Shown here piece by piece: positions 1-64,000 of a stretch of 64,000 bases of DNA. The stretch is taken from the IMG/VR virus record IMGVR_UViG_3300028534_000015, positions 64,003 to 128,002 of that record; one strand, given 5' to 3'. The notes below the pieces were generated by a model. It was not told where the DNA came from. It saw only the letters and a program-made list of their open reading frames with translations, and did not search any database. Every line of letters starts with the position of its first letter. Position 1 is the stretch's first letter. The DNA comes from a virus. The position numbers and the translations under genes were made by a program.

Positions 1-536
1 TGCATAATCTTTTTCGGTTCTTCTTTTTGAACCTTAACAAGTTCTCTCTGTAGAACTATTCCAAAGATTCTGATAAGGTAAGGGTGTTTCACATCTGCAA
101 CACGTTTAAGTGTGTTTTTAAAACGCTGAATATGATTTTCATTAAACCCTACAGGTTTTTGATAGAATGCTGCCATAAAAGAAGCAATAGATGTAACAGG
201 TCCTTTAATATAAGGCAAATCTGTTTTTTCTAGTAGTTCTTTTACGCCTGCGTTCGGATCATCAAGTACAGCTTTTGCTTGTTGCTTAAATGTGTTGATT
301 TTACTTTCATCAATTTTATCGTTTTTAGTGCTTTCTTCTTTTGTCGCACTTACTTCAGTTTCAGATGAGTCTTCCTCTTCCATTCCAGTCTCTGCGCTAT
401 CGATTTCGGCTTCAGTAGTCTGATTTTCCTCCAAAGACTCATTCTCTTCAGATTCAACCGTTTCAGTTTCTTCAACTGTCGTTTCAACTTGTGATTTCTC
501 AATAGCATCTTTATCCTTATTTTTTCTTTTACCCAT
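1..536 (-). CDS. Hypothetical protein with acidic low-complexity N-terminus (partial, runs off window start)
   Basis: ATG at 536 after AAAGGT; reads MGKRKNKDKDAIEKSQVETTVEE... with no stop before position 1; missing from ORF track because truncated. Confidence 0.75.
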   Translation of the reverse strand, partial: MGKRKNKDKDAIEKSQVETTVEETETVESEENESLEENQTTEAEIDSAETGMEEEDSSETEVSATKEESTKNDKIDESKINTFKQQAKAVLDDPNAGVKELLEKTDLPYIKGPVTSIASFMAAFYQKPVGFNENHIQRFKNTLKRVADVKHPYLIRIFGIVLQRELVKVQKEEPKKIM

Positions 537-565
537 AATTTTACCTTTTTTAGATTATTATCAAA

Positions 566-1471
566 TTAATTAAATTTTTCCATTAACTTATTGAACGATC
601 CTAAGAAATTAGGATTACCAAAGTTTAATACTGGAATATTAAACATTTCGGCACGTTCAATCTCATATTTTAAGTTACCGATTTTTTTGAAATCCGTTTT
701 TGATGTTGACTCGCTTCCACATTCGCTATAAATGAATAGTACGTTTAATGCTGTTTCGCAATCATCTCCTAAGTAAATATGAACTGTTCTTGCAGAGAAC
801 TTCTTACGGATATCTTTTCTACTATTCCAATCTCTAACAATGTCACCTATAGATTGGGCTGTAAAACCTGGTGTTTTCTTAACTTTAAATTCCTGCCATC
901 TTAAAGTATTTTGCAAATCAAGCCCGCAAGCAATTTCATACGCCTTTTTTGTTGGTTCTGGAACTTTAAGTTTTTCCATGAGTTCTTCAGGGAAATCAAA
1001 TGCCGTTTTCCAAATATTATAATACTCAACTCTTTCAGCTCGTTCTGTCATAAGTGTTTCGAGATGATTTCTGTCAAGCGATCTTGCCGACCTTAGAGTG
1101 AACCCTCGTTTATTCAATTCTTGGCAAGCATGATCTATAAGTGGGATAATTGCACTTGGAACTCTTTCGATAGAAGTTGCTGCGTAAGATCTTGAAAATG
1201 TTTTTAGTTTAGTGACATCTACAGATACAGGTTCGATATCATCTTTTCGTGGGTCAAACTTTCTTGTTCTTCCACCTCTATTGTTTTGTTTAGGTGTATA
1301 CTTAAAGTTAGAGAACTCTTGCTCATCTTTATTCTCCATTTGATTTAAGGCATTTACAGGATCGGCGGGTTTGTCCTGTTGTCCAGTTGCGTCAGGTGTT
1401 TCTGCAACTTCCTCACTCTTTTGTGTATCTTCTCCTGTCTCTTCTTTGTATAAATCTTCGAAACTGCTCAT
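566..1471 (-). CDS. DprA/SLOG-like protein (degenerate) with acidic disordered N-terminus
   Basis: Likely start MSSFED at 1471 after AAAGGA; YAATSIERVP...ELNKRGFTLRS...VEYYNIWK and C-terminal AEMFNIPVLNFG resemble phage SLOG/DprA-like domains but lack the usual glycines. Confidence 0.5.
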   Translation of the reverse strand: MSSFEDLYKEETGEDTQKSEEVAETPDATGQQDKPADPVNALNQMENKDEQEFSNFKYTPKQNNRGGRTRKFDPRKDDIEPVSVDVTKLKTFSRSYAATSIERVPSAIIPLIDHACQELNKRGFTLRSARSLDRNHLETLMTERAERVEYYNIWKTAFDFPEELMEKLKVPEPTKKAYEIACGLDLQNTLRWQEFKVKKTPGFTAQSIGDIVRDWNSRKDIRKKFSARTVHIYLGDDCETALNVLFIYSECGSESTSKTDFKKIGNLKYEIERAEMFNIPVLNFGNPNFLGSFNKLMEKFN

Positions 1472-1514
1472 GGTTTTTCCTTTTTTTTTTCTTTTATTAA
1501 ATTCAATTATTATA

Positions 1515-2804
1515 CTATAAACCAAAAAGTTCTTCAAGTGTGAACTCAATCGTTTCAGCACCAGCTACGTGCATTCTCTTCAAATTAGATTTCATAGCCG
1601 CAGAACCAATATCTAATGATAATAGATATAAGCCGTTTTTTCGACTACCAATAAGTTCTCCAGAACATTTCATGCATCTACCTAAAATAGATTTATTCTT
1701 ACAGTATTGTAGAACCCGTAGTTCGATTGTTTTACCTATCAATGCTTCAGCATCTTTTAGTGTTTTTATAAGAACAGATTTACCATTTACGAAATAATAT
1801 CTTCCTATATAATAAATATGGTTCGCTTCTGTGATAGTAATCTTAAATCCATATTTTCTACCACAATCAATATTGTTTTCTGTAAACAATCCCGTGAATG
1901 CTCTTGTAAATGTATCTGAAATAACACCAGATGTTTGTGTCTCTTTACCTCTAAAATAGGAAGCTGCTCTTGAAGAGTTAAAAGCATTGGCTAGAAGTCT
2001 TTTGTCTCTTGGCAATCCTTCTAAAAGTGAGTTCTCTATAAAAATAGCTTCATCATTACCAGATATACCATCTTCAGCACCAAAAGTACCGTATCTCTTT
2101 TTCATACTATTACTTATGACTTTTCCTGTGTAAGAAATACCGTACGCTGGATCATCTTTAAGATATTCCTTGATATAATCAACAAGCTCCTCTTCTAATT
2201 CAGCAACACGTACTTTGTCCTTAAAACAATCTTCACCATATTTTTCTTTATACTCTTTTATTCTCTTTTTTCTAAACTCGATGATTCCTTTAGGCGGAAT
2301 TAATGCTTTCTCTGTTGATGAGATAACAAACAAGTTAGCTAGTATTCTTATAAAAGTAATAGCTCTACCAAATTCAGAAACTTCTTCTGGTGTTATTTCT
2401 CCACTAATAAGAAGTGGAATAATTTTCTTCTTATATACACTTCCAAAATTTAACATTCCTTTTTTATCAGAAATGTATTTTATTTTTCCGTTAAACGGAT
2501 ATTCGATAAGAAGAACGTTAATAATAAACTCACCTACAGTCGTTTCTGTATCTTTATCGACACAGGCTAAATCTCCCTTTTTTAAAGTTATAGATATATC
2601 TTCTGTTAAAACAGGTTCATCTCCTATTTTAATTCCTTTAACTTTTTCAAATTTATTATCGTCTATGAGTACTTCTAAAGTACCATTATCAAGTTTAACA
2701 AAGTTTGTATTTTCTATCGCAATAGAGAATATAGAATAGAACCATTCTAATTGGAAGATATAATCTTTTTTAAAAGACTGCAAAAGAAACGATTCAATTG
2801 TCAT
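1515..2804 (-). CDS. Virion RNA polymerase beta' subunit, C-terminal part (phiKZ gp80-like)
   Basis: Bridge-helix-like FNSSRAASYFRGKETQTSG, Zn cysteines (DCG, QYCK, RCMKCSG) and KRMH trigger-loop-like end. Confidence 0.85.
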   Translation of the reverse strand: MTIESFLLQSFKKDYIFQLEWFYSIFSIAIENTNFVKLDNGTLEVLIDDNKFEKVKGIKIGDEPVLTEDISITLKKGDLACVDKDTETTVGEFIINVLLIEYPFNGKIKYISDKKGMLNFGSVYKKKIIPLLISGEITPEEVSEFGRAITFIRILANLFVISSTEKALIPPKGIIEFRKKRIKEYKEKYGEDCFKDKVRVAELEEELVDYIKEYLKDDPAYGISYTGKVISNSMKKRYGTFGAEDGISGNDEAIFIENSLLEGLPRDKRLLANAFNSSRAASYFRGKETQTSGVISDTFTRAFTGLFTENNIDCGRKYGFKITITEANHIYYIGRYYFVNGKSVLIKTLKDAEALIGKTIELRVLQYCKNKSILGRCMKCSGELIGSRKNGLYLLSLDIGSAAMKSNLKRMHVAGAETIEFTLEELFGL

Positions 2805-3658
2805 AATGTTATCCTTTCTATATTAAGAATATCATTTTCAATGTCTAAGATAATTCGCATAATATTCTCATATTTATGTAGTCCAACAAAATCCAATATA
2901 ACATCTTTATTGTTTTTTAAAACTTCTGTAGGTGTTTCGTCTTCGTATTCGCCAAGAATTAGTAATGTTAAAATAACACCATATCTATCTTCTTCACCTG
3001 TCTCTTCTATCAATGTTTTAAATAAAACCAACATTGTTTCAACATTAATATGGTCTGTGTTATTATTAATATAATAACTCACAATATTATTAGGTTCAAC
3101 ATATCTTCTAAGTAATTGACGCTTCTTAGCTTGTTTAATTTTAAACAATATTTTATCCATATCTGAATTTTCAGACATCGACATAGAGTCTTTAATAAAG
3201 CAATTAATAGTTTCGATAATTGTTTCACCAACTTCATAAATAATTTCATGAATATCTAACTGAAGCGTGTATTTAGAAGAAAATAAGATTATCTTTTCTA
3301 CCCAAGCAAACTTATCATGTTCTTCAAGAACAGAGTCTAGTAATGCAATGTAATCGTTGTCTAGATGTTTAATTCCTTCTAATGTTGATAAAACAATATA
3401 TTTATCCATCAACGGAACATCTTTGTTAAAATGGATATCCATTTTAACAGCCACACGATTAAGATGATACTGATAAAGATCAAGAAGTTGTGACCATATA
3501 GTATCAGAAACTACCCTATCCTGGTCAAAAATTGTCATTTCTTCATCAGAATGATCTACATAATCAATACTGTCAAAAAAGTCAGAAACGAATTCTAACA
3601 CTTTTGTTCGGTGTCCGTAAGAATCTTCAAGAAGTTCTATAATTTCGTTAGGTATCAT
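2801..3658 (-). CDS. Conserved hypothetical protein (position of phiKZ gp79)
   Basis: 285-aa ORF, AAGGA RBS, overlaps start of gp80-like gene; synteny only. Confidence 0.55.
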   Translation of the reverse strand: MIPNEIIELLEDSYGHRTKVLEFVSDFFDSIDYVDHSDEEMTIFDQDRVVSDTIWSQLLDLYQYHLNRVAVKMDIHFNKDVPLMDKYIVLSTLEGIKHLDNDYIALLDSVLEEHDKFAWVEKIILFSSKYTLQLDIHEIIYEVGETIIETINCFIKDSMSMSENSDMDKILFKIKQAKKRQLLRRYVEPNNIVSYYINNNTDHINVETMLVLFKTLIEETGEEDRYGVILTLLILGEYEDETPTEVLKNNKDVILDFVGLHKYENIMRIILDIENDILNIERITL

Positions 3659-3714
3659 ATTGATCCTTTTGTTATATTCACTATAATAATTGAATTTAAC
3701 AAAAAGGAAAAACC

Positions 3715-4164
3715 ATGAGCAGAGAAGCTATATTCAGATACAAAGAATTAAGAAGAATGTTAGAAGAACAAGAGAACACTCTAAAAGAACATTTAGAGCT
3801 TGTTAACACAATCGAAGCAGGTTATGTTAATGACGATAAAGAGAATCCTATCTTTGAGGCATTTAAAGGTGTGAGAGACGCTGTTGAAAAATCTAGAGAG
3901 ATTGCTAAAAAGATTAGGATTAAAATCGGCAATAAAAACAAAACAATTTACGCTGACCAAACAGAAAAAGCATATGATTTTATGCAACTTGTAGGAAAGC
4001 TAACAGAACAAGATGCTATTATTACAGAACTTATTTCTGCTATACATCTTATGGTAGCTAGAGAAGTGGGTGACGATACAGACAAGTTAACAGCTGAAAC
4101 GATGTTTGAAACAGCAGCAAAATATAGAAAAGATGCAGAGTTTAAAGGAGATGATGATGAGTAA
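3715..4164 (+). CDS. Hypothetical helical/coiled-coil protein
   Basis: 149-aa ORF with AAAGGA RBS. Confidence 0.7.
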   Translation: MSREAIFRYKELRRMLEEQENTLKEHLELVNTIEAGYVNDDKENPIFEAFKGVRDAVEKSREIAKKIRIKIGNKNKTIYADQTEKAYDFMQLVGKLTEQDAIITELISAIHLMVAREVGDDTDKLTAETMFETAAKYRKDAEFKGDDDE

Positions 4165-5677
4165 AGAGGTAATACAAACAGAGGAAGAAAAATCATTTGA
4201 GTGTGAATGGTCTAATGTTTTTGAAAACGTAGACAGATTTACAAATAAAGACGATCTGGACGACTATATTAAAATGCCTGTATGTTCTAGAGAAGAAGTA
4301 GAGGAAGTAGAAAACTTCTTCGATAAAATGAAACCATCAGAGCAAAAACAACTATCAGAAGAGGATACGTTAGCCGCAGTTTCTTATATTGTCACAAATA
4401 AAGTATCTGCTTTACCGAGAGTTTCGTTTGAAAAAACAATCGTAGATGGTAAGCTGTGTAATAAAATCATTGATCCTGAAACAGAAACAGACTTATCATG
4501 TAGACCGTTACACGTTAAAACAAAAGGATTATCTGGCGAACTTAAGGGCGATGTAGCGTTAGCAGTATTGGCTTCTTCTATGGGTCTTAATGAGAATATT
4601 AGAATTAAACTTTATCATAGTGGTTTTTCTGTAGTTCTTGGAAGAATTGAAAATGCAGAAATTATCAGCCTTATTACAAAACTCACTGTAAGAAAAACAG
4701 AGCTTGGTAAAAATACACACGGACTTGTGTTCTCTAATGAAACCATAATTTTTTCTAAAATTATTGTTGATTTCCTTTACGAACACGCGATTTCATCAAC
4801 TTTAAAGGTAGATGATTTTAGACCGTATATTGTTTTTGCTGATATATTTGTGATTTTTACATCTATTATGCAAGGTATCTTTCCAAAGGGGATTGAAATT
4901 GTTAGAAACTGTTCTAACGCTATTCTTGATAAAGAAACTAAAAAGCTTAAATGTAACTTTATTCTAAAAGCTCTTGTAAAACCAACGAATATGATAAATG
5001 TTGATATGAGAAGATTTAGTAAATTCCACAGAGATACTCTGGCGGTTGAAGACAAAGATTCACTTACGCCTGATATCATCGATTCGTATCAAAAAACATT
5101 ACGTGAGAATCAAATAGAGGAATATGTTATAGATTCGCCTGATGGAGAGTCTAAATTTATATTCGGTCTACAATTTCCGACATATGTTAAGGCGGTAGAA
5201 ATCGGAGAAGATTGGCTAAGACAAATTGAAAATGAAAAAGATGAATTGTTAGCAGAAGAGGACTCCGACGGTGATGAAATTGAAATTAAAAAATATGATG
5301 AGCTTACAAAAGTATCTCTACTTAACAGATATAGATACTTTATAAAGTATATCTCAATTTCGTCTGAAGATAACAAAGTTGTTGTTGAAGACGATGAAAC
5401 AATCAAAAAGTATCTTGACTTCTTTATGAACGATGAAAGATACTATAACGCTATAATGGGATTCTATGAAACATTCATTGATAAAAATACATTGCCTATT
5501 ATTGGTCTTCCAGATTACAAATGTCCTGATTGTCAAAAGACACAAGAGACACATTCACACGAGTCTTATAAAAGCATTGTTCCGGTAAATCCATACTGGT
5601 CTTTTTTCGAAACATGCACTCTCAAGTATCGGAAAATAGAGAAGATAGTGTCGGAACGTCGCTTGCAGAAAAATTAG
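4157..5677 (+). CDS. Baseplate-hub/tail assembly chaperone-like protein (phiKZ gp77-like, T4 gp26-like)
   Basis: AAGGAG RBS at ~4145; C..C pair (RNCSN...LKCNF) and C-terminal YKCPDCQ Zn knuckle; synteny with gp79/gp80. Confidence 0.55.
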   Translation: MSKEVIQTEEEKSFECEWSNVFENVDRFTNKDDLDDYIKMPVCSREEVEEVENFFDKMKPSEQKQLSEEDTLAAVSYIVTNKVSALPRVSFEKTIVDGKLCNKIIDPETETDLSCRPLHVKTKGLSGELKGDVALAVLASSMGLNENIRIKLYHSGFSVVLGRIENAEIISLITKLTVRKTELGKNTHGLVFSNETIIFSKIIVDFLYEHAISSTLKVDDFRPYIVFADIFVIFTSIMQGIFPKGIEIVRNCSNAILDKETKKLKCNFILKALVKPTNMINVDMRRFSKFHRDTLAVEDKDSLTPDIIDSYQKTLRENQIEEYVIDSPDGESKFIFGLQFPTYVKAVEIGEDWLRQIENEKDELLAEEDSDGDEIEIKKYDELTKVSLLNRYRYFIKYISISSEDNKVVVEDDETIKKYLDFFMNDERYYNAIMGFYETFIDKNTLPIIGLPDYKCPDCQKTQETHSHESYKSIVPVNPYWSFFETCTLKYRKIEKIVSERRLQKN

Positions 5678-6096
5678 ATAACGCATTATTTTCCGATAAA
5701 GAAGAACCGATAGATAAGTTTATACTTATTCATATCGGTAAATATAAAGATGATCTAAAAAATCCTGTTGAGTTTAAAATAGTCATAAGAGACTTATGTT
5801 TAAGATATTTCAAATTTTATAAAGATAAAAAACACGCAGACCTAATTGGTCCTGCGTTGTATATAGACGAAGTTGAATTTCATAGACCCACATATCTTAA
5901 CAATATTTTTGATAGTTATGTTACGTCAAGAATAAAACAAAATTTCGGTCTTTCTATAACAGATGTTATGAAACTGACTCCTTTAGAATATAGTTTTGTG
6001 CTTGAGAGTGCCGCAGTCTATAATAAAGATCAGTCACTGGCAAAAGAGAAAATGGAAGCCGAATTAAGAGAGTTAACAGGAGACGATGACACATGA
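5614..6096 (+). CDS. Tail-assembly-chaperone 'T'-like/gp51-like protein; possibly made as a -1 frameshift extension of the upstream ORF
   Basis: Overlaps upstream ORF by 64 nt in the -1 frame, no clear RBS, motif FGLSITDVMKLTPLEY. Confidence 0.5.
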   Translation: MHSQVSENREDSVGTSLAEKLDNALFSDKEEPIDKFILIHIGKYKDDLKNPVEFKIVIRDLCLRYFKFYKDKKHADLIGPALYIDEVEFHRPTYLNNIFDSYVTSRIKQNFGLSITDVMKLTPLEYSFVLESAAVYNKDQSLAKEKMEAELRELTGDDDT

Positions 6097-6773
6097 CAGA
6101 AACACGATTAAAGAATATTTACACACATATAGATTTTCTTTTTGATACAAGATATGCAACACTCATTAACGAATTCGGTGAGGAATGTATTGAAAAGAAT
6201 CTAGATTTCAAATTTTATCAGATAAGACCAGAAGATTCTTTTGACTTTATGGACGGCGTTACGTTTAAATATCTTTATGGAAAAAGAGATGTTTATACGC
6301 TTGTTAAACCATACAAAGTTTATGCTTCTGAATTTTTAGCACAGAGACTGATGCAGATGAAAACAGAGGACATAAGTCTTGGTGGTGACGGGCAATTAAA
6401 AATTTATATTAACATATATCCGTATGTGTTAACGAATAATGAAAAAGAAAAGCTGAAAAATGGACTTTCTTCGTACTTCCTAAATAAAGCACAAGTGGAG
6501 TTTAGATTCGATGAAGAACTTCCTGTAGACTTCATAGATAAGAACGTATATGAAATATACCTCTATGACGGTCTAGAACAGCTAAATTTAGCCGTTACTA
6601 AAAGAACACTTAAGATAGGCGGTCTTACAGATAAACGTCTAATAGTGCCTGATAACGTAGGGTTTTTTGATAATAGAGACGAAGTCCTTATGGATCTACA
6701 AAGAAAAGTATTTCATCCATTTGTCAATTTAGACTTTATGTCTATAGCAATGTTAACATATATAAAGAAATAA
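6093..6773 (+). CDS. Conserved phiKZ-like hypothetical protein (degenerate HAD-like N-terminus)
   Basis: IYTHIDFLFDTRYATL resembles a conserved jumbo-phage motif; AGGAG RBS; ATGA overlap. Confidence 0.55.
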   Translation: MTETRLKNIYTHIDFLFDTRYATLINEFGEECIEKNLDFKFYQIRPEDSFDFMDGVTFKYLYGKRDVYTLVKPYKVYASEFLAQRLMQMKTEDISLGGDGQLKIYINIYPYVLTNNEKEKLKNGLSSYFLNKAQVEFRFDEELPVDFIDKNVYEIYLYDGLEQLNLAVTKRTLKIGGLTDKRLIVPDNVGFFDNRDEVLMDLQRKVFHPFVNLDFMSIAMLTYIKK

Positions 6774-6786
6774 AAAAAGATATGAA

Positions 6787-6817
6787 CTTGATACTTCCCA
6801 ATCTGGGAAGTATCAAG
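6787..6817. terminator. Intrinsic terminator between convergent genes
   Basis: 14-bp perfect stem CTTGATACTTCCCA-atc-TGGGAAGTATCAAG with A-run at 6772-6778. Confidence 0.8.
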
Positions 6818-7400
6818 CATCTGTTAAATCTAAATCATCATCATATGTTGATAGTACATTTCTCCATGAGTTATGGATATTGAATTTGTCAAACCCATTT
6901 AAGGATGACAAAGAGACTCTATGATAATAGTTGATATGTTCATCACTAGGTGTTATCATACCATTTCTTGCATTTGTATAATACGGATTAAATATCTCAT
7001 TCAATATTTCTTCTCTATCAGGATTAAACACAGGAACAAAACCTGATACAGCAAACCCTTCTATCTCATCTCTCTCCCACATCTTTCTTATGGTCGGATG
7101 TGCCATAACATGTTCTTTAGTATAGTTATTAAGAGACATATAAGAATCTCCGTTTACTAAACTAATATATTGGTCATCTTTAAGCGTCATTTCTGCTTCT
7201 CTAGCTATCAGATTTGATCGAACAATGGCTTCGTGTGATAAAAAGTTCCTATGAATTTGCATAGACATATTTTTAATATGGTCTGAAGCAGTTCTTTCAA
7301 AGTTTTGACCAAAGGTTGATGTTTTATTATAGTGGTCTATGGCTGACGCCATAGACATTTGTGTCCCACCATAAATAGCTGATCGAATATCATTAAACAT
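6813..7400 (-). CDS. Conserved phiKZ-like hypothetical protein downstream of nvRNAP beta'
   Basis: Start MFNDIRSAIYGG after AGGAG; motif VMAHPTIRKMWERDEIEGF. Confidence 0.6.
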   Translation of the reverse strand: MFNDIRSAIYGGTQMSMASAIDHYNKTSTFGQNFERTASDHIKNMSMQIHRNFLSHEAIVRSNLIAREAEMTLKDDQYISLVNGDSYMSLNNYTKEHVMAHPTIRKMWERDEIEGFAVSGFVPVFNPDREEILNEIFNPYYTNARNGMITPSDEHINYYHRVSLSSLNGFDKFNIHNSWRNVLSTYDDDLDLTDA

Positions 7401-8823
7401 TTTTTCTCCTTTGTGTTGCTCGTTTATATTGGTTAATAACAAACGAACTTATAGTAGCAACAACAGGATCGGTTAACGTCACTCTTCCAGAAACTTTTCC
7501 AGGTGCTGACATATTTGCAACAGATGTAGACGGTTTCAATGGCAAATATTTGAGATATAACCACTCGTCTAACAGTAGTTGTAAGTTCATCTCATCTCCG
7601 TCATAATCCGCATTGGGTAATTTAGTTAATAAACCACTAAACCCAATAGAAAGATCTGCAGGGTCTTTCTTAATAACAGAAATAAATAGAAGAATCATAG
7701 AACCATTCAACAGAGACGGGTTTCTTTGAAATGATACAGGTATTCCCAGTAATCCTCTTTTCTGAACCCTTTTGATTATCATATCGAATATTTCAGATAT
7801 CTCTTCATCGAAACAAGTGACAGCTTTATTTAACTTTCTACTTATCTCGATTCGCGTATAACCTCGTTTTAACAATATGTTTGTAAGGTGAAGTCTAAAT
7901 AGAACCACTGCTTGACCCCAAGGCAGTTCTAATTCCTGTTTATCGTGCGGTCTTACGATAGGAGTAATAACTCCCCTAACAGTAAAGTATGATCTAAAAC
8001 CATCTATCAGCTTTCTTGGGATTCCTTTTTTACCTTTGATATAATCAACCAAAAGTTTTTTATAGGACTGAGTCTCTTCGTAACAAAGCTTTGCCATCGC
8101 TTTATCAAGTCTCTTTTTACTGGTGCTGTTTGTTGCTTTAACAAAAGATACAATAGTGTCTGCTGTACCTAATGTGTTTTGTCTCATGTAGTTGAGCTTC
8201 CCTACTTTTTCTGCAATAAACATATGTCTATTAAGAATAGGTAGGTAGTGTGGAAAGACTTTCTTTTCATTATCCTTAATCAATTTTATAAGAATATCTA
8301 ATTCTGGAGATTTCTTATAGATATTAATGATCTCTAACATGTCAGTAAAATTATTGATTAACCAACTGTACGATCTTTCAAAATTCGGAATGGCCTTGAT
8401 GATATTAACGATTTTATGACCGCCAATAGTTTTAACTACATTGTAGTTAGGATCACAAACCCATCTTAAGATAGACGAACTTTTATTTAACTCACTATCT
8501 ACCTGAACCCATATTGTTGGAAGTATGAATCTACTCCCTTCAATAGCGCGATACCATAAAATAGGTTTTATATCTTCAAACGGTGATTGTACGGTTGTAC
8601 CACATTCGTGACAAACTTCACCACGTCGATATTCATTTTTTAATGCTCCGCATACACAAGTTGGTAATAATGAAACCTTATCGTCATCATATTCGACCAT
8701 TAACTTTTGCTTCAATTGTTTAAGACCTTCTTCGCTTTCAACATCAAGATCATTAACAACCAAAGATTTTGCTTCCTGTAGCATAAACAAGGCATCAAAA
8801 TCTTTTATTTTTTCGTAAAGCAT
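7393..8823 (-). CDS. Non-virion RNA polymerase beta' subunit, catalytic part (phiKZ gp55-like)
   Basis: N-terminal Zn ribbon (CVCG...CHECG), GKKGIPRK, FQRNPSL and catalytic NADYDGDEMN. Confidence 0.92.
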   Translation of the reverse strand: MLYEKIKDFDALFMLQEAKSLVVNDLDVESEEGLKQLKQKLMVEYDDDKVSLLPTCVCGALKNEYRRGEVCHECGTTVQSPFEDIKPILWYRAIEGSRFILPTIWVQVDSELNKSSSILRWVCDPNYNVVKTIGGHKIVNIIKAIPNFERSYSWLINNFTDMLEIINIYKKSPELDILIKLIKDNEKKVFPHYLPILNRHMFIAEKVGKLNYMRQNTLGTADTIVSFVKATNSTSKKRLDKAMAKLCYEETQSYKKLLVDYIKGKKGIPRKLIDGFRSYFTVRGVITPIVRPHDKQELELPWGQAVVLFRLHLTNILLKRGYTRIEISRKLNKAVTCFDEEISEIFDMIIKRVQKRGLLGIPVSFQRNPSLLNGSMILLFISVIKKDPADLSIGFSGLLTKLPNADYDGDEMNLQLLLDEWLYLKYLPLKPSTSVANMSAPGKVSGRVTLTDPVVATISSFVINQYKRATQRRKNV

Positions 8824-8876
8824 AACTCTCCTTTTTTATCGCTTACTCATAAAATTAGCAGACGATAAAAAAATAA

Positions 8877-8898
8877 TATCGTGACCGAAGTCACGATA
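8877..8898 (-). terminator. Intrinsic terminator after chimallin gene
   Basis: Minus strand TATCGTGAC-TTCG-GTCACGATA (C-UUCG-G loop) followed by T-rich tract. Confidence 0.85.
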
Positions 8899-8905
8899 CT
8901 ACCTT

Positions 8906-10627
8906 TTAATACATCACGCCACCGTAATGGATGTTTCCAACGTTGGCAGTTCTGCCCTCGAAACCTACTTGACCGATACCCATTTTCATGAATGCATTAC
9001 CAGCATGGACAAGTCCATTTCTTTCAACCCAATCAAATGACTGGAATTCGAATTCTGGTGTAATGCCGGATACTTTCATAGACTCAATGAGCGCAGAAAA
9101 TGCTTCTGGGTTCATATAACATCTACGTTTAGATCCTGTGATTGTAGCATCAATCCCAAGTCCGTTCAACACCTTAAGGAAAAGCATGAATGTGTCGTCT
9201 GCCTCACCTGTTAGAATGTCACCTATATCATCAAAGAACGCCATATATTCTTTTGGCTTTTTAGAGATGATATATGCAGGATCTAGGATTTTATCAATAG
9301 ACACACGCTGTCCGTCTTCAAAGAAATATCCTGTAGGCATGACTGTAGTCATGCTAAAGATTTTTCCTTTGAAAATTGATGTAAATGTATTCCCGAACAT
9401 TTCATCAAGGGTTTTAGCAATGAGTCCGTTTGAACCTATGTTACCGTCAGCAGCAGCTACAATAGGTTGATAAGCCGGAATAACATCTGTATTAATAGGT
9501 ACATCTACAGCAACAAGCGCCGGTACATGTGAGTGCATGTGAATAGCAATTTGTTGCGGAGTCATACCTTTTTCTACAGGTCCGTTATAGAATTTAGCCA
9601 TTGTGCCTAATCTTTCAAGGTTTGCTTCCAATGGTTTCATCCAGTTATTGTTTTTTGTTAGAGCCGCTTGAACACCAAGACCTAACATAGTGTAACCCAA
9701 TGTCATTTTAGCAGACTCTACCATTTCTAGCACGATAATTCTACCGTAACATTGTAACGCTTGCATAGGCGCTGCTTGATAACCGTATGTTGTCGTTTGT
9801 GGTTCAAGCTTAATAGGAGCAGACTGAATGTTACCAAAAGATACGACAATAGGGCTATTATTGTCTAGGTATCCGCCTAGTTCAGATCCTTTGGTTTTTT
9901 CCGTTAGTTCTACAGTATATGTAGCTTCGATTGGTCGACCGTTTGTATCTGTTACACCAGACCCAAGGTTGAATAGATCAAGAGCGAACTTCTTACCAAT
10001 CTTCTCGAAACCTTTTGTTACTTCTGGAATGTTAGGTTCGATTTGTTCTCCAGCATCTTTCTTAGCGATTAAGAATGGTACTTCAGCCCACATTCTGGCT
10101 TTAAGTCCGATAACTCTAGGAGTCACTTCAATCGCTTCATCGATTTGTTGTTTGACAACAATCATCTTATTCTTGCTAGGATCAAACTCATATCCGTGCT
10201 TTTTAGCAATCTCACTCGCCAAAATGAGTTGGATATGTTTATAGTCCTTCTCAATAGCAGCATCCACAAGCGAAACATCTTTGTTGTTTCTAACCGCCTC
10301 AAGAATTTGACTACTTGTTACACAGTCTCTCTCACCAACAGGGTAGACAAGTGTTGCATAAATATTGCCGTTTCTTACATGTGACACAGTTGAGAGTCTC
10401 TTGAAAGTATGAACTTTTACAGGAACATTGTTCTTTTCATACAGTTCAGATACTTCTTCTACAAGTTTTCTGATATTCTCTGGCTGATCTGCGCCAGTAT
10501 CGATGTTAATACCTGATTGTGTCAGTGATGCAAAGTTGTCAGCTTTAAAAAACTGATTTCCATTTACTGTTTCTCCGACTGATCCGTTTTTAGATGCGGA
10601 CGCATCATTTCTTTTTTCTAATGCCAT
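8906..10627 (-). CDS. chmA: Chimallin (phage nuclear shell protein; phiKZ gp54/201phi2-1 gp105-like)
   Basis: 573 aa from MALEKRN (AAAGGA RBS); immediately upstream of gp55-like nvRNAP gene as in nucleus-forming phages; own promoter-like motif and terminator; size and flexible termini fit; sequence is divergent. Confidence 0.72.
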   Translation of the reverse strand: MALEKRNDASASKNGSVGETVNGNQFFKADNFASLTQSGINIDTGADQPENIRKLVEEVSELYEKNNVPVKVHTFKRLSTVSHVRNGNIYATLVYPVGERDCVTSSQILEAVRNNKDVSLVDAAIEKDYKHIQLILASEIAKKHGYEFDPSKNKMIVVKQQIDEAIEVTPRVIGLKARMWAEVPFLIAKKDAGEQIEPNIPEVTKGFEKIGKKFALDLFNLGSGVTDTNGRPIEATYTVELTEKTKGSELGGYLDNNSPIVVSFGNIQSAPIKLEPQTTTYGYQAAPMQALQCYGRIIVLEMVESAKMTLGYTMLGLGVQAALTKNNNWMKPLEANLERLGTMAKFYNGPVEKGMTPQQIAIHMHSHVPALVAVDVPINTDVIPAYQPIVAAADGNIGSNGLIAKTLDEMFGNTFTSIFKGKIFSMTTVMPTGYFFEDGQRVSIDKILDPAYIISKKPKEYMAFFDDIGDILTGEADDTFMLFLKVLNGLGIDATITGSKRRCYMNPEAFSALIESMKVSGITPEFEFQSFDWVERNGLVHAGNAFMKMGIGQVGFEGRTANVGNIHYGGVMY

Positions 10628-10692
10628 TAGATGTCCTTTTTTTTTTAAATTTCTCATGAGAACTTTACAAGTTCAATAGTATAATATGTATG
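10628..10692 (-). promoter_or_regulatory. Early-type promoter, leader hairpin and RBS of chmA
   Basis: Minus strand CATATTATA, then GAACT-tgtaa-AGTTC hairpin, ATTTAAAA and AAAGGA. Confidence 0.55.
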
Positions 10693-10792
10693 TAAAAATT
10701 ATTTCACATACACTCTGACGGTAGTCTTCTTTATAGAGCTCACGCTCTAAAGTATTACTACTCAATATATAAAGAAATTTATCATTTTTTTA

Positions 10793-11590
10793 TTAGTATG
10801 TGTTAGGTACTCCCATTTTAGCTATCTTTCTAATTCCGTTTTTATCAGAGAACATCATTATCTTATACATTTCATTTTCAAGCATTTCATAATATTGTTC
10901 TTCTGCAGATTCATAGCTTTCTATTTTAGTCTTTAGCATACCAATGTTATGACCTTGTGAAATGGCTCCTTCATCTAACATTACAATTACTTTATTGTAT
11001 ATTTCCATCTCAACAGCAAGTTTACAGAATTTAAACCATTTTGGTTTAGCGGCAGATGATAATTCAGGTAAGTTTTCATGATACGAAACTTTTACAAGTG
11101 CTGATAAGATATCTATAGTATAATAGTAGTCTCTTATAAAAAATGTATTTTTCCCTAACATGATAACACCGGCGCTAGACTCTACTGAAGCAGATGAAAG
11201 GTTATCCATCATTTTCATAGCTTCAGACTCCATATTTGAGCCTGTATCATATCTTCCAAAGAATTGTGTATTGGAATAAAACATAGTGTTTCTGGTAACT
11301 TGCAATACCTCTAATATAGATTTATGTTGGAGCGCTTCTGACGGTATTCGAATTACTGTTCCAATACCGACGTCTCTTTTAACAACATAATCTTCTTTTA
11401 ATGGTATATATACTTTATCGCCAACAGCATCGCTTATATCTTGGAGTGCTGTTCTTCTTATGATGCCTTCTAAAACACTATCGATAGTTTCAACATTACC
11501 AATAATATCCATGAAAGCAAAATTTAAAACCTCTTTAGGTATTCCTGAACGTTTAATGCGTTCTACCGCATATGTGATTGGGTTTGTCAT
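10793..11590 (-). CDS. Conserved phiKZ-like virion structural protein (putative neck/head completion)
   Basis: N-terminus MTNPITYAVERIKRSGIPKEVLNFAF and C-terminal IESYESAEEQYYEML resemble a conserved jumbo-phage family. Confidence 0.55.
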   Translation of the reverse strand: MTNPITYAVERIKRSGIPKEVLNFAFMDIIGNVETIDSVLEGIIRRTALQDISDAVGDKVYIPLKEDYVVKRDVGIGTVIRIPSEALQHKSILEVLQVTRNTMFYSNTQFFGRYDTGSNMESEAMKMMDNLSSASVESSAGVIMLGKNTFFIRDYYYTIDILSALVKVSYHENLPELSSAAKPKWFKFCKLAVEMEIYNKVIVMLDEGAISQGHNIGMLKTKIESYESAEEQYYEMLENEMYKIMMFSDKNGIRKIAKMGVPNTY

Positions 11591-11592
11591 TT

Positions 11593-12642
11593 TTATTCTC
11601 CTGTAATTAACTTTGTATCATTAACAAGTGATTCTGTTAAAATATACAATTTGCTATCCTTAAAATTAAAGTGTTCTATATATTTATTCTTAACCAAATC
11701 TCTAAAGAAATATTTATACGCAGTTATAATATCTCTGTTCTTTTTAAAACCATTTTCTGATAAAAGAAAAATAGCGTCATTAAGAATAATAGAATTAGAT
11801 AAATAAGTAAATATTTTTGTATTGTTGTTATCATCATATACAGGTCTTTTTAATAACGTTAATGCGTTATCTGAAAAACATGTCGGTATCCAAGAAAACA
11901 CTTCCGTATAATATCGGTTTGTGAAAGCTAACTTTTCAAATAAGTCATCGAAAGCTTTGTCAACTCTTTTGTCGTAATCTCTTATATGAAATGGATGTTT
12001 AGGATCACTATCTTCTATCTCACCCATAGCGTCAAAGAATCTATTCACCAAAGCAAAGTCAAATAGATCTTTTATAACGTTAGTATAAAGTACTTGATAA
12101 ACAAACAGAGTAGGTAGATTATGATCTCCAACTTCTAATCTCTCAAGGCTCCAACGTTTATATTGTATCATCAAAGCACGAATATCTAACATAAACATAT
12201 AATGACCATTTTCTATTTTAGATGGATGATTCATTCCTAAATCTGTTGACGAACTATAAACACATTTCATTACGTTTATATCTTCTGTAACATCGAAAGG
12301 ATTTAGAAAAGACTTTTCAAATAACATTACCGTATCACCAAACAAAGATAAAATTGGTTCACCTTTACTATATTCCGACGTTATTTTAAACATCCTAACA
12401 ATTGATCGTAGCTGTCTATCTACTTCTTCTAAATAAGATGTTTCTTCTTGTGTCACATCTGATAAGAGTTGTTTAATAAGTCTTACAAAGAAGTTATGGT
12501 TTCTAACGTTTGTTTCTCTATCTTTATAATATAAATTCACTATACTAAAGTCAATCTCTGCATGTTTTTTTATGTTATCAAAATGCACAGCTCCGTCAGA
12601 AGACACAGATGGTGTTTTTAAACTTTCTTTAAAAAATAACAT
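11593..12642 (-). CDS. Conserved phiKZ-like putative virion protein
   Basis: 349-aa ORF coupled to neighbours; IDIRALMIQYKRW...FVYQVLYTN-type motif. Confidence 0.5.
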   Translation of the reverse strand: MLFFKESLKTPSVSSDGAVHFDNIKKHAEIDFSIVNLYYKDRETNVRNHNFFVRLIKQLLSDVTQEETSYLEEVDRQLRSIVRMFKITSEYSKGEPILSLFGDTVMLFEKSFLNPFDVTEDINVMKCVYSSSTDLGMNHPSKIENGHYMFMLDIRALMIQYKRWSLERLEVGDHNLPTLFVYQVLYTNVIKDLFDFALVNRFFDAMGEIEDSDPKHPFHIRDYDKRVDKAFDDLFEKLAFTNRYYTEVFSWIPTCFSDNALTLLKRPVYDDNNNTKIFTYLSNSIILNDAIFLLSENGFKKNRDIITAYKYFFRDLVKNKYIEHFNFKDSKLYILTESLVNDTKLITGE

Positions 12643-13028
12643 TATTTCTTACCTTTCTTTTTTCTCAATCCTGTATCCCACATATGTTTTATATTCTCAC
12701 TTCTTGTTGTCCATTCTAAGTTCTCTTCACTACAATCAAGCTTATTTCCGTTAATATGATTAACCTCTTTCTTAAGTTCAGGATTGGGTTTAAAATACTC
12801 TGCGACAAGTCTGTGCAAATAGAACTTCTTTGGTTTATTGTTTTTATATAAAACAACACGCAGATAACCGTCTTTTAATATAGGTTTTAAAACACGCTCT
12901 TTTCTTTCTTGTTCAACACCATTATTTTTTGTTATTTTCTTACCTATAGAAATAACAACGCCGTTAGAACATATTTTGTATAATTTCTCAAACCCTTTTA
13001 TTGGTTTACACTTTACTTTTTTATCCAT
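12642..13028 (-). CDS. NUMOD4-HNH homing endonuclease
   Basis: PIKGFEKLYKICSNGVV (NUMOD4), GYLRVVL, HRLVAEYF, VNHINGNKLDCSEENLEWTTRSENIKH. Confidence 0.92.
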   Translation of the reverse strand: MDKKVKCKPIKGFEKLYKICSNGVVISIGKKITKNNGVEQERKERVLKPILKDGYLRVVLYKNNKPKKFYLHRLVAEYFKPNPELKKEVNHINGNKLDCSEENLEWTTRSENIKHMWDTGLRKKKGKK

Positions 13029-13065
13029 GTCTATCCTTCTTGGAATATCAAAGAAAAAAAGATAG

Positions 13066-13093
13066 ATCAGAGTGGACTGATGTCCACTCTGAT
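13066..13093 (-). terminator. Intrinsic terminator
   Basis: 12-bp stem ATCAGAGTGGAC-tgat-GTCCACTCTGAT, T-run downstream on minus strand. Confidence 0.8.
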
Positions 13094-13419
13094 TAATCGA
13101 TGAATTTTGAGGTTATGGTTTCGTTATAACCGAAATATATTCTAAATCCTTTAAAGTCTTTTGACGGAACGTCTACGACAATAAGTTCAGCATCCTCAAA
13201 GTACTCTAACTCTATTTCGTCTATAGAGAACCGTTTTCCTGTAGGCGACATAATCATCTTTTTATCACACTCAACTTTAGTGTTTAACAAACCGTTATTC
13301 ACAACTTTAAAACTTACGCCGTTTACTTTGTTGTTTTTATCTGGTTCACAATACACTACAAGTTTTTTACTTCTTAAAAGTGACTTATATAACGTTACCT
13401 CTTTTAAAACTACCGACAT
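13093..13419 (-). CDS. Hypothetical protein
   Basis: 108-aa ORF with AAAGGA RBS. Confidence 0.7.
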   Translation of the reverse strand: MSVVLKEVTLYKSLLRSKKLVVYCEPDKNNKVNGVSFKVVNNGLLNTKVECDKKMIMSPTGKRFSIDEIELEYFEDAELIVVDVPSKDFKGFRIYFGYNETITSKFID

Positions 13420-13435
13420 ATTTTTCCTTTTCTAT

Positions 13436-13831
13436 TTAATTCAAAATATTAACACGTTCAGAAATAACACTATATCCTTCACGCGCCAACAACGATTTAA
13501 TAATCGAAACATCTGTATTGTTAATGTTCCCTATAGTTAATGTGAAATTAACATTAGAACCTTCAACAACTGTATTCTGATCAATCCAGTCTTCTAGAAG
13601 GTAGTATGCAGTTCCATTACCGTCTAGAAATTTATACACATTCGCTGTAGTAACGTCTACTACATCGGTTCCTAGTGCGTTTGCTACAGAAATCGATTTA
13701 GCATTAAGATTCCCTAACTCGCTTACAAATTCTGACCCGAGTCCTTTTTTAACTAATTTTACAGCTTCATACCTGTCACCCAATACAGATGGACAGATAG
13801 TATTAAAGCTAATTAAATTACCTATTTCCAT
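13436..13831 (-). CDS. Conserved phiKZ-like small beta-barrel protein
   Basis: IGNLISFNTICPSVLGDRYEAVKL...LEDWIDQNTV pattern recognisable in phiKZ-like phages. Confidence 0.55.
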   Translation of the reverse strand: MEIGNLISFNTICPSVLGDRYEAVKLVKKGLGSEFVSELGNLNAKSISVANALGTDVVDVTTANVYKFLDGNGTAYYLLEDWIDQNTVVEGSNVNFTLTIGNINNTDVSIIKSLLAREGYSVISERVNILN

Positions 13832-14174
13832 TTTCCCTCCTTAATAATATCACACCAGTATAAAGATCAAAATCTTCTATATAAAATAAACTATTTCCGA
13901 CATCTTTTGGTAACTGGTTTCTAATCTGAAGAGATAGCATTTTGACCATCTCAAAAATCTTATATAACTCATTATTGGTCGCTTTAACATTCTTATCAAA
14001 GAAGATTTCTGCAACGTGTCTCATTATAAATGTGTCGACATTTACAAAACTAAGCAATGATTCTCGTGCTAGATTTATAGAAACATCTACAATATCTCTA
14101 GACAAAATATCATTTTTTAGATTACGCAATAGAATAACGGTAGCGTTATTTAACCTTACAGCAACTAACTCCAT
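13818..14174 (-). CDS. Hypothetical protein (small ORF array)
   Basis: 118 aa, AAGGA RBS, overlaps neighbours. Confidence 0.7.
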   Translation of the reverse strand: MELVAVRLNNATVILLRNLKNDILSRDIVDVSINLARESLLSFVNVDTFIMRHVAEIFFDKNVKATNNELYKIFEMVKMLSLQIRNQLPKDVGNSLFYIEDFDLYTGVILLRRENGNR

Positions 14175-14479
14175 GATAGTTCCTTATAACTTTTGGTTCT
14201 AACATAAACAATTCCACTTTCTGTTATTTTCTCAACAAGAAGAGAATGACTAACAAGGTTATCACATCTTATTTGATCTGCAATGTCTTTTACGATTAGT
14301 TCTAATAAATGAAAGTTATTTGTCATATCAGAGAACATAACTTTTATAATATGTATGTTCTCTAAACTGTACGCATAAATTTGTGCCGCATACAGTAAAT
14401 CATTGATGATGAAGTCTAAATCTTTCTTCGGTAACTTATCAAAGAACCGTAGTCTGATTATACAAATACATTCTTCCAT
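14165..14479 (-). CDS. Hypothetical protein (small ORF array)
   Basis: 104 aa, GAGGT RBS, overlaps neighbours. Confidence 0.7.
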   Translation of the reverse strand: MEECICIIRLRFFDKLPKKDLDFIINDLLYAAQIYAYSLENIHIIKVMFSDMTNNFHLLELIVKDIADQIRCDNLVSHSLLVEKITESGIVYVRTKSYKELSWS

Positions 14480-14892
14480 AATAAAACACCTCTTTTTGTC
14501 ATTCCTAAATATACGCCATATTGATATAAACCATACTCTTTAAATCTATTAGTGTAGAAATACAACAGATCTTCAATAGTGGTTTTATTAACCTTTGAAA
14601 GTATGTGTTGATCATCTGGATTCAAAGCATATATGTTTTCAATAAACTTTTCTATTGCCATACCAAAATAATGAGACGTGTATAGACAATGTAATTCTAA
14701 ACCTAGTCGTGTTAAAAATAAGTTATTTCTATAGAGAAACAACTTAATGTTATGTATACTGACAGAATTTTTTGTTTTGTCTGTTTGGTGTAAATCTACG
14801 GCTAATTCATCTAAATATTCACTGTACGAACCTAACAATATTCCTTCAGATATATCATAAATATTATTCAATTCCCTTGTTAATGGATCCAT
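14458..14892 (-). CDS. Hypothetical protein (small ORF array)
   Basis: 144 aa, AAGGT RBS, overlaps neighbours. Confidence 0.7.
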   Translation of the reverse strand: MDPLTRELNNIYDISEGILLGSYSEYLDELAVDLHQTDKTKNSVSIHNIKLFLYRNNLFLTRLGLELHCLYTSHYFGMAIEKFIENIYALNPDDQHILSKVNKTTIEDLLYFYTNRFKEYGLYQYGVYLGMTKRGVLLWKNVFV

Positions 14893-15281
14893 AAATAAAC
14901 ACCTTTATCTTTATAACCTAAAAGGGTTATGTCAATTGTAGGGTCGTTGAGTATCTCTTTATCTATGAACGGCATATAAAATTCATAGATGAGTTTTGCT
15001 TCTTCATCATAACCGTTATTAAACCTAACAAATTCCACGAAACCGTTAAAAGAAGATTGCCCGCCTCTAAGATACTGAAGCAGTAATTCGAACGTTGTTA
15101 ATCTACTGACTTCAGAATCTGTAAAGGAGTGTAATAACGGACCTATAGGCAGAATCATCAATGCGCCTGTTGAGATATCGTTACTCGCAAGGTTTTTTAT
15201 TTTTCTAGGATCCTCTAAAAGCGGTGGCGCAATGTCAGATAGTAGTTCACCAACTTTCATTATCAAGTCCTTGTATAACAA
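14880..15281 (-). CDS. Hypothetical protein (small ORF array)
   Basis: ~125-133 aa; true start may be MKVGELL after AAGGA. Confidence 0.65.
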   Translation of the reverse strand: MLYKDLIMKVGELLSDIAPPLLEDPRKIKNLASNDISTGALMILPIGPLLHSFTDSEVSRLTTFELLLQYLRGGQSSFNGFVEFVRFNNGYDEEAKLIYEFYMPFIDKEILNDPTIDITLLGYKDKGVYLWIH

Positions 15282-15634
15282 CCGATTAAACGATTGTTAA
15301 ATTCTTCCCAACCGACCATAACAAGATCAGACATATTTTCTACAGTCGATAGTCTGTTTAGAATACATCTTATTTTAATCTTAAGATATTCTATATCTGT
15401 GAAAGGTGTTCTGTTAAGAATATCATTCAACATCTTAGTAAAGAATGATTGTGTGTCGAATTTATGTATAAGATGTAAATTTTCGGATACATATTCGACA
15501 ATAATTCTTTTCATTGTAATGTCAAATTGATCATTAACAAAACAATGAGCAAAGTTAACAATTATCAGTGACTTCTCACCGTACGTCACTAACTCTTGTG
15601 TGTGGTTTTCCCTAATTGTAACTAACGGTTGCAT
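15263..15634 (-). CDS. Hypothetical protein (small ORF array)
   Basis: 123 aa, AGGAG RBS. Confidence 0.7.
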   Translation of the reverse strand: MQPLVTIRENHTQELVTYGEKSLIIVNFAHCFVNDQFDITMKRIIVEYVSENLHLIHKFDTQSFFTKMLNDILNRTPFTDIEYLKIKIRCILNRLSTVENMSDLVMVGWEEFNNRLIGCYTRT

Positions 15635-15635
15635 A

Positions 15636-17030
15636 TCACGCTCCTTTTAAAATAGGAAACCCATCAATAAGTTTAGGTTTCTTTGATGACTGAACACTGC
15701 TATCTGGTGTTTTTGTATCTTCTTTATTCTCCTTATTTTTTAGTTCGATTTGTTTCTTCTTCTTAACAACACGATGAACATGGTTGTCAATATCTGCTAA
15801 GTCAAAACAGATAGGGTTTTTAACGTCGAGGAATAATGTTTGGTTAATTCCAAGACTATTTGTTCGTTTGTAAATGACTTGGAAGCTATTCTTAAAGAAT
15901 TTTGTCCTGCCCATATCAAAAACTTGCTTTGTTTCAACATTGAACAGTCCCTGTTTTGTTTTACCTGATGTAGATACAAGAAAATACGCAGTCCAACCAT
16001 CTTTTGCCGAATAGCTATTGGTGAACCTTTGATCTCTTACATGTCTGAATCCGACACGTTCAGGAAATTCATCAAGAAATGGACAACTTCTTTCTTTAGC
16101 CAGAAACTCATCTTCAAGTGTCTTGACAAATCGTCCTTCTTTATCTATCATAACACCGTAGTCACCGTAAACTTCTTTTTGTTCATTAAACGTACAGTAG
16201 TAACCTTTACTGTTCGCAAATATGTCAATGTACTCAAATTGATCTTCGCTGAATATGATATCATCAAGTTCAAAGAACTCTTTTTCTTCATTATTGTAAA
16301 CACACAACATAATCTTATCGTCATGTTTTACAATAGCGTGAAATTTACCATCAAAGTATTCGATATTCGATTTGAATTCTAGTTTAAAGTCTGTTGACCA
16401 TAATAGTTCTAGTGACTCACCGTCAAATACGCCAGTTTTACCATTGATTACCACAGAGAAACACGTTCTGTCATCTTCAAAATCAAATATATCTATTTCA
16501 AAGACAGCATTCTTTGAAATCCCAAAACCAAACTCTCTTAGGAATTGAATATTATGATCTGTCTCGATACCTGTTGTCATCACGTTTAGACGTTCTAACT
16601 GATTTTTATCAATCTGTTTTAGTCTAAACTTTTTGTCTTCAAACTCTTCAGAGGAGACCAACCACTGAATGATTTTATCAGCAATTTTAACACTGTTTTC
16701 TGTGATATCTGGTTTTGGGTCTGCTGAAAATTCTTCAGACTCAAAAAAGTCTTTACGTATTTTAACGTCTTTCAAATCGTTTATAGAAAAACGTTCTGAT
16801 AATAAAAAGACAGTGTAATTAGGAAAGAACTTCATATCTGCTATGTCTTTTTTAAGTTCTCTAAAGTAAATGTCTGTTTCAGTGACAGCATCTACTACGT
16901 CCTGTTTATTTTTATATTTTTGTATAAAATTTGTTAACTTCTTATCAAAGATCATTTGTTTTTTAGACGGGTTGACTGACATTAATGTTCCCATTAATGT
17001 CAGTAGCTTTGTTTTTTGTTTAAGTGTCAT
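15636..17030 (-). CDS. Hypothetical protein with beta-repeat (WG-repeat/propeller-like) central region
   Basis: 464 aa; repeated GKTGVFD / DYGVMIDKEG / KQGLFNVET strands. Confidence 0.6.
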   Translation of the reverse strand: MTLKQKTKLLTLMGTLMSVNPSKKQMIFDKKLTNFIQKYKNKQDVVDAVTETDIYFRELKKDIADMKFFPNYTVFLLSERFSINDLKDVKIRKDFFESEEFSADPKPDITENSVKIADKIIQWLVSSEEFEDKKFRLKQIDKNQLERLNVMTTGIETDHNIQFLREFGFGISKNAVFEIDIFDFEDDRTCFSVVINGKTGVFDGESLELLWSTDFKLEFKSNIEYFDGKFHAIVKHDDKIMLCVYNNEEKEFFELDDIIFSEDQFEYIDIFANSKGYYCTFNEQKEVYGDYGVMIDKEGRFVKTLEDEFLAKERSCPFLDEFPERVGFRHVRDQRFTNSYSAKDGWTAYFLVSTSGKTKQGLFNVETKQVFDMGRTKFFKNSFQVIYKRTNSLGINQTLFLDVKNPICFDLADIDNHVHRVVKKKKQIELKNKENKEDTKTPDSSVQSSKKPKLIDGFPILKGA

Positions 17031-17032
17031 GA

Positions 17033-17479
17033 TTAACTCCTTTTCTTATAAAACTCTGCGACATGAACATACACAGAGTTATTTCTTACTTGTATTTCTT
17101 TTATACAAGAGACTCTTTCCGAAGACCATAAAGCATCGAAATCAAAACGACGTACTCCTATGACAGATTCTAATTGCTGTAGTTCGTTGTGTGCTACAGT
17201 AGCAATATGAATCATCTGCATTACGGTATCATTAGAGATACTGTCTATTCCTAAGCTGTCTAGGAGAATTAATATTTGTGTATTGACATCGTTTTGATTT
17301 TGACCATACACGTATCCTATTTCTGATAAACTTTTAAATAAATCATCTTTATCAGAGAAGGATATAAAGAATTGATTGTATAGCGATGAAAGTGTTTGTA
17401 ACCTAAAAATATTTATTGTTGCGATATCGTAGTAGAATGATATGTCTAATAACATATCGTTTATTGTTCTACTAATCAT
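17033..17479 (-). CDS. Hypothetical protein (small ORF array)
   Basis: 148 aa, overlaps upstream ORF. Confidence 0.7.
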   Translation of the reverse strand: MISRTINDMLLDISFYYDIATINIFRLQTLSSLYNQFFISFSDKDDLFKSLSEIGYVYGQNQNDVNTQILILLDSLGIDSISNDTVMQMIHIATVAHNELQQLESVIGVRRFDFDALWSSERVSCIKEIQVRNNSVYVHVAEFYKKRS

Positions 17480-17933
17480 CGATATTTTTTAGTTTATACA
17501 TTTCTTCCATCGCTTTGTATCGTGCTTCATAAACACTATTAAAGATTATCTCTAAAATAACATTTGATGTAACAGTGTCAATGTTAATGCAGATGCTTTC
17601 TATGACCGTCTCTTCTTCTATGAAACTATGAACATAGTTTAAGTACCATGTTTCTAAAACACTTAAGATCCTTTCTGCTTCTTCAGGACCCATATCAACA
17701 ACAGCCATTAAATTGTCTTTAAGGTCTGTTGAAAGAACAGAAACAAGCGGTTCTGAAGTTAAGTCCATAAAATCTCTGTAGTACGGAGTACTGTGAAGAG
17801 ATATACCTTTATCGTCGTATGTCTTTTTGAGAATATGTACTTCTATGATACATCTTAACATATTTTCAAAATCTGACGAAGGATACCTTTTAATGATGTC
17901 CGTTAAAGGATTCATTTTTGTTACTATAACCAT
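17472..17933 (-). CDS. Hypothetical protein (first gene of early operon)
   Basis: 153 aa, AAAGGAG RBS inside repeated leader. Confidence 0.75.
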   Translation of the reverse strand: MVIVTKMNPLTDIIKRYPSSDFENMLRCIIEVHILKKTYDDKGISLHSTPYYRDFMDLTSEPLVSVLSTDLKDNLMAVVDMGPEEAERILSVLETWYLNYVHSFIEEETVIESICINIDTVTSNVILEIIFNSVYEARYKAMEEMYKLKNIDD

Positions 17934-18006
17934 TTTATTCTCCTTTATGATTTTAAATTAATTAGTTCTTATAGAACACCTCAAGCTTAAACTGCTTATA
18001 TAATAT
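17933..18006 (-). repeat. 74-bp promoter/leader/RBS direct repeat, copy 1
   Basis: 72/74 identical to 18693-18766; contains ATATTATA, GTTCT-ata-AGAAC hairpin and AAAGGAG. Confidence 0.9.
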
Positions 18007-18030
18007 ATAAATTAAAAAAAATTAAGAACA

Positions 18031-18058
18031 ACTACGTCGAACTTAAGTTCGACGTAGT
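18031..18058 (-). terminator. Perfect 28-bp palindrome/terminator centred on a stop codon
   Basis: ACTACGTCGAACTTAAGTTCGACGTAGT; T-run downstream on minus strand. Confidence 0.75.
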
Positions 18059-18582
18059 ATTGTTTTAAATAAGCATAAGGTCGTTCTGATTAAGTTTAAT
18101 GAAAAAAGATTTATTAAATTATAATCTAGAACGCATTCTTTATCAGTATGTCTACAACTTGCACCGCAAAGTATGAATACACCATCCAAAAGTTTTGAAA
18201 CAATAAATAATAGTAACGCTACGATATTTAAATTAAAGATAATAAAAAGTGTAAGAAATAAATCTAAATACCTAATAAAAAAATTCTTTTCATTACTATA
18301 AAAAACCACACATGTATGAATATAGTGGTAAAGCAATCTTCTGAAGTTATATTTTAATTTCATTATTATAATATAAACCAAAATAGAACCCACAAAATAG
18401 AAATTAGCTTTTTCATTAAAATCTATAAAGTAATGATTTAACATTATAAATATCAGAATGTCAACGCCGCCAAGTAGTATGATAAATATTAAGACATAAA
18501 GAAAATTATCTGTGGATGTTAATAAAAACATATCTAAAATAAAAGCTAAAATGGTTGAAAACACATACAATCTTTTATTCAT
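18043..18582 (-). CDS. Multi-pass membrane protein, hypothetical
   Basis: Likely start MNKRLYVF after AAGGA; about four hydrophobic segments; very AT-rich. Confidence 0.6.
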   Translation of the reverse strand: MNKRLYVFSTILAFILDMFLLTSTDNFLYVLIFIILLGGVDILIFIMLNHYFIDFNEKANFYFVGSILVYIIIMKLKYNFRRLLYHYIHTCVVFYSNEKNFFIRYLDLFLTLFIIFNLNIVALLLFIVSKLLDGVFILCGASCRHTDKECVLDYNLINLFSLNLIRTTLCLFKTILRRT

Positions 18583-18691
18583 ATTTAATTCCTTTATATT
18601 TAAGTATAAAATACATTCTAAACGATTTAATAGCACTAATGATAAGTCTGCTAATAACACCACTACTTAAGTATGAGGTCGTATCAGTCAT
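18575..18691 (-). CDS. Unannotated 38-aa peptide MTDTTSYLSSGVISRLIISAIKSFRMYFILKYKGIKYE
   Basis: ATG follows AAAGGAG of repeat copy 2; stop overlaps the start of the membrane-protein gene. Confidence 0.6.
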   Translation of the reverse strand: MTDTTSYLSSGVISRLIISAIKSFRMYFILKYKGIKYE

Positions 18692-18692
18692 T

Positions 18693-18766
18693 TTTTATTC
18701 TCCTTTATGGTTTTAAATTAATTAGTTCTTATAGAACACCTCAAGCTTAAACCGCTTATATAATAT
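18693..18766 (-). repeat. 74-bp promoter/leader/RBS direct repeat, copy 2
   Basis: 72/74 identical to 17933-18006. Confidence 0.9.
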
Positions 18767-18800
18767 TTTATATTAGTACTACTACCAACTCCTTTTTTTT

Positions 18801-19235
18801 TTAATTAACTATAAACATAAGTTTGTTATTTTCTTCGCCTAAATAAACATAGTTGTTATACGGATACCTGTGAAAAACATTGTTTAAGAAGAGTGAGCGT
18901 AACTTACTAAAAATAGATTTAAATCTATTTAAATTAATGTTTCTACCTGTCTCTTCATTATATGTTCTTGTCAACGTATATAATCTTTCATCATTATTAA
19001 AATAGTATTTAAACATATCTTCAAATTGAAAGAACGGGAACACTAATTCAAAAATAACCATTAAATCATTTTTATAAACAATAGGAATATTGATTAAATT
19101 AAAATTTATTGCTATAGGTTCAAAGTTATGAATATCATCTACATGTATTAAAAAATTATCAAGATAATCTACATATGTGTCTGTATAGAATAAACTGTTA
19201 GGGGAATAGAATGTTAAATTTAAAAAATTCTCCAT
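18801..19235 (-). CDS. Hypothetical protein
   Basis: 144 aa, AAAGGT RBS. Confidence 0.65.
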   Translation of the reverse strand: MENFLNLTFYSPNSLFYTDTYVDYLDNFLIHVDDIHNFEPIAINFNLINIPIVYKNDLMVIFELVFPFFQFEDMFKYYFNNDERLYTLTRTYNEETGRNINLNRFKSIFSKLRSLFLNNVFHRYPYNNYVYLGEENNKLMFIVN

Positions 19236-19281
19236 TTTAAACCTTTTTTTATTTTATAATCATTTTATACTGCGGAAATAA

Positions 19282-19311
19282 AAAAATCTAGCTCAAAAGA
19301 GCTAGATTTTT
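19282..19311 (-). terminator. Intrinsic terminator
   Basis: AAAAATCTAGCTC-aaaa-GAGCTAGATTTTT. Confidence 0.8.
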
Positions 19312-19723
19312 AGATATCTGTTGTCCATACAATGTCTGCTACTTCACTAGCTGAACTAGCTTCATAAACTTGTTTAACCAGTTTTGAATACGCTAACCAA
19401 GCATTATATCTTTTATTACCTAACGCTAAAACAGCGTTCTCAAGTATTTCTACGGTTACTTCAACAAGTCCTTCTACTACGCCTATTTCAAACGAATCTT
19501 GTTCTTCTTCTTTCATAAGATCAAGTGTGTTTTTATATGCTGTAATATCATTGCTTGTTGAGTAATATGTATAGTCACCTATTTTCATAGGTTCATCCAT
19601 ATATTCTAGTTCAGCTGTTTTAAGTTCACTTCTCTTTTTTGCTTTTAACTCATCTAATGTTAAAACATTATCCTCTTGTTCTATATCTTCAACCATTTCT
19701 GGCAATTCAAAAAAATCAGCCAT
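19310..19723 (-). CDS. DUF4376-like tail fibre assembly/chaperone protein
   Basis: LDELKAKKRSELK...LVKQVYEASSASEVADIVW pattern; directly downstream of a tail-fibre-like gene. Confidence 0.7.
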   Translation of the reverse strand: MADFFELPEMVEDIEQEDNVLTLDELKAKKRSELKTAELEYMDEPMKIGDYTYYSTSNDITAYKNTLDLMKEEEQDSFEIGVVEGLVEVTVEILENAVLALGNKRYNAWLAYSKLVKQVYEASSASEVADIVWTTDI

Positions 19724-19752
19724 TTCTTCTCCTTCTTATTTTTTTTTTATTT

Positions 19753-20835
19753 TTACGCATCTGATCCGTCAGAATGAACCCATTTTGATCCGGTCCAAAA
19801 GTTAGGTTTATTAGTAGTAGTGTTAAAATATCTGAATCCTACAGACTCGTCCTCATTAGGATCAACTCTATCTTCTTCTGGACCAGAAGATAAAAATTCT
19901 GTCACAAACGGTTTTGTGCTAAAAGTACATATACCGCCATTAGGTGTTGACATAGATTCTTTTTTCTCTAGTAATTTCCAAGCTCCTTTATAATAAACCC
20001 ATGATCTAAACCAATATTCGCAATCATCATCGATCATTTCTTTAATGAATGAACCGGATAGATTATAAAGACCGTATGTGATCCATTTTACATTATGAAA
20101 TTTTTCATAGTAAGAACTAAAACTAGAACCTGACTTCATTGTATAATATACAGTAGCTAAATCTGTAAATTCATTAGAGTTTCCTGTTATACCGGTATTA
20201 GGATCTACTGTAAAAACTATTGTTTTTCTTGTTTCCCAACCTTTAAATTTGCACTGACTAACAAAACTATAGCCTCCGCTATATCTTAGCAAGAACACAT
20301 ATTTATTACTTAAGTCAGTTAGAGATTTTGTCATATCAAATGTAACTCCATAAAAATTTAATCTACCTGATTCAACTCTAAATAATGTACCATTTAGAAA
20401 CTCAACATTCTCACCGAATGTCAAGATTACATCATCAGCATTTCCAGTCATAGATTGAACTGTTATGTGTGCATGGTTAATTTGATATGTCGGTATACCT
20501 AGACCGGACACTGTAGGTCTTCCTAACGGATCTGTGAAATAATGCGTACCTGTTTCTAAATTTAGAATAGTATGTCCGCTTGTTAAGTTTATAGAACGTA
20601 TTGTTTCACTAATGGCTGTTGTGATATCGGGATAATCGTATTTTGATTTCTCTGATTCTGGTACTTCATCAGACGCTACAGACATAACTTTAATATCGTT
20701 TACAAGTCTAACGTCAAATGATTTCATGTTCATAAGAAACCTATTGAAATCTCTGATCTGGACGTTGTTATCTGGCACAAGATCTTTAAAATCATACGGA
20801 AAAATATTATCAGCATAGCTTATAATTTCACTCAT
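19753..20835 (-). CDS. Tail fibre/spike-like protein with beta-helix region
   Basis: YPDITTAI...LNLETGTH beta-helix cap, beta-helix-like core, C-terminal GPEEDR...VGFRYFNTTTNKPNFWTGSKWVHSDG motif of phage fibres. Confidence 0.65.
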   Translation of the reverse strand: MSEIISYADNIFPYDFKDLVPDNNVQIRDFNRFLMNMKSFDVRLVNDIKVMSVASDEVPESEKSKYDYPDITTAISETIRSINLTSGHTILNLETGTHYFTDPLGRPTVSGLGIPTYQINHAHITVQSMTGNADDVILTFGENVEFLNGTLFRVESGRLNFYGVTFDMTKSLTDLSNKYVFLLRYSGGYSFVSQCKFKGWETRKTIVFTVDPNTGITGNSNEFTDLATVYYTMKSGSSFSSYYEKFHNVKWITYGLYNLSGSFIKEMIDDDCEYWFRSWVYYKGAWKLLEKKESMSTPNGGICTFSTKPFVTEFLSSGPEEDRVDPNEDESVGFRYFNTTTNKPNFWTGSKWVHSDGSDA

Positions 20836-20878
20836 TTTTTAACCTTTAAATTATATTCAGTTTAAGTGAAAAAAAAAA

Positions 20879-20903
20879 TACTAGGAGCATTACGCTCCTA
20901 GTA
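20879..20903 (-). terminator. Intrinsic terminator
   Basis: TACTAGGAGC-attac-GCTCCTAGTA followed by long T-run on minus strand. Confidence 0.8.
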
Positions 20904-21542
20904 ATAGAAATAGTCATAACCATACGGTATATCGTCAAATTCATAATGTGAATACTTCCTTAAGTCTTCTTCGATTATTGCCATTGTTTCTGCATAATCA
21001 AAATTGTCTCTATCTATTCTCCATATGAACTCATTTTCGTCATAATTATCCGCGTACTCTGCTCCGTCATAGTAACAACAACCGATTCTTTTATACGGTT
21101 CTAAAGACTCCATAAGATATTCATACTCGAAGAATTGCTTCTCTTCTTCGTATTCCATTATTTCTTTATTACCGTCATATCCAATACTTTTCTTTATAGT
21201 ATTATAATCATCATAGACCATTGTTAACGTTTCTAAAGTCAAAGACTCTGATGTTTTATGAATCACATTTCTTTCCCACCAAGATTGAAATTCGTCTTTT
21301 ACTCTTACTTCGTCAATAACATAATATTCATCTAACCCAAATATAGGAAATCCTCTGTTATCTGTTTTAAGCACATTCCCGATTATATCAGCAATATAAT
21401 CATTATCGTAAACACTTCTTAAAACTTTAAACGTTACTCTGACACGTCTTTTAAAAAATAAAAAGTGTTTAACTTCAAATTCAACATTTACGAAAGCGTA
21501 TAAGTAGTTTTTAGATATAAGCTCTATGTCCGTAATTTTCAT
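20898..21542 (-). CDS. Hypothetical acidic, Tyr-rich protein
   Basis: 214 aa, AAAGGAG RBS, upstream ATATTATA motif. Confidence 0.7.
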   Translation of the reverse strand: MKITDIELISKNYLYAFVNVEFEVKHFLFFKRRVRVTFKVLRSVYDNDYIADIIGNVLKTDNRGFPIFGLDEYYVIDEVRVKDEFQSWWERNVIHKTSESLTLETLTMVYDDYNTIKKSIGYDGNKEIMEYEEEKQFFEYEYLMESLEPYKRIGCCYYDGAEYADNYDENEFIWRIDRDNFDYAETMAIIEEDLRKYSHYEFDDIPYGYDYFYY

Positions 21543-21599
21543 ATAGTTTCTCCTTTATGAATTTTAAATCAGTCTTTTAAGACACCTACGTCTAATCTA

Positions 21600-21959
21600 T
21601 TTTATAATATGTTTATAAAGTTAATTCCATATAAACTTTAAATCTTCTATTATATTGAACCTATACAACGAACCGAGGGTTGATTGTTTAAAGACATATA
21701 AAACACATATGTTTTTAACCAGTCAATGAGCTGGCTCTACACTAGCAAGCTAAACTAGCAAAGCTGTGGAAACAATAATACCTTGGGGGTTGGTAGGGTG
21801 AGCGTAGCGAACTATATAGAACTTCTTTCCTTTTTGGGAAAGGGGGAGGGGCGAAGCCCCGTCTGGGGGAAAACCCTTTTTCCTTTCTTATAGAAGCACA
21901 TCAATATTCATATATTCTAAAATAGCCAAAATAACCGTTTTTATAATATATTTATAAAG
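21600..21959. other. Non-coding G-rich hairpin island flanked by 21-bp direct repeats (candidate replication origin or structured RNA)
   Basis: No ORF; repeats 21600-21620 and 21939-21959; hairpins 21680-21726 and 21848-21860 (GGGGC-GAA-GCCCC); clustered G-tracts. Confidence 0.45.
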
Positions 21960-21963
21960 ATAT

Positions 21964-22476
21964 TTACAGATAATATAATGTAAATCTATCATCTAAGTAT
22001 TTTCTACATAATACTATAACATCTTCTTTGTTAAGTTCTCCGCAACCTATTCCTGGTATTGGGAGTCCCACATTATTATATTCTTTTTGATTTGTTAGTT
22101 CAACAAGCTCCTTTAATGATTTCTCTATAAGTTTCATATCTGATTTAGCCATAAAACCTGGTAAAGATGACCTACCTATAAAATGTCCATACTGCGGTAA
22201 AATATCATCTTTTGATTCAGGTGTAAACGTAGAAGGTTTTGTTGGGAATGAAATTATATCAAATCCTTTATATTTCATAATGACATCTACGCAATGTCCG
22301 TTTGTTAATATATAAGAACCTAATTTTAAATCAAAACCCTCACAAAGTTCATTACACGTTTTCGCAATACCTCTACCAACAGTTGCTCTATTTCCTCTTT
22401 TAATAAAACCATTTGTTGTAATACAAATAGCATCCAAATGACTCTCGTTGAATACATTAGCCTTCTTTATTTTCAT
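21964..22476 (-). CDS. Macrodomain (ADP-ribose hydrolase, DarG/TARG1-like) protein
   Basis: DAICITTN, VGRGIAK, IISFPTK and VGLPIPGIGCGEL macrodomain motifs. Confidence 0.85.
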   Translation of the reverse strand: MKIKKANVFNESHLDAICITTNGFIKRGNRATVGRGIAKTCNELCEGFDLKLGSYILTNGHCVDVIMKYKGFDIISFPTKPSTFTPESKDDILPQYGHFIGRSSLPGFMAKSDMKLIEKSLKELVELTNQKEYNNVGLPIPGIGCGELNKEDVIVLCRKYLDDRFTLYYL

Positions 22477-22561
22477 TTTTTTTTATCTCCTTTAATGGTA
22501 GATTAAATTAATTATATATTCATAGGAATATTTCGAAAAAAAAAATAATTAATCTCCTTTC

Positions 22562-22597
22562 GAGAGATACGGAGCATCGTAATGCTCCGTATCTCTC
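22562..22597 (-). terminator. Strong hairpin terminator closing the non-coding unit
   Basis: 16-bp perfect stem GAGAGATACGGAGCAT-cgta-ATGCTCCGTATCTCTC; T10 run at 22536-22545 on minus strand. Confidence 0.8.
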
Positions 22598-22600
22598 TAA

Positions 22601-22990
22601 GTTGTCTTTAGTATTAAGTAGCGCTTGTTTAAGCGCTAAATCAACTCTGTCAGAAGTATTGTCTAGACTTCTGACTACAGTATAGCTGACTACAAGGCGA
22701 TCACTTAAACCTAGCTTTCACATGGTCTATCTCTTTTACCTAATAGAAGAAACAAATAACATGTTCTATGAATAACCTGCATATTTCAGCTCAGTTAAAC
22801 TTTTTACATTTTCATGCTTACTAACGTTATCTATTTCAACGATCAGAGAGATTTCTGTCTGGCGTCACCCTGAAGCACAGTTGTACTTCTTCAGTTCTAG
22901 TCCGGATAGTGCACCGGTGCCTTGTCGATAAGGGATGAGCGGTCCCAAAACACTAGAATTATAAGCCTTATACAATCTTAAAAAGACCCT
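22601..22990 (-). ncRNA. Putative large structured non-coding RNA (~390 nt), family unrecognised
   Basis: No ORF >=60 aa; upstream TATATTATA motif; downstream terminator; paired ends and many helices with minus-strand G-U pairs. Confidence 0.6.
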
Positions 22991-23004
22991 TCACGACTTA
23001 AACT

Positions 23005-23024
23005 CTATTTTTATAATATATAAA
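23005..23024 (-). promoter_or_regulatory. Early-type promoter motif upstream of the putative ncRNA
   Basis: TATATTATAAAAATAGA, matching CATATTATAAAATAGA at ~21596-21611 and the other ATATTAT sites. Confidence 0.55.
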
Positions 23025-23096
23025 TATATTAATTTTTGCGATATAAAAAAATTGACATTACATTTTTTCAATGATTTTTAATATAAAGAGAATTAC

Positions 23097-24815
23097 ATGT
23101 TGATGGAAAATGAATTAAACAAAGAAGTTTATGAAGAAGCATTAAGGTACGTTGATAACTACCAAGCAGAAATTATTGCTAAACGATTGGGCGATAAAAA
23201 TGATGTTAAAGATTTAATCTTTTATGAAAATGCATTTGATAACGAGAAAACATTAAAGGATTTAGACAAAGCAGTAGCTACAATTTTTAAAGTTTTACAA
23301 ATGTCACACCACATTGTATCGTTTACAGATTCTGATTGCGATGGTATTTGTTCTGCTGCTATTACAGAGAACGGTATAAAGGACTATTTAAAACATAACA
23401 ACATAACAACAATCGTTAATAAGAAAGTTTACGGTAATGGAATGAATGACACTATATTTAAAGAGATACTTGAGTTACACAAAAAGAACCCTATTTCATT
23501 ACTTCTTCTTTCAGACCATGGTAGTGCTAATGATGCATATTTTAAAAGACTAAAAGAACACATTCCTAACATAAAGATAGTTGTAACTGATCACCATGAA
23601 ATACCAGAAACAGGTAATTTAAGATATGTAGATGCGTTTGTAAATCCTATGAGAGAAGATGACAGCTTTACAAAACGTAATATATCTGGAGCTACAGTTA
23701 TATATTTAGTTATAAAGGCTCTTATAGACAAATTTAAGGCAGAAAGCATATCTTTAGGTAAAGATGACCAAGGAGATAGTTTAATGGCGTTAGCGGCTAT
23801 TACAGTGCTATCTGACGCGATGTCACTTATTGAACCGAAAAATAGATATATTCTTTCTAAAGGTCTTTCGTATATGAACAACACTGATGAGTTATTATGG
23901 AAGACATTTAAAGATTATACATTCGACGATACTATAACTGAAGAAACAATTTCATTTGGTTTAGCTCCACTAATAAACGCTACAAACAGATTAAATTATC
24001 CTGAAATAGCATTTAGGTTTTTAACAGCAAAAACACCGTTAGAAATTAACATGCATATAAAGCGTATGGTTAGTTTTAACAATGAAAGAAAAGAAATAGA
24101 AGCAGAAGCAACGTTAAAAGGCATTAAAGCCGCGAAAAGATATAAAAAGGACTTCAGTAAGATTATACTACAAGATGGTGACTCTGGAGTAGCTGGTTTG
24201 GTTTCACAGACAGTAGGGGAAACATTTTATAGACCTACAATAACATTTACAAAAGACAAAGATGGTGACTATGTAGGAAGTGGAAGAGGAATTGTTCCGG
24301 GATTACACTTAAAAAATATATTTGACGATATACATAAAAAAGACAATACTATCTTTAAAAAAGGTAAAAGAGGAGGTCATGCTGGAGCGGCTGGATGTTC
24401 TGTAAATAATGATAAATTACTTCCATTTGCGACATACTTTGATGATTTTGTTAAAGAAGTAGTGGAAGAAAAAAATATATCATTAACGCCTGTAAAAAGA
24501 TATGACATAGAAGTGAATGAATATAGCACACTAAAGACATTTTCAGAAGCGTTCGAAAAGTTAAGACCGTTTGGTAGAGAGTTTCAAAAACCATCGTTTT
24601 TATTAAGAACAGTTTTCATAAAGAAATGTTCACCTATAGGTTTTCCTGTATTACATTACGGATTAGATGTTATGTTCAGTAAAGTAAAGATTAAGGCGTT
24701 CTATCCGAAATCAGGTTTTAAGTTTAAGTGTGAGTTAGATAAAGCGATCAGTGTTATAGTAACCACAAAGAGATTTAAAGACACTATAGAATTAACAATA
24801 CTAAATCACGAGTAG
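23097..24815 (+). CDS. recJ: RecJ-like single-stranded DNA exonuclease (DHH/DHHA1)
   Basis: DSDCDG, SDHG, TDHH, SDAM, APLINATNRL, GSGR, GGHAGAAG and LRPFGREF motifs. Confidence 0.92.
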   Translation: MLMENELNKEVYEEALRYVDNYQAEIIAKRLGDKNDVKDLIFYENAFDNEKTLKDLDKAVATIFKVLQMSHHIVSFTDSDCDGICSAAITENGIKDYLKHNNITTIVNKKVYGNGMNDTIFKEILELHKKNPISLLLLSDHGSANDAYFKRLKEHIPNIKIVVTDHHEIPETGNLRYVDAFVNPMREDDSFTKRNISGATVIYLVIKALIDKFKAESISLGKDDQGDSLMALAAITVLSDAMSLIEPKNRYILSKGLSYMNNTDELLWKTFKDYTFDDTITEETISFGLAPLINATNRLNYPEIAFRFLTAKTPLEINMHIKRMVSFNNERKEIEAEATLKGIKAAKRYKKDFSKIILQDGDSGVAGLVSQTVGETFYRPTITFTKDKDGDYVGSGRGIVPGLHLKNIFDDIHKKDNTIFKKGKRGGHAGAAGCSVNNDKLLPFATYFDDFVKEVVEEKNISLTPVKRYDIEVNEYSTLKTFSEAFEKLRPFGREFQKPSFLLRTVFIKKCSPIGFPVLHYGLDVMFSKVKIKAFYPKSGFKFKCELDKAISVIVTTKRFKDTIELTILNHE

Positions 24816-24830
24816 CTTGTCTGCTCGTGA
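24806..24830 (+). terminator. Terminator of recJ
   Basis: TCACGAGTAG-cttgt-CTGCTCGTGA including the stop codon, T-rich tract after. Confidence 0.7.
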
Positions 24831-25014
24831 ATATAGTTATTTTCTTTTATTGAGGGGTTGTACTTATTTTTATCTTTCTCTTCTCCGATTGATTGATTTT
24901 TCTAAAGTGGTTCTTTTTTGTTGTAAAAAACTTTTCGATGCACTTACGACGCCTCACGAAAAAAAAAAATAAAACATCGATTAGTTCTGTTCGTTGACGG
25001 TTTTCTCTGAGAAT

Positions 25015-25046
25015 CTTATCTGTCATGCACACGCATGACAGATAAG
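25015..25046 (-). terminator. Intrinsic terminator
   Basis: 14-bp stem CTTATCTGTCATGC-acac-GCATGACAGATAAG immediately after stop. Confidence 0.75.
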
Positions 25047-25352
25047 TTAGTTGACTTCAAACGTTATATTGCTTCTTTTGTTTCCATCTTCATATCTAAA
25101 TAGGACAACTGTTTTAGAGTTGACCATAATTTCATATATCCTATTTAAGACAAGATTCATTTCACCTCCCATAAAACTAATAAACGCATCAGTTACTGAT
25201 GCACCAAACATAATCTTATCGAAAGCTTTCATTTGGTTAGACTCCCTAACTATACTATTCTTAAACTTTTCAGCATACGTAGTGTCTGTTTTAAAAGACT
25301 TTAGACTATAAATAGTCGAATTATCTCTTTCAGCTTCTTTCTTAAATTCCAT
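25047..25352 (-). CDS. Hypothetical protein
   Basis: 101 aa, AAGGAG RBS. Confidence 0.7.
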   Translation of the reverse strand: MEFKKEAERDNSTIYSLKSFKTDTTYAEKFKNSIVRESNQMKAFDKIMFGASVTDAFISFMGGEMNLVLNRIYEIMVNSKTVVLFRYEDGNKRSNITFEVN

Positions 25353-25365
25353 TCTTTCTCCTTAT

Positions 25366-25935
25366 TTAATTATTTAACATCAGTTCATTATGAACTTTGA
25401 GTATTTCCTGTCCTACTTTCTCTAACTTAAAAGCAGCGAATTTGTAGTCATCTATCTGTCCCATATCTGTATTAGATATTTCAAAAGCAAGAATCATAAA
25501 GTATAAATGAAAACACGGAACCATTAATTGATCGTCGTTGTTAAAATCAATAACTAAATCTATTGATTTCAATAAACATTCAATAGGTTTTAAAGTTTCT
25601 TCACCAGTCTCTTCTAGAAGAATTAACTTGTGGAAGTTCTCAAAAACTTTATCCATTAAATGTTTATTTTTAGATAATCTAAAACTTTCAATAGTAGATC
25701 TTACAGCCTGCGTTCTAAATAACACACCCGTATCTATTTCTGTTCTTGAACTTATAAGCTCAAGAATATCTTTGTTCTCAACTATGAAATCTTCAATAGA
25801 TTCATCAAATACATATTCGTATTTATTCATTAAGACATCTGTGTAATTGTCATACCAAAGAACATAAAGCATTCTTATAAACTCTTTAGTTCTCTTTTTA
25901 TTAAAGAAGTCTCTGGCTATTTCTTTCTTGTCCAT
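25366..25935 (-). CDS. Hypothetical protein
   Basis: 189 aa, GGAG RBS. Confidence 0.7.
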   Translation of the reverse strand: MDKKEIARDFFNKKRTKEFIRMLYVLWYDNYTDVLMNKYEYVFDESIEDFIVENKDILELISSRTEIDTGVLFRTQAVRSTIESFRLSKNKHLMDKVFENFHKLILLEETGEETLKPIECLLKSIDLVIDFNNDDQLMVPCFHLYFMILAFEISNTDMGQIDDYKFAAFKLEKVGQEILKVHNELMLNN

Positions 25936-25969
25936 TTATTACTCCATAAAAAATAAATAAACACTAAAA

Positions 25970-25997
25970 TTACAGGTAGAAAGATTTCTACCTGTAA
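25970..25997 (-). terminator. Intrinsic terminator
   Basis: TTACAGGTAGAAA/TTTCTACCTGTAA inverted repeat. Confidence 0.7.
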
Positions 25998-26024
25998 AAG
26001 TTGTCCATATTGGTTTTTGGTATA

Positions 26025-26381
26025 TTAACTTAACGCTTTTTTGATTGCTTCGTTAAGTGCGCCAAGCGATTCTTTAAGAAAGTTATCTGTCTGATGGTTG
26101 ACGACACTCTCTTCTTCTGGATCGCGTGTGGTGTGAAGCTCTAGTTTATCTTCTAGTCTATAGTTTGTTTCGATAACAACCTTTTTGACTTCGCCGTTTT
26201 TAAAGTTTTCAATCGCGATATCTGTTGCTTTACCTATGAAAGCTTCAGCATACGATTGCTCATATGAGTAAACTTTCTCCAGTGTTTCTTTATCTACTGG
26301 AGCCGACTCTACGAAGTCTCCTTCAACTTGAATTGACACAGTCTCATCTGTAGCAATTCTATTTTTTTCTTTGAATTCCAT
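26025..26381 (-). CDS. Hypothetical acidic protein (own promoter and terminator)
   Basis: 118 aa; ATATTAT motif, leader hairpin and AAAGGA upstream. Confidence 0.75.
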   Translation of the reverse strand: MEFKEKNRIATDETVSIQVEGDFVESAPVDKETLEKVYSYEQSYAEAFIGKATDIAIENFKNGEVKKVVIETNYRLEDKLELHTTRDPEEESVVNHQTDNFLKESLGALNEAIKKALS

Positions 26382-26461
26382 GGTGATCCTTTTTTTTTTT
26401 GTTTTTAAATCGTTACGTAGTGTAACCTATTTAATAATATACTTATAAAAAAAATTACATA

Positions 26462-27214
26462 TCATCTAGGTTTAGCAGTAGCGCCATCTGTTGTATCGTG
26501 GCTATGTCCTGTAAGGTCTCCTCTACTGTCATCAATGTTACCAGTTACATGTAAGTTCTTTGTTACATATGTCTCACCATCAAGAATTATCTTAGGTGAT
26601 TTTAATGTGTTCTGTTTTCTAAAATATGTTTCACCTATTCCTTCTTTTCCATTATGTTTAACATAATTTCCATTTGTATCTTTAAGAAAGTATACACCTT
26701 CTTTAAGATTAAAAACAGCATCGAACCCAACAGGTTCTCCATCGTTATTTGAAAAATGTAGAATAAACTCTTTTGTATCTGGATCATAACTATAATAGTG
26801 CGAGTTCTCTTGATTCAAAGTTACACCATGTTCATCTGTATTACCACTAATAATATGGACAACAGGTTCTTTGCCTCTTAAATCAGGTTGATATTCAAAC
26901 AGAGACCAAAAGAATACATCATCTCCTTTAACTTGCCATAACTCAATAAGTTCTCCTCGCTTAAGTCTAGGTACTGAACCTCTATGAGACCCAGATGGAT
27001 CATAACATCTTGTAGCGTGAACAACCATATCTTTTACGACACTTCCTTGTTTTGGTTTACCGCCACTCATTACTTGTGCATTTGACTCTTCTGAATCTAA
27101 AATAGATCCAGTGTATTCAGACAGTGACTCCAACGGTATTGCATATAAATCTTTTGCACCTTTTAACATATCTTTTTGAACAACACCAAAACCTATTTTT
27201 TCTAAAACTCCCAT
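26462..27214 (-). CDS. Baseplate central spike / cell-puncturing protein (gpV/phiKZ gp164-like)
   Basis: OB-fold-like N-terminus (VPRLKRGELIELW), beta-rich body and C-terminal iron-binding HxH (LTGHSHD). Confidence 0.75.
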   Translation of the reverse strand: MGVLEKIGFGVVQKDMLKGAKDLYAIPLESLSEYTGSILDSEESNAQVMSGGKPKQGSVVKDMVVHATRCYDPSGSHRGSVPRLKRGELIELWQVKGDDVFFWSLFEYQPDLRGKEPVVHIISGNTDEHGVTLNQENSHYYSYDPDTKEFILHFSNNDGEPVGFDAVFNLKEGVYFLKDTNGNYVKHNGKEGIGETYFRKQNTLKSPKIILDGETYVTKNLHVTGNIDDSRGDLTGHSHDTTDGATAKPR

Positions 27215-27215
27215 T

Positions 27216-27536
27216 TTAAACTCCTTTATTCATATGTGTAACTACACTATTTAATAATTCATCAAACGTTGGTGCATTTAACATTTCTCTACAATATCTT
27301 CCACTATTAATAGGTCCGTACATGAGATTTAAATTATTTGCTTTGAAAACAGGTTTAGGTACTCCTTCGACAGAAATTAATTCTTTAGAAGTTGTTGTCT
27401 TTGAAAGATTGGTTGCAACACTATCAGACGGATATCCTGATGTTTGGTCAAAATCATAATCCATATATCTAACATTCACAGGTAATCTACTGGGTTCGGA
27501 AAAATTCTCTTCTATCATAAAACCAAAACTGGTCAT
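27216..27536 (-). CDS. Hypothetical protein
   Basis: 106 aa, coupled to the spike gene. Confidence 0.6.
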   Translation of the reverse strand: MTSFGFMIEENFSEPSRLPVNVRYMDYDFDQTSGYPSDSVATNLSKTTTSKELISVEGVPKPVFKANNLNLMYGPINSGRYCREMLNAPTFDELLNSVVTHMNKGV

Positions 27537-27587
27537 ATCGGATCCCTATTTTTATACTCATAAAAAATATTCAGAATAAAAAAAATA

Positions 27588-27617
27588 TGTTACGGATGCT
27601 TAACTGCATCCGTAACA
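27588..27617 (-). terminator. Terminator of sheath-tube operon
   Basis: TGTTACGGATGC-ttaact-GCATCCGTAACA plus T-run. Confidence 0.85.
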
Positions 27618-27619
27618 AG

Positions 27620-28513
27620 TTAACGTGTAGCTCTTTCAGCAGCGCCATCAAGACCAAATCTTGAATCTTTAATAGCTGCGTCTAGGGCATTTGGATCAAT
27701 AGGACTAATCATGTCTTTAGAGTTGATGTTATATGTTTCAAGTCTATCTAGCATAATTTGTCCAAGTTCTCTAATAGCCGGTCCGTAAACAAGAACACCA
27801 CCTGTATTGATAGTTGCTGTGATTTGTTCACCAACACCTTCAATAGAGAACTTAGGTGCATTTTCAACACTGCCTTCTACCTGCTGACCGATAACAAGAT
27901 ACGCATCTTCACATCTTGTTTGTGAATAATCTGGTAGTACAAAAAGTGTACTCCAACCAGCAAGTTCAAGAGGAGTAGGAATGACACCTGTTCTTGGGAA
28001 TGTATCCAATTTAGTAACCAATGGCGGTTGATCGAATTCACCTCTTCCGAGATACTCTAACATAGTATCGATAAAGTTTGTCACAGGTCTTCCGTGTTTT
28101 TCACGAATGGTATATGCAACATTACATTCAGGTCTACTTACAGATTTATACGCTTTGAGGTTTTGGTTACTTTTACCAACTTTCATACTCTCCATCTCTG
28201 CTGTAAGCGTAGCGTCGATGCCATCGATGCTTTCTGGATGAAGTTCAAACAATGCGATATGTGCTTCTTTCATCTCTTTCGCGTTTGGAAAGTAGTCATA
28301 ACCTCTAGGAAGAGACATAGTAAACGGAATAAGATTCTGTTTAATATACGGTTGACTGTTAAGAAGTTCAATGAAAGCTTTTCCGTTTTCATCTAGACTT
28401 CCGATATTTGGAAGGAGACCAGACTGGCCTCCATATTTGATGTCGAGCATAGCTGCATTTAAGGCTTCGTTATCATACCCGACTGTTTTTAAACCATCTT
28501 GATTTAATGTCAT
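27620..28513 (-). CDS. Tail tube protein (phiKZ gp30-like)
   Basis: 297 aa directly after sheath; YGGQSG, LFELHPESIDGIDATL and EKHGRPV motifs. Confidence 0.8.
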   Translation of the reverse strand: MTLNQDGLKTVGYDNEALNAAMLDIKYGGQSGLLPNIGSLDENGKAFIELLNSQPYIKQNLIPFTMSLPRGYDYFPNAKEMKEAHIALFELHPESIDGIDATLTAEMESMKVGKSNQNLKAYKSVSRPECNVAYTIREKHGRPVTNFIDTMLEYLGRGEFDQPPLVTKLDTFPRTGVIPTPLELAGWSTLFVLPDYSQTRCEDAYLVIGQQVEGSVENAPKFSIEGVGEQITATINTGGVLVYGPAIRELGQIMLDRLETYNINSKDMISPIDPNALDAAIKDSRFGLDGAAERATR

Positions 28514-28527
28514 ATATCACCTCTCTC

Positions 28528-30708
28528 TTAATTTTGTAGATCTTCAAATCTATGCATAGTGATGTGAGAATACTGTGAAGTTTTTCCGACACCACCATAA
28601 AGATGTGTTTCAAGGTTATAGGAATAACCTAGCTGTGCATCGTAGTCGGTAATAGTACATTCGACTTTAGTTTTAAATACACCGTCAAAGATACCGTTAA
28701 TCTCTGCTTCAGTTTGTTTTGTGACGTCTTGCACAAACTGTGCGTCTGTTTTATCGACTGTACCGGAATTTCTTACCCAGATATCTTGATGGACTTTTTC
28801 AATCTTAGAAATCGCAAAACCAGATGCTGGATTTTTCAATACGCTAGTATGATCTGGATAAATTGTCTGAACAGCTACCCATCTATCAATCTTAAAGTTT
28901 TCTGGATATGTATATGAACCGCCTGCGTTCCATAGTACATCACAGATACCTTGTGTAGGTTCGTTTTCTTGTCCAAGTCTACAGTCTTTGACATATTTTA
29001 CTTTATTTCTGTCATTATCACCAACAAACAATTTTTCAGACTTCCAGATACCATTTCCGGTTCCCATCATTTCAGCAAACTTAATTGTCAGATCGTATAG
29101 TTTAGAAACTCTCCATCTCCAGTTAACACCAACAGCAAGAGCTGTACCTGTAATAACAAGAGTTTTGCTATGTTTAGTTCCATAGTATTCTGATTCAGGG
29201 AATAGTGAGAATCTACTTGTGATCATATTCACAATCGCGATTTCCTCATCTGGCTCTAGAACGACATTATCTTTGTTAAATGTATGAGTACAAATAACAG
29301 GAACAATATCTCTTCTTGCTGTTAATGCGTTTGATATAGCAAGTTTTGTGTCTAGTTCAAATTCGCAGTCAATAATACAGTTTTCAGTATTAAGCGCTAC
29401 GATGTTTACAGCGTTGTTAGGATCTTTGTACTCGTCTAGTTTTGCTCTTACAAGTTCGTTATAAGTAGCGTCATCATAGATTTCTCCATCACTTCCACCT
29501 GATAGATATAGAACAACACTGTCAGACACTGTAATGTCATCTGTCTCTTCAGAAACAACTGCATCACTTCTCACAAATGTAAAGTAATGTTTTTCCTTTA
29601 CACCTAATCCTGTAAGAATATTGAAAAGAAGATCTTGTCCGGCGTATGCTCTTGTGTCATCACATTCGAATTCAGTAAACCATTCAGATGTCGCAGCATC
29701 TAGTCCGTCATCCCATGTTTTAACTTCTGTTGTAATGTAGTCCGCTTCTTTTTCAAAAAGAATATTTGAAACAGTTGCTACATTTTCGTAATATACAATA
29801 GGTTCGTCAAAATCACTATACATCATAGGCGCAACTTCGGACTTAAGATCCTCTTCATTGTTATCCCAGTAGTTTGGAAGATAATACTCCAATTGTAAAG
29901 GAATATCTGTAAGCGGATCTTTTTCTTGTTCTTTAAATACAAAGTTAACAGAGTTGCTTCCATAGAAATGTTCTACAGGTTTCTTTTCTCCACTAGCTTT
30001 TGAGTAGCGTTTAAAGATATATCCAAGAAGTCTGTTTTTATCAATCAAGTCTTGATTTGTTTTATCACCGATAAGTGGTTCAATTGTGAATCCTTCAAGA
30101 TCAAGAATTTCACCTAGAGAAGATGCAATAAATGTAACAAGTGGATACATTGTAGAATCTTCACCATTTTTATCAGTCATGAAGCCTGTTTGAACAGATT
30201 CTTTATAAATGTCTCTTCCTGATTTTGTGTTATCGTATGTATCGTCATCGATATGTGAAAGATAAATTTTATACTTATACCCTTCAATAGTATCGCCTGT
30301 TGTTTCAGGTTCACCATCTGAGCCAATAATATAGTTACCAAGATGGTCTCTTTTATATTCTGGTAGATCGTCAAGAGCGATATCAATCCACAAGGTTGCG
30401 TTTGATTTAACAACTAGGTTAGGATCTACAACACGCTGAATTTCTGCGATACCTGTAGCACTGAAAACACCTTCCATATAAAGTGTTGATGTATTGTAGA
30501 ACTTTTTGTTTTTATCGAATGTATCCTGACCAAGGATATAATTCGCTTTGGCGAAGTTTGAGGTAAACTTCTTAGTTCTACCTTTCGCTGATCTAATAAA
30601 GAACAGCGGTCTAAACTGCGCTTTTGATTCCGGCATTGGTGGTTCAGCTCTCCAGGATTGGTCATCTGTCCCAAAAGAGTTGTTCCACGGTAAGCTTGTT
30701 TTTACCAT
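28528..30708 (-). CDS. Tail sheath protein (phiKZ gp29-like)
   Basis: 726 aa; GTDDQS, LYLSGGSDG, FPESEYYGT and QTIYPDHTSVL motifs. Confidence 0.88.
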   Translation of the reverse strand: MVKTSLPWNNSFGTDDQSWRAEPPMPESKAQFRPLFFIRSAKGRTKKFTSNFAKANYILGQDTFDKNKKFYNTSTLYMEGVFSATGIAEIQRVVDPNLVVKSNATLWIDIALDDLPEYKRDHLGNYIIGSDGEPETTGDTIEGYKYKIYLSHIDDDTYDNTKSGRDIYKESVQTGFMTDKNGEDSTMYPLVTFIASSLGEILDLEGFTIEPLIGDKTNQDLIDKNRLLGYIFKRYSKASGEKKPVEHFYGSNSVNFVFKEQEKDPLTDIPLQLEYYLPNYWDNNEEDLKSEVAPMMYSDFDEPIVYYENVATVSNILFEKEADYITTEVKTWDDGLDAATSEWFTEFECDDTRAYAGQDLLFNILTGLGVKEKHYFTFVRSDAVVSEETDDITVSDSVVLYLSGGSDGEIYDDATYNELVRAKLDEYKDPNNAVNIVALNTENCIIDCEFELDTKLAISNALTARRDIVPVICTHTFNKDNVVLEPDEEIAIVNMITSRFSLFPESEYYGTKHSKTLVITGTALAVGVNWRWRVSKLYDLTIKFAEMMGTGNGIWKSEKLFVGDNDRNKVKYVKDCRLGQENEPTQGICDVLWNAGGSYTYPENFKIDRWVAVQTIYPDHTSVLKNPASGFAISKIEKVHQDIWVRNSGTVDKTDAQFVQDVTKQTEAEINGIFDGVFKTKVECTITDYDAQLGYSYNLETHLYGGVGKTSQYSHITMHRFEDLQN

Positions 30709-30779
30709 GTTTTTTCCTTAATTTTTAATATATTAAAAATGAATTCGATAAATTCAATTAAAAGCGGTCAAAAAAATAT

Positions 30780-30804
30780 TACATTAGGGATAAACCCTAA
30801 TGTA
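30780..30804 (-). terminator. Intrinsic terminator
   Basis: TACATTAGGG-ataaa-CCCTAATGTA plus T-run. Confidence 0.8.
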
Positions 30805-30811
30805 TAAATTG

Positions 30812-32611
30812 TTATCCAAATCTATTTGTTTCGGTATTAGAACCATCTTTTAATATATAAATCTCATCATTATTTGTTAAAACTATTCTGTTGCCGAATT
30901 TATAATCGTCATCTTTTGTTTTTATCTCATATGCATTCGTAGTTAAATTAACTATGAGATAGTCTTCATTTGTACCTAATGTATCTAAGCATAAGATAGA
31001 GTTATTTGGCAACGTAATAAGAACAAGATCGGCGTCTTTAAACTCTTCAGGATATGTATCTATGGAAACAAATGTATCTCTAGATAGACTGTAAAGATAC
31101 ATTCCGTTGTATTCATCATTATCATCTGTTCCTGATGCCGTGATAAACAATGTATCATAATCGACAAATGTAATAACGTAATTTTTATAACCTTGTTTTT
31201 CAACATCGGTTACTTTCTCTATATAACCATTATCATTATAGTAGATGCCTACGATATCGTCTTCAACACCTATAAAATAAATTTTATCATCAAATGGATT
31301 ATATGTAATAGAACTGAAACCAATAAGTTCATTATTAAAATCAATATTTGATAATTCACCTTGCTCTAAAATAGACAATGAGAAGTGTGAAACATTATAT
31401 CTTAAAGTATACCAATAAGGCGTCCCGTCATCTTTTTTAGTCCCGGTAATAAATACTCTGTCATCTCTCATATGGATAACATGAAAAATTTCATCAGATA
31501 ACGATTCAGGTAGTTCTAAATGTGTATCTACAGACGAGACATTATTGAGAAGAAACTTACCAAACACTAATTTATTCTCTTCAGATGTGTAAAAAAGATT
31601 TGTGTTAAAAGACAGCGGTTCTAAATAATATTTTGTTACATCAGTGTCAAAAGCAACATCAGCGTTTGTGTGTTGTAAAGTGAATGTATCTGAATACCCT
31701 AATTTAAATTTTGACATAGAACGTGTTGTGAGTGTATTTTGATAACACACAACATTTTCACCATCATCATTTTGTATCGTAATTGTTAAATCGTATGACT
31801 TATCTGGATCGAGAGTAAATGCTGGAATAAAAACAAAATCACTATTGTCATTTATTTTAAATAACTCCACACCTGTTTCATCTATTATCTTAAATTCAAA
31901 ATCGATACCGTCTGGATTAGATAGTGTAATAGTATTATTAATTTCAGCAATAATGTTATCCAAACTCACTGTGGGTTCTACACCACTATCTTCTGCATTT
32001 ACATAAACAACTAACGGTTGTGATACCACTCTATTTTTATTTCTAAAAATAACAATTAGAACATAATCCTCATATTTAGATGTCTTTTCTGGATCAAGTT
32101 CAATCGTACAAGAAGTTAGATTTGTTTGATTATTCAAATCCATATATACTATTTCATTATTCAAACGTTTTACTATGTATGTAGTATCTTCATGCGGAAC
32201 AATATCAGGTTTCATTTCAGAAAGTTCCACATTTATTTTATAGTCGTTTATTGTTAAAGAAGTAGCTCCTACTAAGGCGGGCGCTTCAACATAACTTTCA
32301 ACGGATAGATATGCACCTTGAAGTTTTTGTGGAACAATTTCAATTTTACCCCACTCATCATCTTCAGAGTCTTTAATACCGTCATCGTTATTATCGTATC
32401 CTCTTTTATAGAATACAAAAAACAAATGTTCAGAAACAGGTGACGGAACATACCAGACATTTAACATTGTTAGTGAATCTATCAACTCTACCGGATTTCC
32501 GTCGTCATCGAGAACAGGATCCTCCATATTCTCATCTTTATAATATTTCCATGTAGTTGTTACATGGGTATTAATATCGCTTTCATACTTAGATATTACA
32601 ACTTGTCTCAT
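30812..32611 (-). CDS. Virion structural protein (Ig-like repeats plus beta-propeller-like C-terminus)
   Basis: 599 aa, acidic, beta-rich; HVTTTW and HEDTTY motifs; between terminase and sheath. Confidence 0.6.
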   Translation of the reverse strand: MRQVVISKYESDINTHVTTTWKYYKDENMEDPVLDDDGNPVELIDSLTMLNVWYVPSPVSEHLFFVFYKRGYDNNDDGIKDSEDDEWGKIEIVPQKLQGAYLSVESYVEAPALVGATSLTINDYKINVELSEMKPDIVPHEDTTYIVKRLNNEIVYMDLNNQTNLTSCTIELDPEKTSKYEDYVLIVIFRNKNRVVSQPLVVYVNAEDSGVEPTVSLDNIIAEINNTITLSNPDGIDFEFKIIDETGVELFKINDNSDFVFIPAFTLDPDKSYDLTITIQNDDGENVVCYQNTLTTRSMSKFKLGYSDTFTLQHTNADVAFDTDVTKYYLEPLSFNTNLFYTSEENKLVFGKFLLNNVSSVDTHLELPESLSDEIFHVIHMRDDRVFITGTKKDDGTPYWYTLRYNVSHFSLSILEQGELSNIDFNNELIGFSSITYNPFDDKIYFIGVEDDIVGIYYNDNGYIEKVTDVEKQGYKNYVITFVDYDTLFITASGTDDNDEYNGMYLYSLSRDTFVSIDTYPEEFKDADLVLITLPNNSILCLDTLGTNEDYLIVNLTTNAYEIKTKDDDYKFGNRIVLTNNDEIYILKDGSNTETNRFG

Positions 32612-32634
32612 ATTTAATCCCTTCCATTCTTATT

Positions 32635-34452
32635 TTACTGTAACTCATAAAGTTTATGTCCGCCGTTTGTAACAACCTCTGCTATATTAAATTTATTATC
32701 TAATGTAGTAAATATGTTACAGTAATTGAAATTCAAATCTGTATTGATAGAACGTAGTAAAATATCATTCTCTGCATCAAACTCTAAGATATTGAAACGA
32801 TGATTTAATGTGTCTCCATACGTGATAAGAACAATATTGTCATTGTCTGTTCTAAAGAGTTTTACTTTTTCGTGATCTACATCATCTAATGCTATTTTTC
32901 TTACTTCATCCGTTTCTCTATCAATAATAGTTATTAAACCATTAGCATAACAAATTAGAGTATTCGTGTCTCTTTGTCTTATCCCTGTTATGAGAATATA
33001 ATCATCAACATCTATTCTATCTCTGTATTCGTCTAAGTCAGTTATAAAATCACTCTCTTCTGTTATATCAGAAGAGTCGGTAGTAAGACTACATCGTTTA
33101 AAACTTTCTCCTGGTTTAGCATAGATAAACTCTAATGTTGTTTTATACAGATTTAATCCGCTGTTAATATAGTTGTCGCCATAAGGAACAACTGTATCAT
33201 CTAAAGACTTTGTATAATTTCCAGTACTGTCAAAGTCTATTTTAATAACTCTTAAATCCTTCTCGCCTTCATCATTATTGGTTACGATATGAATAATAAA
33301 AGATCCATCAAGTATTTCAACATTAGATTCTATAATGTCATAAAAACCACCAAGATTGTACTTAAATACTTCATTCATGATATTATCATTTAAATCGTAG
33401 AATAAAACATCTGTCGGAACCACAATAGGAACTAGACCAGTTGTATGTTCTTTTGTAAATGTGTTATATCTTGGTAGATCGTATCCGGAGTATTTGATGA
33501 TGTTTAACATAAATTTAGTATAATAAACATCAAATAACTCATAAAAGTCTTCTTTATCTTCACCTTTAAACATGAATGTATTCGTGACAGTTTTACCTGT
33601 AATTAATGTAGAAGTCACTCCCATTTCGTATAACTCACTAGGTTCTATAATACCTGAATGAACAATAATCTCAAATTGATCGAACATATATTCAATACTT
33701 TCACCTGTGTAGTTAAAAATCAAATCTCCATTTTTATGATTTCTAACATTAACCACAACCAACCCTGTAGTGAGCGTGTTTGTTCTGAATGATACTAAGT
33801 TATCAACATGTCTTTTAAGAATAGGTTCACTTACAAGAGATATGAAACGTTCTTCTGTTTCTCTCACAAAGACTTTTCTGCCTGAAAAACTGTTGGTTGT
33901 TTCTGAATTAATAACTGCTTCAAAAACAACAATATTCTGATTTTTGATAACGTTGTTAGGAAGTACAATTGTATTTAAATTCTGTGTATCGTTAGCTCTG
34001 TCTAAGATAGTATTTCCAAAAATATCTCTTACTTTCCAAGATACAGATTTAATTTCAACACTATCGTCAAATGTTTTGAAATCATCTAGGTTAACTGTAA
34101 TTTGTTCACCACCAAGAAAAGTATCTCTTAAGATTTCTAATCTAGGTGTCTTAATTACAGATCTATTACTCACAACCTGACCAAAAACACTGTGGTTTGT
34201 AATTCCGCTTGTGATGTCATAAACGTTACCGTCACTGTCTTCAACACGCACAATAATCATATAGTATAACGTATCTCTTCTACTTATGATAACATCTTTA
34301 AACGTATACTCATATTTTTCAGCATCTGTTTTTGACGTATGTCTGTCAATCTCATTAGAGAGCGATGGATCTGATCCTAGTATGTACTCTGTTTCTTTAT
34401 GTGTAAAAGCATCGTCTACATATAAACCGTCTATTTTTAATGTTACTGACAT
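32635..34452 (-). CDS. Virion structural protein, probable paralogue of the adjacent gene
   Basis: 605 aa; HKETEY and IKSVSW motifs; same layout as 30812..32611. Confidence 0.6.
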   Translation of the reverse strand: MSVTLKIDGLYVDDAFTHKETEYILGSDPSLSNEIDRHTSKTDAEKYEYTFKDVIISRRDTLYYMIIVRVEDSDGNVYDITSGITNHSVFGQVVSNRSVIKTPRLEILRDTFLGGEQITVNLDDFKTFDDSVEIKSVSWKVRDIFGNTILDRANDTQNLNTIVLPNNVIKNQNIVVFEAVINSETTNSFSGRKVFVRETEERFISLVSEPILKRHVDNLVSFRTNTLTTGLVVVNVRNHKNGDLIFNYTGESIEYMFDQFEIIVHSGIIEPSELYEMGVTSTLITGKTVTNTFMFKGEDKEDFYELFDVYYTKFMLNIIKYSGYDLPRYNTFTKEHTTGLVPIVVPTDVLFYDLNDNIMNEVFKYNLGGFYDIIESNVEILDGSFIIHIVTNNDEGEKDLRVIKIDFDSTGNYTKSLDDTVVPYGDNYINSGLNLYKTTLEFIYAKPGESFKRCSLTTDSSDITEESDFITDLDEYRDRIDVDDYILITGIRQRDTNTLICYANGLITIIDRETDEVRKIALDDVDHEKVKLFRTDNDNIVLITYGDTLNHRFNILEFDAENDILLRSINTDLNFNYCNIFTTLDNKFNIAEVVTNGGHKLYELQ

Positions 34453-34467
34453 ATATTTTTCCTTAGA

Positions 34468-34809
34468 TTAAATAATTTTTATTTCTAAAAGTCTTTTTCT
34501 TAATGCTTCTTTATTTTCGTCAGAAAGCGCATTAATTTCGCCATTGGTTGTTGGTGATACTTCAAACCATCCGATATAATCATCACCTAACTTAATGTTA
34601 AACCTCGTATAGATAGGGTCATTACCAAAATAAATTTCGCCATTTTCATCTGTGACTGTGAAATAAGAGTTAAACATATCAAGCGCATCTTTTTCCTCTT
34701 CATGAAATGGATTAGAATAATCTTCATTAAACGATGCTTCGTATTTAACAGATGTAATTTCATCAACCAACCCAAGTATGAAGATCTCATCAATATGGAT
34801 AGTTGCCAT
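34468..34809 (-). CDS. Small structural protein (single Ig-like domain)
   Basis: 113 aa; ITSVKYEASFNEDYSN resembles the first domain of its two neighbours. Confidence 0.5.
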   Translation of the reverse strand: MATIHIDEIFILGLVDEITSVKYEASFNEDYSNPFHEEEKDALDMFNSYFTVTDENGEIYFGNDPIYTRFNIKLGDDYIGWFEVSPTTNGEINALSDENKEALRKRLLEIKII

Positions 34810-34859
34810 AGACTGTCCTTAAGTTATAATTCAATTAATTGTCAGAGAATAAAAAACTT

Positions 34860-34883
34860 CTAAGGAGACTCATGTCTCCTTAG
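34860..34883 (-). terminator. Terminator after terminase
   Basis: CTAAGGAGAC-tcat-GTCTCCTTAG plus T-run. Confidence 0.8.
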
Positions 34884-34887
34884 GTTG

Positions 34888-36996
34888 TTATACTGCTTCT
34901 TTTAGTTTATTGTTTAGAACTTCCCGTATCATTGCTTCAGAGTTCATTGATGTTCTCATGTCATCTCCGATACGTTTAGACAACGCTCTAATCTTATTGA
35001 CAATATAAACGGTTTTGATTTCGTCTCTAGTAGCTTCAAGTTCTTCAAACAATTCAGAAATTTTATTTCTAATTCCTCGCATTTCTATCTCTTTAGAATC
35101 CTCTTTAAGTGTTTTTTCAATATTCGGGTCATTCTCTGTTACTCTAGATAAAATAGAGTTTGGACTAATACCATAGTATTCAGAATTCTTAACATTTGTA
35201 AGGAACCAATATCCTAACAACCAAGCAATAGCGACATCATCGTGTTTATTATTGTCGTGATCAAGTCTTCCATTTTTAATTTTAAGATCACTAATTTGCC
35301 TAATGATTGCCTTATCTCTTGCTACGGATCCTGTGAATTTAAGTGAAGCAATTACATTTTCACCATAAATCTTTTCCCTTGTTGCTTTTCCAGAACCGGC
35401 AGTAGCGTAACCAAAATGTTTTCTAAATCTATTATAGAGTCCTTGTTTTTGTTTAGCGAATGCGACTTCCTCATATCTACTAATGTTAATATCATATTCT
35501 TGAACTACCCAGTTAAAGAAACGTTTAAATGGATCTTCTCCTATATTCTCTAACATCACAGACACATTATCCATTAATGACGAACCAGTTGATTTACGTT
35601 CTACAATCATCACTGCTTTTTTGAATTTTGTAAGGAAATCAAAAATGAATATAGAGAATTCATTAATATTAAAATTATTGTATGCTCCAGCCCCAAGAAC
35701 TTCTCCTGTTCGTATATCTCTAATGACAAGCCCCATCTCATCTTTACCAAATCCTTCTGACGGATCTAGTCCGACAATCATGGCTTGATTTCGTAAAACT
35801 TCATTAACGTATTTCTCTTCTTTATACCAGTTAATAACAAACCCTTTACTAAGTACATCTGTAAATAAAGGATCCATTGCAGAGCTATTAAGTTTCTTAA
35901 TAAGTTTCTTATCGATAGGCGTAGCACCAGATCCTAAAGGCCAGATTAGAAGATAATCCGCTTCAGCATCTTCTCCTTCTGATTGCGCATCTTTTATTTT
36001 ACGACGTAACCAATCATCTGTCTTACCAAGTTGTCTGTGATTAAACTCAAGAACCATTATACCTGATCTAGAATTCTTATCAAGTACCTCTTCTAATTCT
36101 TTTCTATCTTTAAGGTCATAGAATTCTTCAGACCACTTAAGTCCTTCTGAATATTTATTATATGCAAACTCGCCTTCTTTACTATTTCGATAAGCTGGTG
36201 TTGTTGTTAAAATAGTACCATATGGGTTTCCTGATTCTTCTGCTTCATCATTAGCAGCAGAACCAGCAGCCAAGTATGGAGAAAGTGTAATATGAATATT
36301 TCTGACGTATCCAAACTCATCAACATGTCTTGTCGGTGTTGTAAGACCCCTCAAAACGTTATAAGCTGCTTTTTCAGAACTCTGACCTACAGCCGTTACA
36401 AGTTTATTATTTCTTAATCCTATTTCGATACTGAATGAGTTGTTACTGTCTCTTTTGGTTCTAAGTCTAAGATAGTTAGGTAAGGCAGCCATACAGTCTT
36501 TTATTTGTTCGATAGAAGATGTACGTAGTGTATCGTCTTTTGTTAAAAGTGTAATAGTGCTATTTTTTGACCAGAATGATAATAGACCTGTATGTAATAG
36601 ATAAGAAGTAAGAGACTTACCTGTTTGTCTTGGTTGAATAAGCAGAGTTGTAATATGGTTGAAGTAATTCCATATTAAAGCTATGTTTCCTCTATTGGCT
36701 TCAAAATATCTAGGATTACTACTTGCTTTGGCAGGAACCCTAGCAACTTCTCTAAAAAAGTACCAAGGGTTTATTTTAACCTCTTCAAGTATCATAGCCT
36801 TTGTTTCTCTACTAAGATTTTCATCATGCGGATCAACATCTATTAACAAAGGATTAATTAGAGCAAGAGGGAACAAATAGTTTTTTCTTCCCATTAATTT
36901 TAACTTTTTAGCGAATTCTAAGAAACTCGTGTTTTTTGTTCTAATATGAACAGTTGCAGTTGGATATTTGTCCCAATCTTTCTTAAATAAAATCAT
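34888..36996 (-). CDS. terL: Terminase large subunit (phiKZ gp25-like)
   Basis: NPWYFFREVARVP, Walker A QPRQTGKS, Walker B HVDEF, nuclease GLDPSEG and HDDVAIAW. Confidence 0.93.
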   Translation of the reverse strand: MILFKKDWDKYPTATVHIRTKNTSFLEFAKKLKLMGRKNYLFPLALINPLLIDVDPHDENLSRETKAMILEEVKINPWYFFREVARVPAKASSNPRYFEANRGNIALIWNYFNHITTLLIQPRQTGKSLTSYLLHTGLLSFWSKNSTITLLTKDDTLRTSSIEQIKDCMAALPNYLRLRTKRDSNNSFSIEIGLRNNKLVTAVGQSSEKAAYNVLRGLTTPTRHVDEFGYVRNIHITLSPYLAAGSAANDEAEESGNPYGTILTTTPAYRNSKEGEFAYNKYSEGLKWSEEFYDLKDRKELEEVLDKNSRSGIMVLEFNHRQLGKTDDWLRRKIKDAQSEGEDAEADYLLIWPLGSGATPIDKKLIKKLNSSAMDPLFTDVLSKGFVINWYKEEKYVNEVLRNQAMIVGLDPSEGFGKDEMGLVIRDIRTGEVLGAGAYNNFNINEFSIFIFDFLTKFKKAVMIVERKSTGSSLMDNVSVMLENIGEDPFKRFFNWVVQEYDINISRYEEVAFAKQKQGLYNRFRKHFGYATAGSGKATREKIYGENVIASLKFTGSVARDKAIIRQISDLKIKNGRLDHDNNKHDDVAIAWLLGYWFLTNVKNSEYYGISPNSILSRVTENDPNIEKTLKEDSKEIEMRGIRNKISELFEELEATRDEIKTVYIVNKIRALSKRIGDDMRTSMNSEAMIREVLNNKLKEAV

Positions 36997-37066
36997 TCTA
37001 TACCTTTTAGGACATCAATAATCAAATTAAATTGATTTAATGTTTGTAATTGTAAAAGGATATTTT

Positions 37067-37375
37067 TTGGCAAAAAATGTAAGAGAAAGTAAAGAATATA
37101 GGATAGCGAAAATAAAGCACCTAAGAAATAACCCTAGATGTGTAATTTGTAACGCTATAAAAGGAAGGGTAGTACATCACCTAAACTCTGTGAGATATTT
37201 TCCAGATGAAGCGTGTGATCCTAATAACCTTATTACGTTATGTGATTATAGAAAAAATGATTGCCACGGATTATTTCATAATGTTTTTAAAGGAGGAACA
37301 CGAAAGAAAACCACAAAAGAAGATTTTGAAAGATTTTTAGAAGTTGTAAACCACAAAGAGAAGTTGAGATCCTAG
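37067..37375 (+). CDS. Small HNH endonuclease
   Basis: CVICN, VHHL, NLITLC...CHGLFH; likely TTG start after AAAGGA (ORF track starts 37040). Confidence 0.85.
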   Translation: MAKNVRESKEYRIAKIKHLRNNPRCVICNAIKGRVVHHLNSVRYFPDEACDPNNLITLCDYRKNDCHGLFHNVFKGGTRKKTTKEDFERFLEVVNHKEKLRS

Positions 37376-37388
37376 GATCTCAACTTCT
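37359..37388. terminator. Perfect 30-bp palindrome at convergent gene ends
   Basis: AGAAGTTGAGATCCTAGGATCTCAACTTCT containing both stop codons. Confidence 0.7.
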
Positions 37389-38597
37389 TGGCTTACTATA
37401 TTTAATAGCAATTAACATAATGTAAATTGCTAATGATGTCACTACCGTAACAATTACTCTTTTTGTTTTTTTGTTTGTAGCTAATCTAACGAAATCAGCT
37501 GCTTCTTTTTTAAACTTTTTATTCTCTTTGTCCTGAACCGTAGAAGATATCCAATAACCTCTAAGAAATTTTACTACGTCAATAATGGATTTATCATATG
37601 GAGGATATAATTCCGATTTATACAAGTAGTGTATATTTGCATTAACAGCTGTTTCTAATAATGAATCTATAGTTCTTTTATGTTTCGTGTAATTTTCACT
37701 CATAAATAAAACAGTCTGTTTGAGTTCTTTAGGATAAAGATTTGGGTAAATGTTTTTCATAATAGTAATATAATCTTCATAGAAAAACTCTCTAGGTTTA
37801 TAAACAGTATTCAATACAGCGTTATGATATTGTTTTGTGTCACTTACAATATCTACCATAATCTCACCTTGTTCGTCATCATGACCTAAGACAGACCGAG
37901 ACTCTCTTGCTGTATTAATATCCATCACCATATAAACCATACGCGTCAACTCTTTAACAGTTGAACGGATTTTACCTTGCATATCTGTAATAACAAGTGT
38001 TACATCTTTTGTGTTGTATTTGATAAGTGCTTTTTCATGAAGTCCTTTATGAGTAACGTATTGACCAAAATATTCAAAAACACCTTTCCAACTACCTTCT
38101 CTCTTAAGAATAAATCGTCTAGGTAGTTTTTCATAGACAGTAAGTGCGATATCTTTATCTAAGTTATGCGAGAAGTAACGTGTCATGAGTGATGAATAAA
38201 CCATAACAGAAAAGATATAAAATGTCTCCATAATAGTTTTATCTTTTTCTTCGACATTTTTAATGTGTGTATGGGTAAAATGCATTAGGTACATAATAAG
38301 ATGATATCTTGGATTACTTGCTACATTAAACGCCGGATTGATATCATGAAGTTTATGAAGGTCTTTCTTTAATTTTTCTTGGTCTATATCAAAAATAAGA
38401 TAAAATCGTTGTGCATCATCTTCCGTAAATTTAATAGTGTGCACGCCGATAAGGTTAGAGGATATAAAATCAAGATGGTCTTTAGATCTATATAACCAAT
38501 AAAGAAAAAAGTTTCTCATTTTTTTATAAAGTGTTTTTGAATCAGGTTTAATTCCCATGTTTGATTCAAATACTTTTTCTAGTTCTGTTTTTCTCAC
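37380..38597 (-). CDS. Conserved phiKZ-like virion structural protein
   Basis: GTG start after AAGGA; DHLDFISSNLIGVHTIKFT and FILKREGSW motifs typical of a conserved jumbo-phage family. Confidence 0.6.
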   Translation of the reverse strand: MRKTELEKVFESNMGIKPDSKTLYKKMRNFFLYWLYRSKDHLDFISSNLIGVHTIKFTEDDAQRFYLIFDIDQEKLKKDLHKLHDINPAFNVASNPRYHLIMYLMHFTHTHIKNVEEKDKTIMETFYIFSVMVYSSLMTRYFSHNLDKDIALTVYEKLPRRFILKREGSWKGVFEYFGQYVTHKGLHEKALIKYNTKDVTLVITDMQGKIRSTVKELTRMVYMVMDINTARESRSVLGHDDEQGEIMVDIVSDTKQYHNAVLNTVYKPREFFYEDYITIMKNIYPNLYPKELKQTVLFMSENYTKHKRTIDSLLETAVNANIHYLYKSELYPPYDKSIIDVVKFLRGYWISSTVQDKENKKFKKEAADFVRLATNKKTKRVIVTVVTSLAIYIMLIAIKYSKPRS

Positions 38598-38662
38598 GTT
38601 GTGTCCTTATAGGTTAAATCAAGTGAAATATGTTTAATATGAAACCACAAGAAAGGATTAAT

Positions 38663-39553
38663 ATGGGAACTTCTATACCCAAACTATCCTCTACAATTAA
38701 CCAAGATTTTCAGTTAAGTAATTTTATAGACTTATCAGAAGCAGAGCAGTATAATACTGAACAACCTATCATTAAAGATATTGTCTTAACATTTGGAGAC
38801 ATTGCGGGTGCTTTAGGTGATCTATACAATACTGTTATGGGACTTGTTAATGAATTCCTTAGTATTTTCTCTGGATTAAAACAGTTTTTTGATAAATTAG
38901 GACTAACCGATCTTTTTAAATCCATTTTCGATTTTGTATCTAATAATACATCAGGTTTTGGATTTTCATTGGAACAAAGAACAAATCTTAGCGACATGTA
39001 TGTTAACTCCTGTCTTAACTATAATAGCTATTTAAATACAAGTTACGGAAATAAATATAATGATTTGTATTCGTTAACATTAGTAGGTATCTTAAATGCA
39101 TTAATTTGTTTGGGGACTGAAGGTGCACTTACATCTCTTTATGCTATGTTATCGGATAATACAGAACTTGATAAAACAGAAGTAGATAATATGGTCGGGT
39201 CTTCTCTATCGTATTTTATGAATGAATCAAATCCTAATTCTATATCGTTGTTTGAAGAGATAGGTACACTAGGTTTAGAAAAAAGCGTAAGTTATTATAC
39301 ACCAAACATTACTGAACTTGGTTTAAAGTACATAGAAAATGATACAAGTACGAATACTGATTATAATAAACTTATAAATAGTTTTCAATCATACGATAAC
39401 TCATTTGGTACTAATACATTCGATATGTCTATTTTTGAAAATACTTCAAAGATAGGCTCGTTGGCGTCATCTGCTATTTCAACAAGAGAACCAAGTAGTG
39501 ATCCATACACTGTTTCAGATGTGTCTTTTGATGACATGTTATCTCTATTTTAA
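38663..39553 (+). CDS. Putative virion structural protein
   Basis: Start MGTSIPK after AAAGGA; Ser/Thr/Asn-rich, amphipathic helices. Confidence 0.55.
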   Translation: MGTSIPKLSSTINQDFQLSNFIDLSEAEQYNTEQPIIKDIVLTFGDIAGALGDLYNTVMGLVNEFLSIFSGLKQFFDKLGLTDLFKSIFDFVSNNTSGFGFSLEQRTNLSDMYVNSCLNYNSYLNTSYGNKYNDLYSLTLVGILNALICLGTEGALTSLYAMLSDNTELDKTEVDNMVGSSLSYFMNESNPNSISLFEEIGTLGLEKSVSYYTPNITELGLKYIENDTSTNTDYNKLINSFQSYDNSFGTNTFDMSIFENTSKIGSLASSAISTREPSSDPYTVSDVSFDDMLSLF

Positions 39554-39564
39554 TAAGGACTGAT

Positions 39565-39909
39565 ATGAGTTTAATTTTAAGTTTTATATCTAGAATTTCT
39601 TTGAAATCTAGACTTTTGATTATTTTAGGTGTTGTTGTTATGTCGGTGTTTTTATATATAAGACACCAAGACAAAACAATTGAACGATTAAATCTTGATA
39701 AAAAAGAACAAGAAATTGTTGACTATAAAGAGTTGTTTAAAGATAAACGATTTATAGAAGCATTAAATAACACACTTGAAAATAATCTAAGTGTTGAGAA
39801 TATGGCGTTAGAAGATATTAGAATTTCACATAAACATTCTATGGAAAATAATAAATCATCTGAAACTGCTATAGATGTTTTATGGGAGGTATATGAACAT
39901 GTTAAATAG
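39565..39909 (+). CDS. Inner-membrane spanin (Rz-like)
   Basis: N-terminal TM helix (LLIILGVVVMSVFLYI) then coiled coil; overlaps downstream lipoprotein gene. Confidence 0.7.
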   Translation: MSLILSFISRISLKSRLLIILGVVVMSVFLYIRHQDKTIERLNLDKKEQEIVDYKELFKDKRFIEALNNTLENNLSVENMALEDIRISHKHSMENNKSSETAIDVLWEVYEHVK

Positions 39910-40204
39910 ACTATGGATTATATTTCCTCTCATATGGCTCCAGGGTTGCGTATTTGAGCCTAAACCACAAAAACCAAAGATAATACACACAACGCCACCT
40001 AACTCTCTTCTAAGGCTATATAGAACACCGCAACCACCCGATAAAAATAACTACTTATCATTGTCTGAAAAAGATAAAGAACTTGTTTTGGCAGATTATA
40101 CGGTTGACCTACTCACAACAATAGGTAAGTATAAAAGACAAACCATTAAACTTCGTAAATGGAAAAACGAAATAAAGAAAAAAGAAAATAGTAAGGAAGA
40201 GTGA
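39893..40204 (+). CDS. Outer-membrane spanin lipoprotein (Rz1-like)
   Basis: GGAGG RBS; signal peptide with lipobox LQGC; Pro-rich PPNSLL...PQPP. Confidence 0.78.
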   Translation: MNMLNRLWIIFPLIWLQGCVFEPKPQKPKIIHTTPPNSLLRLYRTPQPPDKNNYLSLSEKDKELVLADYTVDLLTTIGKYKRQTIKLRKWKNEIKKKENSKEE

Positions 40205-40223
40205 GACTTATGTCTCACTCTTC
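40196..40223. terminator. Bidirectional hairpin at convergent gene ends
   Basis: GAAGAGTGAGAC-ttat-GTCTCACTCTTC containing both stop codons. Confidence 0.7.
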
Positions 40224-40570
40224 TCTTCATCTTTTTTAAACTTAATGTTATTAAGCGTGTGATATGTTGCTTCATCTTCACGCTCTCCTCTAAGTCTTAT
40301 CTTAACTGTTATTGAAAACTCAACAACATTGAGAGCATTCTTTAACAGGAAGATAAATTTATTAAAAGACATTTCTGTTAAAGCAAAATCTGCTTTAATG
40401 TTATGGGTTGTAGACCCCTTTATGCCTTTTTTATTGTTTTCTGATATATACTTGTTCACAATATCTTGCCAAGTGTATATCAGTCCTCTATCCGACAATA
40501 TCTTTCTAAATAACTTAGCCAATATGTTTCCTGGCTTCGTTATTTTAATTTCGTCTTCCCGCAGTTTCAT
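40208..40570 (-). CDS. Conserved phiKZ-like hypothetical protein
   Basis: GNILAKLFRKIL...MSFNKF pattern; own ATATTAT promoter motif and leader hairpin. Confidence 0.6.
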   Translation of the reverse strand: MKLREDEIKITKPGNILAKLFRKILSDRGLIYTWQDIVNKYISENNKKGIKGSTTHNIKADFALTEMSFNKFIFLLKNALNVVEFSITVKIRLRGEREDEATYHTLNNIKFKKDEEKSET

Positions 40571-40663
40571 TAGTTCTCCTTTTAAGGCGGGATTGGGGAA
40601 GAGTATTTCGCGACTACACTCTTAAACCCAAAATAATAATATATATATGAAAAATACTCGATA

Positions 40664-42745
40664 TCAGCTTCTCAAATAGAGACCTGAAGTATCGAATATT
40701 GCTCCTGTGAGAGTACCAAATGTTTTACCTAACAATGAATCACCAGTTAACATACCAAGATATGATGGAGATGTCAATGCTTTTACACCCATCACAGCTC
40801 TTGATGTTTGCAATAACCCATTCCTAAATGCGTATCTTGTTGTATGGTAATCCCTTCCGGCAAATGTAGATAAATATTTGTTAAGTGCGTTATTGTCATC
40901 AAGTCCTATACCGAAAGCACCTAACAACGATTGTTTAACAGGTGCCGCGAAGTACTCTGAAAAATCTTTTATTGTAAAAATTATTTCAATTCCTAGTGTT
41001 TTCCCGTCTTTAGAGAAGGCGATATTATTTACTGCTTTCTTAATTGTAATCGATGATATCATGCCAAAATCAATGTTAAGTTTACCTCTTAGAAAGGCTC
41101 TACATAGTCTTGGAGATTGATATACATTCTGACCAACTCCTTGCGGTAATGTACCAGCTAAAAGTGACGATAAAACTAAATCTATATCCATAGATTTTGA
41201 AATTACATTTCCATAAGGCGGAGTAGCTACTATCTTAAATGATTGTTCTGGTAAATTAACATTACTATCAGACCACATTTTAGGGAAGTTCATATAGCCA
41301 CCATTTGTCAACGCCATAATGACATTTGATAAACCAAATGTGACTTGATCTAATGTTCCAGCGACAACATCTTTAATTCCATCTTGCATTTTCTTGACAG
41401 TATAGCCAAAAATATTACCGCCACTTGTACTAAACCGTAGGTCTCTTGCTGCACCACCTAATTCTACAAATTTAGATTTAGCAGGAATATCTTTAAATTC
41501 ATTCGAAGCCGAAAAGTCTGATGGATTAACATATTCTACAGTTAACATCAATGTCTGTCCACCGTCTTTAATAGTAGACATAGTTGCTTCTGCATATTCT
41601 TTAACTGTTTCTTCTGCTAACTCAAACGGGAATTTCAAATATCTCCATAAATTATCAGGTTTAAGATAATCTACAAGATCTCCACTAGAAGCTGATTCAG
41701 CTTTCGGTAGATCTTCTTCAGCTTGTGTTTTTTTAGAATAAAAGAATTCTGATTTATCTTTAATAGCTTTAAGATATGCTTCATAGTTTACTTCTCTATC
41801 AAGTTGACCAGTAGCTTCGTTAAGAACACCATCAACTTGTGATTTAATAAGTCTTGTTGAGTTAAATGCAATTGTTTCACGCATAAGTTGTCTGTTTACT
41901 TCTACTTGTGCTCTTTGTGATATAGCAAAAACATCTATGTAGTTTGTTTCACTAAAAATTGCAGGAAGTGTCTCTTTTAAAGGCGCTAGTAAGTTACCGT
42001 CAACTTTTAGGGGAAGTCCTAGTTTGTTTTCTGCATCGCTAGGTGTAATTCCTGGAAGTAATATTCCGCGTTCTGTAGCCAAGTAGTTATGTATAGCACT
42101 TACAGACGCCCAGTAATCTGGCATGTTAGGTTTAAAATGATAGTATCTAGTATCACCATTACCTACAAATGCTTTAAGTCCAAAAATACCCGCATATACC
42201 AAAGCTACATTTACATTAAGGGTTACTATTTGTCCTAGTACACCTATAACTTCTCCTACCGTATACCATTTCGTATCTCTACCCTCTTTTGCAATAACAG
42301 ATTTTTGATAATCTGCAGAACGCGCATAAAATGATAGCATAGATATAAATTCAGGAACCCCAAATTCTAGAACAAGTATTTCTCTGTTTACATCTATATA
42401 GTCACCGTAGCATCTCCCAACACCGATATTCCAACCGCTTACTTTATCATTTTCTATTTTAAAGTCTGCAGGACCGAAACCTTTTGTTCTGTCAAATCTC
42501 CTACCCATTCTCGGAATATCTGCATATCTTGTAAATTGATATTCTGGGTTAATTGTAAGAGACCCACCGATAGATGTATCGGTCAACATTCTATCTGAAA
42601 ATGATGAAAAAATATTTACTCTTGCTTCTTCGTCTAGTTTTTTAAGATCAACAATAAAAGCATCTGTTAACCAATCTGAATCAAACACATTAGCTAAAGG
42701 ATCTGTGTAAGTTATGGTTGACTCACCTGTATTAATAGTTGGCAT
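40664..42745 (-). CDS. Virion tail/baseplate structural protein (phiKZ gp182-like)
   Basis: TDTSIGGSLTINPEYQFTRYADI, FGVPEF, PKMWSDS and TPPYGN motifs. Confidence 0.65.
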   Translation of the reverse strand: MPTINTGESTITYTDPLANVFDSDWLTDAFIVDLKKLDEEARVNIFSSFSDRMLTDTSIGGSLTINPEYQFTRYADIPRMGRRFDRTKGFGPADFKIENDKVSGWNIGVGRCYGDYIDVNREILVLEFGVPEFISMLSFYARSADYQKSVIAKEGRDTKWYTVGEVIGVLGQIVTLNVNVALVYAGIFGLKAFVGNGDTRYYHFKPNMPDYWASVSAIHNYLATERGILLPGITPSDAENKLGLPLKVDGNLLAPLKETLPAIFSETNYIDVFAISQRAQVEVNRQLMRETIAFNSTRLIKSQVDGVLNEATGQLDREVNYEAYLKAIKDKSEFFYSKKTQAEEDLPKAESASSGDLVDYLKPDNLWRYLKFPFELAEETVKEYAEATMSTIKDGGQTLMLTVEYVNPSDFSASNEFKDIPAKSKFVELGGAARDLRFSTSGGNIFGYTVKKMQDGIKDVVAGTLDQVTFGLSNVIMALTNGGYMNFPKMWSDSNVNLPEQSFKIVATPPYGNVISKSMDIDLVLSSLLAGTLPQGVGQNVYQSPRLCRAFLRGKLNIDFGMISSITIKKAVNNIAFSKDGKTLGIEIIFTIKDFSEYFAAPVKQSLLGAFGIGLDDNNALNKYLSTFAGRDYHTTRYAFRNGLLQTSRAVMGVKALTSPSYLGMLTGDSLLGKTFGTLTGAIFDTSGLYLRS

Positions 42746-42780
42746 ATGAATCCTTTATTTTATACTCAACCAAATAATAC

Positions 42781-42808
42781 AGATGGTAGGTCTGATGACC
42801 TACCATCT
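42781..42808 (-). terminator. Hairpin terminator after protease
   Basis: AGATGGTAGGTC-tgat-GACCTACCATCT including the stop codon. Confidence 0.7.
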
Positions 42809-43570
42809 ATAAATACAATTTTCACCTTGACATTCACTAAAGAATTTTTCAACAGTATCTACAAAATCCATGTTGACACTAGATTCAAGACCTTCTGTGA
42901 CTTCCTTATCATGAATCGCTCTAAGGTCAGAGAGTGTTTTCTTAAACTCGCCTACTTCTTCTTGATTTGCTAAATCGATAGATAAAAGTTCCTCGTTACC
43001 GACAGTTAACCCAACAGAAGAAACTTTATCTGATTTATTAACTCCATTTATTGTTACAAAGTCCCATGTAACAAGAACTATAACAGTTCTTACATATCCG
43101 GACTGTCTACAAATGGTTCTTACACTAAAAGATGCATTGATATTGTCATCTTTAAACGCATCTTCCATTACATGCTTTAACTCACCGAAAGGTTTTACTT
43201 TTAAGTAAACTACTGCTTCTGTTTTATTTTTATTAAATTCAACAATAACATCTTTAATGAAACCGCATACTCTATCAGGAACAATCCTAGCAAGACGTGT
43301 AAAATATTCTTTATCTGTCATACCAGGAAGTCTTTCAGGGTGTCCGTTTTCACTAAACAATTTACCTGCAGTAACTCGCATCATAAATGGAGAGGATCTC
43401 TCTAGTGTTTTTATCAATTCCTCTGAAAGTTCGTAAACAATACCTGCTGAATTAGGAACGCCGAAAGTTCCTGCTCTTATTGTATAATATCCTTCATTAT
43501 CTGGTTCAAAACCTCCGTTTTGTCTAACCATCTCCGCGACGTTTGAAGTAAAAACTAATCTTTCTCCCAT
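42800..43570 (-). CDS. Prohead (head maturation) protease (phiKZ gp175-like)
   Basis: ENGHP (His), SFSVRT (Ser), TWDFV; synteny gp175-178; candidate self-cleavage site GLES. Confidence 0.85.
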   Translation of the reverse strand: MGERLVFTSNVAEMVRQNGGFEPDNEGYYTIRAGTFGVPNSAGIVYELSEELIKTLERSSPFMMRVTAGKLFSENGHPERLPGMTDKEYFTRLARIVPDRVCGFIKDVIVEFNKNKTEAVVYLKVKPFGELKHVMEDAFKDDNINASFSVRTICRQSGYVRTVIVLVTWDFVTINGVNKSDKVSSVGLTVGNEELLSIDLANQEEVGEFKKTLSDLRAIHDKEVTEGLESSVNMDFVDTVEKFFSECQGENCIYRW

Positions 43571-43579
43571 ATCTTTCCT

Positions 43580-44299
43580 TTAAAGTTTATAAAATTTTTC
43601 TATATCTGTTTCTTCTTGCGGTTCTTTATTAAGAACTGAAGTCTCACCTTGTGTGAAATATCTTCCTGTCAACTTCGCAATATTTGCTTCAATACCGTTA
43701 GCGACATCACCTAGTCCGACATATTGATATTCACCAATTTTTAAATTCCTTAAATCAGAATTAACTAATCTAAGTTGTTTTGATACATCATTAGGGTCTC
43801 TGACCATTATTGAAATAGTTGCTTCAATACCTGCGGGATTATCTCCTATATTAGCACCACTGTATTTGTTACTTTTAATAAAGAAATCAAAAAGATCATT
43901 TGGTGTTATATAAAAAGGAACTTTTCCTTTTACAAGAAATTCATTTACGATAGAGAAAATAAATCCACTATCTTTAATAACCTTCTTGCTTTTTATTAAA
44001 AAATTCCCTTCAGGAATAGTGAGTTTGATAAACTCTATATCAGATATTTTAACCTCTTCAATAATCGACGGCTCTATTTCTGTATATAAAGGCAATGATG
44101 ACAATATAACATTGTTTTTTTCATCTCCAACCATATACGTAGAGACAACTTTCACAGTCTCTTCTAACGTAGCAAGACCTACGTCTACAAACCTCTTAGG
44201 AAAGTAAACGTAAAGTTCTTTAGTCGTTTTAACGCCTTGACCGCTATTTTTAAGATGTTTTGCAACTATTTTAGACGGATTAAAATCAGTTATTTTCAT
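43580..44299 (-). CDS. Conserved protein (phiKZ gp176-like)
   Basis: Synteny; YFPKRF, KGKVPFY and KLTGRYF motifs. Confidence 0.65.
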   Translation of the reverse strand: MKITDFNPSKIVAKHLKNSGQGVKTTKELYVYFPKRFVDVGLATLEETVKVVSTYMVGDEKNNVILSSLPLYTEIEPSIIEEVKISDIEFIKLTIPEGNFLIKSKKVIKDSGFIFSIVNEFLVKGKVPFYITPNDLFDFFIKSNKYSGANIGDNPAGIEATISIMVRDPNDVSKQLRLVNSDLRNLKIGEYQYVGLGDVANGIEANIAKLTGRYFTQGETSVLNKEPQEETDIEKFYKL

Positions 44300-45611
44300 G
44301 AGTCAATCCTTTAGAGACGACTCTCCCGATAATTTCAGCCAATGTCGCAACAATAGCTTGATCTCTTGTGAAGCCATATTGTGGTGATTCATAAATATGA
44401 TAAGTTCTCATAAATACATCAAAACCTGTTTTAGTGTAAATCACTTCTCTAAAGATTCTCTCTATGTATTTAACAACTTCTTTATGGTCAGTTAGAACTG
44501 GTCTGTTATAAATGAAGGTTTTAACATTATTAATAACGTCTCTTGTCTCAACAGTATCCATTTCTCTTTCTTTAATGTATTTTGTTAATTCAGAGATAAT
44601 AATAAGTTTAAGTTCTCTCTCGCTAACTGCGTGCATTTCTACAACTGTATTTTTGTGGCGCTCTGTCCAAAGTTCAACAAAGTTTTTTGAGTTATTGATG
44701 ACTTCGTCATATTTTAAACGCTTTAGTTTACTGTCGAGTTTTAATCCGGCGCCGAATAGTACTTCTATAGGGTATTCTTCATTGATAAATCTTTCAAAAG
44801 GTTTTTCTAGAACTATCACAATGTTTTCTGAGCCAAATGTAATAAAAATATTGTTCATAGAAAGTTCTTCGAAAGACTTAATAGCCTTAGAAACTACTTC
44901 ATTAATTTTTTGTAGAAGTGCTTCTACATAGTCAGAATTATCTGTAGTAATAAGACCGAATGAACCGTTTTGTAATTCTAACGCGATAAACCAACTCATG
45001 AAAAGTGCGTCAGTATTTGCAGCGTTTTCAACAGTGAGTCTTAGTCTAAGAATATCTGCTTTAAGCGGTGTGTCAAAACCATAGAATACGGAATTAATAA
45101 CACGTTCTATTTCTTCATCTTCAAATTTATCAAAATACTCACCGATCGATCTTTTTAGATCTGATTTAGCATTCTTGAAGAAATTTCTGATTACTTCAGG
45201 TGTCAATTTGATATTCTTTCTCAAACCGTCATGTAGTACATCAATATTGTTTTGTGGTCTGTTATTAATTTTATCGATAGTTCCTAATTCCTGAAACTCA
45301 ATAAGTGGTTCTGGAATTGAAATGACTTTAACTATTGGTGTTTTAACAACTGAAGTACGTTTAGATGTTATTTCTGTATACGCGTCATGAATAGATTCTG
45401 AAACTTTAAAGATATCATTTAGAAATGACTTAAAGGTCATGATTTCATTAGCAAGCGCTTCGGATACTCTGTCTTTCATGCTAATAAACATCGGAGAGAG
45501 ATTAAACTCATTTTCAGATAACATATAATCGTAAACAAGACTTCCCTTGCGCGGTGTTACTACTCCTACAACATTCTCGATATACGCTGCTTTTTCTTTA
45601 ATGAAACTCAT
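44286..45611 (-). CDS. Conserved protein (phiKZ gp177-like)
   Basis: 441 aa between gp176-like and gp178-like genes. Confidence 0.55.
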   Translation of the reverse strand: MSFIKEKAAYIENVVGVVTPRKGSLVYDYMLSENEFNLSPMFISMKDRVSEALANEIMTFKSFLNDIFKVSESIHDAYTEITSKRTSVVKTPIVKVISIPEPLIEFQELGTIDKINNRPQNNIDVLHDGLRKNIKLTPEVIRNFFKNAKSDLKRSIGEYFDKFEDEEIERVINSVFYGFDTPLKADILRLRLTVENAANTDALFMSWFIALELQNGSFGLITTDNSDYVEALLQKINEVVSKAIKSFEELSMNNIFITFGSENIVIVLEKPFERFINEEYPIEVLFGAGLKLDSKLKRLKYDEVINNSKNFVELWTERHKNTVVEMHAVSERELKLIIISELTKYIKEREMDTVETRDVINNVKTFIYNRPVLTDHKEVVKYIERIFREVIYTKTGFDVFMRTYHIYESPQYGFTRDQAIVATLAEIIGRVVSKGLTHENN

Positions 45612-45787
45612 TTATTTCTCTCCTTTTCAATTTGATCTTGAATACCCTTTGTAATCAAGCTTATCTGTGTTTTCTTTGTCTCTGGAGACATATTAATTCC
45701 GTTAATTCCTAGAGAGTTTTTTCTAAGAATAGTTGATAGAATAATTTGCGACACATCAATCGCAGCTTCAATAGGTGTTTTGTCCAT
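45608..45787 (-). CDS. Unannotated 59-aa protein MDKTPIEAAIDVSQIILSTILRK...
   Basis: AAAGGT RBS; fills the gap; ATGA stop/start overlap with next gene. Confidence 0.65.
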   Translation of the reverse strand: MDKTPIEAAIDVSQIILSTILRKNSLGINGINMSPETKKTQISLITKGIQDQIEKERNK

Positions 45788-45827
45788 AATTATTACCTTT
45801 TATGTCTGTTAATTTCAATGGAAAAGA

Positions 45828-48800
45828 CTAGCTTTTCCATATTTTTATCATTTGTTCTTGAATAAGAACAACGCCTGTTGTTAAAAGTGCTGTAATGTCA
45901 GCGCTCTCTACAATTCTATTGTCTTTAGATTTTGTAGAGAACTTAAGATCAATTGGTCTTCCATCTTTTGTTCTTACTTTATTATCATGATTGGCAGAAA
46001 CCGTGAACTTTAGCTGATTTCCAAGAACACCTTTGTCTCCATTAGTAAATCTTAAAGGTTTTTCGATATAGATTTTAATCTCTACTTTCCCTTCTTCTAA
46101 TGGTTTCCCTTTAATAGAATAAGATGAGTTCACTCTAAATTCTATATTGTGTTCTTCTTCTAACGTAGTTACAATTTTCTTTAGTGAAGCAGAAAGTTCT
46201 TTCTTCTCACAGTTGTAAAATACTTTGATGTTTTTTACATATCCATCTTTTTCTGCTTTTGGTGATGCGTTTCTAGACTCCTTAAGGATTCTTTCCGTCT
46301 CTTCATCAATGACATTCATAGTGCCTTCACGTACTTCAACGTTTTTAAAAATAGATAAAATAGGATCATGATATTTAACATAGTCACCTATGCTAACCAA
46401 ATTCTTTATAACGTCTTTAGCGTCTACAACTATAGATCGTACTTTTGTTAAAGGTGTTGTTAACTTATTACCGAAGTTAGGTGATACTGTCGTAGAGTCT
46501 TCATATGTTTCATCTATCTCTTGGAAAGCAACAGTTGCCAAAACACCTGTTTTTATAGCTACGGCTTTTTTATCATAAATATCTCTCTCGAAGAATAACG
46601 TATCAAATGCTAAAATTTGATCTTTTTCAAACCTAGAACCTTTTCTAAGATCTGTGTCTAGTCTGTGCATATACGTGATGCCTGCTTCTTCTTTTGTATT
46701 CCACTGCTTAAACTCAATTGTTTCTGTTTTCTTATCTACATACAGAACAACAAGTTTTTTATCGGAAACACTTTTTACGATCCCGTCTAATCTCGCCTTT
46801 TTGATAAACTTTGAAGGTATTCTATCACCTATAACTGTATCATAACCTGTTGATACAGGAAGAACAACAGCATATAACATAGGAACTAAGTGACCATTCA
46901 TAATGGATGTAAAGTTCATACGTTTCAAATCATCTCTATTGTTAAACGGAGCAAGCATTGTAGAAGTACTCATAATGTTAACCTCATTGAGTTCTTCAAT
47001 AGGCTTGACATCTACAATACCTCTTGTATTTTTTAATTTAGGCGCTGCTGAACTGTAAGCAGTGATTCCTACATCTCCACTATCTTTTACTGATTCCGAT
47101 GTTATTCCTATTTCAGATTCATGAATCTCTCTTGCTTCACCAACAACAGTTTCTTTACTTCTACCGAACTCTCCTGTTAGAACAATGTCCTCATACTGCT
47201 TTAACATAGCAATAGGATTAAGGTCCTCTTGTAACATCGTCGCACTATCTTCATTCAATTTTCTCATTGTGTCAAAAGGGTTTACATTAACAGTATTATT
47301 ATATGTTCCAACACCGTTATAAAAACTTCTAATAGCATCAACGTTTGTTTTATACATCATACCAGCTATTCTATCATACTGTTTAATCATCATATTTTTG
47401 ATGTTGTTAGGATGATTAACATAGTCAGTTGTTAAAATTTCACACGCTCTAAGTAAGAGCTCTCTAAATATAACTGGTTCTTTAATAAGCTCTAAGACTT
47501 CTTTTGTAATAGGATCTATAAACATCTTATCCATTAAGAACATTTCTGTTACTTGGTATTTAGACATTCCTATCATATAACAGAAATCAACAAGACCGCC
47601 ATGTGTTGAAAACTCTGAAAAATCTATGTTTTGTAGTTCTTTTAATTCAGTTAATCCATAAAGTACTAAACCTATAATAGGTTCAGAATTTTCTATCTTT
47701 AACATTGTGTCTCTAAATTTGATATAAAAATAGGACCCGTCTCCCTGTTCTTTTATTCTGCCTGAAACTTTTTCATACTTAACATTAAGTCTTTTTAAAA
47801 GACCTCTAAACCCATACATATAAGCTAAGAATAAACCTACAGGTAGTTCAAAGCCTTTTACTCTCACTGTAGCAAAATCTAAAGGAAGAATGCTTTTATT
47901 TATATTAAAAAACTTATACATATCAATATCGAGATTTTTTAATTCACCTTTATGATATGTGTAAATAGTATTATTCATATCTATAAGATAGTAAGTGTTT
48001 CCTTTCTTACCAAATAGAACTTTGTCTTTTCCTTCCATTTTTTTAAGGAGTTTTTTATCTCCATTCTCTACCTGTTTAGATCTTTTATGATAGTTAAAGA
48101 AACAGACAATACCGTTTATCCTAACCATAGACATAAATCTTCCAAATAGAGTGTATTGATAAGGAAGTTTGACTTCATAAATTTCGTTTTTAGACTCAAT
48201 GACAAGATTGACGCTACTATCTTTGTTTGTAGCTTCTGTCTTAAGATACTGCATAATTTTGTAGCCTCTATCTTTAGACTCTAGTCTTGAACGTTCTACA
48301 AAGAGTTTTCCGTAGAATGAAGATAATGATGATTCACTTCTAGAAATCTTACGTATAGGCAAATCTGTCTTTTGTTTACGCATAATATATGTATTACCAC
48401 TTTGCATAAACGTTCCATCTTTTTTAAGACCGGGAATAATATGTCGAATAATCTTTTTATTACCGTTTGGTAAAACAGTATGAAGTGTGTAAGTTTGCTC
48501 TTCTCCTAAAACTGTATTTTTCTTTTCTATAGTGAAATCTTCAACAAGTATACCTGCAGATTGAATCGAAACAGCTATATTCTTAATGTCTGTCTCGTAT
48601 GTTTCCTCAATATACTTTTTCATAAAAGGTGTGAGTGTGTCTTCTAACATTGTTTTATCGTCTACAGTAACACGGTCATTTAACTTAACGTCTTCTTTTC
48701 TTAACTCAATTACTTCTTCTGGTATTTTCTCAACTTTGAATTTAGAGTTTTTCAGTCTTTCTTTCAGACTTTCTGCTTTCTTTTCAGAAATAACACCCAT

Positions 48801-49919
48801 AGATGTAAATTCATCAAAGCTTCTAAGTCCTATCTCTATCTCTGTTTCGTCTGTATTTGAAAGAAGTTTTTCTTCTTCTTGAGAAAGAGATTGTTCGATA
48901 ACAGCTTCTACTAACGCGTCTGAATCTTCTAAATGCTCCACTGTTTTTTCTATCTCTTCTGAAACAATAGCGTCCAGTTCTTTATCGGAAATTTTTAAAT
49001 TACCAACACCATCGTCTTCAATAACTTTAAGATTATCTGGAATAACACTATTTCCATCTAATTTTTCTAATGGAATTGAGTCTGATTGAATAACTTTAAT
49101 GATGAATAATAAGAATAACTTCGCAGCTAGTAAACCTTTTTTCTTAGACATTGTAGTTTTATGATCGCACCACATTGTAGAAGACATGATATACCCTAAT
49201 GAAACAATTGACGCTTTACTTCCATAAGTGAATATGAAATAAACATTAAAGCATTGGTTTTCAGAGAAGTTATCAAAAGGAGACTCTTTTCCTATCTTTG
49301 ATAGATACTTAAACATCTCTAAAAGAAATCTATTGAAGTCTGTGTTAAATACTTCTTCAGATCTCTTTATGTCTTTCTTACTGTATTCAATAAACTCTTT
49401 GATTGTCGGAATCGGTTTTGAAATAGGTATGTGAACAAATCTTGTTCTTTCCATACTAATACCGTTGTTAATACAACTTACAACAGTTGAGAATTTGTTA
49501 ATGGTTCTTTTATAGTTTTCACCCTTTGTTGTTTTATATCTATATAACTCATCTAGTAAGTTATAATTAAAAACAATCGGTATTGATTTCTCAACATGAA
49601 CAAGCTTAATCCTGCTTTTCACATATTCAAATCCTTTGTCTTCTCTCTTGAACGATGTTAAATAACTATCGACATTAACATGCTTACGTTTTACAGGATA
49701 CATAGGATTAGAGTATTCTGTAGACGTATACATTTTAGGCCTACCTTTTACATATCGTAATAGAGGGTTGTTTGAGTCTGGTTTTAAACCATTTTCTAAG
49801 AATGAGATAAATGAAGCATTCTTAGTGAATTTAAACAACTCTGACTCAAACACAATAGGCGACACAAAATGTCCTGTTCGTGTCATACCTACTCGTTTAT
49901 AAACATCTTCTATTGTCAT
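45828..49919 (-). CDS. Virion RNA polymerase beta subunit (phiKZ gp178-like)
   Basis: SESVKDSGDVG, DDLKRMNF, ETYEDS and GDKGVLGNQLKFT (double-psi barrel lysines). Confidence 0.92.
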   Translation of the reverse strand: MTIEDVYKRVGMTRTGHFVSPIVFESELFKFTKNASFISFLENGLKPDSNNPLLRYVKGRPKMYTSTEYSNPMYPVKRKHVNVDSYLTSFKREDKGFEYVKSRIKLVHVEKSIPIVFNYNLLDELYRYKTTKGENYKRTINKFSTVVSCINNGISMERTRFVHIPISKPIPTIKEFIEYSKKDIKRSEEVFNTDFNRFLLEMFKYLSKIGKESPFDNFSENQCFNVYFIFTYGSKASIVSLGYIMSSTMWCDHKTTMSKKKGLLAAKLFLLFIIKVIQSDSIPLEKLDGNSVIPDNLKVIEDDGVGNLKISDKELDAIVSEEIEKTVEHLEDSDALVEAVIEQSLSQEEEKLLSNTDETEIEIGLRSFDEFTSMGVISEKKAESLKERLKNSKFKVEKIPEEVIELRKEDVKLNDRVTVDDKTMLEDTLTPFMKKYIEETYETDIKNIAVSIQSAGILVEDFTIEKKNTVLGEEQTYTLHTVLPNGNKKIIRHIIPGLKKDGTFMQSGNTYIMRKQKTDLPIRKISRSESSLSSFYGKLFVERSRLESKDRGYKIMQYLKTEATNKDSSVNLVIESKNEIYEVKLPYQYTLFGRFMSMVRINGIVCFFNYHKRSKQVENGDKKLLKKMEGKDKVLFGKKGNTYYLIDMNNTIYTYHKGELKNLDIDMYKFFNINKSILPLDFATVRVKGFELPVGLFLAYMYGFRGLLKRLNVKYEKVSGRIKEQGDGSYFYIKFRDTMLKIENSEPIIGLVLYGLTELKELQNIDFSEFSTHGGLVDFCYMIGMSKYQVTEMFLMDKMFIDPITKEVLELIKEPVIFRELLLRACEILTTDYVNHPNNIKNMMIKQYDRIAGMMYKTNVDAIRSFYNGVGTYNNTVNVNPFDTMRKLNEDSATMLQEDLNPIAMLKQYEDIVLTGEFGRSKETVVGEAREIHESEIGITSESVKDSGDVGITAYSSAAPKLKNTRGIVDVKPIEELNEVNIMSTSTMLAPFNNRDDLKRMNFTSIMNGHLVPMLYAVVLPVSTGYDTVIGDRIPSKFIKKARLDGIVKSVSDKKLVVLYVDKKTETIEFKQWNTKEEAGITYMHRLDTDLRKGSRFEKDQILAFDTLFFERDIYDKKAVAIKTGVLATVAFQEIDETYEDSTTVSPNFGNKLTTPLTKVRSIVVDAKDVIKNLVSIGDYVKYHDPILSIFKNVEVREGTMNVIDEETERILKESRNASPKAEKDGYVKNIKVFYNCEKKELSASLKKIVTTLEEEHNIEFRVNSSYSIKGKPLEEGKVEIKIYIEKPLRFTNGDKGVLGNQLKFTVSANHDNKVRTKDGRPIDLKFSTKSKDNRIVESADITALLTTGVVLIQEQMIKIWKS

Positions 49920-49933
49920 TTTCTTATTTCCTT

Positions 49934-51562
49934 TTATAGTTCTTTTCTAGTTTTACTGTTCTTGTTCTTTTTTGAAAGTGTTTTTATAACTTTTTCAGCA
50001 ATGTCATCAACAAGTGAAAGTCTTGGTGTACCTGAAGGTGAAACAAAGAAAGAGATATCTGAAAGAATTTTTTTCATTTCATCTACAGTATCCTCTGTCA
50101 TGTAACCCAATACCGTACCTTTATCACCATCGAAGTCTGCTCCGAGTCCTGGGAGTCTTGTAAAGTGTAATCCTGTCGTATTAACCCACGCTGTGCCAAA
50201 TTTAATATATCGTTGGTAAACCTCGCCTGTTTCTCTATCTGTTACTTTTCTAAAATCATTTGTAGTGTAAAGCAGAATTTTACTGTAGTATGTCGAACCG
50301 TCTTCAATAACAGGGTGTCGTGTTACAGTAATAGGATATTTCTTTGCTACATCTTTTGTTATAAAAAATAATAGCTCACCGTAAGTAATGGGTCTAACAA
50401 ATTTTCTTTCATTTTCATCTACGTCATTTATATCTTTAACAATCATTACTTCTTTGCCATTATCAAAGATAAGTCCAAATACTTTTCCTTCTATTAATAT
50501 TTGACTCTCTTTGATCTCGTCAGAAGTACAACGATTTATAATAGAATTAAAACCATCGACAGATGTCCATTGTTCGTATGGTTTTTTATCTATCTCATAA
50601 ATCTTCTTTTGTAGTGTTTTAGGATCATATAATTCTGCTGTAAAATCAGTAACAGCAAATTTGTCATTAATAAAAAGTTCTTTAAGTTTATAATGTACCA
50701 AAGGAAGAAATGCTGCGGCAACTTGCACAACGCCTAAAATGGTTTCTTCTACTCTAAGGCCAGAATGTTTATCTTTTAGATTAGTGATAGTAGCCGGAAT
50801 TCCAGAAAAGACATTTCTTGTCCCGTGTGTTATTCCTCTCTTAATCCATTTACCTCTCATGAGTTTATTTTTACCATCTATAATAGTAAAGATATATTTA
50901 TAAAGAGCGTAGATGTCCATTTGAAGTTTAAGTCTTATAGGATCGATAATTGAAATTTCATCGCTATCTAGATCAAATGTACCAACAAGGTTTTTATCTC
51001 TTAGAACATTTCTATAAAAATCATTTATCTCATCTTCTGTGATTTTACCCTTCTCTTTAATTTCATATTCGCGCATACCTGCAGGAAGAACATAAAGATT
51101 TTTAATCTTATATTTTTTCATTTTGATGAATTTTTCTACATTATCGATCTTTTCATCTCTCTGCTTTGAATTGTTTCTTTCAAACTTCAGATACGGTATT
51201 GACTTCATAAAGAAATCGAACCCTGTCTGTCCGTCAGGATCTTCTATAAAAACACCTTTTTTCTTATCGAGTGTGACAGTTATTTTACTCTCCATAATTT
51301 TCATAAAGATACTATTTAAAGTAATAATCTTTGCGAAGAAATCAGGATGCATAATGTATGTTTTAAGATTAATAAAACCGAATGTATTCATACGTTCTTT
51401 ACTACCAGGAACAGAAAATATTTCTACGGAGTATAAACCTTGTGTTGCGAACTCATGTCCTGTAGCGTCTAGTATATTTAAATCATCGACCTCTCCGAGT
51501 AGGGATACTTCTTTATCAGATGCATCTAATGGTAAAAGCGTTACTTCTTTTTTGGAACTCAT
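49934..51562 (-). CDS. Virion RNA polymerase beta' subunit, catalytic part (phiKZ gp180-like)
   Basis: GLYSVEIF, GTRNV, TRHPV and catalytic LGADFDGD. Confidence 0.93.
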   Translation of the reverse strand: MSSKKEVTLLPLDASDKEVSLLGEVDDLNILDATGHEFATQGLYSVEIFSVPGSKERMNTFGFINLKTYIMHPDFFAKIITLNSIFMKIMESKITVTLDKKKGVFIEDPDGQTGFDFFMKSIPYLKFERNNSKQRDEKIDNVEKFIKMKKYKIKNLYVLPAGMREYEIKEKGKITEDEINDFYRNVLRDKNLVGTFDLDSDEISIIDPIRLKLQMDIYALYKYIFTIIDGKNKLMRGKWIKRGITHGTRNVFSGIPATITNLKDKHSGLRVEETILGVVQVAAAFLPLVHYKLKELFINDKFAVTDFTAELYDPKTLQKKIYEIDKKPYEQWTSVDGFNSIINRCTSDEIKESQILIEGKVFGLIFDNGKEVMIVKDINDVDENERKFVRPITYGELLFFITKDVAKKYPITVTRHPVIEDGSTYYSKILLYTTNDFRKVTDRETGEVYQRYIKFGTAWVNTTGLHFTRLPGLGADFDGDKGTVLGYMTEDTVDEMKKILSDISFFVSPSGTPRLSLVDDIAEKVIKTLSKKNKNSKTRKEL

Positions 51563-51624
51563 TCTTTTTTCCTTTGATAACAGGGTATAATAAATAATGT
51601 TATACTTTTCTCAAAGGAAATGAG

Positions 51625-54600
51625 ATGAGTGATGAATTTGACGACTTCGATGATTTTGATTTAGATGATGATGTTAAAGAGTCTGGTTCTGATAGAGAAC
51701 CAGTTGAAGGAGCTTTAAAAGAAGGAGCTGAAAGTTTTAAAGAGAGTCTTTTAGAAGACGATGAAATAGGTAAAAAAGCTGCTGTTGGAATTGGTAAAAC
51801 ACTAGCAACAAATCTTGTTGGTGATAAGACTGTTTCTAGACTTACAGAAACAACAGGATCGTTTGTTGACGAGTTTGAAAAATCTGTATCTGAAATAAGA
51901 AAAGAATCTAGGCCGATAGCAAAAGCAATACGTTCTATTTCTCCAGACCAAGATAGTGTGGTCGGTCAAGTTACACATAAACTTGCAGACATTATTGGTG
52001 GAGAAGAAGGTGAAGGAGGAAATAGCGGAGAACAGAGTTATGATGAACTCTTAAGTGAACGTGTTAACAGTGCGTTATCTTCCTTAACTCTTAATAGAGA
52101 AAAAGACGAGATTGATAAAGAACTTGCTACAGAAGCAATGAAGTTTAAACAGATGAACGATCAGATAACTTTACTTCAAAGTATTGCTACTGATATGTCT
52201 TCATCTTCAAACTTCTTAAGAAAATCTACTTTAGAGTTCTATAAAAAACAACTTGAGTTACAATACAAACAAGTGTTTATCTCTGGAGATATTCGAAATA
52301 TCCTCGCATCTGGATTTGATAGACTAGGTAAAGAACAAGATATTATCGCTAAAAATACAGCACTTCCTGATTTTGTTAAAATGCGATCATCTGAAGCTTT
52401 ACATGCTGCTATTAGACAGAAAATGCATGATAGTATGATCCAAACATTCATCGGTAAAAATGACTGGATGGATAATCTTAAAAGAAATATTCTAGGAAGA
52501 TTTAACGCTTCTAAAGATAAAATAAAAGATAGTGTAACAGGAATTTCTGGAATTATTCAGGATATTGAAGAAGCTAATTCACAGTTAGAAGATGCAGGAA
52601 TGTCAAAATCATCTATGGCTGGAGATTTAGCAGGTGACGCGGTTAAAGAAAAAGGTTTCGGTGTTATCGGTAGAGCACTGGCGAAATCTCCATTCGCTAG
52701 AAAGATTACTGGAGACCTTATTCAAATGTCAACATCTATGCCTGAATATTTGGATAAAGTTTCGAATAAACACGGTGATAATGTAATCGGTAAAACTGCT
52801 AGCTTCTTTAGAGACTTAATGAGAAATCCGTTAGAGTCTACAGATACAGGACTTGGTGTCGGCGGTTTAGATCAACCGACTATTTTTGATGGAAGAACCA
52901 AGACGTCTATTGTTACAGTCATTCCAGGGTTACTAGCTAAAATACTTAATAGTGTAGAAAAACTTAAAAACAAGAATGCTGAAACACTCCACTTCAATTA
53001 CACTAAAGGAAAATTTGAACGCGAGAGTGCGTTTGATAGAAGTTTTGATGAAGAAGTTAAACTTAAGATGTTTACTTCTGGCGGTGTAAAAGCTATCGAT
53101 ACGTTTGTCTCTAAACTCCAAGATAATGTAGGAAAGAAATCAACGCTTTATCTGGATCCTAAAGAAGTAAGAAACTTTAAACGTATTCTTTATAAATACG
53201 TTATGAGTAACAACTCATTAAATCCAGAATATTTTGAAGATGCAGGTTTATATGACAATATGAATCCTGTCATGGCTACAAAAATAAGAGGACTTATAAA
53301 ACGATATTTATACAAAGACGGAAGTTTAAACCAAGAGCGGTTTGATAGTTTGTCAACTACATTAAGATCTGCTAGTTCAGGTATTTTTAATCCTACTAAA
53401 TTCCTAGAAGACAAAAAAGATTCTGGAGAGATTGAATTCTTAGAAAAGAAAGGCCTTGTTAAATTCGATCCACACAGACAAGAATATGTGCTTGATATGA
53501 AAAAATATCTTTCGTATTCAGAAGGATTTGTCAATAGTGTAGGAAGTCAAGGTTATGAAGATTATTTATTTAACAGAAATGTTTCAAAAGAAAACGAGGA
53601 GACGATTAATAAATCAGAACCTACATCTTTATTAGATGTGGTAAAAGCCGCAAAAGACGATATTAAAAAAATAGACCCTGATAAAGCTAAAGACGCGACA
53701 AAGAAAGGATTCAAAAAGTTTGTTAAAACTGCCAAAGATCTTGATGAGAAAGTTGCTAATATGTCTAAATCAGACTGGTCTGAGTTAGGAATAGATACAA
53801 AAAATAAAGCGTTGAAGTTTATTACAGATAACTATGATAAAAATGTATCTGATGAATACAAAAAGAAAATTGATGAGAGTCTGAATTACGTTTTTAATTC
53901 TAAAGGTTACACGTATTTAGAAAGTAAAATAAAAGATGCACATTCTTATTTAAAAGACAATGATAGAAAATCAATCCTTGATGATCTTCATAGATTAAAA
54001 CGTAAAGGACTTGTCAAGTCAAGGAAGTTTATTAAAACAGTCAAAGCACTCAAAGTTGAAGATTTAAAATTCGCAGGAATCAATACGTATGAAGATGCTG
54101 TAAAACATGTAACAGGTATTTATGGAGATCATGATATTAAAACTCTTAAAAAGATTGAGAAAATTTTGCAAGATAAATACGATGATTTCAATAAAGATGA
54201 AACACAGAATTACTTTAGTAAGAAATGGAATAAATTTAAATCAAGACTTCGAGGAGAGAAATCTCGTGTGATATCAAAGTTTAATAAAGTACTTTCACAT
54301 TTCAAAGGGTGGACGTATGACGACTTTGATAAGTTAGGTATAACGAACGCTAACGATGCTGTAAGACATATTCTTAATACTATTGATTTCACACCTACTA
54401 AAAAAGAGATGCGTCAGTTATATGATACAATGAGTAACATCTTTACTGTTCGTGATACTGTAAACAAAACAAATGATTTTGTCAGTAATAAAAAATCAAG
54501 TTTTAAAAAGACATTTGATAAAAAGAAACAAGAAGTTAAAGATAATGTTAAGAAACCTAGTTGGTTAGATTCTTTATTAAAGAAAGAAGATAAAAAACTT

Positions 54601-57507
54601 GAGTTTTGGTCATATCTCACTAATAAATTCAAACGCGAAGAAAAGGAGAAGAAAGAAAAGAAAAAACGTTCGTTCTTTGATAAAGACGGAGACGGTAAAC
54701 GTAACGGTAGTTGGATGGAGTATTTTGAAAGAAAAGGCAAAAAGAAAGATAAAGAACCAACAAAAAAAGAGATAGAAGAAAAAGACAAAAAGTCTGGCGG
54801 TTTATTTTCTATGTTGGGTTCTATTATCAAGTTTGCAACTTTCCCTATAACAAAAACATTAGGTGGTATTTTCTCTGGACTATCTGGTGTTAAAACTATT
54901 CTAGGCGGATTAGGATCCATGCTTGGTGGTATTGCTGGCGGTTTGGGATTTGCGCCTTTAAAACTTGGTTGGTGGGCGACTAAGAATCTCACTAAAGGTT
55001 TATTTGGTTTAACAAAGATAATAGGGAAATCAGCATTAGGTAGTGCAAAAGTTCTTGGTTCTGGTGTTAGTGGAATTAGTAGTCTTGTTTCATCTGTAAT
55101 AAAAGGAGGTAAATCTCCGGTAGTTAAGAAGTCACTTAAGCTTTTAGGAAAGTTTGTTAAATATGTTCCTGTCATAGGACCTATTTTAGCACTAGGTCTT
55201 GATTTCGGTCTTGATTATTTCTTCGATGATGCTGAGCTACCTGAAGACATCATGAACCCTAACGGATCTAAAGACAATGAGGTTACACCTAAAAAAGTTG
55301 TTGCTAAAGATACAACCATTGGACTAACAGATGATCTTAAACCGTATAAAGAAAAAATGACAGAGTCTTCTAATCAATACAGAAAACTTCTTTCAGAATA
55401 CCAAAATGAAAAAGATGATAAGAAAAAGAAAGAGCTTTATGGTAAACTAGAGCAATCCAGAAAGAATATGTTGAAAGATGTAAAAACGTATCAAGAAGCA
55501 TATCGTTCCAAACAAGAAACAGGAAAAGTGTCTGTAAGTAATAAAGATATGTTTAAACCTGTTTCCGACCCTGCTGGATATGCTGGTAAGAAACTCACAG
55601 GTTTAGCAAAAACATCAGGAACGATTACAAGAATTGTAGAGGCAAAAAACAACTATGCTTCTGCGCATATTCTTAAAGGAGAATCTTGGGTATCGTTTGG
55701 TGCATATCAGTTCATTGAGAAATTCGGTCATATTAGAAATGTTCTTACTATATTACTTAAGAAAAAACCTAAGTATGAAGAAGAGTTAAAAACTATCATA
55801 CGTGGTTTTGGAAAAGACGGTATGTATCAAGGAAGTAGAGAGTATCTTATAAGTTTCCTTAAACGAATAGGATTTACTCCAGAATCTATACATGCGCAAG
55901 ACGAGTATTTTTATAAGGAGTTCTTCCTTAAAGGACAAAAGATTGCGCATAGTGCAGGACTTAAAGATAACTACACAGTTTTACATATCATTGACCATTA
56001 TCATAATGCAGGACCTATGGCAGCTAAAACTGTAGCTAAAGCTACTGCTAAAGTAGGCGACACTTTAGATAGTGCTGTCAATGCTAGAATTAATTGGTAT
56101 AGATCAAAGAATTCTAACTATGTTCAAGCATGGGTAAATAGAGTAAATAAAGTCTCTAAACTTATGAAAGGTCTCACAAAAGGAACTGATTATAAAGTCA
56201 TCTCTCCTGAGACATACAATCAAACGTATACGTCGTCAGATTCGTCTACAACGTCGTCTAACGACACTACATCTACTGGTATGAAGTCAAGAGTTTTAGA
56301 CGGTATTAAGGGCATTGTAGAGATGTTTAAAGAGATGTTTGGATTTAATCAAGAAGCAACTGATAGTCTTATTGGTCCAGATGCTGTTGAAGTTGAAACA
56401 AGTAGTTCTACAACAGATATTTCAAACAACCCTTTAAGAAGAAACAACGCTACAAAATTTAATCCACTCATTCATGATTGGAAGACAAGTAAGCGTTACG
56501 ATTCTCTTAATGAAACAGCACAGGAGTTTTTTGCTAAGTTCTCGCATTTTGTTGAACCATACGGTATTAAACTTATGATACCAAAATATGGAGGAAATAG
56601 ACATCCGGACAACCAAAAACATCTTTATGCTATAGGTAGAACTATAGAGAAACATAGAAAACCTGTGACATGGACATTAAAATCTAAACACATTGGTGGT
56701 GCAGCGATCGACATCATTTCTCTTAAAGGTTTTAAAGACGTTAAAACGAATGCTTCTATCGCAAAACTTATGCGAGCTTTCGCAGACGCTAATCCAGAGT
56801 TTCAGGCACATTTCTTAAATATCGAAAAAGACCCTAATCATGTTGACTTTCCTAAATCAAAAAAGATAAGACCTATCAATGTGGAAGCGGAAATAGATGG
56901 TGTTAAGAACCCTAAAGAAGAACAAAAGAAAATTGAAGAAGCATATACCCAAACAGAGAAAGCTAAATCTGTTAAGTCTTCTCCATACACAGGAACGTCT
57001 CTAAGAGGTGTAATAATTCCTGAAGACCATAGATTAGAAAATGCGTTAGGCAATAAGAAGAGTCCTACTACCAAAAAACGCATTCCTGCTTCTGAATATA
57101 AAGGAATGGTTAGTAGTGTTATAACAAATGTTCCTCCAGAAGTTTCTGAAATTGAACATAAAAAGACAGATAAAAAACCTGTTGTTACACAACAAACTAA
57201 TCCACATACATTTAACAGACAGTTAAAGGAAGCAAAACAAGCAGTACAAACACATGTTAAGACAACTGATACATTAGAGAAATACATAGATAGAAACGGA
57301 AAGACATTAATCAATATACATTCTGTTCTTGTAGATATCTACCGTACTAATTTGGATATGTTAAAGGAAATGAAAGAAAAAGGTTCTGGAGAACATAAAC
57401 ATAATGATAAAGACGGATATGTTGCATATGATCCACATATAACACAGAAGAAAAAGAAACCGAGAGTAATTACGGAACCTTCTGTCGGTGTGGATACAAG
57501 TGTTTAA
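51625..57507 (+). CDS. Tail tape-measure/lytic protein (phiKZ gp181-like) with lysozyme-like and M15 peptidase domains
   Basis: 1960 aa divergent from gp180-like gene; KNTALPDFVK, IPGLLAKI, DKDGDG; Gly-rich hydrophobic region; SFGAYQF; SKHIGGAAIDI...DPNHVDF. Confidence 0.85.
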   Translation: MSDEFDDFDDFDLDDDVKESGSDREPVEGALKEGAESFKESLLEDDEIGKKAAVGIGKTLATNLVGDKTVSRLTETTGSFVDEFEKSVSEIRKESRPIAKAIRSISPDQDSVVGQVTHKLADIIGGEEGEGGNSGEQSYDELLSERVNSALSSLTLNREKDEIDKELATEAMKFKQMNDQITLLQSIATDMSSSSNFLRKSTLEFYKKQLELQYKQVFISGDIRNILASGFDRLGKEQDIIAKNTALPDFVKMRSSEALHAAIRQKMHDSMIQTFIGKNDWMDNLKRNILGRFNASKDKIKDSVTGISGIIQDIEEANSQLEDAGMSKSSMAGDLAGDAVKEKGFGVIGRALAKSPFARKITGDLIQMSTSMPEYLDKVSNKHGDNVIGKTASFFRDLMRNPLESTDTGLGVGGLDQPTIFDGRTKTSIVTVIPGLLAKILNSVEKLKNKNAETLHFNYTKGKFERESAFDRSFDEEVKLKMFTSGGVKAIDTFVSKLQDNVGKKSTLYLDPKEVRNFKRILYKYVMSNNSLNPEYFEDAGLYDNMNPVMATKIRGLIKRYLYKDGSLNQERFDSLSTTLRSASSGIFNPTKFLEDKKDSGEIEFLEKKGLVKFDPHRQEYVLDMKKYLSYSEGFVNSVGSQGYEDYLFNRNVSKENEETINKSEPTSLLDVVKAAKDDIKKIDPDKAKDATKKGFKKFVKTAKDLDEKVANMSKSDWSELGIDTKNKALKFITDNYDKNVSDEYKKKIDESLNYVFNSKGYTYLESKIKDAHSYLKDNDRKSILDDLHRLKRKGLVKSRKFIKTVKALKVEDLKFAGINTYEDAVKHVTGIYGDHDIKTLKKIEKILQDKYDDFNKDETQNYFSKKWNKFKSRLRGEKSRVISKFNKVLSHFKGWTYDDFDKLGITNANDAVRHILNTIDFTPTKKEMRQLYDTMSNIFTVRDTVNKTNDFVSNKKSSFKKTFDKKKQEVKDNVKKPSWLDSLLKKEDKKLEFWSYLTNKFKREEKEKKEKKKRSFFDKDGDGKRNGSWMEYFERKGKKKDKEPTKKEIEEKDKKSGGLFSMLGSIIKFATFPITKTLGGIFSGLSGVKTILGGLGSMLGGIAGGLGFAPLKLGWWATKNLTKGLFGLTKIIGKSALGSAKVLGSGVSGISSLVSSVIKGGKSPVVKKSLKLLGKFVKYVPVIGPILALGLDFGLDYFFDDAELPEDIMNPNGSKDNEVTPKKVVAKDTTIGLTDDLKPYKEKMTESSNQYRKLLSEYQNEKDDKKKKELYGKLEQSRKNMLKDVKTYQEAYRSKQETGKVSVSNKDMFKPVSDPAGYAGKKLTGLAKTSGTITRIVEAKNNYASAHILKGESWVSFGAYQFIEKFGHIRNVLTILLKKKPKYEEELKTIIRGFGKDGMYQGSREYLISFLKRIGFTPESIHAQDEYFYKEFFLKGQKIAHSAGLKDNYTVLHIIDHYHNAGPMAAKTVAKATAKVGDTLDSAVNARINWYRSKNSNYVQAWVNRVNKVSKLMKGLTKGTDYKVISPETYNQTYTSSDSSTTSSNDTTSTGMKSRVLDGIKGIVEMFKEMFGFNQEATDSLIGPDAVEVETSSSTTDISNNPLRRNNATKFNPLIHDWKTSKRYDSLNETAQEFFAKFSHFVEPYGIKLMIPKYGGNRHPDNQKHLYAIGRTIEKHRKPVTWTLKSKHIGGAAIDIISLKGFKDVKTNASIAKLMRAFADANPEFQAHFLNIEKDPNHVDFPKSKKIRPINVEAEIDGVKNPKEEQKKIEEAYTQTEKAKSVKSSPYTGTSLRGVIIPEDHRLENALGNKKSPTTKKRIPASEYKGMVSSVITNVPPEVSEIEHKKTDKKPVVTQQTNPHTFNRQLKEAKQAVQTHVKTTDTLEKYIDRNGKTLINIHSVLVDIYRTNLDMLKEMKEKGSGEHKHNDKDGYVAYDPHITQKKKKPRVITEPSVGVDTSV

Positions 57508-57521
57508 AAAAAAAGAGTTAT

Positions 57522-57549
57522 CTCAGTAGAGGCTTACGCCTCTACTGAG
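57522..57549. terminator. Terminator between convergent genes
   Basis: CTCAGTAGAGGC-ttac-GCCTCTACTGAG; stop codon in loop; A-run at 57506-57514. Confidence 0.8.
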
Positions 57550-59237
57550 TCTTTTGACAAATCGTCATCGTCTACCTGAACTTGTTCTGCAAGTTCATCA
57601 TCGATGATTCTTCCGGATAGCAGAAGCTGAAGTGCTTCTAACACATAAATGTCATCATCTGTTAAGATAAGTTTTCCGGTTTGTCTGTCCCACTTTGTAT
57701 AAGGATTAACATTCAGCATAGGAGTTGCTGCTTTCTTACGTAAATGAGGGACGGTTCCGATAACATAATCTATTGCCTTAAGCGATCGTGTACTTCGGGG
57801 GAATGCTGATTTCGGCGCTTTTAAAACGCCATTCCCTCTCTCCTGTAGTTCAATTCTTCCCGTACACGTCGTAAACATCGAATCGGTAGTTGAGTCCAGC
57901 GGCAATAGTGTTAAGTTAACACCTTTGTTACTATTTATTCCAAATATGGTTTTTGTGTTTATCTTACCAGTTACTGTTTTCTTGATAAGGTCCACATTTG
58001 GTTTTCTGTTGTTTACATGAGCATTAATCTCATGAATAAGTCTATTGATATTATAGATGAAAATATACATGAAGTAATTTCCTGTCTCTAGGAATCTAGA
58101 GAAATCTTTAATAGACTTATGTTGTTTATAAGATACAATTAGATCTTCGTAATCTTCTGTGATTTCTTTTAGTAGGTCAAAGAAATCATGTATGTTCTCT
58201 CTTCCTACCATCTCTAATTTTCTCTTACTGTCACTATCCAGATAACCCTCCATTTGAACGAAGCGTTTCTGTGTTAGTATGGTTGACTTACCAACCGAAT
58301 ACCGATCGCGGTAAGAGAGTCTACCGATAAGCTTAAGCCACTCACCTCTCTCATCGTTTTCTGCTCCTTCTAAAATATATTCTGCTATAAACATTGCGTT
58401 TGATGGGAATATATCGAAGCTATACAGGATAGACGCGATCGTCTTTTCCACTATTGGACTATCCTGTTTTTTGTTTATGTAAAAGACTACGTTGTGAGGA
58501 TTAAGTAAATCGCCTCCTTTTACCTCACGCGGTGGTTTCCCAGTTGAACTGTATAAATTGTAGTCTTTTGCATATTTAGTGTAATTTGATGTTCCGAACT
58601 CTACTTTAAAGTCTTCTACACCAAATCTCCTCATCGTTTCTTTAAATCCGTATTTTCCTACATAGAAATTCATCACAGGAGACACTATGTTCCCGATTGT
58701 TTTTTCATCTTCAAGTTCTGTAGTGGAAGCCAGAGACTCGCTGTAGGTTATGTTGGTAAGAACTTTCTCACCATTTTTCATATGTTGTCTAGGAATAGAC
58801 TTTAAGAAGAACTTTATTCCTAATACTTTCACAAATACAAAATCAGGACCAGGCGTAATTACTCCGTCTGATAAAACAGGTAAGACGCCGTATTTTGTTC
58901 CTGATAATGTAAAGACTCCTGCTTGTCTAACAAAAGGAGGAGCTGTGTACGTTGAAAACTCCTGACCATCAAACTTAAAGAACAGTTCCGCATATCGAAT
59001 GTCGGTTCTATCTATATCTACACCACCTTTGGCTCGGAGACGATATTCGTCAACATCGTCTGTCAGTTTGAATCCTAGGTATTCAAACCTATCTGCACAG
59101 CCTTTTGTGGAAGTTTTAAAGACACTGTCTATGATTTCGATAGTGTTTGACAATTCGTCTACAGCTCTACCATTTATAGTTAATGGATCTGGTTTCAGCG
59201 TATCCGCCGCATAAATCTTTTTTAAGATAGCGTGCAT
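57534..59237 (-). CDS. Non-virion RNA polymerase beta subunit, N-terminal part (phiKZ gp123-like)
   Basis: FEYLG, PFVRQAGVFTLSGTKYGVLPVLSD and C-terminal NVNPY match the gp123 pattern. Confidence 0.8.
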   Translation of the reverse strand: MHAILKKIYAADTLKPDPLTINGRAVDELSNTIEIIDSVFKTSTKGCADRFEYLGFKLTDDVDEYRLRAKGGVDIDRTDIRYAELFFKFDGQEFSTYTAPPFVRQAGVFTLSGTKYGVLPVLSDGVITPGPDFVFVKVLGIKFFLKSIPRQHMKNGEKVLTNITYSESLASTTELEDEKTIGNIVSPVMNFYVGKYGFKETMRRFGVEDFKVEFGTSNYTKYAKDYNLYSSTGKPPREVKGGDLLNPHNVVFYINKKQDSPIVEKTIASILYSFDIFPSNAMFIAEYILEGAENDERGEWLKLIGRLSYRDRYSVGKSTILTQKRFVQMEGYLDSDSKRKLEMVGRENIHDFFDLLKEITEDYEDLIVSYKQHKSIKDFSRFLETGNYFMYIFIYNINRLIHEINAHVNNRKPNVDLIKKTVTGKINTKTIFGINSNKGVNLTLLPLDSTTDSMFTTCTGRIELQERGNGVLKAPKSAFPRSTRSLKAIDYVIGTVPHLRKKAATPMLNVNPYTKWDRQTGKLILTDDDIYVLEALQLLLSGRIIDDELAEQVQVDDDDLSKDSVEA

Positions 59238-59269
59238 TATATCTCCTTTTGCTTTTTCTAATTAAAAAG

Positions 59270-59623
59270 CTATTGATAAAAGTATTTTTCAATAGCTTCA
59301 TTGATACCGAGTATAGCTAGGTTAGTTTCTACTGAAACATCCCTACCTAACGACTTGTCGTTAAAAGCATTTGTAAGGATCGAGAGAGTAGAGCCAAGAA
59401 TTATATGTTCTGACTTTGTCACTCTCTTTATTCTTTTTGTTGTCATATTGGAAAACTTTTTATGTTTCCCTGTAGCCAAGTAGTTAAAAAACTCTATCTT
59501 TCTTCTATAGAGATCTTTTTGGCTCTTTTTAAAGTTTCCAATAATAGAAATATCTTTAATTAATTTTCTGATATTTCCTTTACCTGTTACGTTTACACAC
59601 ATAGGCGCTTTTTTAAATTTCAT
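59270..59623 (-). CDS. Hypothetical basic protein
   Basis: Start MKFKKAP after AAAGGAG. Confidence 0.65.
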   Translation of the reverse strand: MKFKKAPMCVNVTGKGNIRKLIKDISIIGNFKKSQKDLYRRKIEFFNYLATGKHKKFSNMTTKRIKRVTKSEHIILGSTLSILTNAFNDKSLGRDVSVETNLAILGINEAIEKYFYQ

Positions 59624-59646
59624 GTTTACTCCTTTTTTTTTTCTTC

Positions 59647-60903
59647 TTAGAAGAAGAATTTCATAACAGCCATTGCTACAGTAACAACTCCTGCAACAAC
59701 AGCACCTATTGTTTTCCACGCACTAGAGGTTGCGTCAGAATATGATTTAGCTGACGTAGCCTCGAATTTTTTCTCTTCCGTTTTGCGTTTTAATTCTTCA
59801 GATGCTATTTCATACTTTCGCATAAGAATTTCATGTAACTCCTTTGCTCTAGATAATTCAGCATCTTTTTCTTTTAGATCTTTTTCTAGTCGCATCTTTT
59901 CTAGCTCATGGTTTCTTTTTTCTTCTTCCATCTCTGCTTTAATTTCCGCAACTCTTAGATCCACCTCTTTCTTTAACATGTCCTGATCAATTCCTTTCAA
60001 AGCAGCTTCTGATTTCAGAAGATCTATTCTTTGTTGAATATCACAGTTATTTTCTGCATCTACATAGTTTTCAAAGATTCCTATTTCAGATGCTTGTTCT
60101 AGACTGTATTCAGTCACCTCATCTTGACCCTTAAATGTTTTTACAACAGTAATACCGTCGGCTTTTTTATTATCTCGTTTAACCGGTATTGAGACAACAC
60201 TGCCTAAGATATTTGTGTAGTAACATTTTGTAGGATTTTTACTATCTCTGATAGTGATAGCGACACCTGAATTTACCTTATCAAAATCATCAGAAGTTGG
60301 ATAAGGTAATGTTGGATCATTAAGAATGATCATAGCTTGCTGGTTCTCTAGAACAAAGAAGTTTTCTCCTTGAACTTCAGAGAGTGATACAAAGCTGTAT
60401 TCTCTGTAATAGTCAACAGACCGCAAGAATTTCTTGAAGTCTATGAGTCTATCAGAGAATGAAGACTGGTGATCAGACAAGAATGATCTTGCCCCAGCAC
60501 CGCCATCGACATCAGTAAACCTGGATGTCACAACTTTTATCTCTTCAGTATCAAAGAGTTTTCTTTTTTCTAGAGAATTTCCGAACTCTTCTATGACTGC
60601 ATCTTCTTTTACCTCCTTTAGTGATTGGTATGAAGTACATATGAAAAATCCTCTTTCGTGATTAGCAGGTATATACCGTATAGGTATTGTAATACCGTTT
60701 TTAAATTTCACATAGGATTTAAGCTCTGGGTCGATGTTTTGAAAGTAGACTGTGCTTTTATCTTTTAAACTTCTTTCATCTGGTTGAACAGATGATGTTC
60801 CGTCTACTTCTTGTTTTTCAATAATAATTTTATAGTGTTTTTCTTTAACATTACCTTTACTATCATAAACAATTTTATGAGGTACGTTTTCTATCACTAC
60901 CAT
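59647..60903 (-). CDS. Coiled-coil protein with C-terminal membrane anchor (phiKZ gp122-like position)
   Basis: Start MVVIEN after AAGGA; long coiled coil then WKTIGAVVAGVVTVAMAVMKFFF. Confidence 0.65.
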   Translation of the reverse strand: MVVIENVPHKIVYDSKGNVKEKHYKIIIEKQEVDGTSSVQPDERSLKDKSTVYFQNIDPELKSYVKFKNGITIPIRYIPANHERGFFICTSYQSLKEVKEDAVIEEFGNSLEKRKLFDTEEIKVVTSRFTDVDGGAGARSFLSDHQSSFSDRLIDFKKFLRSVDYYREYSFVSLSEVQGENFFVLENQQAMIILNDPTLPYPTSDDFDKVNSGVAITIRDSKNPTKCYYTNILGSVVSIPVKRDNKKADGITVVKTFKGQDEVTEYSLEQASEIGIFENYVDAENNCDIQQRIDLLKSEAALKGIDQDMLKKEVDLRVAEIKAEMEEEKRNHELEKMRLEKDLKEKDAELSRAKELHEILMRKYEIASEELKRKTEEKKFEATSAKSYSDATSSAWKTIGAVVAGVVTVAMAVMKFFF

Positions 60904-60958
60904 TTTTATTTTCCTTATATAGTATTCGTTTTTATAATATATAAACAAATTAACACCG

Positions 60959-60990
60959 ATATCACTGAGACTTAAATGTCTCAGTGATAT
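60959..60990 (-). terminator. Hairpin terminator
   Basis: ATATCACTGAGAC-ttaaat-GTCTCAGTGATAT including the stop codon. Confidence 0.7.
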
Positions 60991-61361
60991 GGTAAAGTAT
61001 CTTCTTTAATTCTTATTAAGAAAGTATTAAATTCATCTATATAAGAATTATAGATATTAATATATTTTTTGTCTTTTAAAAAGTCTTTAGAATTCACCTT
61101 TATTAATCTTCTTACTTCTATAATAACGTCTTCTATGTCTTCTGGAATATTTTTATCTCCACTTAGAAATACGTTTGTTTTAATCTCCGTTTTTTTATCT
61201 GGACAATAAAGGTGTTTCATATCGGTTCCTGAACTTAAAAAAGTCTCTATTAATTTTAGAATCCGTAATAAACTATAAATACTATCGAAACTAGATGTGT
61301 AGTATTCTTCCTCTATGAACATTTTAAAATACTCTTTTTTCTTTCTAAATATACTAAACAC
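60981..61361 (-). CDS. Hypothetical protein
   Basis: GTG start after AAAGGAG, 126 aa. Confidence 0.65.
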   Translation of the reverse strand: MFSIFRKKKEYFKMFIEEEYYTSSFDSIYSLLRILKLIETFLSSGTDMKHLYCPDKKTEIKTNVFLSGDKNIPEDIEDVIIEVRRLIKVNSKDFLKDKKYINIYNSYIDEFNTFLIRIKEDTLPYH

Positions 61362-61428
61362 GTGTTCTCCTTTTTATCATTAAAAATATAAGTTGTATAT
61401 TTTTTGATAAAATACACAAGGACTTATT

Positions 61429-61884
61429 ATGCCTGATAAAAAAGAAGAAGAACAAAAAAGTTATAACATCTTTACACCTGAACAAACAGCTAACTTGGCT
61501 AAACTTTATAATCTACAAGAAAAAATAGTAGATACTATGTTTGAAGGCGGACGTGTTCCTACTTCTCCAAGAGAAGTAGAAGTAGCAAACACCACGATTA
61601 ACTCATTAAGAGATTCTATTTTCCAACAAACAAAACTTGAACTTAAAAAAGAAGATAATGAAAATCAAGCTGATTTGGCTGCGATGGCAGCAGAACTACT
61701 TGATAAAGTAGATGAGATTAAATCCGAAAATGGAGTTTATATTCCTAAAGCCACATCACAAGATTTATCTGAATTTGAAAATAATATAGATAGCATTGAT
61801 ATTGAAGTTGTTCCTGGAGAACTAGAAATAAGACCGGAACCACTTAATCCGTCTGATTTTGTAGGAGATAAAGAAGATGTATAA
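61429..61884 (+). CDS. Conserved phiKZ-like hypothetical helical protein
   Basis: AAGGA RBS; QEKIVDTMFEGGRVPTSPREVEV pattern. Confidence 0.6.
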   Translation: MPDKKEEEQKSYNIFTPEQTANLAKLYNLQEKIVDTMFEGGRVPTSPREVEVANTTINSLRDSIFQQTKLELKKEDNENQADLAAMAAELLDKVDEIKSENGVYIPKATSQDLSEFENNIDSIDIEVVPGELEIRPEPLNPSDFVGDKEDV

Positions 61885-62692
61885 TACAACAAAAACAATT
61901 TATTCTATTATTCAGGACACATATAGAACATACGGAAGAATTTATAAACCTCTTCCTAATACAACACTAAATGAAAAATTCGGTATAACTACAGATATTA
62001 TTTTTGAGAAAAATCCTGTATTGAGTTATTACGCTATTGGTCTAGACTATGAGGATATGCTTGAAGATAGTGATGCGAATATAGATAATGTTAGACATGA
62101 AATTTATGACGGTTCACTATTCAGACATGCGCCTTTAATAGCTAGAAAAAAGTCCATAGGTTTTACGTTAAATGAACTTGATAAGTATCGTATGTTTGTT
62201 GAAAAAGATATCAACGGTGAAACATATATTTTTGCTTTTGTTAAAGTCATCGATACTATCTATGATAGTGATAAAATTCTTCTTGCTACTTCTACAGATA
62301 ATAACGAACCAGAATTAAGTGTATTTAGTACTGAAAACACAAATACACTTAATCCTACTCCTAAGACACGTGATGATGTGCTAGACAGCACTATTGATTA
62401 CTTAACGTTTAAGATGTACGCTACAGTCATTCTTGACGCAGATGAGTTAGACGAGCTAAGAAATGCATCTAAACTCCTTTATGGAGATGATGTAAATGTT
62501 TCGTTAGGTGAGGTAGGTTTTATTTCCGGAATAGATCTAACTAACGGATCTAATAAAGAATTATATAATGCTACTATTGAATACTTTGTTAAAGTTCAAC
62601 ATCTTCTTGACGATAATGAAATAACGGATGTGTTCAAGAAGAGTGTTGAAATTGGTGGTATGACACCTAAACCTTTTAGGATCTACTGGTGA
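61877..62692 (+). CDS. Virion structural protein (phiKZ gp139-like)
   Basis: TTLNEKFGI, YYAIG, H..DGSLFRHAPLIAR and EVGFISGID motifs; precedes RuvC-like gene. Confidence 0.65.
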   Translation: MYNTTKTIYSIIQDTYRTYGRIYKPLPNTTLNEKFGITTDIIFEKNPVLSYYAIGLDYEDMLEDSDANIDNVRHEIYDGSLFRHAPLIARKKSIGFTLNELDKYRMFVEKDINGETYIFAFVKVIDTIYDSDKILLATSTDNNEPELSVFSTENTNTLNPTPKTRDDVLDSTIDYLTFKMYATVILDADELDELRNASKLLYGDDVNVSLGEVGFISGIDLTNGSNKELYNATIEYFVKVQHLLDDNEITDVFKKSVEIGGMTPKPFRIYW

Positions 62693-63237
62693 GAATTATT
62701 GCATTTGATCCCAGCACGAATGACGTAGGCGTAGCATTCTTTACAATAAATGATGATGATCTTAGTATAGAACATATTGATACATATACTATAGTTTTAC
62801 AACGAATCACAAACATGGGACTAAAGACAAACGACCTTATGACAGCTAGGTTAAATCTTCTTCGTAGAGTAACTGAATCTATTGTTAGAAGATTTAAGCC
62901 GGATATATGTGTTTATGAAAATCCATTTATAGACAAGTTTAAGTTAGGCAGCGCAATACCATTAGGTAAAAGTATAGGTGTTATAGAAACTGTACTGCAA
63001 GACTATAACAATAATATGCACATTATTAAATTCTCTCCTAGGAGTGTTAAAAAATATATAGATGCAAAAAAGATAGATGATAAACTAGCGATAAAAGAAG
63101 CTATTAATAGAAATTTAGAACTTACCGATATTGTTCCTGATTTAAATGGAATATCAGAACACGAAGCAGACGCTATAGCGATAGCATATTCTTTTTATTT
63201 AGAGTTTAAAGCAAATCCTTTGTCAATTCTTACATAA
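62689..63237 (+). CDS. RuvC-like Holliday junction resolvase
   Basis: IIAFDPS, VYENP, SPRSVKK and EHEADAIAIA catalytic pattern. Confidence 0.85.
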   Translation: MRIIAFDPSTNDVGVAFFTINDDDLSIEHIDTYTIVLQRITNMGLKTNDLMTARLNLLRRVTESIVRRFKPDICVYENPFIDKFKLGSAIPLGKSIGVIETVLQDYNNNMHIIKFSPRSVKKYIDAKKIDDKLAIKEAINRNLELTDIVPDLNGISEHEADAIAIAYSFYLEFKANPLSILT

Positions 63238-63262
63238 CTACTCGCAGATGCGAGTAGTTATG
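63233..63262. terminator. Terminator between convergent genes
   Basis: CATAACTACTCGC-agat-GCGAGTAGTTATG. Confidence 0.75.
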
Positions 63263-63264
63263 GT

Positions 63265-64000
63265 TTAAAAACCTAAATCGTCTCCGCCGTCATCACTTTC
63301 TGGTTCGTTTTCTTGTCCTTCGTCTTCATTGTTATCGTTTTCAGACTGACTATCGGAATTTTCCTCTTCTTCAACTTCTTCCTCAAATTTTTCAAAAATC
63401 CTATTAGACTTTGTTGAAATTCCTTTAAGTTCTTTTAATGGTTTCTTAAGCGCCTCTGTAAGTTGTTTGAGATATATATTGTTATCTATTAATGGATTAA
63501 ATGTACTTTCTCCAGTAATTGCTGTAGAAACAATATTGCTTAGTTCAGGCATATAACCTATACTTGCTATGTAATCTCTCATGATGGACGCCTTGATTAT
63601 TTTCTTCAATGCTTCTGCATTAACACCAAGTTCACCAACCATCTCTTCTGTCATAAACTCATCAGATATATAGAAATCTAAAACATAATCTAACTCGTCA
63701 GCCTTATCTTTAACATCATTTTTAGCTCTGTCGTCTTCTAATGTTTTAATTTCTGGTAGATAAATTCTGTATGAATTAATAAACTTCTTCTTAACCGTTT
63801 CAATGATTAATTTATCAGGATAGTTTTTCTTCTCTATTTTTCTAAATAGAGATTTTATCTTTGGTATTCTTGTTTTTATTAATTCTTCAAGTTTAAAAAG
63901 ATAGAGACCGTCAACGCTAAGAAGTTTTCTAACATTTTCTGTTAGCATTTTGTTAGTTGCTTCTTGACGTTCTTTAGCTCTAAGTGTTGCCATAGCATTT
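63265..64000 (-). CDS. Portal protein C-terminal part (phiKZ gp129-like), partial
   Basis: ORF open to window end; YISDEFM...GYMPEL motif and acidic tail as in phiKZ-like portals. Confidence 0.6.
   Translation of the reverse strand, partial: NAMATLRAKERQEATNKMLTENVRKLLSVDGLYLFKLEELIKTRIPKIKSLFRKIEKKNYPDKLIIETVKKKFINSYRIYLPEIKTLEDDRAKNDVKDKADELDYVLDFYISDEFMTEEMVGELGVNAEALKKIIKASIMRDYIASIGYMPELSNIVSTAITGESTFNPLIDNNIYLKQLTEALKKPLKELKGISTKSNRIFEKFEEEVEEEENSDSQSENDNNEDEGQENEPESDDGGDDLGF

Follow-up and report, generated by a model that had tools for sequence, protein, structure and literature searches.

A candidate untranslated early transcription unit among the variable cargo of a phiKZ-like jumbo phage

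The DNA considered here (the window) is a stretch of 64,000 nucleotides (nt), positions 64,003 to 128,002 of IMG/VR record IMGVR_UViG_3300028534_000015, a virus fragment of 156 kb that is about 58% complete and has a GC content of 31.7%. Its genes include those for the beta subunit of a phiKZ-type multisubunit RNA polymerase (25-31% identical to those of cultured phiKZ-like phages), a gp29-type tail sheath and a large terminase. The polymerase subunit and the sheath make it plausible that the phage is nucleus-forming. In a search of public runs, the phage sequence was contained in a single DNA run (an epibiont metagenome that is probably the sample of origin) and in no RNA run. A separate 907-nt assembly contig covers positions 22241-23147 of the window with zero differences; it derives from the data of the same run and is not independent support.

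Open reading frames (ORFs) cover about 95% of the fragment and leave 4.7% uncovered. There are four gaps of at least 200 nt that lack an ORF of at least 50 aa, at least two of them behind early promoters. The second longest, at 22477-23096 of the window (620 nt), is the subject of this study. It has no ORF longer than 36 aa, and the one of that length (22865-22975) begins with TTG and is without a usable ribosome-binding site (RBS). The gap is flanked by a minus-strand ORF of 170 aa, which has no Pfam match and is missing from the corresponding slot in relatives, and by a divergent gene for a RecJ-like ssDNA exonuclease. The plus-strand GC skew over 22600-22999 is negative, like that of minus-strand genes, and flips at RecJ. 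The features of the locus are collected in Table 1.

Table 1. Features in and around the gene-free gap. Positions are those of the window unless a related locus (L) is named; z, folding z-score.
Feature	Position	Strand	Remarks
Conserved gene-free region	21543-21963	minus	own exact promoter copy at 21939-21950; 45% GC core
Counterparts of this region	L003:4373-4876; L060:1-424; L086:681-1167
170-aa ORF, downstream neighbour	21964-22476	minus	weak match to PHROG 335 'phosphatase', E 2.7e-9
Run of 10 T	22536-22545	minus	16 nt after the 16-bp hairpin
RBS-like 12-mer without a following start codon	22549-22560	minus	repeat family D1
Perfect 16-bp hairpin with tetraloop, predicted terminator	22562-22597	minus	T-run after a 16-nt spacer
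3' part with two perfect hairpins	22598-22704		z -2.19 (minus), -3.94 (plus)
Perfect 8-bp hairpin	22619-22638
Perfect 9-bp hairpin	22649-22675
AT-rich centre with two UGAAAUA copies	22716-22865		ambiguous pairing; z -1.37 (minus), -0.06 (plus)
GC island, 49.5% GC	22862-22962	minus	holds predicted four-way junction, 7-bp closing stem and adjacent hairpin
GC-rich four-way junction, predicted	22862-22962		z -0.16 (minus; 85 of 200 shuffles as good), -0.24 (plus)
Long-range 7-bp helix	22871-22865 / 22700-22694	minus	two G-U pairs
Hairpin	22894-22870	minus
7-bp stem enclosing short hairpins	22958-22952 / 22901-22895	minus
End pairing	22987-22977 / 22618-22604	minus
5' leader	22973-23008	minus	paralogue of leaders after other early promoters, e.g. 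at window 18007 and 21611
Early-promoter motif, exact TATATTATAAAA	23009-23020	minus	preceded by an AT/T-rich stretch
RecJ-like ssDNA exonuclease gene, divergent neighbour	23097-24815	plus	anchor for finding relatives
Slot between conserved region and RecJ, window			170-aa ORF and the gene-free unit
Slot between conserved region and RecJ, L003			ORFs of 161 and 149 aa
Slot between conserved region and RecJ, L060			ORFs of 169 and 96 aa

An initial annotation of this DNA described a minus-strand segment with no ORF, an early promoter and a 16-bp terminator hairpin, all of which are present. The promoter motif is a 12-mer that has 12 matches in the window at no more than one mismatch, against 4.4 ± 2.0 expected, and none of 100 shuffles reaches 12. 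Across the fragment, the intergenic copies of the motif come after T-runs. Ten other copies are followed by an RBS and an ORF at a distance of 9-89 nt. Two copies are exceptions: the one at 23009-23020 has its next ORF start 532 nt away, with a hairpin between, and the one at 21939-21950 has it 396 nt away. The first 35 nt past the motif at 23009-23020 are similar to the leaders of other early promoters, and contain a small local hairpin that competes with the end-to-end helix proposed for the RNA. The shared leader pattern, about 30 nt after the motif, has a TTAA-type start region followed by an AGGTG-like word and by a short hairpin with AAAAGA at its end, and is seen after the promoter copies at window 18007, 21611, 23020, 88952 and 91572 (genome-relative) and genome 23298; a related pattern is visible after promoters of the relative L003. 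The leader may be an initiation element or an element for stability of the 5' end.

At the other end of the unit, the 16-bp hairpin is one of just four perfect hairpins in the 156-kb fragment with stems of at least 16 bp (91 have stems of at least 9 bp). A scan for consensus terminators made no call on the hairpin and its T-run. Many gene ends in the fragment carry a hairpin of 10-16 bp and a T-run, separated by 0 to about 14 nt and in many cases joined directly to the promoter that follows; the hairpin at 22562-22597 with its spaced T-run resembles these gene-end hairpins. Composite junctions of this kind occur at window 18031-18058 with 17996-18007, at 60959-60990 with 60930-60941, and at 22562-22597 with 22536-22545; the T-run at gene ends in many cases also serves as upstream element for the early promoter that comes next. 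Immediately behind the 16-bp hairpin lies the RBS-like 12-mer, a copy, with one change, of the RBS of the 170-aa gene (22482-22493). Such a vestigial copy fits shuffling of cassettes.

The promoter far from the next ORF with a hairpin in between, the paralogous leader and the design of the predicted terminator are best read as a self-contained unit on the minus strand. The claim of the initial annotation that the segment is its own transcription unit thus holds on the logic of its layout (promoter, leader, about 400 nt, hairpin and T-run); we infer transcription, the RNA ends and any activity of the RNA from sequence.

As far as can be told from codon statistics and protein searches, the region is non-coding. 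Frame 0 of the minus strand has 6 stops in 136 codons, where 9.8 are expected; the other two frames have 14 and 17. The codon log-odds of the best frame is 0.08-0.10, compared with 0.37 ± 0.075 for genes and -0.15 for off-frames. Of the dinucleotide shuffles, 29% attain this codon score and 14% attain the stop count. Local codon scores are 0.2-0.3 at 22855-22800 and 22705-22650. The GC contents of the three codon positions in frame 0 (0.43/0.37/0.34, against 0.42/0.31/0.23 for genes) form a weak gradient, which is flat in the GC island (0.46/0.46/0.42). The open pieces of the region have no match in Pfam or PHROGs, the read-through translation, with X at stops, has none among 1.84 billion protein representatives, and tblastn of 1,544 ORFs of relatives against the region returned noise only. 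None of the weak coding trends is significant, and on these data the reading of the region as a decayed gene is neither supported nor rejected.

The initial annotation also proposed a multi-domain structured RNA. All the helices that it listed exist, and the MFE fold contains most of them (Table 1). The fold of the minus strand has a z-score of -5.1 with the terminator and -2.3 to -2.4 without it; without the terminator, the plus strand scores -0.65. Eight of 25 control windows (396 nt, evenly spaced, same genome and strand) score -2.4 or lower, so the value of -2.3 to -2.4 is ordinary for the genome. The proposal is not borne out by these energies, nor by the four-way junction, the z-score of which is close to zero. 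The 3' hairpins fold better on the plus strand and are thus plain palindromes rather than strand-specific structures; the 3' part also holds a 9-nt direct repeat (22671-22679 / 22686-22694). The two T-loops that had been suggested come down to a single shared heptamer, UGAAAUA, with closing stems of 4 bp and 2 bp that are not in the MFE fold. The heptamer, which was picked post hoc, occurs twice against 0.10 expected per 396 nt from its genome frequency, and the number of repeated 7-mers is 4, with 6.6 ± 3.3 in shuffles. What the case mainly shows is that many plausible helices between a promoter and a terminator need not make a unit structurally remarkable.

The GC island at 22862-22962 is in the top 0.07% of 100-nt windows of this AT-rich genome. 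The 40 GC-richest 100-nt windows fall in fourteen 200-nt bins, four of which lie in or beside the four gene-free gaps. The GC island is unexplained.

Perfect hairpins are found in dense arrays elsewhere in the fragment and in a relative. Those at G000:C1:27010-27356, about 37 kb before the start of the window, and at G000:C1:153617-153762 consist of different perfect hairpins; the former has seven stems of 10-16 bp in 350 nt, and the folding energy of a 396-nt window at this place is -175 kcal/mol (z = -17). In the relative L050 (JGI Ga0256843_1002059; RecJ at 9577-11019), a 2-kb ORF-free tandem array at L050:5156-7021 is made of units of about 216-252 nt and contains eight perfect hairpins of 22-25 bp. 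The basal 15 bp of these hairpins are nearly constant, and the apical 6-7 bp vary among copies and are always fully complementary, which amounts to compensatory change among paralogues. Every unit of the array has a promoter-like motif, and none has similarity to the 22477-23096 unit.

In searches for known RNA families the unit matches no Rfam family and, in line with the initial annotation, is neither a tRNA nor a tmRNA. At the gathering score, Rfam gave no match in the whole window. At E <= 10, a search of 1001 nt gave six matches (E 6-8.3), none of them on the RNA body upstream of 22690: four overlap the unit only at its 3' end and terminator hairpin, and the other two lie outside it. A 166-nt search with the 5' domain alone returned nothing. 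At or near the gathering threshold there is no Rfam match to RNase P, T-box, tmRNA, 6S, GOLLD, ROOL, OLE, raiA, HEARO, group I or II introns, or CRISPR-DR; a CRISPR-repeat mimic or tracrRNA-like RNA, also considered as a candidate, thus has no support from the Rfam CRISPR-DR families. ARAGORN detected neither a tRNA nor a tmRNA at default and relaxed thresholds, whether in the window or in the whole 156-kb fragment; at the 80% threshold it made one 92-nt call on the plus strand, which we regard as noise. Prediction of RNA-RNA duplexes with 136 translation-initiation regions gave patchy multi-loop duplexes only, and the top 'target' is not a real start site.

Homologues of the unit were sought at several distances. 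By blastn, the region has no match in 50,697 phage records or 72,556 plasmids. Exact words of 18-25 nt taken from the GC island have no match in IMG/VR, JGI metagenome contigs or GTDB genomes, collections from which the record of the window itself may have been removed. Close relatives of the phage, sought through the RecJ and sheath proteins, were not found; the nearest RecJ among 5.8 billion protein clusters is 41% identical. Alignment of RecJ gathered 13 IMG/VR records and 74 metagenome loci, which were searched with BLAST, with nhmmer and short-word blastn on 39 gene-free gaps, and, over about 2.4 Mb of related phage DNA, with two single-sequence covariance models, built for 22862-22962 and 22598-22704. 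None of these methods detected a homologue of the unit. The promoter stretch is the sole part of the query that matches the 13 related IMG/VR phages, four of which have motif matches. The covariance models returned self matches and noise only from the 13 records and 76 further loci, the best foreign matches lying inside a coding region or at a gene end with its terminator. The new large RNA class put forward in the initial annotation is thus without a homologue in any collection searched, and so there is no class.

This negative result is meaningful because a neighbouring gene-free region, 21543-21963, does find matches in the same material. It is 82% identical over 74 nt to its counterpart in L060 (blastn, E 2.5e-9); it matches in L003, where the similarity is visible by eye, and a related motif is present in L086. 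The conservation extends to relatives with RecJ proteins just 37-41% identical. A short GC hairpin with a TTC loop keeps its pairing in L060 through a G-C to C-G flip. The region remains linked to RecJ while the intervening genes change, and, from this comparison of relatives, has a stronger claim than the unit in the 22477-23096 gap to be a non-coding element under selection. The RecJ homologue of L086 (L086:1168-2388) has an N-terminal extension of about 190 aa that is missing in the RecJ of the window.

The genes between the conserved region and RecJ differ from locus to locus (Table 1). The 161-aa ORF of L003 is unrelated to the 170-aa ORF of the window. The presence of unrelated ORFs in the slots of L003 and L060 indicates that the unit occupies a slot for variable cargo, with a conserved landmark on either side. 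The layout is that of a PeSL-like cassette, with variable cargo, conserved flanks, and an early promoter and a hairpin as bounds.

The reading that we prefer, with a probability of roughly 45%, is that the unit specifies an early RNA of about 430-470 nt, untranslated and particular to the lineage, which this phiKZ-like jumbo phage carries in its variable cargo slot. The early (virion-type) RNA polymerase would recognize the motif at 23009-23020, start a few bases downstream and pass through the leader common to other early units. It would then transcribe about 400 nt without a translatable frame and stop at the 16-bp hairpin and T-run (22562-22536), so that the unit would extend from about 23005 to about 22540. 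Any function is more likely to act through local elements, such as the GC-rich 5' third and the plain hairpins, binding a host or phage factor or an RNA, and less likely to require an elaborate conserved tertiary fold. The genome is compact, with few gaps and little uncovered DNA, which makes it unlikely that as much as 620 nt lies idle. At the same time, the unit has no detectable homologue, although the adjacent region 21543-21963 is conserved in the same relatives, and it may therefore not be under selection.

Against an untranslated RNA, the stability of the fold is ordinary, relatives fill the slot with protein-coding ORFs, and the few stops and the weak GC1>GC2>GC3 gradient of frame 0 fit a decayed gene. 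The unit may accordingly be the relic of an early-gene cassette of promoter, leader, ORF and terminator, the ORF of which has decayed or been disrupted; it might still be transcribed and be functionless. This is the main rival of the preferred reading, though less likely than it. It would account for a leader paralogous to those ahead of real ORFs, for the unrelated protein genes at the same place in L003 and L060, for the local rises in codon score, for the RBS copy after the hairpin, and for the lack of conservation and of an exceptional fold. The coding signals on which it would draw are, however, within the reach of shuffled sequences, the read-through frame has no protein homologue, codon-position GC in the GC island is flat, unlike that of genes, and dead DNA would be expected to be lost where 95% of the genome is coding. 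Translation of one or more very small proteins is a highly improbable explanation: the 36-aa ORF spans the GC island and belongs to the reading frame that has fewest stops, but it lacks a Shine-Dalgarno sequence at a working distance, the sole upstream AGG-type motif being the leader motif of units in which the ORF starts about 60 nt later. In addition, GC3 is not depressed, and no family or homologue was found.

Two other readings assign the region a more elaborate role. A large, intricately folded RNA that founds a new class (a ribozyme, or a tRNA-binding decoy or scaffold with paired T-loops) is improbable. The listed helices do exist, several of their G-U pairs are possible on the minus strand only, the whole region folds better on that strand than on the other, the GC island is reminiscent of structured RNA genes in AT-rich genomes, UGAAAUA occurs more often than expected, and no known family matches. 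Yet typical windows of the genome fold as well, and the four-way junction scores close to zero; the 3' hairpins are palindromes that favour the opposite strand; the heptamer was chosen after the fact, and repeated 7-mers are in total below the shuffle mean; the supposed T-loop hairpins have short stems and are absent from the MFE fold; and neither the covariance models in related phage DNA nor BLAST in the phage and plasmid collections found a homologue. To speak of a new RNA class is premature. An element acting as DNA, namely a replication origin, a protein-binding control region or an insulator between the divergent RecJ and early units, is more doubtful still. The perfect palindromes are strand-symmetric, and the gap adjoins a DNA-metabolism gene and is near another gene-free element proposed as an origin, but it lacks iterons as well as any AT-rich unwinding block other than normal spacers, the cumulative GC skew of the 156-kb fragment has no inflection at the locus, and relatives that have retained both RecJ and the neighbouring element show no conservation of the gap. 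The promoter, leader and terminator, moreover, already explain the layout. There is a small chance that the untranslated RNA is a lineage-restricted functional large RNA, the GC-rich 5' third of which would adopt a specific fold and bind a host factor, for example as RNA-based counter-defence or a decoy housed in an accessory slot. Were this so, jumbo phages of the nucleus-forming type would carry RNA cargo beside protein cargo in variable early regions.

Several known systems bear comparison with an untranslated early unit of this kind. GOLLD, ROOL and other large 'ornate' RNAs are like it in size range, phage association and absence of an ORF; unlike them, the unit is without an Rfam match at E <= 10 on the RNA body, homologues, covariation or a fold above chance. 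The likeness to T-loop RNAs that bind tRNA, such as RNase P RNA and T-box leaders, is limited to the UGAAA-type heptamer, there being no Rfam match, no credible closing stems and no interlocked pair from the predicted folds. The early units of phiKZ-like jumbo phages have AT-rich promoters read by the virion RNA polymerase (PMC8244752, PMC11512511). The present phage shares with them a recurrent AT-rich promoter upstream of early genes, predicted hairpin terminators as bounds and a phiKZ-type polymerase beta subunit, but the unit is without an ORF, and its promoter is assigned by recurrence in the genome and by position rather than by mapped starts.

In phiKZ and 201phi2-1, RNA sequencing has defined small RNAs of <250 nt derived from intergenic regions and 5'-UTRs; one of them is conserved across genera, and their functions are unknown (PMC11512511). 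They are, like the unit described here, ORF-free stretches from start to terminator in the same broad group of phages, whereas the present unit is about 460 nt long, is predicted from its letters and has no match in the phage collection. In layout, the unit resembles the PeSLs of T4-like phages, composite early-promoter/stem-loop motifs that flank variable genes (PMC2839356, PMC4122927). There, as here, an early promoter and a stem-loop bound a slot of differing content, with fused junctions of terminator, T-run and promoter; the phage lineage is different, the cargo here is non-coding, and recombination at the motifs is something that we infer. Should the unit make a working RNA, genes for RNAs would share the variable early cargo slots with genes for proteins.
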